Translations under genes and position numbers: made by a program | The notes under the pieces: generated by a model | Databases searched by the model: none | What the model was told of the DNA's origin: nothing | Seen by the model: only the letters and a program-made list of their open reading frames with translations | NCBI GenBank assembly: GCA_963793305.1 | Contig: CAWBZV010000005.1 | Span: forward strand, 1,408,001 to 1,472,000 | Length of the DNA stretch: 64,000 nucleotides | Source of the DNA: an uncultured Gemmatimonadales bacterium | Lineage (GTDB): Bacteria > Gemmatimonadota > Gemmatimonadetes > Gemmatimonadales > Gemmatimonadaceae | Direction: 5' to 3' | Shown here: positions 1 through 64,000 of the stretch, one piece after another | How positions within the stretch are numbered: position 1 is the stretch's first letter | Layout: each line of letters starts with the position of its first letter

Positions 1-112
1 TCTGCACGACATCGGTCGCCGGGCGAGGGGCGAGCGACATGCCGACGATGCCCTTTTGGAGATCGATGAGCACGAGCGCGGTCGTGCGCGGGTCGAGCGC
101 GTCGATCGTCAT
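1..112 (-). CDS. Isochorismatase/cysteine hydrolase family protein, 5' part only (runs off window)
   Basis: Manual translation MTIDALDPRTTALVLIDLQKGIV matches the family N-terminal motif ALVLIDxQ; ATGA overlap with the upstream gene stop at 109-111. Confidence 0.8.
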   Translation of the reverse strand, partial: MTIDALDPRTTALVLIDLQKGIVGMSLAPRPATDVVQ

Positions 113-810
113 CCGATGCGCTTCCACGTCACGTCCCGGCCTTCGCGACGATCCACGAAGCCGATAATATGTCCGCGCTCGTCGCGCTGGAAGATGCGCC
201 TCGTGCGCGGCTGACCCGGTTCGAAAAAGACGTTCGGGCGACTCGGGGCGGAACGTCCGATCGGGGCGCCCTTGGCGCGCGACGACCAGACGATCACCGT
301 CGCATCGAATTGTCGCCACGATATCCGCCGTCATCGAGTACTGGCCAGCGTACGAGCACAGGGTCGCGCGATCGAGACGGATCGGCGGCGGGTCCTGGAG
401 CACCGCCAAGACCTGCTCGCCAATCAACCGCCAGCCATCGGCCGAGCGCACCCAGGTATCCGTCATCCGGAACCGACTCCGGATGATCTGTCCGTGATAG
501 TCGAGGTACTCGGCGTCCTCGTGCGTGACTACCGCCATATCTCCCGTCGTGGCCACGCGAAAGTCGTCGATATCGAGATGCCCCGTGAGGCCGGGTCCGA
601 GCGGTTGGAGATTGGCGAGGATCTCCGCTTTGTCCCGCACGACGTCGTTCTCATCGACCTGCGTCGCGAGCGAGTCGAGCAGGCGGTTCCAGGTCGCCGT
701 ATCGCCAGGGGCAATCGCGTCGAGCAGCGCCTGCGTATTGTGCCGGAGCTCGGCCTCGACGGACGATTGCGCGGCCGCCCGCGCGCCGCAGGCGGCGAGG
801 AGCAGCGCGC
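109..810 (-). CDS. Secreted NTF2-like (DUF4440-like) protein with C-terminal beta domain; +1 frameshift near 229-235; start uncertain
   Basis: Manual translation ...ALLLAACGARAAAQ...ALLDAIAPGDTATWNRLL...RFRMTDTWVRSADGWRLIGEQV...; the C-terminus (VFFEPGQPRTRRIF...WKRIG) continues in the 109..297 frame. Confidence 0.6.
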
Positions 811-1262
811 TAAACGCCTTTCTCCTGCAGGAGCGCCATGAACTGCGACGGCTCCGTGAGCGCGAGCAACCGCTGGGGGACATCGGGCTCCTTGCTGAAC
901 TGCGCGATCTTGCCGAGCACCGGCAGATATTGGTTCGAGATCTCGAGCGGTGGAGCGACGATGAGGAAGAAGAAGTAGACCGGCTTCTCGTCGATCGCCT
1001 TGAAGTCGACGCCGGCGGCCTTCCGGCCGAACGCGACCCGGAGCTTGTTGACCACGAGCGACCGCGCGTGGGGGATCGCGATCCCGCGACCGATGCCGGT
1101 CGAACCCAGGTTCTCGCGGCGCTTCAACATCTTGAACAGCATGCCATCCGATTTCTCGTCGAGCTTGAGCAGCGAGATCAGCTCCTTCAGGATCTCGTCT
1201 TTCGTGTTCCCTTGCAGGTCGAGATTGATCGCGTCTTCAGAGAAAAACTCGCGGAGTTCCAT
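810..1262 (-). CDS. PTS IIA domain protein (fructose/nitrogen type, PtsN-like)
   Basis: RRENLGSTGIGRGIAIPHAR phospho-His motif; 150 aa. Confidence 0.9.
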   Translation of the reverse strand: MELREFFSEDAINLDLQGNTKDEILKELISLLKLDEKSDGMLFKMLKRRENLGSTGIGRGIAIPHARSLVVNKLRVAFGRKAAGVDFKAIDEKPVYFFFLIVAPPLEISNQYLPVLGKIAQFSKEPDVPQRLLALTEPSQFMALLQEKGV

Positions 1263-1346
1263 GGATCCCCTTGTGTCTCAAAACCTCGGAAACTATTGCC
1301 TTTGCCGGGCTGGCGGTAGGAACGGTCCCGGCCGTAAACTCTTGGT

Positions 1347-1992
1347 ATGCTCAAGCCCTTCAGCGGGACGATCTTGGCCGTCTATGGGTCTCTGATCCTT
1401 TCGGCCTGCGGCAATAGCTCGACAGGTCCGCATGCGCCCTCGCCGGCGCAGATCGCCAGGCACATCGACAGCCTGATGATTGCGACGCGCAACGGATCGC
1501 GTTTTGAGCTTCTCTTTGTCGCTTTGGACGGCCCCGCCGAGGGCGTTGCTCCGATCACGGTGTCGGTCACGACGGCTTCCGGACCCCAGCAGTGGCAAGG
1601 GTACATCTTGAAGTACGCGGGATCCGTCGCCAGCGCGGACTCGAACTTCGATCTGATCGCCTATAGCGACTACGCGCTGACGAATGTGCTCTGGGTCGAG
1701 AAGCGATACTTCTCCGCGCAGGAACGTCACGACGGCCGCCAACCTGCTCACGGATACCACGACCCTGATTTCTCAGGGTTCCGGTACCATGACCGCGATG
1801 ACGGAATCCACTGGCGGTTCCTGCCAACTCGCGTCCGGTCTCGATGATCCGAGCGTGCTTCCGCCCGGCACGTGCAACCTGGCGACGTTTACGGGAAGTC
1901 TCTCCTGGTCGTTTCCCGTCAGTGGGACGTTTCAGACGATCTCGATCGCCTCTCAGACCTTCTCAGGTCTGACCGATAGCACGAATCCATAG
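1347..1992 (+). CDS. Hypothetical lipoprotein, +1 frameshift near 1722-1728
   Basis: Lipobox LSAC; Ser/Thr-rich protein-like sequence continues in the 1684..1992 frame. Confidence 0.55.
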
Positions 1993-2005
1993 GTTAGATT
2001 TCGCC

Positions 2006-3007
2006 ATGCCACGCACGCGCGCGTTCCCATACCCGGTAGCCGCCGAGGTGCCACTTTACCTGGCGCCAATGGCGGGGGTCTCGGAATCGCCCTTTCGCCG
2101 CCTCTGCCGGTCGTTCGGCGCCGACGTCGTGGTCACGGAGTTCCTGTCGGCCGAGGGCATCCGGCGCGAGAACCCGGCGACGTGGGACAAGCTGCGGTTC
2201 GGGCCCGATGAGCGGCCGATCGGCGTGCAGATCTTCGGCGCCGACGCGGGCGCCATGGGCGAGGCTGCCGCGCTGGTGACCGATGTCTTTCAGCCCGAGT
2301 TCATCGACATCAATTTCGGCTGCCCGGTCAAGAAAGTCGTGCGCCGGAACGGCGGGTCGGGATGTCTCAAAGATCTCGGCCTCGTCGAAGGCGTGATTCG
2401 AGCAGTTCGCGCCTCTACGTCCCTACCAGTCACGGTCAAGATCCGAAGTGGCTGGAGCGAAGAGATGCGCGACCCGGTCACGATCGCCCTGCGCTGTCAG
2501 GACGCAGGCGCCGGTGCCCTGACGTTGCATCCACGCACGCGCGCGCAGATGTACACGGGCGCCGCGCGCTGGGACGAGATCGCCGCGGTCGTCGACGCGC
2601 TCGACATCCCGGTCATCGGCAACGGTGACATCAAAACCGCCGCCGACGCACTCCGCATGCAGCAGCAGACTGGCTGCGCTGCCGTGATGATCGCCCGCGG
2701 CTCGTTCGGCCAGCCGTGGATCTTCACGCAAGCGCGCTCTCTCCTCGACGGGCGCGCGATGCCGAGCGAGCCACCCGTCCGCGAGCGGTTCGCCATCGCG
2801 CTCCATCACGCGAGGATGGTGATGGCGTACGAGGCCGACCTCAAAGGCGCGGCCATCGAGTTCCGCAAGCACCTCGGCTGGTACGTGAAGGGTTTGCCCG
2901 GCTCGGCCGAGCTGCGCCAGCGTCTCCACGCGGTGAACGCGTTCGACGAAGTCGAAGGGCTGTTCGCCGAGTATCTCGAACACTCGCACCAGCTCGCGGT
3001 CGCGTGA
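2006..3007 (+). CDS. dusB: tRNA-dihydrouridine synthase B
   Basis: LAPMAG, IDINFGCP, VTVKIRSGW, GNGDI, RKHLGWY motifs. Confidence 0.92.
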   Translation: MPRTRAFPYPVAAEVPLYLAPMAGVSESPFRRLCRSFGADVVVTEFLSAEGIRRENPATWDKLRFGPDERPIGVQIFGADAGAMGEAAALVTDVFQPEFIDINFGCPVKKVVRRNGGSGCLKDLGLVEGVIRAVRASTSLPVTVKIRSGWSEEMRDPVTIALRCQDAGAGALTLHPRTRAQMYTGAARWDEIAAVVDALDIPVIGNGDIKTAADALRMQQQTGCAAVMIARGSFGQPWIFTQARSLLDGRAMPSEPPVRERFAIALHHARMVMAYEADLKGAAIEFRKHLGWYVKGLPGSAELRQRLHAVNAFDEVEGLFAEYLEHSHQLAVA

Positions 3008-3789
3008 TTCGCGAGCAGGCGCTCGCCTTATTGCAGCAGGTCGCCGCGGGCACCCTCGACCCGCGACAAGCACTCGATGCGCTCGCGCTCGCGCCGGCCG
3101 CACAATCGCCGTACGCGACCGTCGATCACCATCGGGCCTTACGCCAAGGATTTCCCGAGGTCATCTACGCCTCCGGCAAGACGACCTCCCAAGTGCTCGC
3201 GATCGCCTCCGAGCTCGAGCCCCATGGTGATGGCGTATTGATCACCCGTTGCGATGTCGCGCTCTTTGCCGCGTTCGGCGACAAGTACCCGACGGCTGAG
3301 ATAAATGAGCTTGGCCGGACGGTCTACGTGCCGCCAACCGATCCGTCGAGAGTGCCGAAGGGCAAGGGAACAGTGCTCATCGTCACCGCCGGTACGAGCG
3401 ACCTCCCGGTGGCCGAGGAAGCCGCGGCGACCGCGAAAGCGCTCGGCGATACCGTTGCGCGGGCGACAGACGTTGGCGTCGCCGGCATTCACCGGGTACT
3501 CGCCCACGGCCGGGATCTCATGAGCGCCGCGGTCGTGATCGTCGTCGCCGGGATGGACGGCGCGCTGCCGTCAGTGGTCGGCGGGTTGGTGGGCGCGCCG
3601 GTGATCGCCGTGCCGACGAGCGTCGGATACGGCGCGAGCTTCCAAGGCCTGGCGCCGCTCCTCGCCATGCTGAACAGTTGCGCCGCCGGCGTGAGTGTAG
3701 TCAACATTGACAACGGGTTCGGCGCGGCAATGGCCGCCTCGCGGATCACCCACGCGTCGGTTAGATTTGATACGTCGGGGGCGAACTAG
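3004..3789 (+). CDS. larB: LarB-like (PurE/AIR-carboxylase fold) nickel-pincer cofactor biosynthesis protein
   Basis: DHHRALRQGFPEVIY, TAGTSDLPVAEEA, VPTSVGYGA, VNIDNGFGA; GTG start overlaps dusB stop. Confidence 0.85.
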   Translation: MIREQALALLQQVAAGTLDPRQALDALALAPAAQSPYATVDHHRALRQGFPEVIYASGKTTSQVLAIASELEPHGDGVLITRCDVALFAAFGDKYPTAEINELGRTVYVPPTDPSRVPKGKGTVLIVTAGTSDLPVAEEAAATAKALGDTVARATDVGVAGIHRVLAHGRDLMSAAVVIVVAGMDGALPSVVGGLVGAPVIAVPTSVGYGASFQGLAPLLAMLNSCAAGVSVVNIDNGFGAAMAASRITHASVRFDTSGAN

Positions 3790-4134
3790 GCTCGACATGT
3801 GTCGGTATATCGGTGTTGCGTGCCCAGGTCCTCGGGCTCCTGGTAAAACACTCGGGAAAAAATCACAAAAGCCAACAACAACATGGCTCTGGCTGCGTAA
3901 CTTCGGTTGCGCGCCTTGCCGTTAGGGAAGCCCGCCCGGGGCGGCTCCGACGGTATCGCAAATCTGGGCTAGCTGAGCGTCGCGCCTTCCGACGCCTAGC
4001 GAATCTCTATGAGGGCTCGTCCAGCAGTGGGTTGCTCACTGGCCAGCGGCTGGAGACTTTAAGTAGCGAGCTACGCACGTAGACGCGCTGATTGATCGGC
4101 GGCATGGACCGGGGGGCAGTACCCCGCGCCTCCA
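3777..4134 (+). ncRNA. ssrA: tmRNA (one-piece); tag reading frame 3871-3900 encodes ANNNMALAA*
   Basis: Acceptor stem GGGGGCG (3777-83) / CGCCTCC (4127-33) with G3:U70 and discriminator A; 5' motif GAACTAGGCTCGAC; T-arm CGGGG-GGCAGTA-CCCCG; tag ends ALAA; CCA not encoded. Confidence 0.95.
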
Positions 4135-4140
4135 TTGACA

Positions 4141-4170
4141 ACTAAGGCGTCCCTTCGGGGGCGCCTTAGT
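4141..4170 (+). terminator. Hairpin downstream of ssrA, likely terminator or processing stem
   Basis: ACTAAGGCGTCCC-TTCG-GGGGCGCCTTAGT stem with UUCG tetraloop; weak U-tract. Confidence 0.7.
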
Positions 4171-4275
4171 GTCATCATGCATGTGCGGAGAGTCGCACTG
4201 TGTCGTAGCTACGCGACGAGTCGCGAAGCGACGAGGAGATGAGTTTCGTTTTACCCCGTGTCTCGTCTCTGAGAC

Positions 4276-6246
4276 GTGAAACGTTGGGGTATCGCCGCCA
4301 AAATCTCCCTCGCCGTCACCCTCGCCGCGGTCCTCGGCGTCGGACTGGCGGGCGGATTCGCCTGGCGCGAAACCGATAACCGTTTCCTCGCCCACGATCT
4401 CGCCAACGCCGACGGCCAACTCGGCAACGATGTCAAGATCGCCAGAGCCTTATTCGATACGCAGGTGCCCGGCCCGTGGCACATCGTGCCGGCCCGTCCC
4501 ACGGACGCCCCGACCGATTTCTACAACGGCAACGGCAAGAAGGACGAGTACAAAGGGTCGGAGAAGCTGGCCGGCTATCTGTACAAGGGCACGACCAAGA
4601 TCATGGGCGACCATGATATCGAGAACACGCTCCTCTCGATCGACAGCCTGACCGGCGTCGAATTCACGATCTCGCAGCGCATCCCGCCCCCGGCGGAGGC
4701 CTCGGCCGATCCCACGGTCGGCGGCGCGACAATGGGCCGCGCCCTCCGCCTGGCAACGACCGTGTCCCGCCTCGATGCCAACGGTGTCCGCCAGGTCCAG
4801 CTCCTGACGGTGATGCCGACGCGTTCGACGCAGACGGGCAAGGTCGTCGGCGCTGGCGCGGCCTTCGCGAGCGGCTCGACGTTCACCGGCCGCGCCATGG
4901 TCGCCGGCGAGGATCGCTGGACGCGATATGAGCCGATCGTCGACGCGGACGGCCAGGTCATCGGGATCTTCTACAGCGGGCTCCCGTTGGCCCCCTACGT
5001 CGCGCAAGCCCACCACGCATCGGCCGCCGTCGCCCTCGTGACCGACAGCGTCGGGCTCGTCGTGGTCCTCATGATCTGCGTCGGCGTGTTCCTGCTCGTC
5101 CGCTACCTCCTCGGTCCGCTGCAATCGATCCGCTCGGCCGCGATCGCACTCGCCGCCGGCCAGCTCGACTCCCGCGTACCGGTGCTCGACGACAGCGAGA
5201 TCGGCCACGTCGGCAAAGCCTTCAACGACATGGCGGCGCAGCTCGAGCAACTGAACGAGCGGATCGTGATCTCGACCGAGCAGCTTACCGCGTCGAGCAA
5301 ACAAGTCGACGCCGCCGCCAGCGCCGCATCCGTGGCCACGCAGCAAGTCGCGAGCTCGATCGGCGAGGTCTCGCACGGGGCCGCCGAGTCGGCCGCGCGC
5401 GTCGAGGAAGCCACGAAACAGGCGCACCAGGCGCTCGTGCACGTGCGCTCGATTCAGGACGAAGTCGGACGCGCGCTCATCGAAGCCGGCGCCACGGACG
5501 CGATGGCGTCCGATGGTCACCGCCTCATCGCGCATAGCCTGAACGTGACCAGCGGCGTGCGCGACACGGTCGGACGCGCCAAGGGCGTGATGGTCGACCT
5601 CGAGGCGCAAGCCGAGCAGATTCAGTCCATCGTCGCGATGATCAAGCGCATTGCGTCGCAGACGAACCTCCTGGCGCTGAACGCGGCGATCGAAGCCGCG
5701 CGCGCCGGCGACGCGGGCCGCGGATTCGCGGTCGTCGCCAACGAGATCCGCTCGCTCGCCGACGAAGTGCGCAAGTCGTCCGACAACATCGGCGAGATCG
5801 TCGGCGAGACGAAGCGCCGCACGGGCAGCGCCGTCGCGCTCATGAGCGATGTCGACGCCGAGACGCAAGCGGGCGCCGACGCCGTGCGGGAGAGCGACGA
5901 GGCGTTCCGGAACATCTCCACGGCGGTCACGCACTTGAGCACGCAGATCATGGCGATCAAGACCGCCGCCGAAGCCGTCGCCTCCGGGGTGGCGCTCCTC
6001 GACACCGCGATCGCCGGCGTCGCCGCGATTGCCCAGGAGAGCGCCGCGACCAGCGAAGAAGTCTCGGCACTCGCCGAGGAGCAAACCGCGACGCTCGCCG
6101 AGATCACGCGCGAGATCCACGAGGTGTCGAACATGGCCGAGGCGCTGCGCCAGGTCGTGGGCGCCACGACGACCGGCAACTGGGCGACCACGACCGCGAT
6201 CCGCGCCGCCGCGCCACGTCCGAAAACGGCGATGGCAGCAGACTAA
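4276..6246 (+). CDS. Methyl-accepting chemotaxis protein (TM, Cache-like sensor, TM, HAMP, signalling domain)
   Basis: [27 protein letters not shown] hairpin tip; [17 protein letters not shown]; Cache-like [18 protein letters not shown]. Confidence 0.92.
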
Positions 6247-6326
6247 GCTGTCGAGGTCTACGGTATCATCGGGACGACAAAACTTGGATCTGTCTCCCGT
6301 CCTTGGTCCGCGCTACTCATGATGCC

Positions 6327-6611
6327 ATGCGTCATCCGGACCAGATCGAGGTGCAGAACGTCAACCACCCCGGGCGGATTTCAATCGTCGACGCGCGGAT
6401 GTACGTCGCGATCAAAACGGCATTCCTGGCCATCCTCCCGACGGGCACCCCGGGTCTCACGGTAGCGCAAATTCAGGAGCTGGCGAAGCATCGCTTTCCG
6501 CGCAATGTGAACGCGAGCTGGTGGGTGAAGACGGTGCAGCTCGACCTGGAGGCGAAGGGGATTATCGCCCGCGAACGGTCTTCGCCAATTCGCCTTTATC
6601 GAGTCAACTAG
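6327..6611 (+). CDS. Small hypothetical protein (resembles DUF6958 family)
   Basis: NVNHPG and WWVKTVQLDLEAKGII motifs. Confidence 0.6.
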   Translation: MRHPDQIEVQNVNHPGRISIVDARMYVAIKTAFLAILPTGTPGLTVAQIQELAKHRFPRNVNASWWVKTVQLDLEAKGIIARERSSPIRLYRVN

Positions 6612-7452
6612 CCGAAGATCTTCTCGGCGAGCGCCCGAACGCTCGCATGCGTCACGCCGCGCTCGCTGAGCGCTCGCAATCCGTGCGCTGGTCGCAGCGC
6701 GAGATAGGCGAGAAGGATGTGATGCGAGGCCAGCGCGCAGTCGCCCAGGAACTGCTGCTCACTCTTCGCGGCCGTGAGCAACTCACGGACCGACGTGGTG
6801 GCGCGGTTGCCCGCATCACGCGCATCGATCTCGTCCGACAACGCCACCATGTCAACGCCATGCATTTCGAGCACGTGGCGTGCACCGCTGTTGTCGGCCA
6901 GCACGGCGAGTAGAAGATCCTCGGGCGTCCGCGGACTCTTCACCTCGGCCAGGCTGTCCGCGAGCTGCCGTGTGAGAGCCCCGAGCTCAGAGACCCACTC
7001 TGAACCGGTGGCCTCACCGAGGAGCCGTCGGATCTCGCTGACGGTGCCGTCCAACGTGACGCCGAGCGCGGCCAGCGACTGCGCGGCAATCGACTCGCCT
7101 TCGCGAATGAGCCCCAGCAGGATATGCTCCTGCCCTACGTATATGTGGTCGAGATCACGCGCGGCAGCCATCGAGAGCTCAATCACTCTCTTGGCGCGCG
7201 AGGTGAACGGCAGGCCCTTTTCCCCAATCGGCGACGCCGAGCCACGCTCGACTCGACGTAGGACTTCGCGCTCGACCGTCGAGGGGTCGACCTGGAATTT
7301 CTTCAGCGCAGCCGCCGCGACACCATCCATGGTGCGCACGAGCCCGAGCAATACGTGCTCACAGCCAACAGACGGTTGGCCGAGACCAGCGGCCTCATGG
7401 AGCGCTCTAGCGAGTGTGTGCCTGACCCCTTCGGTGAAAGTGTACCCTTCCA

Positions 7453-7453
<1 letters not shown>
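6608..7453 (-). CDS. Clp N-terminal (Clp-R) repeat protein without AAA+ domain
   Basis: FT..., GCEHVLLGL, FTSRAKRVIELS...HIYVGQEHILLGL; ATG overlaps ppdK stop (TAATG). Confidence 0.8.
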
Positions 7454-10209
<2,756 letters not shown>

Positions 10210-10293
10210 AGCGCTGCTATTACCTCCTCCTCGCGCCTTGGTGGCCGGGCGCCTCGTCCGCCTTCGTGCTCACCAGGATCTCGATCGTGCTCC

Positions 10294-11685
10294 CTAACAC
10301 CCGCAGCCGAATCTAAGCTTGTCGGGGTCAGTCGGTGGAGGAGTGGGATAGTCGCCCGAGAAGCAGGCGTGGCAGAATCCTGAAGGCGTCCCGGGTACAG
10401 GCACGGACTCGAGCATTCCCTCGAGCGACAGGTACCCCAGCGAATCCACGCCGAGGTCTTTCGCGATCTCGTCGACCGTGAGGTTCGCCGCGATCAGCTC
10501 CTCGCGGTTCGGGGTGTCGATGCCGTAGTAGCACGGGCCCGTGATGGGCGCCGAGCTCACGCGCATGTGCACTTCGCGTGCGCCGGCCGCGCGGATCATG
10601 GCGACGAGGCCGCGGGTCGTGGTGCCACGGACGATCGAGTCGTCGACCATGACGACGCTCTTGCCGTCGAGCACGTGGCGCACGGCGTTGTACTTGACCT
10701 TTACTTTCGCATCGCGCCCAGCCTGCGTCGGCTGAATAAACGTGCGCCCGACGTAGTGATTGCGGATCAGCGCGAACTCGAACGGCAACCCGGACTCGTC
10801 GGAGTAGCCGAGCGCGGCCGAGTTCGATGAGTCGGGCACGCTGAACACGAGATCGGCGTCCGGGGCAGGGCACTCTCTGGCCAGCCGCCGGCCGAGCTCC
10901 CGTCGCGAATCCTCGACGGTCGCGCCGAACACGGTGCTATCGGGCCGGGCGAAGTACACATGCTCGAACACGCACCGGTGCAGTTCGCGCGGCCTGAGCG
11001 CCTGATACGCGCTGCGGCCATCGGCGTTGACGGTAATGATTTCGCCGGGCTTGACCTCGCATTCGAGCGTCGCGCCGACGATGTCCATGGCGCAGGTCTC
11101 CGACGCGAACACCGTCGCCCCGTCGAGCGATCCCATCACCAGCGGCCGGAACCCGCGCGGGTCACGCGCCGCGAGCAGCGTATCGCCGATCATCACCAAG
11201 AGCGCATACGCCCCTTCGACTCCAGCCAACGCCTGCGCGAGCTGCTCGGTCGGGGTCGAGGCGTCGGCCGTCGCCAGGCGATGCAGCAGCACCTCGGAGT
11301 CGCTGGTCGACGTGAAGATCGATCCACGATCCTCGAGCTCCAGCCGGAGCTCGGTCGCATTCGTGAGGTTGCCGTTGTGCGCGAGCCCGATCGGCGTTCC
11401 GCGGAACTGCACCAGCAACGGCTGCGCATTGTCGAGTGAGGTCGACCCGGCCGTGCTGTACCGCGTATGCCCGATCGCGATCGAGCCGGGCAGCTCGTTC
11501 TCGATGCGGTCCATTGGGAACGCGTCGGAGACGAGCCCCATCGCCCGCAACCGGTGCGCGCGATGATCGGCGTCGACCGAGATGATGCCGGCCGACTCTT
11601 GCCCGCGATGCTGCAGCGAGTAGAGCCCCAAATGCGTAACGGCCGCGGCATGGGCGGACCCGCGGACGCCGAATAACCCACACAT
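10294..11685 (-). CDS. purF: Amidophosphoribosyltransferase
   Basis: N-terminal Cys (MCGLFG), QHRGQESAGI, VDDSIVRGTT. Confidence 0.97.
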   Translation of the reverse strand: MCGLFGVRGSAHAAAVTHLGLYSLQHRGQESAGIISVDADHRAHRLRAMGLVSDAFPMDRIENELPGSIAIGHTRYSTAGSTSLDNAQPLLVQFRGTPIGLAHNGNLTNATELRLELEDRGSIFTSTSDSEVLLHRLATADASTPTEQLAQALAGVEGAYALLVMIGDTLLAARDPRGFRPLVMGSLDGATVFASETCAMDIVGATLECEVKPGEIITVNADGRSAYQALRPRELHRCVFEHVYFARPDSTVFGATVEDSRRELGRRLARECPAPDADLVFSVPDSSNSAALGYSDESGLPFEFALIRNHYVGRTFIQPTQAGRDAKVKVKYNAVRHVLDGKSVVMVDDSIVRGTTTRGLVAMIRAAGAREVHMRVSSAPITGPCYYGIDTPNREELIAANLTVDEIAKDLGVDSLGYLSLEGMLESVPVPGTPSGFCHACFSGDYPTPPPTDPDKLRFGCGC

Positions 11686-11690
11686 TGTCG

Positions 11691-13970
11691 CTAGACCGTA
11701 GTCAGAGGTTCCTCCGCCACCGCGACCGCGGCGGCGGATCCGGACATGATCGACGGGATCGCGTCGTGAAACGCCCGCGCCAGCTTCTCCACCTCGATCA
11801 GCATGGCATTGATTCGAAAGCCGGCCGTTTTCGCTCGCACCGTCCCGATACGCCTGGCGGGTACTCCGTGCGCCCCAGCCACGGCCAACACCGCCGCGGG
11901 ATCCGGCGTCGATATCACGACGCGACCTTGTCCCTCACCGAAAAGTAGCGCGTTGCGAGGCAGCTTGGCCCACGCTCCGAGGTCGAGCTCGGCGCCCTTG
12001 AGCGCCTCGATGTCGCCCACACAGCACTCCGAGAGCGCCACGGCGAGGCCGCCATCGGATACGTCATGGGCCGACCGCACGACCCCGCGCCCGATCGCGT
12101 CGAGCACCGCGTCGATCAGCTTGCGTTCCGCTTCCAAGTCGCACGCGGGCGGTGCACCGGCCACCATCCCATGAATGGTCGCCAGATACTCGCTGCCGCC
12201 CAACTCCGCCGTCGGCTCCCCGAACAAGACGATGGCGTCATCGAGGCACGTGAACGTGCTCGGCGTCGCGTTCGTGACGGGGTCGACGATGCCGACCATG
12301 CCCACGACCGGCGTCGGGTAGATCGCTCCGCTCGGGTTCTCGTTGTAGAGGGACACGTTGCCGCCAGTGACCGGCGTGCCGAGCGCTCGGCATGCCTCAC
12401 CCATACCCGCGATGGCCTCGCGCAGCTGGTAATAGACCTCGGGTCGCGTCGGATTGCCGAAGTTGAGGCAATTCGTGATCGCCATTGGCCGGCCTCCGAC
12501 GCAGGCGACATTCCGCGCCGCCTCGGCTACCGCGATCCGGCCACCCATTCTCGGGTCTAGGTACGTGTACCGCCCGTTGCCGTCGGTCTTGATCGCCAGC
12601 GCGCGGTTGGTGTCCCTGATTCTCACGACTGCCGCGTCCCCGCCGCCCGGACCGAGCACGGTATTGGTCTGCACGCTCGTGTCGTACTGGCGTGTCACCC
12701 ACCGCTTGCTCGCGATCGTCGGCGCGGCCAGTAGCCGCAGCAGCGTCTCGACCGCCTCTGTCTCGGGCAGCCCAGACAGGTCCCTCTCCCGGAGCTCGCG
12801 GATCGTGTCATCCTCGCGGGCGTTCGGCGTGTAGAACGGACACGAGGACACGAGCTCCGACCCGGGAAACTCCGCCACGACCCGCGAGCCTTCGGTGACC
12901 CGATACACGGGCTCCGCGATGACCTCACCGATGACCGCGGCCGCGAGATCCCACTTGGCGAGGATCTCCTCGACCTGCCGCTCCCGCCCACGCTTGGCGA
13001 CGACGAGCATGCGCTCCTGCGACTCGCTCAGCAGGATCTCATACGGCGTCATGCCGGTCTCGCGCACGGGCATCTTCGTCACGTCGATCGTGACGCCGAC
13101 ATCGCCCCGCGCCGCCATCTCGGCCGAGGACGACGTGAGGCCGGCCGCACCCATGTCCTGGATCGCGACGATATGCCCGCTCGTGATCAGCTCGAGGCTG
13201 GCCTCGAGGAGCAGCTTCTCAGTGAACGGATCGCCGACTTGCACGCGTGGCCGCTTGGCGTCGCTGGCCGCCGTCAGGTCTTCTGACGCAAACGAGGCCC
13301 CATGTATGCCGTCCCGTCCCGTCCGAGCCCCGACCGCAATGATCGGGTTGCCGACACCCTCGGCCTTGGCGCGGATCAATTCCTCTTCGCGCATGAGGCC
13401 GACGCACATGGCGTTCACCAATGGGTTGCCGGCGTACGACGGGTCGAATACCACCTCGCCGGCAACGGTGGGGATGCCCACGCAATTCCCGTAGTCGCCG
13501 ATCCCGCGCACCACGCCGGCGAACAGATAGCGCACGCGTGGCGAGTCGAGAGAGCCGAAGCGCAGCGAGTTCAGGACCGCAATAGGCCGCGCACCCATCG
13601 TGAACACGTCGCGTAGGATTCCACCGACGCCGGTCGCAGCCCCTTGGTACGGCTCGACGGCCGAGGGATGATTGTGCGACTCGATCTTGAACGCCACTGC
13701 CCAGCCATCGCCAACGGAGATGACGCCCGCGTTCTCGCCGGGGCCCTGTAACACATACGGCGCGGTCGTGGGCAGGCCGCGCAGCAAGGGGCGCGAGTGT
13801 TTGTACGAGCAGTGCTCGCTCCAGAGCGCCGAGACGATGCCGAGTTCCGTAAAGGTCGGCTCTCGGCCGAGCAGACGAACGATGCGCTGATACTCGTCCG
13901 GCGTGATTCCATGCTCGGCGATGAGCGCCGGCGTGATGATCGGATCACCGGGACGAGGCTGGACTGGCAT
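11691..13970 (-). CDS. purL: FGAM synthase subunit PurL
   Basis: [30 protein letters not shown]. Confidence 0.97.
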
Positions 13971-14410
13971 CAGTGCGGAGCGGCGGCCGAGTCCTTCTTC
14001 GGCACGATGTATTGGTATTGGGGCGGGGCGGCGGGTGGCCGCGGACCTTCGAACACCATGCCGCTCCGGTGCGTGCTATCCCCGGCCGTGGCGGGAGTGA
14101 TCGGTGGCGGCGCGGCCCGCTGTGAGGCGTTTCCCGTGAGAGTCGTCGGCGCGCCCGTCCCGGTATAGCTGTGTCCCGCGGACCGGATGACCGCATCGAC
14201 GACCCGGTCGTAATCGAGAATCACGAGATCGTCGCCACATTTGCGCGAGCATCCGGCATCGAAGAGCAGGTAATCATGCGCGCCGAAATGTCGCGCCGAC
14301 GCCGGTCGCCCCAGGATGTCGATGACCTGTTGGCGCGTCATACCTGGCTCGATCGCGGTCTGCGCGGCGAGAGGTGCGCTCACCAACAGAAGGAGAAGGG
14401 CAGCTCTCAT
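13970..14410 (-). CDS. Secreted hypothetical protein with BamE/SmpA-like motif
   Basis: Signal peptide; [17 protein letters not shown] motif; overlaps both purQ and purL. Confidence 0.6.
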
Positions 14411-15075
14411 GCGGGCACCCGTGCGAGGAGGGATGAGAAGATCGCGAGTCCGTCGTCCCCTCCAACGAGGGGATCAACGACCCGCTCGGGATGCGGCATT
14501 ACGCCGAGCACATTCCCAGCTTCGTTCACGATCCCGGCGATATCACGCGCCGAGCCATTCGGATTCACCCCGTGATATCGAAAGATCACCCGATTCTTGG
14601 ACTCGAGCTCGTCGAGCGTTGCGTCGTCGGCCGTGTAGCGCCCCTCGCCGTGGGCAATGGGGAATCGTACGATCTGGCCGGTCGAGTAATTCGATGAGAA
14701 GAGACTCTCCGTGGTCTCGACGCGGAGTCGCACGGGCTCGCAGATGTACTGCAGGCCGGCGTTGCGCATGAGCGCTCCAGGGAGCAGGCCAGCCTCGCAC
14801 GCGACCTGAAACCCATTGCAGATCGCGAGGACCGGCCCGCCACGCTTCGCATGGGCAATGACATCGGTCATGATCGGGCTGAATCGCGCGATCGCGCCGG
14901 CGCGGAGATAATCACCGTAGGCGAAGCCGCCCGGAAGGATCACGACATCGACGTCCTGCAGGTCGTGGTCTTTGTGCCAGAGATACACGGCTTCTTCGCC
15001 AATGACGTTGACGACCGCGTGATAGGCGTCGGTGTCGCAGTTGGATCCGGGGAAACGAACGATACCGAATTTCAT
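14407..15075 (-). CDS. purQ: FGAM synthase glutaminase subunit PurQ
   Basis: FPGSNCD, ICNGFQ, MPHPER. Confidence 0.96.
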   Translation of the reverse strand: MKFGIVRFPGSNCDTDAYHAVVNVIGEEAVYLWHKDHDLQDVDVVILPGGFAYGDYLRAGAIARFSPIMTDVIAHAKRGGPVLAICNGFQVACEAGLLPGALMRNAGLQYICEPVRLRVETTESLFSSNYSTGQIVRFPIAHGEGRYTADDATLDELESKNRVIFRYHGVNPNGSARDIAGIVNEAGNVLGVMPHPERVVDPLVGGDDGLAIFSSLLARVPA

Positions 15076-15329
15076 AGCGTCTCCACTCTCGTGATCGCGA
15101 AGTCCTCGATGACCGGGTTCGCGAGGAGCTTCTTGCACATCGCGCCCACCGATTCGCGCGCGCCGCTCTCGTTCGGTGCGTCAGCGTCCACGACGACATA
15201 GCGGCCAACGTGTACGTCGGTGACGCCGGCGAAGCCGAGCGTCCGCAACGCGTCGGCGACGGCCTTGCCCTGCGGGTCGAGAATGCCTTCGCGCGGCTTG
15301 ATCTCTACCGACACCCGATATCGCGTCAT
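15072..15329 (-). CDS. purS: FGAM synthase subunit PurS
   Basis: ILDPQG, LLANPVIE. Confidence 0.95.
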   Translation of the reverse strand: MTRYRVSVEIKPREGILDPQGKAVADALRTLGFAGVTDVHVGRYVVVDADAPNESGARESVGAMCKKLLANPVIEDFAITRVETL

Positions 15330-16235
15330 TCTCCCTCGTAATCGATCGTTCGAGCGACCGTGGGCGTCGGCTGTCCCGACGCGCCACTCAATCGTTGCCG
15401 CCGCCGCCGCTCACGCCGCTCGCGTGCCGTCAGATCGTCGTCACCCTCTTCGTCGCCATACGCCGACCCGGTCGGGATACGATCGATGGATCCGAGGATC
15501 AGCGTCTTGACCAGGCCATAGAGCACGTACGTCATGCCGGCGGGGAAGAAGAACTGCCGGCCAAACTCCATGATACCGGTGACGCAGATGATCACCAGCA
15601 ACAGCCCACCAATGCCGCGCCAGGTCCGCACACCGATCTTGGGCATCGCGGGGTAGGGCGTGTGCGTCACCATGAGGATCGCCAGGCCGACCATGACGTA
15701 CTTCACCATCTCGTTCCACGGCATTCCGAACAGCCGCGCGTCGTAGAGCTTCGACTGGCTGAACCAATAATACGTCGCCAGCGTGCACCCCGCCGCCGGA
15801 CTCGGCAACCCGACGAAATGCGTCTTCTTCGTCCCGGCCTGCGTGACATTAAATCGCGCCAGCCGGATCACGGCGCACGCGCAGAATATGAACACCAGCA
15901 GCCACAGCGCCCCGCCTTCCTGCTGCAGCACCGAAAAATAAATAATCATCGCCGGCGCCAGCCCGAACGAGATCGCGTCGACCAGCGAATCCAACTCCTC
16001 GCCAAATCGACTTCCGGTTCCGGTCGCCCGCGCCACTCGACCATCGAACCCGTCGCAGATGCCGCCGAGCACGATCCACAAAACGGCGCGCGAGTACTCG
16101 CCGCGTGAGGCATTGACGATGGCGAAGATGCCAAAGAACAGATTCCCGATCGTGAACCCGTTGGGCAGGGCAGGCGCGGCCCGACGCATGTCCGCGCGTC
16201 GCAGCCGTCGCATTCTTGGGCGGCCGGATAACCAT
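15326..16235 (-). CDS. pssA: CDP-diacylglycerol--serine O-phosphatidyltransferase (probable +1 insertion at 16209-16215; intact frame from 16213)
   Basis: DGFDGRVARATGTGSRFGEELDSLVD CDP-alcohol motif, RLARFN, FVGLPSPA. Confidence 0.9.
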
Positions 16236-16888
16236 CACGGCAGCTCCGCCAACACCGTGGTCCCGGCGATGATCGATTGGCCGGTTTTGACTTTGATGGT
16301 GCTCCCTGGTGGGACGAAGACATTGACCCGGGACCCGAACCGAATAATTCCCAGGCGCGCGCCCTGCTCGACCTGGTCGCCAACGGCGCCGTACGTGACG
16401 ATGCGCCGCGCGATCAGCCCAGCGATCTGGCGAACGAGCAACCGATAGCGTCCCCCGGTCGACTCGATCCCGATCGACGACTGCTCGTTCTCCAGGCTCG
16501 CTTTCTCCATCGCCGCGTTCAAGAATTTCCCCGGATTGTAGTGGCGATAGACGACCGTCCCGCTGATCGGATACCGATTGACATGCACGTCGAACACGTT
16601 CATGAAAATCGAGATCCGCGTGGCTCGCCCATGCACGAATGTCGGCTCATCGACATTGGCGATCGCCTGCAGCCGCCCATCGGCCGGCGCCACCACGACC
16701 TTGTCGCCGCGCTCGCCGGCGCGTTCGGGGTCCCGAAAAAAGTACGGGACCCAGAGCGCCAGCAGCGCCAGCGCGAACGCGACCAGCCACAGGGCCCACG
16801 ACCGCATCGACAACGCCGCCACGAACGCGGCGAGCGCGATAATCGCCGCGATGCCGATAAAGACGTAACCCTCGCGAGCGAAGCTCAC
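16235..16888 (-). CDS. psd: Phosphatidylserine decarboxylase (short type)
   Basis: [36 protein letters not shown] self-cleavage motif. Confidence 0.92.
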
Positions 16889-17788
16889 GAGAGCGCCGAT
16901 CCGGTGATGCGCCGATACGCGTCGAGATACCGCTCGCTCGTCGCGGCGACGACGTTCCGGGGGCAGGGTCGGCGGGGGCGAGTCCCCAGCCTTTTTCTCT
17001 CGCTCCAGATAGTCCCTGAGCGGCTGCTTGTCGAAACTCTCCTGTGCCCGTCCGGCCTGATATCGATCCGCCGGCCAAAATCGCGAGCTATCGGGCGTCA
17101 GCACCTCGTCGATCAACAGAATGCGCCCGTCTCGCTCGCCGAACTCGAACTTGGTGTCCGCAACGATGATCCCTCGCTCCGCCGCCCGATCCCGGCCCCG
17201 GGCGTAGATCCGCTGCGACAGATGCTCCAACTCGCCCGCGACTTCGTCACCGACGGCTGCCGCCACGTCCCGTTTCGTGATGTTCTCGTCGTGCCCAGTC
17301 TCGGCCTTGGACGCGGGACTAAAGATGGGCGGGTCCAACCGAGCGCTCTCGGTAAGCCCGGCCGGCAGTGGCTCGCCAGCGAGTGTCCCACGTTGCCGAT
17401 ACTCTTTCCAAGCCGATCCCGCGATGTACCCACGCACCACGCACTCGATGGGAAAGACCGTGGTTCGTTTCACGAGCATGGCCCGCTGGTGGAGCAACTC
17501 GCGATATCCGGCGAGCCGCGGAGCGGCCGCCGAGATACTATCGACATCCGAAGCGATCATGTGATGCTCGACGATGTCGCCGAGTTGCCGTAGCCACCAC
17601 GCGGTGAGCTGTGTCAGCACCGCCCCCTTGCGCGGAATGGCTTCGCGCATGACGACGTTGAACGCGCTCACCCGATCAGTCGCGACGATGAGCAACCGAT
17701 CGGCGTCGACCGCGTACACGTCCCGAACTTTCCCGCGTCGGACCAGTTCGAGGGGAAGATCTGTAGAGCGCAGGGCGGCTGTCGTCAT
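16885..17788 (-). CDS. purC: SAICAR synthetase; +1 frameshift at 16951-16957 falsely fuses it to psd
   Basis: [26 protein letters not shown]; native end [22 protein letters not shown] lies in a shifted frame with GTGA overlap to psd. Confidence 0.93.
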
Positions 17789-19224
17789 ACGCGGAGATCC
17801 TGCTCCTCGTGGAAGACCTCATCGTCGACGCCGACCAACAGCGGCTGCACGACATGCGCCAGGAACTCGTCGACCTGCTCGGGCGCCCGCCCGATAAACC
17901 GCCGCGGATCGCCGAGGTCGGCGGCCATCTGCCGCGTCACGCCCGACGCCTTGTCGCCGGCCAGCCGCTCGAACAGATCGTTCTGTCCCCCATTTGCCAC
18001 CTGCGCCTGGGAGGCCATACTGTGCTTGCGGATCGTCTCGTGCACGTCTTGCCGGTCGCCACCGGCTCTGACGGCCGCGACAATGATCTCCTCGGTTGCC
18101 ATGAACGGAATCTCGTCCTCGAGCCGCCGCCGAATGCGGGCCGGATGCACCTGCAATCCCCGGGCGACGTTGCGCATCAAGATCAGAATCGCGTCCGTCG
18201 CCAGGAACGCTTCCGGGATCACCAGCCGACGATTGGCGCTGTCATCGAGCGTGCGCTCGAAGTACTGCACGCTGTGCGTCTGGTTCGCGTTCGGCTCGAG
18301 CGACAGCACGAATCTCGCGAGCGACGCGATCCGCTCGGATCGCATCGGGTTGCGCTTGTACGCCATGGCGGACGAGCCCACCTGCTCGCGCTCGAACGGC
18401 TCCTCGATCTCGCCGAACGCCTGGAGCATCCGAATATCGCTCGAGAATTTCGCGGCGCTGGCCACAATGCCCGCCAGGACCCCCAGGACCTTCGCGTCCA
18501 GCTTCCGCGTGTAGGTCTGACCGGTGACCGGCAGCGACCGCCCGCTGAATCCCATGCACTCCGAGACGCGCCGGTCCAATTCCTTGACCTTGTCCTGGTC
18601 GCCATCGAACAGGCGCAGAAAGCTCGCCTGCGTGCCCGTGGTCCCCTTGATGCCGCGAAACGGGAGCGTCTCGTCCAAGTACTCGAGGTCGCGGAAGTCG
18701 AGCACCAGATCTTCCATCCACAGGGTCGCCCGCTTCCCGACGGTCGTCGGCTGCGCGGGCTGGAGATGCGTGTAGCCGAGCGTCGGCTCGTCTTTCCACT
18801 CGCGGGCGAAGCGGGCCAGCACGCCCAGCACCCGCACCAGCTTGTCCCGCAAGATGCGCAGCCCGTCGCGCATCAAGATGAGATCGGCGTTGTCCGTGAT
18901 GTCGGCGCTCGTTGCGCCAAGATGGATGTACGGACGGGCGATCGGTGCGACATCGCCAAACGCCCGAACGTGAGCCATGACATCGTGCCGCGTCACGCGC
19001 TCATACTCGGCGACCCGCGCGAAATCGATGTCGTCGAGATGCTGGGACATCTCTTTCACGGCGGCGAGCGGGACATCCGCCCCCAGCTCGTACTCCGCCT
19101 CGGCCAACGCATGCCAGATGCGTCGCCACGTGGCGTGTCGGCGTTGCGGTGACCAGAGCGCGAGCATCTCCCCGGAGGCATACCGCTCGGCCAATGGGGA
19201 GCTATAGAAATCGCGCTCGGTCAT
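17785..19224 (-). CDS. purB: Adenylosuccinate lyase
   Basis: [18 protein letters not shown] signature. Confidence 0.96.
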
Positions 19225-19230
19225 GTCGCG

Positions 19231-20586
19231 TTATTGGATGCTGAAATCAGTGGAGAACACCTGGCCGCTTCGCTCGAAGAACATGCGAATCGGCCCACGG
19301 CCACCATAGTAATTTAACGCCTTCGCCGCCTCATCCGCGCTGGTGATCGGCGTTCGGTTGATTTGTACGATCACGTCGCCGGTCTGGATGCCGAGATCCT
19401 CGGCCACACGGTCGCTCAGCTTGTAGATGACCGCGCCGTGCTCGCTGCGGATGCCGCGCTCCGACCGAATGGCCGGCGTCAGCGTCACCAGTTCCAGCTC
19501 CCGCAACACCTCGACTTTCTGGGCGCTCACCTCTGGTAGGTCGCCAACGGTCACCGTGACCGGTATTTCCCGCGCGCCGCGCTTGACCGTCAACACGACT
19601 GCCTGGCCAACGCGGAGGTCGAGGAGGAGCGCTTCCCAGTCGTAGGGGTTCCGCAACGACCGCGTCCCGGCTTTCTCGATGACATCGCCCGGTTGGAGTC
19701 CGGCGGAGGCAGCCGGTGACCCTGGGACGATAGTGCGAATGACGACACCCGAATTGAGCGCGTCCCTGGGGTTGTTCGTCTCGGGCAACTTGAGCTTGAT
19801 CCCGACCCACGGGCGCCGCACGCTGCCGTGGGCCAGGAGATCGTCGGCGACTCGCTTGACCCGGTTGATGGGGATCGCGAACCCGAGCCCGACGGACCCG
19901 CCGCTGGGCGAATAGATCGAGCTGTTCACGCCAATGACATCGCCGACGGCATTGACCAACGGTCCCCCGGAATTCCCGGGGTTGATGGCGGCGTCCGTCT
20001 GGATCATGTCGACATAGACGCCATTGCCCTCGGCCTGGCCGACCAGATTCCGTCCCACGCCGCTCACGACGCCGACGGTGACGCTGGGCTCTGGATTCCC
20101 GAGGTAGAACCCGTAGGGGTTCCCGATCGCGATCGCCCACTCGCCGATCAAGAGGTCGTCCGACGACCCGAGTGGAGCGACCGGAAGGCCGGTCGCGGGG
20201 ATCTTGACCACGGCGAGATCATTGACCTCGTCTACCCCGAGCACCTTCGCGACGTAGCTCGTTCCGTCGCGCAGCGCGACCGAGACCTGCGATGCGCCGG
20301 CCACCACGTGGGCGTTCGTGACGATGACCCCATCGCTCCGAATGACAAACCCGGTCCCGAGCCCCGGGACTTTCTGTTGGGCATTCCCGCCGAAAAACGC
20401 ATCAAACGGATCGTTCGAACGTTCGACGACCTCGGTCTGGATCGTCACGACCGATGGCGACACTCTCGCCACGGCGTCTGTGATGGCTGTTTTCCTGACC
20501 CCAGCCGCTGGTGGGGCCGAACGAATGGTCTGCGCGTCACCGCCAGTGCAACCAGCCAACGCACACACCAGCAGGAGTCGTCTCAT
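19231..20586 (-). CDS. HtrA/DegP-family serine protease with two PDZ domains, lipoprotein
   Basis: LAGC lipobox, TNAHVV, QTDAAINPGNSGGPL. Confidence 0.93.
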   Translation of the reverse strand: MRRLLLVCALAGCTGGDAQTIRSAPPAAGVRKTAITDAVARVSPSVVTIQTEVVERSNDPFDAFFGGNAQQKVPGLGTGFVIRSDGVIVTNAHVVAGASQVSVALRDGTSYVAKVLGVDEVNDLAVVKIPATGLPVAPLGSSDDLLIGEWAIAIGNPYGFYLGNPEPSVTVGVVSGVGRNLVGQAEGNGVYVDMIQTDAAINPGNSGGPLVNAVGDVIGVNSSIYSPSGGSVGLGFAIPINRVKRVADDLLAHGSVRRPWVGIKLKLPETNNPRDALNSGVVIRTIVPGSPAASAGLQPGDVIEKAGTRSLRNPYDWEALLLDLRVGQAVVLTVKRGAREIPVTVTVGDLPEVSAQKVEVLRELELVTLTPAIRSERGIRSEHGAVIYKLSDRVAEDLGIQTGDVIVQINRTPITSADEAAKALNYYGGRGPIRMFFERSGQVFSTDFSIQ

Positions 20587-21236
20587 GTCTCGGCGCCGAT
20601 CTCCGCCAAGAACCGATCCACGCCGCGATCTGTGAGTGGATTGACCAACAAGGCGTGCAAGAGCTGTGGCTCGACCGCCAGGATGTCCGCTCCAGCGCGA
20701 GCGCAACGCCCAAACTGCGCGGGCCCTCGCGGACACCAGGCCATGACATCGCACTCGAACCCGTGCTGGAGCAACAGCGACGTCGTCTCGCGAACGACGT
20801 CCGCGCCATCGATGCCATAGAGGTCGAGATGATCGATCCCGATGCTGACCACCGAGGCCCCGGCCTTTGCGGCCAACGCGGCCTGTGCGGTCGTATACAC
20901 GAGGGTGGCCGTGACCTTGATCCCGTCCGCGCGCAGGCGCCGCAAGGCGCCGAGCGTATCCTCGACGAGCGGCACGGCAACGACGATCTGCTCGCTGAGC
21001 TTCGCCAGTTCGCGGCCGAGTCGATACGCCTCTGCGCCATCGACGGATTCGACGGCGGCGCACACGGGCACGGATACGGTGCCGCAGATCGCCGTCAAGA
21101 TGTCCTTCGGCTCGCGCCCAGACGCCTCGCTCTCGCGCGCCAGAATCGCGGGCGATGCGACGACGCCATCGAGAAATCCACACTCGCTCGCCCAGCCGAT
21201 TTCCTGGGCGTCCGCGGTCGCCAGATAGATCTTCAT
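20583..21236 (-). CDS. Transaldolase/FSA-fold protein with degenerate active site
   Basis: Aligns by eye to small transaldolases (AQAALAAKAGA, NPLTDRGVDRF) but the Schiff-base Lys is Ala. Confidence 0.8.
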   Translation of the reverse strand: MKIYLATADAQEIGWASECGFLDGVVASPAILARESEASGREPKDILTAICGTVSVPVCAAVESVDGAEAYRLGRELAKLSEQIVVAVPLVEDTLGALRRLRADGIKVTATLVYTTAQAALAAKAGASVVSIGIDHLDLYGIDGADVVRETTSLLLQHGFECDVMAWCPRGPAQFGRCARAGADILAVEPQLLHALLVNPLTDRGVDRFLAEIGAET

Positions 21237-22012
21237 AAGTTCACGTAAAGGTCAGCCGGATACGTCACGCGCTCCAGCACGAGCGCGTGCGCGGGCGCCG
21301 GGGCCGAGGTGTCGCTGTTGTCCTGTGCCGTCAGCAGCCGCGCCACGTCGCCCGGGTCTCGTCGTCCTCTCGCCGCATCGACCATCGTTCCCACGAGAAA
21401 GCGCACCATGTGGTGCAGAAACCGATTGGCCTCGATCTCGAAAATTATGGCGCCACCGTCGCCGGCGTCACACCAGTGCGCCTCGGCGATGTCGCATCGA
21501 TGGTCGTCGGTGTCGGGCGCGGTCCCCCGCACGGCGTACGCCCTGAAGCAATGCTCGCCTCGTATCGCGTCGGCGGCGTCCCGCAGAACGGCGCCGTCGA
21601 GCCGATCCTCCACGTACCACTCATAGCGCTGTCGGAACGGCGACCGCAATGTCTCCGCAATCCCCACACGATACGAGTATCGTCTCGCCACCGCGCTATA
21701 CCGGGCGTGGAACTCGGGCGCCATGTCATATGCCGCGGCAACCCAAACCTCCTCAGGGAGGATCGCGTTGAGTGCGCGTCGGAGACGGGCGGCCGACCAA
21801 GACTCGGGGACGACCGCGCCGACCGACTGGCCGCGAGCGTGCACGCCCGCGTCGGTGCGGCCTGCGCCAATGGCCTTCGTCTCTCGGTTACACAACCGGG
21901 TGAGCGCTGCCTCGAGCACGCCTTGCACGGTGCGCGTCTCAGGCTGCCGCTGCCACCCCGCGAAGCCGGCTCCGTCGTAGTGCAGCACGAGCTGGACCGT
22001 GTGCTCCGCCAT
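21233..22012 (-). CDS. truA: tRNA pseudouridine(38-40) synthase
   Basis: YDGAGFAGWQRQ, AGRTDAGVHA, FLHHMVR. Confidence 0.95.
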   Translation of the reverse strand: MAEHTVQLVLHYDGAGFAGWQRQPETRTVQGVLEAALTRLCNRETKAIGAGRTDAGVHARGQSVGAVVPESWSAARLRRALNAILPEEVWVAAAYDMAPEFHARYSAVARRYSYRVGIAETLRSPFRQRYEWYVEDRLDGAVLRDAADAIRGEHCFRAYAVRGTAPDTDDHRCDIAEAHWCDAGDGGAIIFEIEANRFLHHMVRFLVGTMVDAARGRRDPGDVARLLTAQDNSDTSAPAPAHALVLERVTYPADLYVNL

Positions 22013-22050
22013 GGGGAAAGCTAATCCGAGCGTGCTGACCGCTGCAAAGG

Positions 22051-22434
22051 TCAGCGGCGAATCAGCAGCACCTGCAAGCCCGAGAGCTGTCCCGTGATGG
22101 TGTCTCCGGCCGGATTCATCCGGCCGACAAAAACGCCATTGTCGACGAAACCGTTCTGGCCGAGAGACACGTTCACGCTGTCGCCGAACGCCGACCCCGT
22201 GAGTGGTCCCTGGTATTGGATCCCGACCACGGCGGTCTGCGACGCCACCCAGGTCCCGGTGACGGTCGACTGCGTCTGCTGGAGGCTGAACGTGAGACCA
22301 TAGCTGTCGCCCGTGAACGCGGGCTGGACGCCTCCCGCCCAGGTGCCAGTCACACTGGGCGCCTTGGGGCCGGTCGACTCGCACGCCGACAGTAGGGTGA
22401 CGCCCATCACCAAGCCGATCGCCGCGCCGCGCAT
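22051..22434 (-). CDS. Hypothetical lipoprotein
   Basis: LSAC lipobox; beta-rich VTGTW repeats. Confidence 0.65.
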   Translation of the reverse strand: MRGAAIGLVMGVTLLSACESTGPKAPSVTGTWAGGVQPAFTGDSYGLTFSLQQTQSTVTGTWVASQTAVVGIQYQGPLTGSAFGDSVNVSLGQNGFVDNGVFVGRMNPAGDTITGQLSGLQVLLIRR

Positions 22435-22518
22435 ACAGCCCTCGCGTTGGGAACCACCGAATGGTAAGCCTCGATGCGGCGTTGTGCCCGCCGCGCGCCC
22501 CCACTCGTCGCTCTACGC

Positions 22519-23826
22519 ATGGCCCCTCGAACCCTCCAGTCCCTGGCGCATGCCCTCGCAAGCGCGCCCGACCTCGACGCGGCCCTCGTCGCGTTGGGCG
22601 AGGGACTGGCGGAGGTCGACCGGACTGCCTACGTGGCCCTGCTGCGCTACGACGGCCGCAGGGAGATGATCGTCGACCGCCTGACGCCGACCGGCGGGAC
22701 GGTCGGTCGCACCATGGTCGAGACGACGTTCGACCATCTCTCGGCCCCGGTGCGCCATGGCGTCTCCCAGGGGGCCGAATTCGTCGACCTCGGCGACCAG
22801 TCGCAGGAGTACGCGCGGCTGTTCGGGATGATGCCGTTCGCGGACGGTGGGATGCTCGCCCTGCGCGGCATCCGGTTCGACGGGTACCTGGCGGCGGTCG
22901 TCGCCCTCTACGAGTCCAAGAAAATCTTCGGCACCCGCGCGTCCGAGCGCTTCGCGCCGTTCGTCGCCCTCTTCGAGCTGGGGTTCGCGCGGTTCGCCGA
23001 GCGCGAAGCGCGCGACGAGGCGGTACGGCACGTCGAAGACGTGACCCACCGCGTGCACGGCGAGTACGTCAAGAAGCTAGCCGCCCTCGAGCGACGGCTC
23101 GCGAAGCAGGGACCGAGCTCGGAACAAACGGCAAGCCGGTTGATCGAGCTGGAAGCCGAAATCGCGCGGGCGAACGAGGAAACACGCCTGGCGGGGAAGC
23201 GCGCCGAGGAGCTGGAGCAACAAGTCGCTGGTGCCACGCCGAAGTTCGAGCAGATGCAGGGTGAGCTGCACCGGCGCAGCGAGTTGCTTCGCCAGAAGAC
23301 CCGCACGCTGTACCTGATCGACAAAGTCCTGACGCTGGACAACATGGCGACCGATCCGCGGAAGCTGATCGATGGCCTCCTCGCGCTGGTCGGCGATGAC
23401 ATGGCAGCCCAGCGCTGCTCCCTGATGCTGATGGCCCCGGAGCCGGGCTACCTGTACCTGGCCGCCGCGCGTGGACTGGCGCCCCATATAGTCGAGGGAT
23501 CCAGGATCGCGATCGGCGAGGGCGTCGCCGGCCGCGTGGCGGCGTCCCGTGAGCCGATCCTCGTTCAGGATGTCGAGGCCGCCCAGGCCCACCCGCTCTT
23601 GCGCGACCAGTACTTTACGACCGGGTCTTTCATCTCCTTTCCATTGATCTACCACGATACCCTGGTCGGCGTGGTGAACCTGACGAATCGCGCACAGCGC
23701 GGCGTGTTCATCGAAGAGGACGTGGAGCGCGTGCGCCTGCTCGGCCTCGTGATCTCCTTGGTCGTCTCGCACGCGCGCTTCGTTGAACGACCGGCCCCGG
23801 CCCCCGGAGCACTGGTTGCCAACTGA
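22519..23826 (+). CDS. GAF-like domain / coiled coil / GAF domain protein, no output domain
   Basis: C-terminal GAF (GEGVAGRVA, SFISFPL, VGVVNLTN); central heptad-rich segment. Confidence 0.75.
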   Translation: MAPRTLQSLAHALASAPDLDAALVALGEGLAEVDRTAYVALLRYDGRREMIVDRLTPTGGTVGRTMVETTFDHLSAPVRHGVSQGAEFVDLGDQSQEYARLFGMMPFADGGMLALRGIRFDGYLAAVVALYESKKIFGTRASERFAPFVALFELGFARFAEREARDEAVRHVEDVTHRVHGEYVKKLAALERRLAKQGPSSEQTASRLIELEAEIARANEETRLAGKRAEELEQQVAGATPKFEQMQGELHRRSELLRQKTRTLYLIDKVLTLDNMATDPRKLIDGLLALVGDDMAAQRCSLMLMAPEPGYLYLAAARGLAPHIVEGSRIAIGEGVAGRVAASREPILVQDVEAAQAHPLLRDQYFTTGSFISFPLIYHDTLVGVVNLTNRAQRGVFIEEDVERVRLLGLVISLVVSHARFVERPAPAPGALVAN

Positions 23827-24850
23827 GGCCCTGCGCGACGCGCTCCGAGCGCTCGCGCACGGCCGATCGCTCTCCGCTCCCTCGGTCCGGGAAGCGTTCG
23901 GCGTGATCATGCGCGGCGAGTCGACACCGGCGCAGACGGCGGCGCTGTTGATGGGACTCCGCGTCCGGGGCGAAACGCCGGACGAGCTGGCGGGCGCCGT
24001 GCAAGCGCTTCGCGACGCGATGATCCAGCTGCCGCACGCGGCCCCCGACACACTCGTCGACACCTGTGGGACGGGCGGCGGCGTCGTGTCGACGTTCAAC
24101 ATCTCGACTGCCGCGGCATTCGTGGCTGCCGCTGCCGGCGTCCGCGTCGCCAAGCACGGCAACCGCTCATACACCTCGCGCTGCGGCAGCGCCGACGTGC
24201 TCGAAGCGCTCGGTGTTCCGCTCGAAGCGCCACTCGAGACGATGGCGGCCGTGCTGGCCGAGTCGGGCATCGTGTTCATGTTCGCACCACGAATGCATCC
24301 GGCAATGCGACACGTCGGCCCGGTGCGCCGCGAGCTGGGGGTTCCGACGATCATGAACCTCGTCGGCCCGCTCGCCAATCCCGCGGGCGCAACGCGACAA
24401 GTCATCGGCGTCGGCGACCCCGAGCGCCTGCCCCTCGTCGCCAAGGCCGCCCTCGCGCTCGGCTTCTCCCGCGCGCTCGTCGTCCATGGCGCTCCAGGCC
24501 TCGATGAGATCTCTCCACTCGGCGTCACCCGCGTGTTGGAAGTCCGCGACGGCGCCTTACGCGACTGGGAGATTCGTCCGGCGGACCACAACCTCACCGG
24601 CCCGGCTTCCCATCTGGCATGCGGCGACCCCGAAGACAACGCGCTGATCATCCGCGAGGTACTGAGCGGCCGCGGCCCCGCGGGTGCGCGCGCCGCCGTT
24701 GCACTCAACGCCGGGGCGGCGATGTACGTGGCCGGCCTGGCGGACACCTACGCCGAGAGCGTCTCACGCGCGACAACGACGCTGGACTCAGGCGCTGGAC
24801 TTGCCGCCCTCGACCGCATGCTTGCGGCCTACGGGTCAGCGAAGCCTTGA
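23816..24850 (+). CDS. trpD: Anthranilate phosphoribosyltransferase
   Basis: DTCGTGG, FNISTA, KHGNRS, GLDEIS; TTG start with GGAG RBS. Confidence 0.95.
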   Translation: MPTEALRDALRALAHGRSLSAPSVREAFGVIMRGESTPAQTAALLMGLRVRGETPDELAGAVQALRDAMIQLPHAAPDTLVDTCGTGGGVVSTFNISTAAAFVAAAAGVRVAKHGNRSYTSRCGSADVLEALGVPLEAPLETMAAVLAESGIVFMFAPRMHPAMRHVGPVRRELGVPTIMNLVGPLANPAGATRQVIGVGDPERLPLVAKAALALGFSRALVVHGAPGLDEISPLGVTRVLEVRDGALRDWEIRPADHNLTGPASHLACGDPEDNALIIREVLSGRGPAGARAAVALNAGAAMYVAGLADTYAESVSRATTTLDSGAGLAALDRMLAAYGSAKP

Positions 24851-24854
24851 TGCT

Positions 24855-25052
24855 ATGAGCCGCGCCAAGATCATCGTCGGGACGCTCATGCTGTTCTGCG
24901 GCCTGGCAATGGTTGCGCTCAGGATCAGCATCACCCGCCAACCGAACGGCGACGCCTACGGCATCGTTCTCGGCGGCACTGAGCACATCGCGCTCGGGCT
25001 GCTGCTGGCTCTAGCCGGCGGGTTAATCCTGGCTACGGCCAGGCGCGGTTAG
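24855..25052 (+). CDS. Small two-TM membrane protein
   Basis: Two hydrophobic segments; starts 4 nt after the trpD stop. Confidence 0.55.
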   Translation: MSRAKIIVGTLMLFCGLAMVALRISITRQPNGDAYGIVLGGTEHIALGLLLALAGGLILATARRG

Positions 25053-25657
25053 TAGCGCCGCAGCACCCCGACGACGACGCCTTGAATTGAGATGTCGTTC
25101 TCGTGGACGTAAATCGGCGACATGGTCTCATTCGCCGGCTGCAGCCGAATGCGCCCGTCGCGCTCGCGATAGAACTTCTTGACGGTCGCCGAGGCCCCGC
25201 TGAGCATGGCGATGACCATTTCGCCGTTGTCGGCACTTTGCCGCTCGTTGACGACAACGAAATCGCCGTCGCGGATCTGCTCGTCGATCATCGAGTTTCC
25301 ACGAACGCGCAGCACATAGTGCTGCCCATTGCGCCGGACGAAGTCCTCGGGCACCGATACGTGCTCATCCACGGCGATGGACTCGATCGGCACGCCGGCT
25401 GCGACCTGGCCCAGCAGAGGTAGCTCGATCGCCCGAGGGAACGCCTCCGACGGCAGAATCTCGATCGCCCGGCTCTCGTTGTAATTGCGCTTGATGTAGC
25501 CTTTGCGCTCCAGATTGCTCAGGTGCTCATGCACCGTGGCCAACGAGTTATAGTTGAACTGCGAGGCGATCTCCTCGAAGCTCGGCGCGTATCCGTTGGC
25601 CTCGGTATAGCTCGTCAGAAAGGTCAGAATCTCGCGCTGCCGTTTCGTGAGCGGCAT
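25049..25657 (-). CDS. lexA: SOS repressor LexA
   Basis: wHTH LTKRQ...PSFEEI, cleavage site VAAG, catalytic GNSM and TVKK. Confidence 0.96.
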   Translation of the reverse strand: MPLTKRQREILTFLTSYTEANGYAPSFEEIASQFNYNSLATVHEHLSNLERKGYIKRNYNESRAIEILPSEAFPRAIELPLLGQVAAGVPIESIAVDEHVSVPEDFVRRNGQHYVLRVRGNSMIDEQIRDGDFVVVNERQSADNGEMVIAMLSGASATVKKFYRERDGRIRLQPANETMSPIYVHENDISIQGVVVGVLRRY

Positions 25658-25683
25658 GGCTATCCTCGCATGATGTATAGTTC

Positions 25684-25728
25684 CCGAACAGCTTCCGAAC
25701 CAACACTTTAGCCGAATATCGCCCGAAG
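25684..25728. promoter_or_regulatory. Two candidate LexA boxes (GAAC-N7-GAAC type direct repeats)
   Basis: GAAC-agcttcc-GAAC at 25686-25700 and GAAT-atcgccc-GAAG at 25714-25728, just upstream of lexA. Confidence 0.65.
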
Positions 25729-26541
25729 TGCAAGATTCTCGTCATTGGCAGCCGCCGACTGGGACACTTGGCGCCCTGGTGGATCGGGCATACGACCGGG
25801 CCCGGCAGCTCGATATCGAGGCCCTCAAAGCCGCCGCTTCCGCCACGCCAATCCCCCCCTCGTTCATCGAGGCGCTGCGCCGCGATGATGTCGGCGTCAT
25901 AGCGGAGATCAAGCGCCGGTCTCCGTCGCAAGGTGACATCAACCTCGCGCTTCGCGCTGGCGTGCAGGCCGCCGCTTATATCGAAGGCGGCGCCGCGGCG
26001 TTGTCGGTGCTCACCGAGCCCGATCAATTCGGCGGATCGTTGGCTGATCTCACCGAGGTGCGCGCGGCAGTCGCGGTCCCGCTGCTTCGAAAAGATTTCA
26101 TAGTCGACTACACCCAGATCGTCGAAGCCCGGGCGAACGGAGCGTCTGCTGTGTTGTTGATCGTCCGAGCGCTCGACCCGCTCGAGCTCGCCGATCTGAT
26201 GGAGGAAGCCAGCGCGTTCAACCTGACGCCGCTGGTCGAGATCCACGACCAGTGGGAGCTCAATGTCGCGCTGGCCCACGATGCGAAAGTGATCGGCGTA
26301 AACAATCGTGATCTCGAGACGTTGGTGGTCGACCCGCAGAACGTCCATTCGCTTGACGCCTAAGATCCCCGGTTGGGTGATCGCGATCGCCGAGAGCGGC
26401 ATCGCCGACCGCTCCGGTGTCGAGCTCCAGGCCGCCGCCGGCGCCGACGCCATCTTGTGCGGCTCGGCGGTCTCGGCCGCCCAAGACCCAGCCGCCGCCG
26501 TGCGCGCGCTCGTCGGCGTTCCGCGCGTGTGCCGGCCGTAA
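25728..26541 (+). CDS. trpC: Indole-3-glycerol phosphate synthase; +1 frameshift at 26339-26345
   Basis: IAEIKRRSPS, LSVLTE, LRKDFI, GVNNRDL; IAESGI continues in the 26308..26541 frame. Confidence 0.92.
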
Positions 26542-27155
26542 AATTTTGCGGCCTCCGCCGCGCGGAAGACGCGGCGGAGGCGGTGCGGCTCGGCGCCAAC
26601 TACGTCGGCGTGATCTTCGCCGGCGGCCCGCGCCTGGTCACGGTCGAGGAAGCCCGTACGGTGCTCGGACCGACCCGTGGCGCGGCTGTTCGCCGAGTCG
26701 GGGTCTTTGGCGCCGTGTCGCCGGCCGCCGTCGCCCGGGTCGTCGCTGAAGTCGCGCTCGACGTTGTCCAGCTGTCCGCCGACCCGGACGCCGAGATGGT
26801 CGAGGCGGTCCGCGCAGCCTCGGGGGCGGAGATCTGGGCAGCGGTCCGTTGCACCACCGAGTTTCCCCAGAGAGCTCTAGTTCTTTTCGAGCATGCCGAC
26901 GCCGTTCTCCTTGACGCGAAAGTCGATGGAAAGCTCGGCGGGACCGGCCGGACGCTCCCATGGGAGAACTTCGCGCGGGTGCGTACGCCGGGCCGGCGCC
27001 TGGTGCTCGCCGGTGGCCTCACGCCAGAGAACGTCGCCGAGGCGATAACAGTGCTCCAGCCAGATGTCGTCGACGTATCCTCCGGCGTAGAGACCGCGCC
27101 GGGGATCAAAGATCACGAGCGCATGCGCGCGTTCTTAGAAGCCACTCACCCATAA
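26529..27155 (+). CDS. trpF: Phosphoribosylanthranilate isomerase
   Basis: VKFCG, LAGGLTPENV, DVSSGVE. Confidence 0.94.
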   Translation: MPAVKFCGLRRAEDAAEAVRLGANYVGVIFAGGPRLVTVEEARTVLGPTRGAAVRRVGVFGAVSPAAVARVVAEVALDVVQLSADPDAEMVEAVRAASGAEIWAAVRCTTEFPQRALVLFEHADAVLLDAKVDGKLGGTGRTLPWENFARVRTPGRRLVLAGGLTPENVAEAITVLQPDVVDVSSGVETAPGIKDHERMRAFLEATHP

Positions 27156-27161
27156 AATCAA

Positions 27162-28322
27162 ATGGACGATCGCTTTGGTGCTTTTGGTGGACGTTACGTC
27201 CCGGAAACCCTGATCCCGGCGCTCGAGGAGCTGGATTGCGCGTTCCAGGCGTCCCTTGTCGATCCCGGGTTCCTGGCCGAGTGGAATGACCTCCTCACGA
27301 ACTACGTCGGCCGCCCGTCGCCTTTGAGTAGCGCGCCGCGTTTTTCGGAGCGAATCGGTGCGCCCGTGTATCTCAAACGCGAAGACCTGAATCACACGGG
27401 CGCCCACAAGATCAACAACACGGTGGGCCAAGCGCTGATCGCCCGACGGATGGGAAAGACCCGGATCATCGCCGAAACGGGAGCCGGACAACATGGCGTC
27501 GCGACGGCGACGATTTGTGCCCGTTTTGGGTTGCAATGCGTCGTGTACATGGGCGCAGAAGACATGCGGCGCCAGGAACTCAACGTCTATCGGATGCGGC
27601 TGATGGGAGCGTCGGTCGTCCCGGTCGAGAGTGGTACGCGAACGCTCAAGGATGCGACTACCGAAGCCATCCGCGACTGGGTCACTAACGTCACCGACAG
27701 CCACTACATAATCGGATCAGTGGTCGGCCCGGCTCCCTATCCTCGTATGGTACGTCACTTCCAGTCCGTGATCGGCCGCGAGGCGCGCGAGCAGATGCTC
27801 GCTCGCACGTCGCGTCTGCCGAAGACGGTCGTCGCCTGCGTCGGCGGGGGCTCGAACGCGATCGGGATTTTCTCAGGCTTTGTCGATGATTCGCAAGTCG
27901 ATCTCGTTGGGGTAGAAGCGGCGGGCCTGGGTCTCGACACGGGCCATCATTCGGCCTCCCTCTCGTGCGGCACGCCAGGCGTCCTCCATGGCTCGCTCTC
28001 CTACCTGCTGCAAGACGCCGCCGGTCAGGTACACCCCGCGCACTCGATCTCAGCAGGTCTGGACTATCCCGGTGTCGGCCCCGAGCACTCCTACCTGAAG
28101 GACAGCGGTCGGGCCGAATACGTGTCGATAACTGATGACGAAGCCATCAAAGGATTCGAGTTGTTGAGCAAGACCGAAGGCGTCATCCCCGCGCTGGAAA
28201 CGGCCCATGCCGTGGCGTGGATCGCGAAGTCCGCCGGCCGGTGGTCGTCGGACGAGCCGGTGCTGCTCTGCGTGAGCGGCCGCGGCGACAAAGACGTCGC
28301 CCAACTCAGCAGCATGAAATGA
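27162..28322 (+). CDS. trpB: Tryptophan synthase beta chain
   Basis: [14 protein letters not shown] motif, GGGSNA, SGRGDKD. Confidence 0.97.
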
Positions 28323-30037
28323 CCGCGGCATCCGCGCAGGTCGCCGAGCAAGACGACGACGCCCCGGAAACCCCGTTTCCGCCGGCGCCGGTCATCGAGC
28401 TCTTCAAACTGTTCACCAAAGGCGTCCGCGCGCACCAGCTCTACATGCACAATAATCCCACCTATCTCAAGGCACTGGAGGTCTTGAGAGGTGGGTTCGC
28501 TCCAGTATGGGAGCACACCGATAGCGTCACGTTCACGATCACCGAGAGCACGCTCGTCTGGGAAGGCGTGACGGTGCTCGACGAATCCAGCAAATCGTCC
28601 GAGAGCCTCGCCTGGACCTTCTACAAGGACGGTGTACGCGAGCTCCGCTTCGAGAAGGGCTTCGAAGCCGACGACCTCGTCGCGTTCCTCGACGTGATCC
28701 AGCGCGCGCGACGCGCCAGCGAGGATGACGACCTTCTCGTGATGCTGTGGGAGAACGACCTGGCCCACTTGCGCTATCGCTATATCGATATCGGCAACGA
28801 CACGTCGGGCGTTCCGGACTTCTCGACGGAAGCGCCCGAGCCGCGCGTGATCGAGCCGCCAGGGGCGGACGATGCGCCGACGCCGGACGAGACCTTACTC
28901 CAGTCCCGCCCGGGCACCGTCAATCTCGAAGACTTCGACGCGACGCTCTACTTCCTCGACCAACACGAGGTCGAGTATCTCAAGGGCGAGGTCGAGAAAG
29001 AGTACGCGAGCGATCTCAGGGCGAACGTGCTGGCCATCCTGCTCGACATCTTCGAGCTCCAGGCCGACGGCGCCGTTCGCACCGAGATCGGCGAAATTCT
29101 CGACGGGCTCATGCTCCTGCTCTTGAGCGCGGCGCAGTTCCAATCCGTCGCCTACTTGATCAAGGAAACGCGCGACGCGGCCGAGCGGACCAAGGGGCTG
29201 GAGCCGCCGCACCGGGCGCTGTTGGCGAAGATTCCCGATCGCTTGAGCGATCCGATGGCGCTCGCTCAGGTACTGCAATCGCTCGACGAGGGCCACGAGC
29301 TGCCGCCGCAGGAAGATCTCAATGCGCTGTTCGATCAGCTCCGTCCGTCGGCGCTGGCGACGATCTTCGACTGGGTGGGCCGCGTCAACAATCCCGCCGT
29401 CCGCACGCTGCTGCAGACCGCGGGCACGCGCATTGCCGTGGCCCATACGTCCGAGCTCATGAAGCTGATCGGGAACAGCGATCGCGTGGTCGCGGTCGAG
29501 GCGATCCGGCGCGCGGGCGCCATGAAAAGCGCCGCGGCCGTCGCGCCGCTGGGCAAGCGCACGTCGGACCGCGACCCGGGCACGCGCCTCGCCGCCGTCC
29601 AGGCGCTCGCCGACATCGGCTCGGCCGGCGCGCTCCAATGGCTGGAGCGCGCGGTCGAGGACGATGACCGCGATGTGCGTGTCGCCGTTGCCCGCGCACT
29701 GACGGCCCGCGCCTATCGCCCGGCCCTGCCCAAGGTCGAGGCGATCGTGAAGGGCAAGGCGATCCGCGACGCGGATCTGACCGAGCGCATGGCGATGTTC
29801 GAGGCCTACGGCGCGCTCTCCGGAGACGCCGGCGTGCCGCTGCTCGACAAGATTCTCAACGAGCGCACGTTCCTCGGCAAACGCGAGGAGCCCGAGATGC
29901 GCGCGTGCGCGGCGATGGCGTTGGGTCGCATCGGCACCGACAAAGCGACCGAGTCGCTTCGCAAGTCGGTCAATGAGAAAGAGGTGATCGTGCGGAACGC
30001 CGTGAGCAAGGCGCTGCGCGGGGGTAATCAGGCATGA
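28319..30037 (+). CDS. HEAT-repeat protein with uncharacterised N-terminal domain
   Basis: Repeated D..VR..A..AL..IG units in the C-terminal half; ATGA overlaps at both ends. Confidence 0.8.
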
Positions 30038-31528
30038 CCGCGCCCGCCAAGCCGCCAGCCAAGCCGCCGCGCGAGGGCGTCTCGAACCCTCACAAGAACG
30101 AGTCGGGCAGCGATGCCGCCGTCCGCAAAGTTGGCCGCGCGTTCATCATCACGTTCTACGGCGCGCTGCGGGCGATCAAGCTGTACCCGGTCGAAAACGC
30201 GGCCGTGCAAAAGTCGCTCGACGACCTGACGCAATCGAGCCGGATGCTGCTGCACCAGGAGAAGGAGCTCGAGTTCCGGGCCAGCGGCGAATTCATTTTT
30301 ATCAACCAGACGCGTTTACGCCTGGACGTCGACAACTACACGAGCTTCAGCAACCTGTTGTCGCTGTTCCGCGCCAACGGGGTAGGCTCGCTCCGGGTGG
30401 CGGAGGGCGTCACCGCCCGCGAGTGGCTCGTATTGCTGTCGCTGCTCCAGGCGCCAGGCAACGAAGGCCCCGAGGAGCGCTACTTCCAGCTCGCCGGCAA
30501 GCTGGAGCAAGCGAAGGTGCTGTCGTTCGAATTCGGCCCGCCGGTCGATGCCGGTCTCGATGCCCAAGTCAAAGAGCAGGTCAAGGAGGCGGCGAAGCGC
30601 ACCTATCGCCAGTCCGTCGCGGTCACGAAAGAGTGCATCAACTCGGTTCGCCTCGGCAAAGCCCCGAACGTCAAGAAGCTGAAACGGATAGTGCAGGGGA
30701 TCGTCGACGCGATCCTGAACGACGAGACATCGCTCTTCGGCCTGACGACCATCCGCGATTACGACGAGTACACGTTCACGCACAGCGTCAACGTGTGTAT
30801 CTTCTCGGTCGCCCTCGGCCGACGCCTCGGCCTTGGGAAGCTCCAGTTGTACGATCTGGGGCTGGCGGCGTTGTTTCACGACATCGGCAAAGCGCGCGTC
30901 CCGGTGGACGTGCTGAACAAAGCCGAAGGACTGTCCGAGGAAGAGTGGCGGCTCATCACGAATCATCCCTGGCTCGGCGTGCTCTCGCTGTTCCGCATGC
31001 GTGGCTCGCAGGATCTCCCCTATCGGTCGATGGTGGTCGCCTACGAGCACCACATGAAGACCGATCTGTCGGGCTATCCCAAGGTCGTCCGTCCGCGATC
31101 GAATGTCCATCTTCAGCAAGATCGTGGCGGTCGCCGACGGGTTCGACGCCGCGACCTCGCGACGCGCGTATCAGACCGACCCCTTGTCGCCCGCGGCCGT
31201 CCTGCAGGAGATGCGGGACAATCCGAAGCGTGGCATGGACCCGGTCGTCGTCAAAGCCTTTATCAACCTGCTCGGGTTGTACCCGGTGGGCACGCTGGTC
31301 GTCCTCGATACCTTCGAGCTGGGGATCGTCCACTCGGCGAATCCCAACCCCGAAGTGATGTCGCGCCCGATCGTGCGTGTCGTCAGCGACCCGCAGGGCA
31401 ATATTCTGCACCCGGGTACGCTCGTGGACATGGCCGAGCAGAACGCCAGTGGCGTCTTCGTTCGGACGATCATCAAAACTGCCGACCCGGATCGATATGG
31501 CATCCGGATCGGTGACTATTTCGTTTGA
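30034..31528 (+). CDS. HD-GYP phosphodiesterase-like protein; +1 frameshift at 31101-31107
   Basis: YTFTHSVNV, HDIGK, HHMKTDLSGYP; IVAVADGFDA...YPVGTLV in the 31103..31528 frame. Confidence 0.88.
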
Positions 31529-32276
31529 GGCGCTTCGCGCCCAGGGCAAACGCGCGCTCGTCTGCTACATCACGGCCGGCCACCCGACGCTGGCTGCCTC
31601 GGCTGAGCTCCTTGGCTCGCTGGCCGACGCCGGCGCTGATATCGTCGAAGTCGGCGTCCCGTTCTCGGATCCGTTAGCCGACGGCCCGGTTATCCAAGCG
31701 AGCAGCCAGCAGGCCCTCTCACTCGGTGTCACATATTCTCGCGTTCTAGATCTCGTCGCGTCGACACGTCCGTCGATCCCGGTGGTACTGTTCTCGTACC
31801 TGAACCCGATCCTGGCCGCGGGCCCGGATGCACTGAGTAAGGCGCGCGCCGCCGGCGCCGCCGGGATTCTGATCACCGATCTGCCCGTAGGAGCCGATCC
31901 AGCCCGCGAGAAGTGGCTGGGCGAGAGTGGCCTGGACTTCGTGCGCCTGGTTGCCCCAACAACGCCGAAAGAACGCATGGCCGAAATTGCCCGCCACGGC
32001 AGCGGCTTCGTGTACCTGATCAGCCGCCTTGGCGTGACGGGTGCCCGAGCCGAGCTACCGGCGGATCTCCCGGACACAATCGCGCGCCTGCGGTCGGCGA
32101 CGACGCTCCCGATCTGCGTCGGCTTCGGGATCAGCCGTCCCGAGCATGCATCCGCGGTCGGCCGCCAAGCGGACGGCATCGTGGTCGGCAGCGCGTTGGT
32201 CTCCGCCGCGGGCCGCAGCATCAAGGAGGCGCTGGCCCTGGTGCAGGGGCTGCGTAAGGGTCTCGACGGGTGCTGA
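31497..32276 (+). CDS. trpA: Tryptophan synthase alpha chain
   Basis: EVGVPFSDPLADGPVIQ, GVTG, VGFGIS, DGIVVGSA. Confidence 0.96.
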   Translation: MASGSVTISFEALRAQGKRALVCYITAGHPTLAASAELLGSLADAGADIVEVGVPFSDPLADGPVIQASSQQALSLGVTYSRVLDLVASTRPSIPVVLFSYLNPILAAGPDALSKARAAGAAGILITDLPVGADPAREKWLGESGLDFVRLVAPTTPKERMAEIARHGSGFVYLISRLGVTGARAELPADLPDTIARLRSATTLPICVGFGISRPEHASAVGRQADGIVVGSALVSAAGRSIKEALALVQGLRKGLDGC

Positions 32277-32370
32277 GAAGCGCACCCGCGAGACCCAGTC
32301 GGTTGGACTGAGCTCGGCTGTTGCCGAGCTCTACGCCGTTACGGGGTGACTGTCCCGGGCGTGTTGTAGC

Positions 32371-34442
32371 GTGGGAACATTCTTAAGACGTTATACCCGC
32401 GTAGTCGGATTCGCTGGCTCGCTCCTGCTCATCGCGGCCCTGATCTGGGACCGCTCGTGGGAATCGCGCGGGGTCTCGATGCTCCTGCTCGCCGGGCTTT
32501 CCGTCGTGCTGCGCATCGGCCAGATCCCGCTCACCAAATACTCGGCGGTCAATCTGCTGAGCGCCGTCGCCGTCGGCGGCGCGTTGCTCGTCGGCGCGCC
32601 GGCGACCGCGTTGGCGCTCTATACGGGCGTGCTCATCGCCGACCTGGTCGTCCTGCGAAAAACCGGCGAGTTCGCCTGGATCAACGCGAGCCGCGAGGTC
32701 GTCGCCCTGATCGCGGCGTATGGCTTCTACGCGTGGGTGATGAAGTGGATGGGCGCGCGCACGCTCTCGCCCGACACGGTGCCGGCGGCGGCCCTCTTCG
32801 CCGTACTCTATTTCACGCTCAGCCGCGCGCTCCTGTACTTCACGCTCCTGATCCGCGACAAGCTGCTGCCCGATGAGTTGTCGCTCATCATTCGCTACGA
32901 GTTGATCGTGTTCGGCGCCGGCGTCGGTGGCGCCGCCGCGGCACTCATCTCCATCGCGTTTTACGGCTTCGGCGCCTGGCCGATGCTCCTCGTGCTCGGC
33001 GTCTCGGGCTGGGTCCTCAAGCGAGTGCTCGAGGAATCCATCGCGGCCGAGGAGTTGAGCAACATCCATGCGGTCGACGAGGTCGTCATGGCCAATGTCG
33101 GGCTCGCCGAGGGATTCGCCTGGATCGAGCGCCTGGGTCATCGGCTGGTGGACTGGGGCACCATGCGGATCTTTCGGCTCGGCGCCGACGGTCTTCGTCT
33201 CGTTTGGCAAAGTGGGCAGGGCCTGATATCGGAGCCCGAGAAACCTGGCTCGGACGGCGCCATACTCCGCCGGCTCGCGCTCGACAGCGGCAAACCGTGC
33301 GTGGTCATCGACGCGTTGCGCGATCGCCGTGTCGAGAACCCGCGTCCCGAGGCGCGAAGCGGGATCGTGCTCCCGCTCAGATTTGGCGACCGCAATGTCG
33401 GCCTCGTGGAGCTCGAGCACCACAAGCGCAGCGCCTATGGCAAGAAGGAAGTCGCCCTGGTCCAGCGCTTCGCGAACCAGCTCGCGACGACGCTGCACAT
33501 CAACGACCTCCGTCAGCCACTGCTCGACGCTGTCACCAGCGTCGGCAGCCAGATCCGCACGCTCGGCGACTCGGCGCGCACGCTCCGTGGCGGCGGCGAG
33601 GGCGTCGCGCGCACGATCGCCGAGATCTCTCGCGGGATCGTCTCCGAGAACGAGGAGCTGGAGCGCTCGCTCGTGGTCACGCGCGCGCTGCACGAAGCCA
33701 CGACCAGCGTCGCCCGCGACGGCAGCGCGGCCGCCGAGGCGAGCCGCCACGCCACCGAGGTCGCGGGCAAGCACCGCGGCACGATCGCCGGCGCCATCGA
33801 GCGCCTCGTCGACGCGAAGGGTTTCGTCGGCGAAAGCTCGTCACGAATCGATGAGCTGGCGAAGACGACCCGCAGCGTAACCGACTGTATCGCGTTGATC
33901 CGCAACGTCGCCGAGCAAACCGACTTGCTCGCGCTCAACGCCGCGATCGAAGCGGCCCGCGCCGGCGAACGCGGCCGCGGCTTCGCGGTCGTCGCTGACG
34001 AAGTGCGTAAACTCGCCGAGCGCAGCGCCCGCGCCTCGGCAGAAGCCGGCGAAATAATCCTCGGTTTCGAAGAGCAGAATGCGCCGCGTCGCCGAGCAGA
34101 TGGAACGCGGCCGCGCGATCGTAGGCGACGTAGAGACCCTATCGGAAACAGCCCTCGGCGCCCTCGACGTAATCGTCGCTTCTACAGCAACCTCCGCCGA
34201 GCGCGCCCAACGCATCGCCCGCGTCAGCCGCGACCAGGAGTCCGAATGCGCCCGCCTCCGCGAGCGCGTCACCCGCATCTCCGAGATCGCCCAACGCAAT
34301 CGCCTGGGCGCCGAGAACGTCGCCGCCACCGCCCGCGACCAGGCGTCCGCCCTCGTCGAACTCGAGGGCGTCGCTCGGGAGCTTGCGCACGGTCGCCGGT
34401 TATCTCGGCAACGTCTCGCGCCGCATTACGTCGGCTGCGTAA
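32371..34442 (+). CDS. Methyl-accepting chemotaxis protein with multi-TM N-terminus and GAF domain; +1 frameshifts near 34078 and 34383
   Basis: Several TM segments, GAF ([19 protein letters not shown]), [27 protein letters not shown]; corrected end ...RRITSAA* at 34442. Confidence 0.85.
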
Positions 34443-34515
34443 AGAACCGTTCGCGCCATATTCCCCGGGCGAATCTGCGCGTTGATCGAGCATGCCAGCC
34501 GAAGTAGCGTTCGGC

Positions 34516-34704
34516 GTGAAAATCCGGGATTTGATTCGTATATTGGAGAGAGATGGTTGGTTGCAGGCGCGAACGCGCGGCAGTCACCGCCAGTACAAGC
34601 ACCCGACGAAACGCGGTGTCGTCACCGTCGCGGGTCATGAAAACGATGACATCGCCAAGGGTACGCTGAACAGCGTCTTGAAGCAGGCAGGACTCAAACT
34701 ATGA
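34516..34704 (+). CDS. hicA: HicA-family mRNA interferase toxin
   Basis: GW...RGSHRQYKHP...VTVAGH...GTLNSVLKQAGL. Confidence 0.9.
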   Translation: MKIRDLIRILERDGWLQARTRGSHRQYKHPTKRGVVTVAGHENDDIAKGTLNSVLKQAGLKL

Positions 34705-34916
34705 GCCGATACCTGATCGTCATCGAAGAGACCCCGACGGGCTATTCAGCGTATTCGCCGGATCTGCCCGGTTGTGTCGCAACTGGTCGTGATCGTGCCG
34801 AGGTCCAGCAGGTGATGCGCGAGGCGATAGCGTTCCACATCGAGGGGCTGCAACAGGCAGGAGAGCCCATCCCTCGCCCGGTCTCGACATCCGCATACGT
34901 CAACGTCGCTGCGTAG
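34701..34916 (+). CDS. hicB: HicB-family antitoxin (short, no DNA-binding domain)
   Basis: YSAYSPDLPGCVATG...EAIAFHIEGL...PIP; ATGA overlap with hicA. Confidence 0.9.
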   Translation: MSRYLIVIEETPTGYSAYSPDLPGCVATGRDRAEVQQVMREAIAFHIEGLQQAGEPIPRPVSTSAYVNVAA

Positions 34917-34922
34917 CGCCGC

Positions 34923-35027
34923 CTAACCTCGGCCGAGAATTGCCTGCGAGCCAAGGACGTAGAGTTCGTGTACATCGGCTACGTCGCACGCGGCGCGAAT
35001 AGCGTGTTCGAGCTCCTCGCGGGTCAT
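34923..35027 (-). pseudogene. 34-aa N-terminal remnant of a DUF6036-like nucleotidyltransferase
   Basis: Manual translation MTREELEHAIRAACDVADVHELYVLGSQAILGRG*; starts 7 nt after the upstream gene with an AGAGGG RBS. Confidence 0.65.
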
Positions 35028-35034
35028 AGCCCCT

Positions 35035-35997
35035 CTAGGTCGCCCGTACTATCGCGTCGCGCTCGCTGGGCGAGAGCGCGTCGAGAAAAGGGAGCGACTG
35101 GCGAAGGCGCGTGGCGCGAGCACCAGGGTCGACCAGGAGGCGACGGAGTTTCGCGACCGAGCTCGTTGCCAGAATCCGGTCCCACTCCTCGAGCGTTTTG
35201 CGTTCGCTTGCTGATGCCCGCGACAAGCGTCGCGCGATTGTTCTCCGGGCGCGGGAGACTAAGGTCGGCTCTGACTTCAGTTTCTTCGCGATTGCCTCGC
35301 CGAGCGCCACCGCGCGCGCGTCGAGATCACCGTGCACGCGTGTGTTTCGCCTCGGTCCGGAGGGTTGAACCAACGGCGATAGCGGAGACAGTCCGACGAG
35401 AGGGATGACATCAACAAGCACCTCTCGCTCGGTTGAAGTAAGGGTCTCGAGGTCAGCGTGCGTCAGCTGCCTGACGTCGATCGTGATGTCCTCCTCGGCC
35501 TCCACCGGCGCAAGACTCTGACGAAGTGCCGCAACGTTGGTCTCAATGCTCGTGTCGTGTGCCAGAATGCCAACTACGATCGGGTCACCCGGTCGATCAC
35601 GGCCAGTGGCGACGGAGCCTTCGATCCAGACGTGGGCAACCGGAGTCGGAAACGCCTCTAGCGCGGCTCGTTTTATTCGATTCACGATGCGCTCAAAGTA
35701 GCTTCGCTCGGCAGCGAAGAAGCGCGTCAGTGCCGTCGCCAGCGGGTGTCGACGCGCGATCTGGACGAGTCGTCGAGACCCGCCTCCTATCATCTCGACG
35801 ATTCCGACATCAACCAGTTCAGCGAGTGCGATGCGCACACCGGAGGGGCGGAGGGCCGCACGATGCGCGACCTCACCCGCCGTGATCGGTCCTTCCGTCG
35901 AGGTGAGCACTCGCAGAATACGCACTCGTGCCTCGGTGCCCAAGATACTGTTCAGCGGGCTACGGAGGGCGCTTTGAGCTGTGGCTGTCGGACGCAT
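35035..35997 (-). CDS. wHTH + degenerate nucleotidyltransferase-like domain + C-terminal RQSxPF domain protein (TA-associated)
   Basis: N-terminal wHTH (TAGEVAHRAAL...LAELVDVGIV); GSVATGRDRPGDPI; EWDRIL...ATRLRQSLPF. Confidence 0.7.
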   Translation of the reverse strand: MRPTATAQSALRSPLNSILGTEARVRILRVLTSTEGPITAGEVAHRAALRPSGVRIALAELVDVGIVEMIGGGSRRLVQIARRHPLATALTRFFAAERSYFERIVNRIKRAALEAFPTPVAHVWIEGSVATGRDRPGDPIVVGILAHDTSIETNVAALRQSLAPVEAEEDITIDVRQLTHADLETLTSTEREVLVDVIPLVGLSPLSPLVQPSGPRRNTRVHGDLDARAVALGEAIAKKLKSEPTLVSRARRTIARRLSRASASERKTLEEWDRILATSSVAKLRRLLVDPGARATRLRQSLPFLDALSPSERDAIVRAT

Positions 35998-36000
35998 GCG

Positions 36001-36056
36001 GTCGTTATAATGGTTGAATAGCCATTATAATGGCGACAAGGCCGTTATAATGTCAA
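36001..36056. promoter_or_regulatory. Three palindromic 14-bp operators at 20-bp period, plus minus-strand TTGACA
   Basis: GTCGTTATAATGGT (36001), GCCATTATAATGGC (36021, perfect palindrome), GCCGTTATAATGTC (36041); tgtcaa at 36051-56. Confidence 0.75.
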
Positions 36057-36376
36057 GAGCCTTGGTGACCGTGAAACGCCTTTGCGTCCTCGAGTACCCG
36101 CAGGGCTTGCTCGCGCGTTACGCCGGGGAAACTGTCTAGCCAATCGGTCAGCGTCTCCCCATCTGCTAGCCATTCGAACAGAGACGCAACGGGCACGCGC
36201 GTCTCCACGAACACAGGTTCGCCCCCTAGAATCTCGGGATTGCTATGCACGACGCGGTCGCCCGTACGCTGCCCCGAATGCTTATCATGATCAATGTGTA
36301 GTTCGTTGGTCTCTATTCCGGCAACGTGTAAGCTTTCGCCGTTCACGCTACACGCGAGTGCAGCCAACTCCATCAT
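36053..36376 (-). CDS. DUF433-domain protein (start uncertain)
   Basis: NPEILGGEPVFVETRVPV...GET...FPGVTREQ. Confidence 0.75.
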   Translation of the reverse strand: MMELAALACSVNGESLHVAGIETNELHIDHDKHSGQRTGDRVVHSNPEILGGEPVFVETRVPVASLFEWLADGETLTDWLDSFPGVTREQALRVLEDAKAFHGHQGS

Positions 36377-36392
36377 CGCCTAGATTTCCCGC

Positions 36393-36741
36393 GTGACGAA
36401 CCGCCAGACGATCAGCCTGCACGGGATGCGGTTTCACGCCCTCATCGGCATTCTGCCCCACGAAGCCGAGTTCCCACAACCGGTGGAGATCGACCTCACG
36501 GTTTGGCGCGACCGGAGCGGGGCCGAGTTCATGGACTATCGTCGCCTCTACGAGATCGCCGCAAATGCCCTTGCCGTTGGCCACGGCCCGTATCTCGAAG
36601 ACGTAGCCGAGCACGTCGCCGAGCAGGCGCTCGGGCTCAACGGGCGTCGATGGAGTGCGCGTGGCGGTGCGCAAGCCGCATGTGGCGCTTCCGGGGCCGC
36701 TGGATTACGCCGAGGTCGTCGTGGAGCGCACGACGAAATGA
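36393..36741 (+). CDS. folB: Dihydroneopterin aldolase; +1 frameshift near 36642
   Basis: GMRFHALIGILPHE...Q, DY; corrected end VRVAVRKPHVALPGPLDYAEVVVERTTK*. Confidence 0.85.
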
Positions 36742-37160
36742 CGAGCCGCGAGATCGCCTTTGTGGCGCTCGGATCGAACCTCGGGGATCGCGCCGGGTAT
36801 CTGGCAGAGGCCCGCGAGGCTATGGCGGCCCTGCCGGGGACCCGGATCGTTGGCGAGAGCGAGGTTGAGGAGACAGCGCCGATTGGGCCGGTGGGGCAGG
36901 GGCCCTATCTGAATCAAATGGTGGCGTTGGAAACCTCCCTCGCGCCCCACGAGTTATTGTCCCAGTTGCAGGCTATCGAGCACGCCGCGGGGAGAGTGCG
37001 CACGCAGCGCTGGGGACCGCGGACGCTCGATCTCGACATCGTCCAGTTCGGCGATCGCACGATCCGGGATCCGGATCTCGTGGTCCCGCACCCAGAGTTG
37101 CCTCACCGCGACTTCTGGCAACGCGAGCTCTCCCAGCTGCGCACCGGAGCTATCCCATGA
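36738..37160 (+). CDS. folK: 6-hydroxymethyl-7,8-dihydropterin pyrophosphokinase
   Basis: ALGSNLGDR, YLN, RWGPRTLDLDI, VPHP. Confidence 0.94.
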   Translation: MTSREIAFVALGSNLGDRAGYLAEAREAMAALPGTRIVGESEVEETAPIGPVGQGPYLNQMVALETSLAPHELLSQLQAIEHAAGRVRTQRWGPRTLDLDIVQFGDRTIRDPDLVVPHPELPHRDFWQRELSQLRTGAIP

Positions 37161-38005
37161 GCGTGTACACCGTCACTCCTCCCCCGAGCGCCCACAACGG
37201 ACGCGCGTCCCGTTCCACGGTCGCGGACTTCGCCTCCAAGAGAGCGAAGGGCGAGCGTCTGGTCGTGGTTACCGCGTACGATGCAATGTTCGCGCGACTC
37301 GTCGACGAAGCCGACGTTGACGCGATCCTGGTCGGTGACTCGGTCGGCAATGTCGTCGCCGGGTACGACAGCACCGTCCCGGTCACGCTCGACCAGATGA
37401 TCTACCACGCGTCGGCGGTGAAACGCGGCTCGTCGCGCGCGTTGCTCATGGTCGACATGCCCTTCCTGACCTATCAGGTGAGCATCGAGCGCGCCCTGCT
37501 CAACTGCGGCCGGGTGTTCCAGGAAGCGGGTGCGCAGGCGGTGAAGATCGAGGGCGGCTCACCGGAGCTCGCGGCTACGATCCAGGCGCTCGTACGAGTT
37601 GGGATGCCGGTCATGGCACACCTAGGCTACACCCCGCAGTCCGTCAACGCATTGAGCGGGCCCCGGGTGCAAGCGCGACTGCCGCAAGCCGCCAATGATC
37701 TCGTCGATGCCGCCAAGCGGCTCGAGGACGCGGGCGCGTTCGCGATCCTGCTCGAGCTGATCCCGGCCGAAGTCGCCGCGCGGGTGACCGCGGCGGTGTC
37801 GGTCCCGACGATCGGCATCGGGGCCGGACCGGAGTGCTCCGGGCAAGTACTGGTACTCCATGATCTCCTCGGGCTGAACGACACGTTCACGCCGCGCTTC
37901 TTGAAGCGCTACGCGGCCCTGGCCGAAGACGTCCGCGGCGCGATCCGCGCGTTCGGGACCGACGTCCGGTCCGGCGCATACCCGGATGCCGCGCACAGCT
38001 TCTAG
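37157..38005 (+). CDS. panB: Ketopantoate hydroxymethyltransferase
   Basis: TAYD, ILVGDS, VKIEGG, IGIGAG, GQVLV. Confidence 0.96.
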   Translation: MSVYTVTPPPSAHNGRASRSTVADFASKRAKGERLVVVTAYDAMFARLVDEADVDAILVGDSVGNVVAGYDSTVPVTLDQMIYHASAVKRGSSRALLMVDMPFLTYQVSIERALLNCGRVFQEAGAQAVKIEGGSPELAATIQALVRVGMPVMAHLGYTPQSVNALSGPRVQARLPQAANDLVDAAKRLEDAGAFAILLELIPAEVAARVTAAVSVPTIGIGAGPECSGQVLVLHDLLGLNDTFTPRFLKRYAALAEDVRGAIRAFGTDVRSGAYPDAAHSF

Positions 38006-38888
38006 CAAGGGGGGTTTGGGGGAACTCCCCCAAACCCCCTCGCTCGTTCATCGCCCCGATGACCTACGCGCGTTGCTGGCCGAGCATCGCGTGCGGGGCG
38101 GCACGGTGGGGTTCGTCCCGACGATGGGCGCGCTGCACGCCGGCCATCTCTCGCTGGTCGATGCAGCCCGTGCGCGCTCGGACCTCGTGGTGATGAGCGT
38201 GTTCGTCAATCCGCTCCAGTTCGGACCGAACGAGGACTTCGCCGCCTATCCCCGGGACCTCGCGGCTGATCGGGCGCTCGCCGCGTCGCGGGGCGTCGAT
38301 GTCGTGTTCGCGCCTGACACCGAAGCGCTCTACCCCAAGACTGGAGCGGCGCCGGTCCGTGTCATTCCCGAGCTGGACCCGCCACGGTGGGAAGCCGCCG
38401 TTCGGCCCGGACACTTTGCCGGCGTGTTGACGGTCGTGGCGAAGCTCTTCAACATCGTGCGACCCGATGTCGCCGTGTTCGGACAGAAGGATATCCAACA
38501 AGCCACGCTGATCCGGGCAATGACCGCCGCGCTCGACTTTCCGATCGACCTCGTGATCGCGCCGATTGTGCGTGAGGCAGACGGGCTGGCGATGTCGAGC
38601 CGGAATGTCTACCTGTCGGCCGAGGAACGGATACACGCACGCGCGCTGTCGCGCGCGTTGCGCGTGGTCGAGGACCGATGGCGAGCGGGCGAGCGGAGCG
38701 GGAACGCGTTGGAATCGGCGGGAAAGGCGATACTCGCCGCGGAGACCGGCGTCAGCACCGATTATTTCGCCGTCGTGGAACCCGCGCGACTGGAGCCGAC
38801 CCCACAGCCGGGACCAGGTAGTGTGGTGATAGTAGCCGCCCGCGTTGGACGTACCCGCTTGCTGGACAACATTATTCTCGGCGCATGA
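37986..38888 (+). CDS. panC: Pantothenate synthetase (start 37986 or TTG 38016)
   Basis: PTMGALHAGH, FVNPLQF, FGQKD, AMSSRN. Confidence 0.95.
   Translation: MPRTASSKGGLGELPQTPSLVHRPDDLRALLAEHRVRGGTVGFVPTMGALHAGHLSLVDAARARSDLVVMSVFVNPLQFGPNEDFAAYPRDLAADRALAASRGVDVVFAPDTEALYPKTGAAPVRVIPELDPPRWEAAVRPGHFAGVLTVVAKLFNIVRPDVAVFGQKDIQQATLIRAMTAALDFPIDLVIAPIVREADGLAMSSRNVYLSAEERIHARALSRALRVVEDRWRAGERSGNALESAGKAILAAETGVSTDYFAVVEPARLEPTPQPGPGSVVIVAARVGRTRLLDNIILGA
38009..38040. repeat. Strong inverted repeat (13-bp perfect stem) at the panB/panC junction
   Basis: GGGGGTTTGGGGG-AACT-CCCCCAAACCCCC. Confidence 0.85.
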
Positions 38889-39430
38889 CCGAGACCGTCG
38901 AGCTCCCACCGTGGGCGATCGTCAGCGACAAGCGCCGCGCGCACATCGCCCGGGTGACCGCGCTGATCGACGCGTGGGCCGACGCGATGCGACTCGAGCC
39001 GGCCGTGCGCCAGGAGTGGCATGACGCCGCGCGCTGGCATGATGCGCTGCGCGATGCGCCTGAGGCGCTGCTCCGCGAGCTCGCGGTTGGATTTCCGGTG
39101 GCCGACGCTAGCCTTTTGCACGGTCCCGCGGTCGAAGCTCGCCTCCGTCGCGATGGCGAGCACCGGACCGCGGTCCTCGACGCCGTCCGGTGGCACACGA
39201 TCGGACACAAGGGGTGGACACGCACGGGGAAGGCGCTGTTCATGGCCGATTTCCTGGAGCCCGGACGATCCTTTATGAGGGCCGAGCGCGGCTACCTCGC
39301 GCACCAGGTGCCGCACGATTTCGACGGGACGTTCCGCGAGGTCGTCCGGGTCCGGCTGGAGGGGACGCTCCGCGACGGGAAGCCGCTGTTCCTCGAAACA
39401 GTCGATTTGTGGAACTCGATACGCGGCTAA
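38885..39430 (+). CDS. YqeK-like HD-domain hydrolase
   Basis: RRAH, WHD, LLHG, WHTIG, ADFLEPGR. Confidence 0.75.
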   Translation: MTETVELPPWAIVSDKRRAHIARVTALIDAWADAMRLEPAVRQEWHDAARWHDALRDAPEALLRELAVGFPVADASLLHGPAVEARLRRDGEHRTAVLDAVRWHTIGHKGWTRTGKALFMADFLEPGRSFMRAERGYLAHQVPHDFDGTFREVVRVRLEGTLRDGKPLFLETVDLWNSIRG

Positions 39431-39810
39431 CCCTCGCCGCACTCGTGCTGCTCGCGTGTGCACGCGACCCCGCGCCTCAGCGCGAGAGCGCGGGCGGTGC
39501 GATCGAAGCGCCTACCGAGCGCATTCGAGTCGAGGTGCTGAACGCGACCAAGGTCCATGGGCTCGCCCGCAGGGCGACCGAGTATCTCCGTGACCGTGGC
39601 TTCAATGTCGTCGCATCGGGCACGGCCCGCGAGCAGCGTGACTCGACGCTGATCATCGACCGCACGAACCATCCCGTATGGGCCGGCCGGGCCGCGCGCG
39701 CATTCAACGGCGCGCGCGTCGAGCTCGCGCCCGACAGCTCACGCTACGTGGACATCACGGTCCTGCTCGGCGCCACGTGGCGACCGCCGGCCGAGCCGTT
39801 CTACCCGTAG
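39409..39810 (+). CDS. LytR C-terminal domain lipoprotein
   Basis: LLAC lipobox; VEVLNAT...GLARRA...GFNV; DITVLLG. Confidence 0.8.
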   Translation: MELDTRLTLAALVLLACARDPAPQRESAGGAIEAPTERIRVEVLNATKVHGLARRATEYLRDRGFNVVASGTAREQRDSTLIIDRTNHPVWAGRAARAFNGARVELAPDSSRYVDITVLLGATWRPPAEPFYP

Positions 39811-40806
39811 CTGGCCGCAGGCGGCGCTGATGTCGACGCCGCGACTCTTCCGAATCGCCACCTCGACGCCGCGCTTTCTCAAGGTCCCCGCGAACGCCGC
39901 GGTGGCTTTCGCGCTACTCGGCGTGAAGCCGAGCGCGCCGCCGGGGTGCAGCGGGATGAGGTTTACGAACGCTCCACACTTTCTGGCGAGCGCCGCCAGC
40001 TGCTCGGCCTGCGCCGGGCTGTCGTTCACGCCGCCCAAGAGCACGTACTCGAACGTCACTCGGCGTACCAGCGTCTTCGCGGCCTCGATGAGTTGATCAA
40101 GCGGGTACTTCGTGTTGATCGGCATGAGCTGTTGGCGTAATGCGTCGGTCGGCGCGTGAACGGACAGCGCCAGACGAAACTGCTCAGGTCTCGCCGCCAA
40201 CGCCTGAATGCCGGGCAAAACGCCGACGGTGGACACGGTGATGTGGCGCGCCCCAATGCCGAGCGCGCCCGGATCGTTGAGCAAGGACAACGCAACGTCC
40301 ACCGCCTTCCAGTTCATGAGCGGCTCGCCCATGCCCATGAACACGATGTTGGTCGGGCGGATGCCGAGCAGCAGCATCTCACGCACCTGGCCGGCGATCT
40401 CGAACGGGCGCAAGTTCCGCGCAAATCCCATGGCGCCGGTCGCGCAAAACGCACATTGGAGCGCGCACCCGGCTTGGGACGAAATGCACAAGGTGAGTCG
40501 ATTCTGTTCCGGTATGGCGACGGTCTCGATGCCCTCACCGTCATCGAGTCGAAACAGAAACTTCTCGGTTCCGTCAGAAGAGCGTTGACGGGTGTCAAGC
40601 GTCAGGCGAGGGAGCGAAAACGTGGCGCCGAGACGCTCCCGCAGGGCAACCGGTAGCTCGGTCATGTCCGCGAACGACGCCGTGGGATTCCGCCACAGGC
40701 GGTCCGCGACCTGACGGGCACGGTATGCCGGCTCGCCCGCCTCATGCATGAAGCGTGCGAGCCGTTGTTCCGCTTCGGCGCGCGGCAAGTCGAGCAGGTT
40801 GTCCAT
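39739..40806 (-). CDS. rlmN: 23S rRNA m2A2503 / tRNA radical SAM methyltransferase
   Basis: CISSQAGCALQCAFCATG, FMGMGEP, AACGQL. Confidence 0.95.
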   Translation of the reverse strand: MDNLLDLPRAEAEQRLARFMHEAGEPAYRARQVADRLWRNPTASFADMTELPVALRERLGATFSLPRLTLDTRQRSSDGTEKFLFRLDDGEGIETVAIPEQNRLTLCISSQAGCALQCAFCATGAMGFARNLRPFEIAGQVREMLLLGIRPTNIVFMGMGEPLMNWKAVDVALSLLNDPGALGIGARHITVSTVGVLPGIQALAARPEQFRLALSVHAPTDALRQQLMPINTKYPLDQLIEAAKTLVRRVTFEYVLLGGVNDSPAQAEQLAALARKCGAFVNLIPLHPGGALGFTPSSAKATAAFAGTLRKRGVEVAIRKSRGVDISAACGQLRVERLGRRSPRGAEQDRDVHVA

Positions 40807-40866
40807 GGGTCCCGTGCGGTTAGTTTTCAGTATCTGGATGAAGACTAACCGACCAATCCGGGGGAC

Positions 40867-42633
40867 GTGACGCCCGCTTACGACTCCCCCGCGGCGACCG
40901 CGTTGCGTACGGACTATGCTGGTGCGCTGCGCGCAGCCGATGCGGGCCGGACCGTTCGCCTGGGTGGGTGGGTCCACCGCTCCCGCGATCTGGGCGGCAT
41001 CGTATTCATGGACCTCCGAGACCGCGCCGGTCTCGTGCAGGTCTCCTTCGATCCTCGCTGGACGCCGCCGGAAGTGCTGACTCTCGCGTCATCGGTGGGG
41101 GTCGAAAGCACCGTGCTGATCACCGGCGAGGTCGCGCTTCGCCCATCGGACGCTCGCAATCCCGAGCTCGCCAGCGGCGACGTGGAAGTCCGCGCGCTGT
41201 CGTTGCGCGTGGTCGGGCCGGCGGTCACGCCCGCGATTCCCGTCGCGCGCGGGAAGGGTGAGCAGTTGGCAGCCGAAGAACTGCGTCTTCGGCACCGGTT
41301 TCTCGACCTGCGGCGTCCGGAGCTGCAAGCCAACCTGATATTGCGGCACCGGCTGATGCAGGTGGCGCGCGCGTACTTGAGCAAGAAAGGCTATCTCGAA
41401 ATCGAGACGCCGATTCTCACGCGCCCGACGCCAGAGGGCGCGCGCGATTATCTCGTGCCGTCGCGCGTGCACGAAGGGGAGTTCTACGCGCTTCCGCAGT
41501 CGCCCCAGCTCTATAAGCAGCTGCTGATGGTCTCGGGCTACGACCGCTATTTCCAGATCGCGCGTTGCTTCCGCGATGAGGATCTTCGGGCGGATCGCCA
41601 ACCAGAGTTCACGCAGATCGACATCGAGTCTTCGTTCATCGAGCGCGAAGATATCCTGACGTTGGCCGAGGGTCTCCTCCACGCGCTGTTCGCCGAGGCC
41701 GGGGTCAAGATTCCCGAGCGCTTCGCTCGGATGACGTATGCCGAGGCCATGGAGCGCTACGGGTCGGACCGACCGGATTTGCGATACGGCATCGAGTTGT
41801 TCGACTCGAGCGATCTCTTTCGTGACACCGAATTCACCATCGCGCGGACGGCGCTGGCACACGGGGGACGAGTGCGCGGCCTTCGCGTACCCGGTGGGGC
41901 CTCGTTATCACGAAAACAGGTCGACGAGCTCGAAGCCGTCGCCAAGAGCGCCGGGGCCGCTGGCCTTATCAGGCTCAAACGTGGGACGGACGGGGTCGAA
42001 GGCCCGGCGGCCAAGTTCTTGGGCGGGCGCATGGAGCTCGCCGAAGGTGAGCTCGCGCTGCTCGTGGCTGACCGCGACAGTGTCACGAATCCTGCTCTGG
42101 ATCGTGTACGACAGGAGGTCGCCCGCCGCTTGAGCGTCGTACCGGATGGCGCCCAGGAATTTTTGTGGGTGTTGGACTTCCCGATGTTCGAGTGCGATCC
42201 GGAGACTCGACAGCTGGCGGCCATGCACCACCCGTTCACCGCGCCGCATCCTGACGACGTTGGCCTGCTGGACACTGCTCCCGACCGCGCCCGCGCGGTC
42301 GCCTACGATGTCGTGCTCAACGGCACCGAGCTCGGCGGTGGCAGCGTGCGTATCAGCGACCCTGCGCTCCAAGAAAAGGTCTTTGGACTGCTGGGGATCG
42401 ACGAAGAGACCGCCCGCGCACGCTTCGGCTTCCTCTTGGAAGGCCTCCGCGGCGGCGCCCCGCCGCACGGCGGCATCGCGTTCGGGTTCGACCGGATCGC
42501 GATGATGCTCGCTGGCGCCGGATCCCTGCGCAACGTCATTGCGTTCCCCAAGACGACGGCCGCGCGCGCGTTGTTCGAAGGGGCGCCGTCGGCGGTGCCC
42601 GAAGCCGACCTCGAGGCCTTACACCTCAAGTGA
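40867..42633 (+). CDS. aspS: Aspartate--tRNA ligase
   Basis: PEGARDY, LPQSPQLYKQ, FRDEDLRADRQPEF, PPHGGIAFGFDR. Confidence 0.97.
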   Translation: MTPAYDSPAATALRTDYAGALRAADAGRTVRLGGWVHRSRDLGGIVFMDLRDRAGLVQVSFDPRWTPPEVLTLASSVGVESTVLITGEVALRPSDARNPELASGDVEVRALSLRVVGPAVTPAIPVARGKGEQLAAEELRLRHRFLDLRRPELQANLILRHRLMQVARAYLSKKGYLEIETPILTRPTPEGARDYLVPSRVHEGEFYALPQSPQLYKQLLMVSGYDRYFQIARCFRDEDLRADRQPEFTQIDIESSFIEREDILTLAEGLLHALFAEAGVKIPERFARMTYAEAMERYGSDRPDLRYGIELFDSSDLFRDTEFTIARTALAHGGRVRGLRVPGGASLSRKQVDELEAVAKSAGAAGLIRLKRGTDGVEGPAAKFLGGRMELAEGELALLVADRDSVTNPALDRVRQEVARRLSVVPDGAQEFLWVLDFPMFECDPETRQLAAMHHPFTAPHPDDVGLLDTAPDRARAVAYDVVLNGTELGGGSVRISDPALQEKVFGLLGIDEETARARFGFLLEGLRGGAPPHGGIAFGFDRIAMMLAGAGSLRNVIAFPKTTAARALFEGAPSAVPEADLEALHLK

Positions 42634-43592
42634 CCGATACCGTCGTGACTCAGCGCCTCTCGACCGAAGGCGCCGACTTGTTGACGCTCGCTGGCGTGAA
42701 TGACGCAAACCTGATCGAGCTCGCCCGCCTGTCGGGTGCCAAGGTCGCGTTGCGCGGCGACGCGCTCTCGATCACGGGCGCCGGTGACCAGGTCGACCGC
42801 GCGGCCGGGGTCGCGACGCGCATGATCGAGTCCGCGCGCCAGCGCTCGCCGGTGACGCCCGACGATGTCATGCGGATGCACTCGGAAGACTGGCAACCGT
42901 CGAGTGGGTCGCTCGCGACCCCCGACGTGACGCGCATTGCGTTGCCGGGCGTTCGCAAGGTCATTCAGCCGAAAACGCCAGGCCAGGCCGAGTACCTGGC
43001 GCAGATCGCCGAGAACGACATCGTCGTCGGCATAGGCCCGGCTGGCACGGGCAAGACGTATCTCGCGGTCGCGGCGGCCGTCGACGCCCTGATGCGGAAA
43101 CGCGTCCGTCGCATCGTGCTCGCTCGCCCGGCCGTCGAAGCGGGCGAGAACTTGGGCTTCCTGCCGGGCGACATGCAGGCCAAGGTCGACCCGTATCTGC
43201 GCCCGCTCTACGATGCGCTCGACGAGATGATGCCCGCCGAGCGCATTCAGCGCGCGTTGGAAACCCGAACCATCGAGATCGCGCCGCTGGCGTTCATGCG
43301 CGGCCGCACGCTGGGCAATGCATTCGTGATTCTGGATGAAGCGCAGAACGCGACCAATCTCCAGATGAAAATGTTCTTGACGCGTCTGGGCGTGAACTCG
43401 AAGATCGTGATCACGGGCGACAAGACGCAGATCGACCTGCCGAGACGGGAAGAGTCGGGGCTGATTCAGGTCGAGCGCATTCTGCGCGACATCGAGGGCA
43501 TCGCGTTCCACTACTTCACCGACGCCGATGTGGTCCGCCACCGCTTGGTGCGCGATATCATCAAGGCCTACGCCGTGGACGACGGAGACTAG
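42630..43592 (+). CDS. phoH: PhoH-family ATPase (YbeZ-like)
   Basis: GPAGTGKT, RPAVEAGE, MRGRT, DEAQN. Confidence 0.93.
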   Translation: MTDTVVTQRLSTEGADLLTLAGVNDANLIELARLSGAKVALRGDALSITGAGDQVDRAAGVATRMIESARQRSPVTPDDVMRMHSEDWQPSSGSLATPDVTRIALPGVRKVIQPKTPGQAEYLAQIAENDIVVGIGPAGTGKTYLAVAAAVDALMRKRVRRIVLARPAVEAGENLGFLPGDMQAKVDPYLRPLYDALDEMMPAERIQRALETRTIEIAPLAFMRGRTLGNAFVILDEAQNATNLQMKMFLTRLGVNSKIVITGDKTQIDLPRREESGLIQVERILRDIEGIAFHYFTDADVVRHRLVRDIIKAYAVDDGD

Positions 43593-43596
43593 CGCC

Positions 43597-45054
43597 GTGA
43601 ACCTCTGGCGCCAGCTCGACCGGATCGCGCCCCGCGCGGGCGTGCAGCGCACCATTCTGGTGGTGCTCTCGCGCGCCGCGTTGATCGTGGGGTTGAGCGT
43701 GGCGACGGTGTTTATGTTCTCGTTCGGCGACCAGCATAGCCCGAGCGCGACGCATCTCTTCGGCCACTTCCTGTCGGACCTGCTGGTGCTGTCGGTGTTC
43801 GCCGGCACGCTCGCGCTCTATCGCCCGCAACTCTACCAGTCGTTCCGCGCCGTCGCCCTGTTCGCGCTGTTGTTCTTGGGCGTCCTTGGCGTCGCCGCGG
43901 CGGTCGCGCGCGCCGAGACGCCACACGTCGAGTTCATTCCCATCGCGATGATGGGGATCTTGCTCAGCGTGCTGTTCGACCCGCGCGTGAGCGTCTTCGC
44001 GGCGCTCGTCCTGGCGACGTTGATCGACATCCAGCCCGCCTATCACGGCACCGACGCGCCGTTCATTCTCCTCGTGGGCGGCGTCGCCGCGGCGTTCAGC
44101 GTGCGCGTGATCCGGCGCCGCGATCAGGCCTACTATTCGATTCTCGTCACGGCCGCGGCGTATGTCATGGCCGAGATCGCGATCGGGCTGACCAATGGCT
44201 GGCCCGCGCGGCAGATCTGGTGGGGGATCGGGTTCGGGATCGTGAACGCGATCGTGTCGGTCGCGTTGGCGCTCATGCTGCTGCCGACGCTCGAGGAGCT
44301 CACGGGCGTCGATACCTATCTCAAGCTGCTGGAGTGGTCGGACTTGAACCGGCCGCTGATGCAGCGCCTGTCCGTCGAAGCGCCGGGCACGTTCGCGCAC
44401 AGCATGCGCTTGGCGAATCTCGCCGAAGCGGCGTGCAACGCGATCGGCGCCAACGGGCTGCTCTCCCGCGTCGGCGCGTACTATCACGATATCGGGAAGC
44501 TCAAGAAGCCCGAGTACTTCGTCGAGAACCAGCCGCGCGGGCGCAATCCGCACGACAAGCTCAAGCCGGCCACGAGTGCGGCGATCATTCGCAATCACGT
44601 GCGCGAGGGGCTCGAGCTGGCGGCCGAGAACAGCCTGCCGACGGCGATTCGCTCGTTCATCACTGAGCATCACGGTACTGCGCCAATCACGTACTTCCTC
44701 GAGAAAGCGAAAGAGCGCGACGGCACGCCGACGAACCCCGCCGATTTCGCGTATCCGGGGCCGATTCCCCAGTCGGCCGAGACCGCCATCTGCATGCTCG
44801 GCGATGGGATCGAGGCCTCGGCGCACGTGTTGCACGATCCGACGCCCGCCAAGATACGCGAAGTCGTCGATCACATCGTGCGCCAGCGGATCGACCAGGG
44901 CCAGCTGCGCGATGCGCCCCTCACGTTGAAGCAGTTGGAAACCATCAAAGAGCAATTCGTGCGGGTGCTCGTGGGGATGTACCACCACCGGATCGACTAT
45001 CCCACCACCGGCGGCGGCGTCACGTCGGAATTCGCGTCCGTCGCGACCCCGTGA
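43597..45054 (+). CDS. 7TM-HD phosphohydrolase (PgpH-like)
   Basis: Multiple TM helices followed by APGTFAHS, YHDIGK, EHHGT, YPGP. Confidence 0.85.
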   Translation: MNLWRQLDRIAPRAGVQRTILVVLSRAALIVGLSVATVFMFSFGDQHSPSATHLFGHFLSDLLVLSVFAGTLALYRPQLYQSFRAVALFALLFLGVLGVAAAVARAETPHVEFIPIAMMGILLSVLFDPRVSVFAALVLATLIDIQPAYHGTDAPFILLVGGVAAAFSVRVIRRRDQAYYSILVTAAAYVMAEIAIGLTNGWPARQIWWGIGFGIVNAIVSVALALMLLPTLEELTGVDTYLKLLEWSDLNRPLMQRLSVEAPGTFAHSMRLANLAEAACNAIGANGLLSRVGAYYHDIGKLKKPEYFVENQPRGRNPHDKLKPATSAAIIRNHVREGLELAAENSLPTAIRSFITEHHGTAPITYFLEKAKERDGTPTNPADFAYPGPIPQSAETAICMLGDGIEASAHVLHDPTPAKIREVVDHIVRQRIDQGQLRDAPLTLKQLETIKEQFVRVLVGMYHHRIDYPTTGGGVTSEFASVATP

Positions 45055-45092
45055 TGCAGCCCGTGATGCAGCCCGTGATGCAGCCCGTGATG
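45048..45092 (+). repeat. 12-bp tandem repeat CCCGTGATGCAG, 3.75 copies
   Basis: Copies start at 45048, 45060, 45072 and 45084 (partial). Confidence 0.9.
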
Positions 45093-45127
45093 GGGGTTGT
45101 GATGCGGTTCTCTGTGACGTGGCCCGC

Positions 45128-45544
45128 GTGAGCTTGTCCGTGTCCGTCGCCACCGAAGGCGTCCGCATCCCGTTGGCCCGTTCGCGGGTCGCCGAGATCG
45201 CTCGTACGGCGTTACGCGCGGAGCGCGTACGTGATGCCATGGTGTCGATAGCGTTCGTCACCCGGGCCACCATTGCGCGCCTGAATCGTCGCTATCTCGG
45301 CCACGGGGGCGTGACCGATGTGATCTCGTTCACGTTCGGCGATCCTTTGGTCGGCGACATTTATATCAGCCCGGACGTAGCCCGTCAGAACGCCCGCGCG
45401 CACAGCGTCGGCATACGGGAAGAGCTCGCGCGTCTCGTGATCCATGGCGTGCTCCACGTGACGGGACGCGATCACCCAGAGGGGACCTCGTCGCCGATGT
45501 GGAAACGACAAGAGCGCCTCGTCAAGCGAGTCCTGACCGCATGA
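45128..45544 (+). CDS. ybeY: rRNA maturation RNase YbeY
   Basis: LNRRY, TDVISF, GDIYIS, HGVLHVTGRDH. Confidence 0.92.
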   Translation: MSLSVSVATEGVRIPLARSRVAEIARTALRAERVRDAMVSIAFVTRATIARLNRRYLGHGGVTDVISFTFGDPLVGDIYISPDVARQNARAHSVGIREELARLVIHGVLHVTGRDHPEGTSSPMWKRQERLVKRVLTA

Positions 45545-46791
45545 CGCCGGCCGCGATCGTCTCCGCCATTGTCGCCGCCGTCGCCACGGCGATCGCCACG
45601 CTCTCCGCCGTCGCCGACACCGCCACGCTGGCGTTCGACGACGACGAAGAGCCTCCGAATCACGCGGAGCACATCGAGCGCAAACGCCTGCACCGGGCGT
45701 TCGCGCTGGTCAAAGTCCTCGCGCAGCTGACGGCGGGCGCCGCCGCCGCCCGCGCACTGGGGCTCCATGTCGGCGGCGGCCTCTGGCGCAGCGCCGGCCT
45801 GATCGTCGTCCTCATCGCGCTCCTCCTGGCCGAAGCCCTCGGCCGTGTGCTCGGCTCTGTGTTCCGCCGCCAGGCGACCGCCCACCTCGCATTCTTCGCC
45901 CAATGGATCGACCGCCTGCTCGCGGTCTATCTGGTCCCCGCCGCACGCCTCGATGCCTGGCTCAGTCGCCAACTCGCGGCGCCGCCACCCGACGCCGAAG
46001 CGCGCGAAGAGCGGTCGGAGCAATTTCGCGAAGTCGTCTCCGAAGTCGCATCGACCGAAGCCAATGTCTCCGGCCCGGGCGCTCAGTTGCTGGAAGGCGC
46101 GCTCTCGCTCAGCGCCATGGTCGTGTCCGACGTGATGGTCCCCCGCGTCGACATCCTCGGTATCAATGTGGCGACCCCGTGGTCCGAGGTCGTCGACCGC
46201 CTCCGCAGCGCCGAACACGCACGGCTCCCAGCGTATGCCGAGACGCTCGATGAGATTCGCGGCGTGCTCTACGCCAAGGATGCCCTGCTATCGGTCATCG
46301 AGGGCACGGAGCCCGAAGCCGGCTGGCAAACCCTCGTGCGCCCGGCCACGTTCGTCCCGACCACGAAGGTGCTCAACGCACTCCTCGCCGAGTTCCGCTC
46401 GACCCGCACGCACATCGCGATCGTCGTCGACGAATACGGCGGCACCGCCGGCCTCGTGACGATCGAGAACATTCTCGAGGAAATCGTCGGCGACATTCGC
46501 GACGAGCACGATGCCGAAGAGCCCGTCGGGAAGAGCCACGAAGACGGCCGATGGTGGGTCGCCGGTCGCGCCTCGCTCGACGACCTGGAAGCGCTCGTCG
46601 GCCACCAATTCGAGACCGAAGACCAGGCCACGACCGTTGGCGGCTGGGTCTATGAGAAGCTCGGCCGCGTCCCACGACCCGGCGAAGAGTTCACGGCCGA
46701 CGGCTTCCGGGTCGTCGTCGAACGCGTGCGTCGCCGCGCGGTCGAGCGGGTGTATTTCGAGCGGCTCACGCCGGCCACCTCGGACATATGA
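45541..46791 (+). CDS. CNNM/CBS/CorC (hemolysin-family) membrane protein
   Basis: DVMVPRVD, AIVVDEYGGTAGLVTIENILEEIVGDI, C-terminal CorC-like domain. Confidence 0.88.
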   Translation: MTPAAIVSAIVAAVATAIATLSAVADTATLAFDDDEEPPNHAEHIERKRLHRAFALVKVLAQLTAGAAAARALGLHVGGGLWRSAGLIVVLIALLLAEALGRVLGSVFRRQATAHLAFFAQWIDRLLAVYLVPAARLDAWLSRQLAAPPPDAEAREERSEQFREVVSEVASTEANVSGPGAQLLEGALSLSAMVVSDVMVPRVDILGINVATPWSEVVDRLRSAEHARLPAYAETLDEIRGVLYAKDALLSVIEGTEPEAGWQTLVRPATFVPTTKVLNALLAEFRSTRTHIAIVVDEYGGTAGLVTIENILEEIVGDIRDEHDAEEPVGKSHEDGRWWVAGRASLDDLEALVGHQFETEDQATTVGGWVYEKLGRVPRPGEEFTADGFRVVVERVRRRAVERVYFERLTPATSDI

Positions 46792-47714
46792 GCCCGTTCG
46801 CCCTCCTCGTACTCTTGCTGCTGCTTGCCGTGAACGCGTGGCTGGTCACGGCCGGCACCGCGATCCGATCGGTGAGTCGGATCTGGCTCCGCCATTGGGC
46901 GCAGCAAGGCGGGCACACCGTTCCCGCCGTCTCGCTGTACCTGTCGCGGCCCGACCAGTTGCTGCTCGCCGCCGGCATCGGCCTCACGGCCACGACCGTG
47001 CTCGCCGGCGCCATCCTTGGCGGCGAGACGTCGACCCACGTCGGGTTGATCGTCGCGCTGGCGCTCGCCGGCGCCGTGATCCTCGTCGTGGGACAACTGG
47101 TCCCGCGGGCGATCGGCCGGCGGTGGGCTAAGGCTCTGGTGCCAGTCGTCGTGCCGTCGCTCCAAGCCGTGGCCGTGTTGACCGCGCCACTCCTCTGGCT
47201 CGCCCGCGCGGCGAGAGCCGGTGTCGAGCGGCCGCGGGACGTCGTGGGCAATGTCTTCCGCGACGCGCACCGCGAGGGCGTGGGACGGGTCGAGGACCAG
47301 GCGATCGTGTCGAGCGTCGTCAAGTTCTCGGACCGCGTCGTGCGCGATGTCATGACGCCGCGCGCGGACGTGTTCGCGATCAACGTCGCGATGCCATCGG
47401 CGCTCGCCGCGGACGCCATCGCGCGGGCGGCCTATAGCCGCGTGCCCGTCTACCGCGGCAGCTTCGATGACGTCGTCGGCATGGTCCATACGTTCGATGT
47501 GCTAAAGGCCAAGGCGGGCGATGCGTTGCCCGTTCGCCCCATCGCCCGCGTGGTTGCCGACGCGTCCCTCACCGATGTCATGGTCACGATGCTGCGCGAT
47601 CGCGTACACATGGCGGTGGTCACGGACGCGTCCGCCCTTAATGTTGGTCTCGTGACGCTCGAAGACCTCCTGGAGACGCTCGTCGGCGAAATCGAGGACG
47701 AGCACGACGAATGA
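46788..47714 (+). CDS. Second CNNM/CBS-domain membrane protein (no CorC domain)
   Basis: GQLVPRAI, DVMTPR, YSRVPVY, GLVTLEDLLETLVGEI. Confidence 0.85.
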   Translation: MSPFALLVLLLLLAVNAWLVTAGTAIRSVSRIWLRHWAQQGGHTVPAVSLYLSRPDQLLLAAGIGLTATTVLAGAILGGETSTHVGLIVALALAGAVILVVGQLVPRAIGRRWAKALVPVVVPSLQAVAVLTAPLLWLARAARAGVERPRDVVGNVFRDAHREGVGRVEDQAIVSSVVKFSDRVVRDVMTPRADVFAINVAMPSALAADAIARAAYSRVPVYRGSFDDVVGMVHTFDVLKAKAGDALPVRPIARVVADASLTDVMVTMLRDRVHMAVVTDASALNVGLVTLEDLLETLVGEIEDEHDE

Positions 47715-48754
47715 GCGACCGGCTGCTCGATGAGTTCCTGGCCGGCCGCCCCGCCGCGCTCGCCCGTGCCGTCAGCGTCGTCGAAAACCATCGACCCGGG
47801 TTCGACAAACTGCTGGGCGCCGTCCACAGCCGGATCGGCCGCGCCCGCCGCGTGGGCCTCACGGGCCCGCCCGGCGCTGGCAAAAGCACGCTGACCGCCC
47901 GCCTTGCCCGCGCATACCGGGAGCAGGAGCTCGGCGCAGCCGGGCTCCATCCAACCGACCAGTCGAGCAGCGCTAGCGCTGCATCGACGCGCCGCGGAGC
48001 GGCGCTCACCGTCGGCGTTCTGGCCGTAGACCCGACATCGCCGTACACGGGCGGAGCGTTGCTCGGCGACCGCGTGCGCATGGAAGCAGTGGCCTTGGAC
48101 CGCGGCGTCTATATCCGGTCGCTCGCCACGAGAGGCGCACTCGGTGGTCTCTCGGCCGCCACGCGCGAGGTCGCTGATCTCCTCGACGCGTTCGGATTCG
48201 ACCGCATCCTGATCGAGACCGTCGGCGTCGGTCAGAGCGAGCTGGAAGTCGCGCGGACCGCGGACACGATCGCCGTTGTCCTTGTCCCGGAATCGGGCGA
48301 CGGGATACAGGCGCTCAAGGCCGGCCTCATGGAGATCGCGGATGTGTTCGTGATCAACAAGGCTGACCGACCCGGCGCGGATCGGCTCAAGCGCGACATC
48401 GACACCGCGTTGCACTATCGCCCGCCGGCGGCCTGGACCCCGCCCGTGATCCCGACGGTTGGCGTCACCGGCGTGGGGCTTAGCGAGCTGCACGCGGCGC
48501 TCGATCGGCATCATCAGTATCTTGTAGAGAGCGGGACGTTGGCCGCCCGGCGCCAATCGCGCCTGCGGGAACGGGTTGTGGACGTCGTCGACCAGCGGCT
48601 CAAAGCTCGTGTCTGGGACGACCCGAGCGCCGCCGAGTGGCTCGCGGCCCGTCTGGCGCCGCTCGCGGCGGGAGAGACGACGCCGTTCGCGGTGGCCGAT
48701 GAGCTGTTGGAACGGCAGTTCAACCGAGGATCCAAGCATGACGGTCACGCATAG
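47711..48754 (+). CDS. meaB: Acyl-CoA mutase-associated GTPase MeaB
   Basis: [16 protein letters not shown]...[24 protein letters not shown]. Confidence 0.93.
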
Positions 48755-50429
48755 AACGGGATCATCGGCTACGGCTGATGACGATCGGGCCGAGCTCGAG
48801 CGCCTCCGTAAGGAAGTGGCCGCGTGGCGGGCTCAATACGCGAAGGGCGAGACTCGGGCTATCGGGTTCACCAATTCCGGTGGAGAGGTCGAGCCGCTCT
48901 ATACCGCGCTCGATGTCCCGAATGCCGACCTTGGTGTCCCCGGCGAATTCCCGTTCACGCGTGGTATCCATCCGACAGGCTATCGTGGCCGCCTGTGGAC
49001 GATGCGCCAGTTCGCGGGCTTCGGCTCAGCCCGTGACACGAACGCGCGCTACAAGTTCTTGCTCGCCCGCGGCCAGACCGGCCTCTCCGTTGCGTTCGAC
49101 TTCCCAACGTTGATGGGCTACGACTCCGACCATATTCGAGCGGAAGGCGAGGTCGGAAAGTGCGGCGTCGCGATTTCGAGCTTGCGGGACATGGAGACGT
49201 TGTTCGACGGCATCCCGCTCGACAAAGTCTCGACGTCGATGACTATCAACGGGCCCGCGATCATTCTGTTCGCGTTCTATGTCGCGGCAGCCGAACGCCA
49301 GGGTGTGCCGTCAGAGGTCCTCCGTGGGACCATTCAGAACGACATCCTGAAGGAATACATGGCCCAGCACGCCTGGGTCTACCCGGTGGAGCCGGCGCTC
49401 CGTCTGGTCGTCGATTGCTTCGAATGGGCCGCGAAGCACACGCCAAAGTGGAACACGATCTCGATCTCCGGCTACCACATCCGCGAAGCAGGCTCCACGG
49501 CCGCCCAAGAGCTCGCGTTCACCCTCGCCGACGGCTTCACGTACGTCGAGCGGGCCCTCGCGCGCGGCCTCAATGTCGATGAGTTCGCGGGCCAGCTCTC
49601 GTTCTTCTGGGACGTCCACAACGATTTCTTCGAAGAGATCGCGAAGATGCGCGCCGCGCGCCGCATCTGGGCGCGCCACATGAAAGAGCGCTACGGTGCC
49701 CGTCATCCGCGCTCATGGATGATGCGGTTCCACTCGCAGACGGCCGGCGTGACGCTGACCGCGCAGCAGCCGCTCAACAACATCACGCGCGTGGCCTACC
49801 AGGCTCTCGCCGCCGTCCTCGGCGGCACGCAGTCCCTGCACACGAACTCGATGGACGAGACGCTGGCGTTGCCCACCGAGGAAGCGGTGCAGGTCGCGCT
49901 GCGCACGCAGCAGATCCTGGCCTTCGAGACCGGTGTCCCCAACGTCGTCGACCCCCTCGGCGGCTCGTACTACATCGAATCGCTGACGGACAGCCTCGAG
50001 GCCGAGGCCGAGTCGCTGTTCGAGCAGGTGGCCGCGGTCGGTGGGGTCGTCCGCGCACTGGAGACCGGTTGGCTGCAACGCCGGATCGCCGAGTCGGCGG
50101 CTCGTCAGCAGTGGGAGCAAGAACAGCGTCGCCGGCTGACGGTTGGCGTCAATGCCTTCGAGTCGGAGAGTGGGGACGAGCTGACGATCCCGTTGCTCCA
50201 GATCGACGACACGGTGATCGAGCAGACCGCCCGGCTGGCCGCGTTGCGCGCGAATCGCGATGCCGCGCGCGCGGAACAGGCGCTCGCTCGCCTTACCGCG
50301 ACGGCCGCGACATCCGAGAACGTGCTTCCGGCGATCATCGATGCGGCCAAGGCCGATTGTACGCTCTTCGAGATCCGGAACGCCATGGAGAAGGTGTTCG
50401 GCGCGTATCGCGAGCCGATCTTTTTTTGA
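48738..50429 (+). CDS. B12-dependent acyl-CoA mutase large subunit, isobutyryl-CoA mutase (IcmA) type
   Basis: [38 protein letters not shown]; no B12 domain. Confidence 0.9.
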
Positions 50430-50989
50430 GTGGACCGCGCGGCTGTTTCGGCCAGCTCATCGGCTGCATAGTCGTTGTCGCGGCCCTCGGCGTCGCGTGC
50501 TTTGGGTTCGACGCCTACATCTTGGCTCCGTGGGCGCACGGCAGCGGGCCGTTGCTGACGCGCACATGGGTCGGCCAGTTCCAAACGCCGGAAGGCAGAC
50601 ATGGCGTGCTGGAGCTTCGACTGACGCACGTGATTACCGGTCGCCGCGGCCACGACTGGGACCGACGTGGTAGGGGACTCCTCGGCGGCACGGCCCGCTC
50701 CTGCGGTCTCGCGACCTGGCCGACCTATGATCTCGCCGGTTCGGCCAATCACTCGGCGGACAATGTGAGCATCGTGATCGCACCACCGCGCCCGGCGCCC
50801 AACGGGATGTACTTGCACGAGCTGCGCGGCTCTTGGTCAGGCGACTCCTTGCGACTCGCCGGAGTTCTCGCGGCGTATGCCGGCAACACGAGCACGTATC
50901 ACGGCGGGGCGCCCGACGAGAACCAGCCGACCCACTTTACGCTCCATCCAGGCACTGACGCCGACTTCGATCGCCTGTGCCACCAGTAG
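50426..50989 (+). CDS. Hypothetical membrane-anchored protein
   Basis: TTG overlaps the mutase stop; N-terminal hydrophobic segment. Confidence 0.55.
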
Positions 50990-51717
50990 AATGGTGGAAG
51001 CGGTATTTCGACGGGAAGTATCTCCAGGAGTACGAGCCGATCTTCTCGGCCGCCGAAGATCGCCGGGATGTCGCGCGTCTCATCGAGATGCTCCGTCTCC
51101 CGGTCGGCGCCCGGATCCTGGATGTCCCATGCGGACAAGGACGCCACGCCAGGCTGCTCGCCGAAGCCGGATTCGACGTCACGGGCCTGGACTACTCGCG
51201 CCACTTGCTGCAGCTCGCCAAAGCCGACGGATCCGGCGTCCGCTACGTCCGCGGCGACATGCGCCGGCTATCGGCGCGATGGACGGGGAGGTTCGACGCC
51301 GTCGTCAATCTCTTCACATCGTTCGGGTTCTTTCTCGACCCCGCTGACAACGTCCGGGTCGTTCGCGAATTCGCGCGGGTGCTCGCTCCCGGTGGCGTGC
51401 TCGTGTGGCACGGGGCGAGCCGGGACGGCGTGATGGCGCGGTATATCGCCAAAGATTGGTGGCAAAGCAACGACGGGACGATGATCGCCCACGAGCGCAC
51501 GTTCGATCCGCTGTCCGGTATCATGTCGGTTTACGTCCGACAGGGAGACGCGGAGCGACAGTATCGCATACGCCTGTACACGGCGACGCGTTTGGCCGAG
51601 TTGTTTGCGGCCGAAGGGTTGATTGTCGAGGAGGCATATGACGGTTGGAGCGACAGGCCGCTCGGGCGCCGGACGACGTCGATGGTGCTAGTGGCTCGCC
51701 ATTCGCCTGCGACGTAA
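50977..51717 (+). CDS. Class I SAM-dependent methyltransferase
   Basis: ILDVPCGQGRH, GLDYS, GDMR, FTSFGFF. Confidence 0.9.
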   Translation: MPPVEWWKRYFDGKYLQEYEPIFSAAEDRRDVARLIEMLRLPVGARILDVPCGQGRHARLLAEAGFDVTGLDYSRHLLQLAKADGSGVRYVRGDMRRLSARWTGRFDAVVNLFTSFGFFLDPADNVRVVREFARVLAPGGVLVWHGASRDGVMARYIAKDWWQSNDGTMIAHERTFDPLSGIMSVYVRQGDAERQYRIRLYTATRLAELFAAEGLIVEEAYDGWSDRPLGRRTTSMVLVARHSPAT

Positions 51718-51729
51718 ATTTCCAACGGG

Positions 51730-52143
51730 ATGTCCAGACCAATCCGTGTGCTGGTAGCGAAGCCGGGACTCGACGGCCACGATCGCGGCGCCAAGGTCGT
51801 CGCCGCGGCGCTGCGCGATGCCGGCATGGAGGTGATCTACACGGGCCTGCACCAGACGCCCGAGATGATCGCCACGGCCGCGGTGCAGGAGGACGTCGAT
51901 GTGGTCGGCCTGTCCATTCTGAGCGGCGCGCACATGACGCTCTTCCCGCGCGTGTTGGAGCTCCTCAAGGCCGATGGGCGCGAGGACATTCTGCTCACTG
52001 GCGGCGGGATCATCCCCAAGGACGACATGGAGTCGCTGCACAAGCTCGGTGTCGGCCGCTTGTTCGGCCCCGGGACGACGACCGGGGAGCTCGTGACGTA
52101 CATCAAGGAGTGGTTCGCCGAACGGCAGCGGCAAGAGGTGTGA
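51730..52143 (+). CDS. Cobalamin-binding mutase small subunit (IcmB-like)
   Basis: GLDGHDRG (DxHxxG), SILSGAH, GGIIP, FGPGT. Confidence 0.93.
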
Positions 52144-53723
52144 CCAGCCGCCTCCGTCAGCTCAGCGACGAGATCCGATCGCTCGACGCGCGCATTGAAT
52201 CCGGCGGTGGCCCGGACAAGATCGAGCGCCAGCATGCGCAGGGGAAGATGACGGCGCGCGAACGCGTGGCCGGTCTCACCGACCCCGGCGCGCGCTTCGT
52301 CGAGATCGGACTGCTGGTCGCGTACGACCAGTACGAGGGCCAGGCCCCGGCGGCTGGCGTCGTCACCGGCATCGGGGTCGTGCACGGCCGCGAAGTCGTC
52401 ATCGTCGCCAACGACGCGACGGTGAAAGCGGGTTCGTGGTGGCCCGAGACGATCAAAAAGATTCTTCGCGCGCAAGAGATCGCCATGCGCTGCCGCGTCC
52501 CGATCGTCTACTTGGTCGACTCCGCGGGCGTGAACCTCCCCTATCAAGGCGGAGTCTTCCCGGGTCAATACGGCGCGGCGCGGATTTTCTACTACAACTC
52601 GATCATGCGGCACTATCTCCGCGTGCCGCAGTTCGCCGCGGTGATGGGACCCTGCATTGCTGGCGGCGCCTATCTGCCGGCGTTGTCCGACGTGATCATC
52701 ATGGTGAAGGGCACATCCTTCATGGGACTCGGCGGGCCGAACCTCGTCGAGGGCGCAACCGGGCAGTTGGTCGACTCCGAGAGCCTCGGCGGCGCGACGA
52801 TGCACACGTCAGTCAGCGGCGTTGCCCATTACATAGCGGATAACGACGCGGCGTGCCTCACGCACTTGCGTGCGCTGATCGACCGTCTCCCGCCGTCTGT
52901 TGTGTCAGCCGGCGGTGCGGTGCAGCCGCGCGACGCCAAGATCCTCTACGAGCTGCTCCCAGCCGATCACCGCATGTCGTACGACATGATCCCGGTCCTC
53001 AAGGCGATCGTCGACGATGGCCAGCTGGATGAGTTCCAAGCCGATCTCGCGCGCGAGCTGATTTGCGCTGACGCCCGCCTCGGCGGGATGCCGATCGGCG
53101 TCATCGCCAATAGACGGGGTCTGATCAAGGGCCGCGAAGGCGAGAAGCCGCGGTTTGGGGGCATTATCTACGCCGAGAGCGCCGAGAAGGCGGCGTACTA
53201 TATCGACCGCTGCGACCGCGAGGGGATGCCCCTCCTGTTCGTGCAGGACGTCTCCGGCTTCATGGTCGGCCAGGAAGCCGAGGAAGAGGGAATCATTCGC
53301 GCGGGCGCCCGCTTCGTCGAAGCGATGGCCACCGCGCGCGTCCCGAAGCTCGTTCTCACCGTCAACCACGCCTCCGGCGCTGGCTACTACGCGATGGCGG
53401 GGCAGGGCTTCGACCCGGATTTCATCTTCTCCTGGCCCACGGGTCGGATGGGAGTCATGGAGGGCGAGTCTGCCGTTCGCGCCGTCCACGGCCCCGCGCT
53501 CGCCGCCGCGAAAGCCGCGGGCCGCGCACCCGCGCCGGCCGTCACCACGGCGATCGAGGGGATGCGCGAGGAATACGACACGCAACTCGACGCCCGCTAC
53601 GCCGCCGCGCGCGGGTTCGTCGACGCCATCGTGTTCCCCGAGGACACCCGCAACGTCCTCATCCTCGCGCTGCGCACCTCACGGCACAACCCGGGTCCGC
53701 ACCTCGGCCCCTTTCTGTTATGA
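52140..53723 (+). CDS. Acyl-CoA carboxylase carboxyltransferase subunit (LiuB/AtuC-like)
   Basis: [38 protein letters not shown]. Confidence 0.9.
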
Positions 53724-55054
53724 AAAAAGTCGTACGCGTAGGAGGCGGTCAGGGATTCTGGGGCGACGATCCCGACGCGCCGCGCCGCCTCGTCGAAGGC
53801 GGACCGATCGACTACCTGATGCTCGACTATCTGGCCGAAGTCACGATGTCGATTCTGCAGAAGCAGAAAGAGCGCGACCCGAAGGCCGGCTGGGCCCGCG
53901 ATTTCGTGGGCGCAGTTCAAAGCGTCCTGCCGTTTGTGGCCCGCGGTCTCAAGATCGTCGCCAATGCGGGCGGAGTGAATCCAAGAGGCTGCGCGGACGC
54001 CGTTCGCGGAGTCGCTCCGGATGTCCGCATCGGCGTCGTCACGGGCGATGACCTGCTGGGCCGCCTCGACGAATTGGTTGCCCAAGGTCACCAGCTGGCC
54101 AACATGGACACCGGTCAACCGTTGTCGACGGTCCGCGACCGGGTGCTCTCGGCGAATGCGTACATCGGGTCGGCGCCGATCGTCGAAGCGCTGCACAAGG
54201 GCGCCCAGATAGTCGTCACTGGCCGCTCGACCGACACCGCATTGACCATGGCGCCCCTCCGCCACGAATTCGGTTGGACCGCAACCGACTATGACAAGCT
54301 GGCCGCGGGAATTGTCGCGGGCCACATCATCGAGTGCGGCGCCCAGTGCTCTGGCGGCAATTGCCTCTATGAGTGGCGCGAGATCCCGGATCTCGCCAAC
54401 GTCGGCTACCCGGTCATTGAAGGCTCGCCCGATGGCTCATTCGTTGTCACCAAGCATCCGGGCACGGGCGGGCGCGTGTCGGTCCACACGGTCACCGAGC
54501 AGTTGGTCTACGAGATGGGCGACCCGCACTCATATATCACCCCTGACGTCGTCGCGGATTTCACGACGATCCGACTCGCCCAAGATGGCGAGAATCGCGT
54601 TCGCGTGTCCGGCATTCACGGCGCTCAGGCGACCGACAAGTTGAAAGTCTCGATAGCCTATCGCGCGGGATACAAAGCCGTGGGCACGTTGGTGTATGTG
54701 TGGCCCGATGCACTCGAGAAAGCCCGCGTCGCGGATCGCGTGCTGCGCGAGCGGTTGGATCGCCTCGGCCTCAAATTCGACAAGATCCTGACGGAGTTCG
54801 TCGGCGTCTCGGCCGCGCATGGCCCCCTGACGCCGTCGACGGATGCACCCGAAGTGCAGATGCGCGTCGGAGTACGAGCCGAAAACAAGGCGGCCGTCGA
54901 GGGATTTAGCCGACAGATCGCGCCACTGGTTCTGAACGGCCCTCCGAGCGTGACGGGCTTCGCGGGGGGTCGCCCGAAGGTCGAAGAAATCGTCGCCTAC
55001 TGGCCAGCGCTGATCGACAAGCGCGTCGTCCAAACCACGGTGACGATCGTCTGA
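53720..55054 (+). CDS. AtuA/DUF1446-family protein, N-terminal part
   Basis: [44 protein letters not shown]. Confidence 0.88.
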
Positions 55055-55383
55055 TGCGCATTCCTCTCATCGATATTGCGCACGCCCGATCGGGCGACAA
55101 GGGCGACACCGCCAACGTCGGCGTGATCGCCCTCGATCCAAAGTGGTACCCGGTGCTGGCGAAGTACCTGACGCGCGATCGCGTCGCCCAGCATTTCGCG
55201 GGGGTGATCACCGGCGGCGTCGATCGTTACGAATTGCCGAACCTCGGCGCGCTTAATTTCTTGTTGCACGGCGCACTCGACGGTGGCGGCACTTTGTCGC
55301 TCAAGACCGACGCGCAGGGTAAAGTCTTCTCGACAGCGTTGCTCCGCCTCGTCCTCGATATCCCGGATGCGGAGGTCCCATGA
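55054..55383 (+). CDS. AtuA C-terminal-like small protein
   Basis: AHARSGDKGD.ANVGV, LNF, D.QGK. Confidence 0.85.
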   Translation: MRIPLIDIAHARSGDKGDTANVGVIALDPKWYPVLAKYLTRDRVAQHFAGVITGGVDRYELPNLGALNFLLHGALDGGGTLSLKTDAQGKVFSTALLRLVLDIPDAEVP

Positions 55384-56147
55384 TACATGTCCGTGTAGAG
55401 CGACGGAATGACGGGACGATCGGCGTACTGACGCTGGCCCGTCCGGAAAAGAAAAACGCGCTCGACCGCGCGATGGCCGATGCACTCGTCGCGGGCCTGG
55501 CGGAGTTCAAGTCGGACCAGACCGTCCGCGTCGTCCTCCTCGCGGCCGACGGCGCCGACTTCTGCGCCGGCGCCGACCTGGCCGCGCTCGGCGCCATGAT
55601 CGATCTGGGCCCGGAGGCGCACGTCGCCGACGCCGAGTCGCTGGTGCGGGTGTTCATTGCGCTGCGCGACTTGCCCCAGCCCGTGATTGCGGCCGTACAA
55701 GGACACGCGCTCGCGGCTGGCGCGGGTCTCGCGACCGCGGCCGACATCATCCTCGCTCGCGAGGACGCGCGTTTTGGGTATCCGGAGGTCCGCATCGGAT
55801 TCGTCCCGGCTATGACGCTCCCAATGCTGCGCCTCGCCGTCGGCGAAAAGATCGCGGCCGAGCTGGTGCTCACCGGTCGCACGCTGATGCCGGCCGAGGC
55901 GCTGGCGTTGGGTCTCGTGAGCCGCGTCATTCCGAGCGCCTCGTGGGAGGAAGGGATTCGCACGACGCTCGACCGCATCGCGTCGTCGCCCACCGGGCCG
56001 GTGCGCATCACGAAGCATCTGCTCTACGCGCTCGACGATCTCACGTTCGACGACGGCTTGCAGCTGGGTGTGCAAGCCAACGCCGCGGCGCGATCGACCG
56101 AGGAGTTCAGGGCTGGCATTCGCGCGTTTATGACACGACGGCCGTGA
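55380..56147 (+). CDS. Enoyl-CoA hydratase family (methylglutaconyl-CoA hydratase-like)
   Basis: FCAGADL, FGYPEVRIGFVPA; first catalytic Glu absent (AAGAGL), as in LiuC-type enzymes. Confidence 0.85.
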   Translation: MIHVRVERRNDGTIGVLTLARPEKKNALDRAMADALVAGLAEFKSDQTVRVVLLAADGADFCAGADLAALGAMIDLGPEAHVADAESLVRVFIALRDLPQPVIAAVQGHALAAGAGLATAADIILAREDARFGYPEVRIGFVPAMTLPMLRLAVGEKIAAELVLTGRTLMPAEALALGLVSRVIPSASWEEGIRTTLDRIASSPTGPVRITKHLLYALDDLTFDDGLQLGVQANAAARSTEEFRAGIRAFMTRRP

Positions 56148-56305
56148 CGCCACTCGCGACCTGGCGGGTCACGATCGCGATCGCCGGGATCGTTGTATTC
56201 ATGTGGGGCGCCAAAACCCAGAATGAAGCCGCGCGGTGGGTCGGCATTGCCTGCCTCGTCCTGGCCTTGGCCCTTCGATTCCTCGGATCCAGACGGCCGC
56301 GTTAG
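56144..56305 (+). CDS. Small two-TM protein
   Basis: GTGA overlap with the upstream stop; two hydrophobic segments. Confidence 0.55.
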   Translation: MTPLATWRVTIAIAGIVVFMWGAKTQNEAARWVGIACLVLALALRFLGSRRPR

Positions 56306-56331
56306 CACGGCGGCGTTAGCTTTCGGTCGTC

Positions 56332-58838
56332 ATGAAGGTGCCTGAACTCCTCGCCCCGGCGGGGTCACTGGACGCGGTGCGAGCCGCGGTTGCCAACGGT
56401 GCCAACGCCGTCTATCTCGGCGCGGAACGCTTCAACGCCCGCGACGAGGGCGCGCAGCTCACGCTCGACGAGCTTGCCGATGCGTGCCGCCTGGCCCATG
56501 CGCGCAATGCTCGCATCTATCTGACACTCAACGTGCTGGTCAAGCCGGCCGAGCTCGCCGATGCGCTCGACTTGCTCGGCGCCGCCATCGATGCAGGGAT
56601 CGATGCGGTGATCGTCCAAGAACGTCGGCCTGATCCGCCTGATCAGTGCAGTCTATCCGTCATTGGAGATCCATGGCTCCACGCAGATGACGGTGCATGA
56701 CCCGGCCGGTGCATTGGTTCTGCGCGACCTGGGCGTTGATCGGGTGGTGCTGGCGCGCGAGAACACGCTGGCCGATGTGCAGGCGATCCATTGCGCGGTC
56801 CCTGAGCTCGGCCTCGAGACGTTCATCCACGGCGCGTTGTGCATCTCATACTCGGGCCAGTGCTTCATGTCCGGCATGATCTCCGAGCGGAGCGCCAACC
56901 GTGGCTCCTGCGCCCAGTCATGTCGCAAGGACTATGTCCTCAACGATGCCCTGACCGGCGCTACACTGGACACTGGCTACCTGATCTCGGCCCGCGATCT
57001 CGCCGCGCCCGAGTCGTTAGCCGATGTCGCTCGCTCGGGGATCGTCTGCCTCAAGGTCGAGGGCCGCAAGAAACGCCCCGAGTACGTCGCCGCGGTGACG
57101 TCGGCCTATCGCACATTCCTCGACCGCGTAGCGCGCGGCGAGACGGCCCCGGTGCACGCGGGCGACACACAGCCGCTGGTCCAGATCTTCAGCCGCGGAT
57201 TCACCCCGGGCATGCTCGGCGAGGGCGACCGTGCGGGCCGCGACTACGTGACCCGCACGCACCCTGATCATCGCGGTGTCGTCCTCGGCACAGTCGTCTC
57301 CGCGAGCGCGACTGAGCTCGTGATCGCGCTCGCCGCCGCCGTCGGCCCGATCGCGCCGGGCGATGGCCTCGCATTCGAGCCCCCAGCGGGCGCACCCGGC
57401 CAATCACTGGGTTTCGCGGTCGACAGCGTCCGCACGATCGGCTCCGGCCGTGTCGGCATCGCCACCCGCAAGCATGTCCCTGTCGGCTGGATCGCCTATC
57501 GCACCGCGCAAGCGTCACTGTTGGAGCGCGGCCGCCAAAGCGTCGCGCGCACGGCCATCCCCGCGGCGCCCAAAGTCCGACTCGAACGTCCGGCTCTTCG
57601 GCCAAGCAGGCACGCCGCTCAAGGCGATCTTCACGGCGGCCTCCGGTGCCGTCACAGGCGCTATCACAGGCGCCGTTACCGAAGCCGTCACCGTGCGCAC
57701 TGACGCTACGCTTCGCCCTGCCGAGCGGCGCGTGCTCGACGAAACGCAGCTCCGCGCACAACTCGGCCGGCTCGGCGAAACGCTCTTTGTGCTCGGCGCT
57801 CTCGACCTCGCTGGCCTTTCCGCCGGCCTGTTCCTGCCGGTCAGCGAGCTGAATCACCTGCGGCAGCAAGCGACGGAGCAACTCACGTCGATCCGCGACT
57901 GGTCGCTCGAAGCCACCCGCGCGGAACGCACCGCCGTCATATCTGCCGCCGTAGCCACTGTTCAGGCGCAGGCGCCGCAGGCGCCGCAGGCGCCGAGCGC
58001 CCACGTCCTCTCGGCCACGGTCTATCGCGTCGAAGACGCCCGCGCCGCCGCGGCCGCGGGAGCAACCGAGATCGTGTTTGACCCGTTCCTCCGCAACCCA
58101 CCGCCGCCGGCCGCGCGAATCCGCGCACTCGCCGAGGAGCTGGGCGTCCCGTTCGCGATTCGCACGCCGACGATCATTCGCCCGCCCGAACGCAAGACAC
58201 TCGACAAGTGGCTAGCCCTCGGCTTCCCGATGGTGACGGGCCACCTCGGCCTGGCCCGCGAGCTCGGCGACCGCGCGATCCTGGACTACGCCACAAATTG
58301 CTTCAACCAACACACGGCCGCCGAGTACTTCGGGTACGCCCCGAAGCGGATCGTGCTCTCGATCGAGCTGACAACCGACGAGATGGCCGCCGTCGTCGCC
58401 CCTTGGTCCGGCGCGGGCTTCGCCGCCGTGATCTATGGCCGACCCGAAGGCATGACGATCGAGCACTGCGTGCTCTCGGCCGCATTCGACCGCGAGCCAA
58501 CGACATGCCGCGACCTGTGCGTGCAAAAGCACCCAGAGGTCTCACTGACAGACCCCACGGGCTACACGTTCGCCGTGGCGACGGACAGCGCCTGCCGCAA
58601 TCGCCTCCTGCACTCGCGCCCCATCGAGGCGTCCGAGTTCCTACCCCGTCTCTGGTCAGCCGGCATTCGCTCGTACCACGCCATATTCAACGTGCCGAAC
58701 GATCCGGTCGCCGAGCTGATCGCGGGCTACGCCAGGACGCTCTCGGCCCTCGCCGCGGGCGACGCGCCGGACACGACCGCGCCTCGCCGCGCAGTGGGTA
58801 ACTCATTCACACGCGGCCACTTCGCCCGCGCCGTCTGA
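56332..58838 (+). CDS. Peptidase U32 family with DUF3656-like region (RlhA-like hydroxylation protein); +1 frameshifts near 56621 and 57585
   Basis: ELLAPAG, HGSTQM, HGALCISYSGQC, NRGSCAQSCR, KVEGR, C-terminal FTRGHF; spread over three frames. Confidence 0.85.
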
Positions 58839-58890
58839 CAATTGTCGATCCGCTCCGCCTCCGTCCGTCGCTTGGACAACAGGAGGAACA

Positions 58891-59256
58891 ATGACTTGGA
58901 CCGGACGGATACTCAGCACACTCGCGATCATGTTCATGTTGTTTGACAGCATCGGCCATCTGCTGATGCCCGCACCTGTCGCGCAAGCATTCGCGACGCT
59001 CGGCTTCCCAACCAGCACCGCGTTCGGCATCGGGCTCGTCGAGCTCGCGCTGACCGCGCTCTACGCCATCCCGCGCACCTCTATTGTTGGAGCGATCCTG
59101 CTCACCGGCTATCTCGGCGGCGCGATCGCCGCCAAGGTGCGCGTGTCGGCGGCGCCCTTCGACACCGCGTTCCCGCTGATCATCGCCACGATCATCTGGG
59201 CCGGTATCTACCTGCGCGACGCCCGCGTTCGCACGATCTGGGTCAGCCGTCCATGA
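58891..59256 (+). CDS. DoxX-family membrane protein
   Basis: LYAIPRTSIVGAILLTGYLGGA; AGGAGG RBS. Confidence 0.85.
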   Translation: MTWTGRILSTLAIMFMLFDSIGHLLMPAPVAQAFATLGFPTSTAFGIGLVELALTALYAIPRTSIVGAILLTGYLGGAIAAKVRVSAAPFDTAFPLIIATIIWAGIYLRDARVRTIWVSRP

Positions 59257-60011
59257 AGCGCTTCGTGATGATGCACAAGGCCGATGCCCAGGTCGAGGCA
59301 GGCGTCGTGCCGAGCCACGAGCTCATGGCTCGGATGGGTGACTTCGTAGGAGAGATGATGGGCGCCGGTGCGTTCCTGGCCGGCGAGGGTTTAGCGCCCA
59401 CCGCCGAGGGAGTTCGGCTCCACGTATCAAAGGGCAGGCGCACCGTGACGCGGGGCCCGTTCGTCGGCTCGAATGAGCTCGTCGCAAGTTTCGCGATGGT
59501 GCGCGTGCGATCGCTCAACGAAGCGATAGACTGGGCTGCCCGCATCGCCAAGGTCCTCGGTGACGTGGACCTGTACATCGGGCGAGTGAAAGAGCCATGG
59601 GATCTCGGTCTCGCGCCAAAGCCGAGCGGCGCACCGTTACGCTATCTCATCATTCGCAAGGCCGACGCCCAATCCGAGGCGAATGTCGCGCCGGGCCCGG
59701 ACATCCAAGTTGGCATGCGCCATCTGCTCAACGAAATGACAAAGGCGGGCGTGCTCCTCGTCGCCGAGCGCCTGCTGCCGAGCGCGGTCGCCGTGCGCCT
59801 CACGGTGTCGGCCGGTAAGCACCAGGTCATCGATGGCCCATTCGCCGAATCCAAGGAGCTGATCGCCGGCTACTGCATCGCATCAGTCGCCACGCGTGAT
59901 GACGCGGTCATCTGGGCGACGCGCTTCGCCGAGCTATTGTGCCGCTACGCTCCCGCCAACTCCGTCGAGGTAGACGTGCGCGAGTTGGCGGAAGGAACCG
60001 GCTTCGTGTGA
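59253..60011 (+). CDS. Tandem YciI (DGPF) domain protein
   Basis: RGPFVGSNELV and DGPFAESKELIAGY. Confidence 0.85.
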   Translation: MKRFVMMHKADAQVEAGVVPSHELMARMGDFVGEMMGAGAFLAGEGLAPTAEGVRLHVSKGRRTVTRGPFVGSNELVASFAMVRVRSLNEAIDWAARIAKVLGDVDLYIGRVKEPWDLGLAPKPSGAPLRYLIIRKADAQSEANVAPGPDIQVGMRHLLNEMTKAGVLLVAERLLPSAVAVRLTVSAGKHQVIDGPFAESKELIAGYCIASVATRDDAVIWATRFAELLCRYAPANSVEVDVRELAEGTGFV

Positions 60012-60091
60012 GCAATGAGACGCGCGATGCCACGATGCTACGTCCTCGCGGACTGTGCAACTGAACCCGCGAGGGTTGATGGGAGGGAACA

Positions 60092-60487
60092 TTGGACGCG
60101 GCACGCAAGAAACAATTTCGGCAACGAATTGACGAACTCCTCGAGGAGCGGGCCGCCGAGCCTGGCTTTGATGAGCGTGCTCGGCGGCGCTGGCTTGTCG
60201 ATCATCTCGCGGACTATGTCTCCCGATGGCGTGGGTTCTCTGAGCTTCCGATGGCATCGCGAACGCCGCTGACGGACCTGCCTGGGTTTGACGTCGTATC
60301 CGCCGGCTTCGACGCGACCTCGCTAGTGTTCGAGAATCTCCGCGGACCTGATGCGTTGTCAGCGGCTTGGACCGCCATCCGCGCTGCAATGGATGAAGCG
60401 GTTGCTCATGGAGGCAAGGGTGCGACGGCGCGGTTGCATGACAGGGTGGCTGCGCTGCAAGCGCTCCTCCAGTCCGCTGAGGGCTAG
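60092..60487 (+). CDS. Hypothetical protein
   Basis: TTG start with GGGAGG RBS; helical composition. Confidence 0.5.
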   Translation: MDAARKKQFRQRIDELLEERAAEPGFDERARRRWLVDHLADYVSRWRGFSELPMASRTPLTDLPGFDVVSAGFDATSLVFENLRGPDALSAAWTAIRAAMDEAVAHGGKGATARLHDRVAALQALLQSAEG

Positions 60488-61017
60488 ACGTGCCGGTCGC
60501 AGGATGTGAGTGGCCCGCAGGTGAGCGCGGTCGGGAAGTACCGCCTGTCACCGTCGAGGTCTGCGGGCAGGCAGCCTATGGTTGCGGTGGCGGATGGCAG
60601 CCCAGAGCCGTCGAGATCCGGCTGGATCTGATGGAACCCGAAGTCGCCGACGGGCGTATGCACCGTCTCGTGCTGCTCGGCGACGGCGACCTGGATCGCT
60701 GGCGGGATCTGAGACAGGATCCCATGCAGCTGTAGCGCCGAAAGGAACGACACGTATCCGACCGACGGCTGTCCTTCCTGCGACGGGGATCGCGCGAGCA
60801 GGAACGGCACGACGGCGTACGGCGAGAAGTCCGGGTGACGCGTATCAGCCCACAGCCCGCGCACGAGTCGCGTGACCAGCCCTTGTTCCTGGAGGCGAGC
60901 CAGACCACGAGACGCCGTATCCGATGACACGGCCGCGGCGGCCGCGGCGGTGGCGGTCGTGAAGATCGGCGCCCGCGGGGTCACGTCGCGCAAGACGATC
61001 GGGCCGACCTGGGTCAT
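60484..61017 (-). pseudogene. AbiEi-family (type IV TA) antitoxin, C-terminally truncated or diverged
   Basis: IFTT...LARLQEQGLVTRLVRGLW, YVSFLSALQLHGILSQIP; similarity ends near 60612 and no ATPEKA-type motif follows. Confidence 0.65.
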
Positions 61018-61262
61018 GGGCGTGTTCCTGGCGACTCCCCCGTCGGCATGGGATTCAAAATACTGCCGAACTAGCCCAAATAGCCAATTCGACAGTGTAA
61101 TGACATACGGTCCGCTGCTGACCCACAGTCCACTTCTCCTAAACACGCCAGCGGATCCGGGCAGTATCCGTCGGGGCTTAGCGGTAGACGGTCTGTGCAT
61201 ATGGATTCGCCAGCTTCGTTTCGTCGAAATGCTGTGCAGCTCACAGTGACCCGGTGGGCGAC

Positions 61263-61841
61263 TTACCGAGCCGGGGGTGCGTGACTGAGTCGGCGAGGCG
61301 AGCGGGGCATGGCAATCGTCGCCACTCCCGTCAATCGCAGCATCTGGCGCGCGCCGGCGCGTTGCCGGCGGAGGAGGCCGCGCGCGACGAGACGATCGGC
61401 CGCGCCGTGCGCCGCGGCGTATGAGACACCCGTGCTCCGGGCCAGGTCGCGCGCGGTCAGGGGGCCGCTCAGCGCCAGCGTGATGAGATCCGATTCGAGC
61501 GACGGGCCGACGACGGCGCGCACCCGGAGCTCGGGAACGTGGCGCAGCAGCCACGCCGCCGGTCGGATCGCGGTGAGCTTCAGGGACTCGTCGTCATGCC
61601 ACAGACCCCATCGGCGATATACGGGCGCCGTGCTGGCGCGCAGGTCGGATCGTAAGGCGGGAAATCGCTCCATCACGGTGAACAGTGGCCGCGGCCGGGC
61701 GAGCGGTCGGCACGCCTCGATCGCACCGTCGAGCTTTGAGGCGCGGCCGGTCTCCAAGCCGCTGGCTCCCCGGCTGGCGAGCGTGAGCAGTGCGCCGGCG
61801 TGTGGCGAACGAACTGCTGCGAGCAGACTTGCGACGCTCGG
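61263..61841 (-). pseudogene. Hypothetical protein with C-terminal wHTH, apparently 5'-truncated
   Basis: TARDLARSTGVSYAAAHGAADRLVARGLL; frame open to a TAA at 61842-44 with no good start. Confidence 0.5.
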
Positions 61842-61914
61842 TTAGGTCCTAACCGCCGGGCTTCGGCCATTCCGATCGCGGAAATTCACGCAATCGTCGA
61901 GCAGCTGTTTGAGA

Positions 61915-62691
61915 TCAGCGAGCGGCGCAGTACAATTGCGCCAAACGGGCCACCGCACGTGAATCGCGCAGCGCAGCTGATGTCAGGCCAGAGTAGCGCC
62001 GCAGCATGTCATGAAAAGCAGACCCACTGCAAAAGCCTAGTGTGTCAGCGATATGCTGGATGGGTTCCCCGAGCGCCGCCATCTGCGCGGCGACGAAGAG
62101 GCGACACCAACCAATTGTGGCCTCGGGTGTCGGCAGCGCGAGATTACGAAGCAGGCGATAGAGGCTGCGCTCACTCACTCGAAGGGCCGCGGCCGCCACG
62201 GAGACTGTCGGTCGCAGCTGAGCGTTCATCGTGCAGTAAGTAATGATGGGATGAGCACGCGGTGGGATCCACGGTAGGGCGTGATGGGTTGCGTCCGCGC
62301 AGACCGGCGACAGAAGGCTAGGGCCGAGCGCCTCACCAACCACCCGCTCGAGGTTGTCGACCCGATAGAGCACGACGTGATTCGCGCCGGCTTGTACAGC
62401 GCGAACGAAGAGCGGTTCGGAATCCTCGCAGTCTGTCGTGCACGCAATGATCGGTGTCGTGGGGCGGACGCGATGAGTACAGCAAATCGCCGCATCGATG
62501 GCGGGCTCCTTCGCCACCGACAGTTCGACCACGAACCCCACTACTGCCTCGTGACTCTCCAGCAGTGAGTCGAGGTCGCTCATCTCGATGAACCTGACAT
62601 CGGCGACCGGGGATGCGGCTCGAGCCACCACGTCGTGATACGTGGGGAAAATGCTGACCGCGACCAGAGGCAATGCGAGGCGTGTGATCAT
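61915..62691 (-). CDS. AraC-family regulator with degenerate receiver-like N-terminus
   Basis: VSERSLYRLL, IQHIADTLGFCSGSAFHDMLRRYSGLT. Confidence 0.8.
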   Translation of the reverse strand: MITRLALPLVAVSIFPTYHDVVARAASPVADVRFIEMSDLDSLLESHEAVVGFVVELSVAKEPAIDAAICCTHRVRPTTPIIACTTDCEDSEPLFVRAVQAGANHVVLYRVDNLERVVGEALGPSLLSPVCADATHHALPWIPPRAHPIITYCTMNAQLRPTVSVAAAALRVSERSLYRLLRNLALPTPEATIGWCRLFVAAQMAALGEPIQHIADTLGFCSGSAFHDMLRRYSGLTSAALRDSRAVARLAQLYCAAR

Positions 62692-62767
62692 GGTCTCGTG
62701 CTAATTCGCCGGGCAACAATCATAGGCGCCACGTGTCGAATGCGCCAACATCGATTCGCTACCTCCG

Positions 62768-62940
62768 GTGGCACGCTGAGGAACGGCGTGGCACGCTGAG
62801 GAATGACAACTTGTCCGCATGCGATCGTCGAATCGTACAAGTGACGTCCTGTTACACGCGCAGGCGGTGCGCTATGACCTTGGCGCGAGCGCACATGCGT
62901 GACATGGCGCGCTGAGGAACGGTGTGTGGCAGGCTGAGAG
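62768..62940 (+). promoter_or_regulatory. Two pairs of TGGCnnGCTGAG direct repeats
   Basis: GTGGCACGCTGAGGAA at 62768 and 62788; variants at 62905 and 62927. Confidence 0.65.
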
Positions 62941-63208
62941 ACTGTTCGATCAGCATGGTCTCGCTATGGTGTCGGTCCTTTGCAGTCAACTCGCGGTGTC
63001 TGTACTAGCAAACGCATCAGCCACCGCTGAGGGACGACCCATGGCCTCATCACTGTTCCGTCGCGCAGATCAAGGCTCCGGCACCAGCCACGGCTGGTTA
63101 CGGGTCGCGGCGTTCGCGATCGCGAACCTCGCGGATCGTGACGCTGGCAGCCGTCCGAATCGCGGTCCGACGGAGGCACACTCTCATCCTTACCACGAGA
63201 AGTGACCT

Positions 63209-64000
63209 ATGATTGCGCGCGCCCTCGTCTTTCTGATCGCCGGCGGCTTACTCGCGCTCCGTGCGGGCGCACAACCGCCGCCTCCGGTATGTGATACCTG
63301 CGTCAATCCGGTCACGATCACGATCACCCCGACGACGCCGACGACTGATACGCTGAGATCGCGCAGCGAAACGATCAGCATCTGCGCATCGCCGTTGGTC
63401 AGTGATTCGGCCGAGTGGAACGGCGCGACGATCACCGGTCTCACGATCTCCAACGGCTGCGCCACGAAGACCGCGTCATACACATACCACGTGGGCTCGA
63501 ATAAATGGCAGGCGTGGGGGTGCAGTGGGCTGGGGGGTGGCGACAACAAAGGTGAGTGCATTAATCAGAGTCTGTCGATACAACACCCGGCCCTCGGCGT
63601 GAATCCGAAGGGGACGACCGTTGATGTCGCCGACAGTACGATTGCGAAGGAGCTTTTCACGGTCAGTAACTACGACACGGCGTCGCACACCTATACCCTG
63701 ACGCTGACCTGTACCTCTACCGTGACGAGCTGTAGCGCCTCTCCCGCGAGTTCGATCACGGTCAATCCAGGATTGCAAGGCACGGACACCGTGACCTACC
63801 GCGCTGGTGCCACCGGCACGACTGGCACCATCCAACTCAAGGCCACCGCCGCCGGCAACAGCGATAGCGCGATCGTAACGGTCAGGGCCATCAGCGCGCT
63901 CACGGTGAGCACAGCGTTCATGAACCAGGACGATCAGGACATGACTCGATGTGCCGTGAGCTGCTTCGCCGCGACGACGGGGCTGAGCACAGTTCCGATC
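63209..64000 (+). CDS. Large secreted Cys/Thr-rich Ig-like protein, 5' part only
   Basis: Manual translation open to the window end: signal peptide MIARALVFLIAGGLLALRAGAQ, FTVSN...YTLTLTC, CAVSCFAAT. Confidence 0.75.
   Translation, partial: MIARALVFLIAGGLLALRAGAQPPPPVCDTCVNPVTITITPTTPTTDTLRSRSETISICASPLVSDSAEWNGATITGLTISNGCATKTASYTYHVGSNKWQAWGCSGLGGGDNKGECINQSLSIQHPALGVNPKGTTVDVADSTIAKELFTVSNYDTASHTYTLTLTCTSTVTSCSASPASSITVNPGLQGTDTVTYRAGATGTTGTIQLKATAAGNSDSAIVTVRAISALTVSTAFMNQDDQDMTRCAVSCFAATTGLSTVPI

Follow-up and report, generated by a model that had tools for sequence, protein, structure and literature searches.

In a nine-gene run of an uncultured Gemmatimonadales bacterium, the products of the carboxyltransferase and hydratase genes and a two-part AtuA protein probably form the lower part of a leucine pathway within a housekeeping locus for branched acyl-CoAs, with AtuA cutting HMG-CoA instead of HMG-CoA lyase. 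The run lies in the window, the 64,000-nucleotide stretch of DNA analysed here, where reading of the open frames identifies nine tightly coupled genes, all on the + strand, between 47711 and 56147:

47711-48754, +: meaB, G-protein chaperone of mutases (TIGR00750, 312 bits against a cut-off of 241)
48741-50429, +: acyl-CoA mutase large (substrate-binding) subunit of Phe91/Gln209 type, likely isobutyryl-CoA mutase-like (TIGR00641, 736 bits; residues, PDB alignments and tree)
50426-50989, +: 187-aa hypothetical protein whose N-terminus is hydrophobic, a passenger (no Pfam or NCBIfam match)
50977-51717, +: class I SAM methyltransferase, a variable passenger (PF13649)
51730-52143, +: B12-binding small subunit (TIGR00640, 174 bits)
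52140-53723, +: carboxyltransferase of the 3-methylcrotonyl-CoA carboxylase beta type, LiuB/AccD1-like (PDB scores)
53720-55054, +: AtuA large subunit, CmlA homologue, predicted as a likely ATP-using HMG-CoA lyase (PF07287, 500 bits; model and structure matches)
55054-55383, +: AtuA small subunit, structural counterpart of CmlB (PF23544; structure match and complex model)
55380-56147, +: crotonase-family hydratase, by position likely a methylglutaconyl-CoA hydratase in the LiuC/AtuE role (PF00378)

Seven of the eight junctions are overlaps of 1 to 14 bases and the other is a gap of 12 bases, in line with the run of overlapping or nearly abutting genes already seen in the original prediction. 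The same-strand overlapping run begins further upstream, with aspS, phoH, an HD protein gene, ybeY and genes for two CBS proteins (names read from translations, those of the CBS proteins excepted). We compared 39 loci from families f1-f8 of the class, picked on atuA and drawn only from well-assembled genomes (39 of 167). The B12 subunit and carboxyltransferase genes lie upstream of atuA in all 39, and the run is therefore not a chance arrangement; the locus is likely a class-wide housekeeping cluster of Gemmatimonadota for branched short-chain acyl-CoAs. The hypothetical protein and the methyltransferase are passengers of the run. The former was found in none of the 39 class-wide loci and none of 33 close-relative loci, and its look-alikes are unnamed clusters (score 0.93-0.95), two of the three being commonest in Acidobacteriota; the latter occurs in 9/39 and 26/33 loci, respectively.

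The mutase large subunit has phenylalanine at position 91, within MRQFAGF (TTC, 49011-13), and glutamine at position 209, within KEYMAQ (CAG, 49365-67), which confirms both predicted codons. In PDB alignments these columns hold tyrosine and arginine in the human and Propionibacterium methylmalonyl-CoA mutases, in line with the earlier statement about that enzyme, and isoleucine and glutamine in 2-hydroxyisobutyryl-CoA mutase. Isobutyryl-CoA mutase carries Phe and Gln at the sites equivalent to Tyr89/Arg207 of methylmalonyl-CoA mutase. The window enzyme has this Phe/Gln pair, expected of the IcmAB type, at both specificity sites and lacks Tyr89/Arg207, which is found instead in a paralogue of the same genome (G000:C14:135331-136902). 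A quick tree that included no characterised IcmA, IcmF or RcmA places the window mutase outside a clade of Tyr/Arg mutases with support of 98. Three Streptomyces plasmid mutase copies examined are of the Tyr/Arg type, as are all eight stand-alone second large-subunit copies examined in the class. Judged by residues, tree position and the separate Tyr/Arg paralogue, the window enzyme is probably not a methylmalonyl-CoA mutase, and its sequence suggests that it is likely of the isobutyryl-CoA type. It is not of the IcmF kind, in which B12 domain, MeaB and mutase are fused, as three separate genes encode these parts here and NF045497 gives 348 bits against 1500, nor of the HCM or PCM kinds, having neither Ile/Gln with a ligase gene nor Leu/Asn.

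The Phe/Gln pair marks only a non-carboxylated acyl-CoA as substrate, and so the mutase could instead be an (R)-3-hydroxybutyryl-/2-hydroxyisobutyryl-CoA mutase (RCM type) or act on another substrate, which we regard as unlikely but the strongest of the alternatives. RcmAB carries Phe at the specificity site. The best PDB match is HcmA at 546 bits, with IcmF at just 297, and RcmAB is described as a distinct mutase type in PMC7176365. According to the same paper, however, hcm and rcm genes are operonic with a 2-hydroxyisobutyrate-CoA ligase gene, and domain searches of the run found no such gene; ligase-linked plasmid enzymes are Ile/Gln and sit on a separate long branch, and the genome has an operon of a thiolase, a 3-hydroxybutyryl-CoA dehydrogenase and an acyl-CoA dehydrogenase for n-butyryl-CoA.

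Returning to an isobutyryl-CoA type mutase, the likeness to IcmAB of Streptomyces and to IcmF extends to the presence of MeaB. The large and small subunits of IcmAB are separate, as in the window run; the window genes are unfused, in contrast to IcmF. Two mutase large subunits are present in 172 of 184 class genomes (hand count from table). The B12 subunit has one full match and one weak 32% match in the genome and is the only stand-alone copy found, so one small subunit likely serves both large subunits. A single tblastn match was found for meaB, and MeaB is apparently also common to the Phe/Gln and Tyr/Arg enzymes, a sharing that sets the window system apart from IcmAB and IcmF.

The original prediction saw the mutase as possibly feeding the AtuA route within one dedicated pathway. 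In such a pathway the mutase would make isovaleryl-CoA, from pivalyl-CoA or similar branched acyl-CoAs, and pass it directly to the carboxylase, hydratase and AtuA. The large subunit adjoins the module in the window and lies near atuA in 22/39 class-wide and 30/33 close-relative loci, and PMC10481361 reports two interconversions for IcmF, one between pivalyl- and isovaleryl-CoA and one between isobutyryl- and n-butyryl-CoA. However, the large subunit is elsewhere in 17/39 loci, including all f6 and f7 loci examined, it is retained unchanged where atuA has been lost, and Phe/Gln mutases also turn up in families f11 and f12, which yielded no AtuA. The mutase is thus separable from AtuA, and the synteny survey proposed earlier showed, over the 39 loci, complete linkage of atuA to the B12 subunit and carboxyltransferase genes and only partial linkage to the mutase large subunit. 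Xaut_5043, which we take to be pivalyl-CoA mutase, has Leu/Asn at the specificity sites and is far off in the tree, leaving the suggested pivalyl-CoA activity without support, and a mutase found nearly everywhere is more in keeping with amino-acid turnover than with a substrate seldom met. Together with a B12 subunit that likely serves both large subunits, these observations make a single integrated route improbable.

The carboxyltransferase gave PDB scores of 388 for AccD1, 388 for 9tps (named PCC beta by its depositors), 377 for LiuB and 340 for human MCC beta, against 286 for geranyl-CoA carboxylase beta and at most 285 for other PCC beta subunits. By these scores it is of the 3-methylcrotonyl-CoA carboxylase beta type, closer to MCC than to PCC or GCC beta, and of the methylcrotonyl/geranyl-CoA-like carboxylation predicted earlier it is the methylcrotonyl-CoA type that stands. 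It is the only carboxyltransferase of this type in the genome, which has a separate PCC-type gene. No dedicated biotin carboxylase (alpha subunit) adjoins it, the only two found in the genome being at the ACC and PCC loci. The crotonase, present in 33/39 class-wide loci and missing from 6/39, reaches no equivalog cut-off in the NCBIfam search; its best PDB match is 1uiy, and AtuE (4zu2) scores just 86 bits. None of the acyl-CoA dehydrogenases of the genome could be named as isovaleryl-CoA dehydrogenase.

Both parts of AtuA fall in the AtuA family, with PF07287 and PF23544 above the Pfam cut-offs; at E ≤0.001 the family counts 6,467 cluster representatives. It was earlier called uncharacterised, a description now outdated by the solved structure of a member, the citramalate lyase subunit CmlA. 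The CmlAB entries 9ERQ and 9EVF, titled as AMPPNP-citramalate and ADP-pyruvate complexes, list chain A as AtuA family/cmlA and chain B as DUF4387/cmlB; a Raoultella planticola Cml from the Berg laboratory was used in bioRxiv 10.64898/2026.01.16.699985, where the product is named as acetate, not acetyl-phosphate. Our model of the AtuA large subunit (pLDDT 96.5) matches 9erq_A with Z 31.4 and rmsd 3.4 over 414 residues at 16% identity, and 9evf_A with TM 0.79; a profile match has an E of 8.9e-14. The small-subunit model has a sole match with Z of at least 8, to 9erq_B (Z 10.5, rmsd 3.2 over 100 residues); identity to CmlB is 15%, and profile comparison with a CmlB-like protein showed no similarity (0.2%). 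The complex model scored 0.94 against 0.00 for the best control, with contact agreement of at least 95% and partner pLDDT of at least 94, a mark reached by 116/157 solved and 2/215 mismatched pairs and one that may here stem from likeness to 9ERQ. The two parts are thus predicted to share the CmlAB folds and to form a complex; in many other bacteria the small part is naturally fused to AtuA.

The AGG, GRxxD, EC and YE motifs are also common to AtuA and CmlAB, and AtuA, like CmlAB, would stand in for an absent lyase that splits a C-C bond of a tertiary 3-hydroxy acid (PMC4682846). In contrast, its small subunit is PF23544 rather than DUF4387, its context is acyl-CoA metabolism rather than mesaconate, and its proposed substrate is a CoA ester. 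AtuA is not a citramalate lyase proper, given the 16% identity and PF23544 partner (a true CmlA-like protein scores 527 bits), and at such low identity substrate and products cannot be transferred from CmlA.

No HMG-CoA lyase was found in the genome, its HMGL-like matches being isopropylmalate-synthase-like, and no ScoAB was found either. Across the class, an HMG-CoA-lyase-like gene is present in 5 of 167 AtuA-positive and 14 of 17 AtuA-negative genomes, an association that Fisher values overstate because kin among the genomes are not independent. A family re-draw found the AtuA small subunit in 207/221 genomes, and the lyase-like gene in 11/14 genomes without it and 7/207 with it. The swap requires six changes on the carboxyltransferase tree, just two of them forced by strongly supported branches; atuA and the small subunit are gone from otherwise intact loci in G031, G127 and G076. 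The lyase-like genes lie in at least five different neighbourhoods, and that of genus g4 is under the family cut-off (190 against 246 bits). In G114 the carboxyltransferase and hydratase genes adjoin, with neither atuA nor a lyase found. The 14 genomes with a lyase but no AtuA all encode an enzyme that activates acetoacetate (nine have ScoAB beside the lyase and eight acetoacetyl-CoA synthetase, some having both), whereas neither was found in 76/167 AtuA genomes. The synthetase, scored on five or fewer candidates per genome, is also common with AtuA (96/201 AtuA genomes above cut-off). This complementary distribution is what points to an HMG-CoA-lyase-equivalent function of AtuA, which we consider likely. 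Against it, a review credits LiuE and not AtuA with releasing acetate in the terpene pathway of Pseudomonas.

Could the module instead remove methyl branches from longer isoprenoid acyl-CoAs such as geranyl- or farnesyl-CoA, with AtuA cleaving 3-hydroxy-3-isohexenylglutaryl-CoA in place of HMG-CoA or alongside it? According to PMC13689101, AtuA got its name from the terpene pathway, where acetate release was expected of it, and plasmid atuA clusters hold several dehydrogenases and hydratases. We think this quite improbable, as the carboxyltransferase scores favour LiuB over geranyl-CoA carboxylase, the genome has a single carboxyltransferase of methylcrotonyl-CoA type, and loss of atuA accompanies gain of HMG-CoA lyase with ScoAB, which handles free acetoacetate. 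Action on the free acid or another tertiary hydroxy acid (3-hydroxy-3-methylglutarate, citramalate) rather than the CoA ester, as in CmlAB, which was solved with a free acid, is very improbable: atuA lies between two acyl-CoA enzymes, domain searches of the run gave neither a thioesterase nor a CoA transferase, free acetoacetate would need the activating enzymes that 76 AtuA genomes appear to lack, and the CmlA subgroup is distant and paired with DUF4387.

AtuA is therefore best considered as a likely ATP-using HMG-CoA lyase giving acetoacetyl-CoA and acetyl-phosphate or acetate. We infer each substrate and product, beyond the observed gene content, residues, CmlAB homology and distribution patterns, as follows. 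The beta subunit of the run would carboxylate 3-methylcrotonyl-CoA with a biotin carboxylase and carrier presumably borrowed from the propionyl-CoA carboxylase locus, and the crotonase would hydrate methylglutaconyl-CoA to HMG-CoA. AtuA and its small subunit would then phosphorylate the free carboxylate at the expense of ATP and break the C-C bond, yielding acetoacetyl-CoA and a two-carbon unit other than acetyl-CoA (acetyl-phosphate slightly favoured over acetate), both of which phosphotransacetylase and thiolase, encoded elsewhere, may turn into acetyl-CoA.

The order of a methylcrotonyl-CoA-type carboxyltransferase and then a crotonase is that of the Liu leucine/isovalerate pathway (LiuABCDE, with HMG-CoA lyase LiuE), but in the window run AtuA stands between the two, no biotin carboxylase or dehydrogenase is included, and neither HMG-CoA lyase nor ScoAB was found in the genome. 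As in the Pseudomonas Atu pathway (atuABCDEFGH, with an acetate-releasing lyase step, EC 4.1.3.26), an AtuA-family protein lies beside carboxylase and hydratase genes and the two carbons would not leave as acetyl-CoA; here, however, the carboxyltransferase resembles LiuB more than AtuC, AtuA comes in two parts, atuB, atuG and atuH are missing from the run, and the distribution is class-wide and housekeeping.

Stand-alone phosphotransacetylase (Pta) was counted in 153/167 AtuA-positive and 3/17 AtuA-negative genomes, and in 0/14 genomes keeping the carboxyltransferase but without atuA, a threshold-dependent count: a PF01515 re-search of five AtuA-negative genomes found a stand-alone family member in G031 and a faint one in G145. 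Among five AtuA-positive genomes scored as missing Pta, no copy turned up in G112 and G159, and two others carry just the malic-enzyme fusion. Acetate kinase is present in just 30 of the 80 AtuA/Pta genomes tested. It is also absent from 14/14 AtuA-negative genomes, so a similar picture could arise if acetate metabolism had been lost more generally. On a Rhodococcus plasmid a PTA_PTB gene overlaps atuA (54% identity), adjoining carboxylase, dehydrogenase and hydratase genes.

It is conceivable, if somewhat short of likely, that most Gemmatimonadetes end leucine breakdown with an ATP-dependent, kinase-like AtuA HMG-CoA lyase that yields acetoacetyl-CoA and Pta-coupled acetyl-phosphate and bypasses free acetoacetate, and that several lineages swapped to the classical HMG-CoA lyase with ScoAB, losing Pta. 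If true, this would close what looks like a break in the leucine route of 162 of the 184 class genomes sampled, explain Pta without acetate kinase and define a second, unrelated HMG-CoA-cleaving enzyme. Across the class, two B12 mutase large subunits apparently use one cofactor subunit, and the Phe/Gln copy is prone to misannotation as methylmalonyl-CoA mutase. The AtuA family is widespread, and from the terpene-pathway studies onwards its reaction has been a matter of conjecture; the cluster does give it a context, as originally proposed, and makes its role testable, with commercially available HMG-CoA as candidate substrate, ATP as predicted cofactor and two distinguishable products.

The original prediction of nine frames, with their junctions and two mutase specificity codons, was borne out by reading the window sequence.

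47711-56147, + strand: run of meaB, mutase large subunit, 187-aa hypothetical gene, methyltransferase, B12 subunit, carboxyltransferase, atuA, small AtuA subunit and crotonase genes

Family scans matched the frames to MeaB, the N-terminal domain of a mutase, a SAM methyltransferase, a B12-binding domain, a carboxyltransferase, AtuA (PF07287) with its ferredoxin-like domain (PF23544), and a crotonase, and gave no family match for the 187-aa frame. Proteins closely related to this AtuA come from the Gemmatimonadaceae. A promoter and terminator scan performed no better than chance. The assembly has a completeness of 92% and contamination of 5%. Downstream of the run (56332-58838) a U32 peptidase-like gene is split into three overlapping frames, probably by assembly frameshifts; that of relatives is a single frame of about 830 aa (locus L040). 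Elsewhere in this genome (G000), the leuA and acetyl-CoA synthetase genes are each spread across more than one frame and the acetoacetyl-CoA synthetase match is only partial (C3:69387-70858; C5:146152-148000; C5:703524-704756), and such split or partial genes suggest indel errors of the assembly. Two acyl-CoA dehydrogenase matches of equal score and frame length (C5:3439-3888 and C16:5259-5708) are likely an assembly duplicate.

Synteny was surveyed at 39 of the 167 atuA loci, chosen on atuA with long contigs favoured. The B12 subunit and carboxyltransferase genes were present at all 39, followed by the small AtuA subunit (37), hydratase (33), meaB (29), mutase (22) and methyltransferase (9), with the hypothetical gene at none. 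Among the 33 close-relative loci with full flanks (out of 80), 30 contain the mutase. Three genomes (G031, G127 and G076) lack the genes of both AtuA subunits at a locus that otherwise retains meaB, the mutase, the B12 subunit, the carboxyltransferase and the hydratase in position. The predicted linkage between mutase and atuA therefore holds as a neighbourhood, at 22/39 loci, but not as an obligate partnership, since the mutase is kept where atuA is lost. A role for AtuA as B12-mutase partner or reactivase was rejected because the mutase, its small subunit and MeaB persist in its absence. In one family (f2) a baeRF10 release-factor-like gene, also kept when atuA is lost, lies between mutase and B12 subunit (L049:6835-8085). 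The same family also has a 950-aa gene that separates the carboxyltransferase from atuA (L049:10172-13012); it was rejected as a pathway enzyme, being a subtilase, and is kept when atuA is lost.

The mutase had been proposed to be an isobutyryl-CoA mutase (ICM) rather than a methylmalonyl-CoA mutase (MCM). It carries Phe91 and Gln209, where solved MCMs have Tyr/Arg and HcmA has Ile/Gln; ICM has Phe/Gln at these two substrate-site positions. Its best PDB match is HcmA (546 bits, against 297 for IcmF), and a search of longer homologues gave no IcmF-type reference among the matches listed. In a quick tree of 41 selected rows, with no characterised ICM or (R)-3-hydroxybutyryl/2-hydroxyisobutyryl-CoA mutase among them, the copies from the cluster fall into a 16-row Phe/Gln clade (support 99), separate from the Tyr/Arg clade (support 98), an Ile/Gln ligase-linked pair and Xaut_5043 (Leu/Asn). 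Lys replaces Gln in the cluster copy of genome G052. Residues and tree together make it well supported, at the level of sequence, that the enzyme is not an MCM, and likely that it is ICM-like.

A second large subunit in the genome (G000:C14:135331-136902, L001) has Tyr/Arg and is 54% identical to the window copy. It stands alone, following the fructose-1,6-bisphosphatase gene and having no B12 subunit in its vicinity, and since the only stand-alone B12 subunit found in the genome lies within the run, as does the only MeaB, it probably borrows the small subunit of the window. An epimerase and a propionyl-CoA carboxylase (PCC) locus are encoded elsewhere. Exactly two large-subunit matches, counted from the match table, occur in 172 of the 184 class members of the 201-genome phylum sample. 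In two genomes (G200:C143, L141; G048:C25, L103) the second mutase is a classical fused Tyr/Arg enzyme, that of G200 lying beside a MutA-like gene and having a MeaB to itself. The Tyr/Arg mutases of a Marinobacter plasmid (L289), a Diaphorobacter plasmid (L292) and L287 differ in an active-site segment, which reads ISIAGAHV or ISVAGSHF instead of ISISGYHI; two are flanked by crotonase and CoA transferase genes, and they are possibly a mutase type with a different substrate. A Val/Gln mutase on a Sinorhizobium meliloti plasmid (L290:3974-5674) lies in a cluster with aminotransferase, hydratase and AMP-binding protein genes.

A single-sequence PDB search with AtuA returned no match, so that it took profile and fold searches to find one; beyond PF07287 the ESM Atlas yielded nothing usable. 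The AtuA model (95 sequences, pLDDT 96.5) matched chain A of citramalate lyase (CmlAB) over its full length (9evf_A, E 1e-25, TM 0.79; 9erq_A, Z 31.4, second-best match 9.2), and the profile search recovered the same chain, labelled 'AtuA family protein / cmlA'. The small subunit model (pLDDT 93.4) matched chain B (Z 10.5, second-best 6.7), whereas profile comparison with a CmlB-like protein failed. The two subunits modelled together scored 0.94, the best control scoring 0.00, with contacts agreeing to at least 95% and partner pLDDT of at least 94; of solved pairs 116 of 157 pass the mark for complexes, and of mismatched pairs 2 of 215. This pass may reflect likeness to the solved CmlAB complex. 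The CmlAB entries are titled in the PDB as complexes with AMPPNP plus citramalate and with ADP plus pyruvate, from which we infer that ATP converts the carboxylate to an activated acyl phosphate. One report expects AtuA to free acetate (PMC13689101), and another places a DUF1446 gene downstream of mal, the fate of citramalate being unclear there (PMC4682846; further background in PMC7176365, PMC10481361 and PMC4097962). Outside subscription journals we found no primary CmlAB paper, although one may exist, possibly with an HMG-CoA test, and no literature linking 'AtuA', 'HMG-CoA lyase' and 'leucine'.

The distribution of AtuA was compared genome-wide within this phylum with that of an HMG-CoA-lyase-like gene (NF004283, E 1e-40). 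AtuA occurs in 167/201 genomes, every one within the class (167/184); it was not found in the 17 sampled genomes of other classes, which were excluded from these tables. The lyase-like gene occurs in 19/201, comprising 5/167 AtuA-positive and 14/17 AtuA-negative class genomes. Of the five genomes that carry both, three (G067, G057 and G097) have it clustered with dehydrogenase, CoA-transferase and aconitase-like genes, suggesting another substrate. These clusters (L097, L099 and L100) hold isopropylmalate-dehydrogenase-like, HMG-CoA-lyase-like, CaiB-type CoA transferase and LeuCD-like genes together, possibly a route for an unknown branched dicarboxylic acid. Among AtuA-negative genomes, G041 and G111 do not have this carboxyltransferase and in G113 it lies at the end of a contig; G114, in which no lyase was found either, is a genuine exception. 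A family-level draw (n=221, partly overlapping the first sample) has the small AtuA subunit in 207 genomes, seven of them with the lyase-like gene, which is present in 11 of the 14 genomes without the subunit (three below the cut-off); these 11 come from two genera only and thus add no new independent events. A tree of 39 selected carboxyltransferase rows puts the swap at six changes, two forced by starred branches. Replacement of atuA in place was not seen, the lyase genes lying elsewhere in all 18 regions fetched. The counts include unpublished genomes (G155 in both samples, G346 and G360 in the family sample), and no claim depends on them alone.

Classical HMG-CoA lyase releases acetoacetate. 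All 14 lyase-positive, AtuA-negative genomes encode acetoacetate CoA-transferase (ScoAB; nine, adjoining the lyase) or acetoacetyl-CoA synthetase, and 76/167 AtuA genomes have neither (68 counting sub-cut-off matches), so acetoacetyl-CoA fits as the AtuA product. Acetoacetyl-CoA synthetase was dropped as a clean marker, being too common. Stand-alone phosphotransacetylase (Pta; Pta-like matches minus malic-enzyme fusions) occurs in 153/167 AtuA genomes and 3/17 without AtuA, and in 0/14 that keep the carboxyltransferase without atuA; a looser re-search of five plus five genomes altered one call per group. Of the 80 AtuA/Pta genomes tested (out of 153), 30 have acetate kinase, as do 0/14 AtuA-negative ones. 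Where Pta occurs and acetate kinase does not, acetyl-phosphate has to come from elsewhere; AtuA is one candidate, phosphoketolase and pyruvate oxidase being others. The window's own genome encodes Pta, acetate kinase and an acetyl-CoA synthetase whose gene is split in the assembly. Counting against acetyl-phosphate, the Cml product is given as acetate in a preprint (bioRxiv 10.64898/2026.01.16.699985).

The top PDB scores of the carboxyltransferase are to AccD1, an entry named PCC beta (9tps), LiuB and methylcrotonyl-CoA carboxylase beta, with lower scores to geranyl-CoA carboxylase and the remaining PCCs. As just two biotin carboxylases were found in the genome, at the acetyl-CoA carboxylase and PCC loci, it presumably shares that of PCC. 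Family scans and PDB search did not type the crotonase beyond family level; natural AtuA-small domain-crotonase fusions (P0235, P0251) support a hydratase-lyase pairing, as judged from these proteins. The genome also encodes a thiolase, a 3-hydroxybutyryl-CoA dehydrogenase and several short-chain acyl-CoA dehydrogenases, none nameable as isovaleryl-CoA dehydrogenase. One, behind recQ about 22 kb downstream (G000:C5:1486217-1487389, L279), is a candidate for that step because several f2 genomes have a similar gene near the cluster. Five plasmid regions around near AtuA or CmlA relatives were drawn from 185 records. In three (Rhodococcus, Roseovarius and Natrinema) atuA lies with carboxyltransferase and hydratase genes and no HMG-CoA lyase is annotated in the stretch; in Rhodococcus a PTA_PTB gene overlaps atuA. 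On the Tistrella plasmid only a dehydrogenase adjoins atuA, and the Klebsiella plasmid has CmlAB-type genes near a fumarase.

We conclude that the locus is real, conserved and made of known kinds of enzyme. Its mutase part is a modest correction of annotation, and its AtuA part is likely a non-homologous HMG-CoA lyase with specific, testable chemistry.
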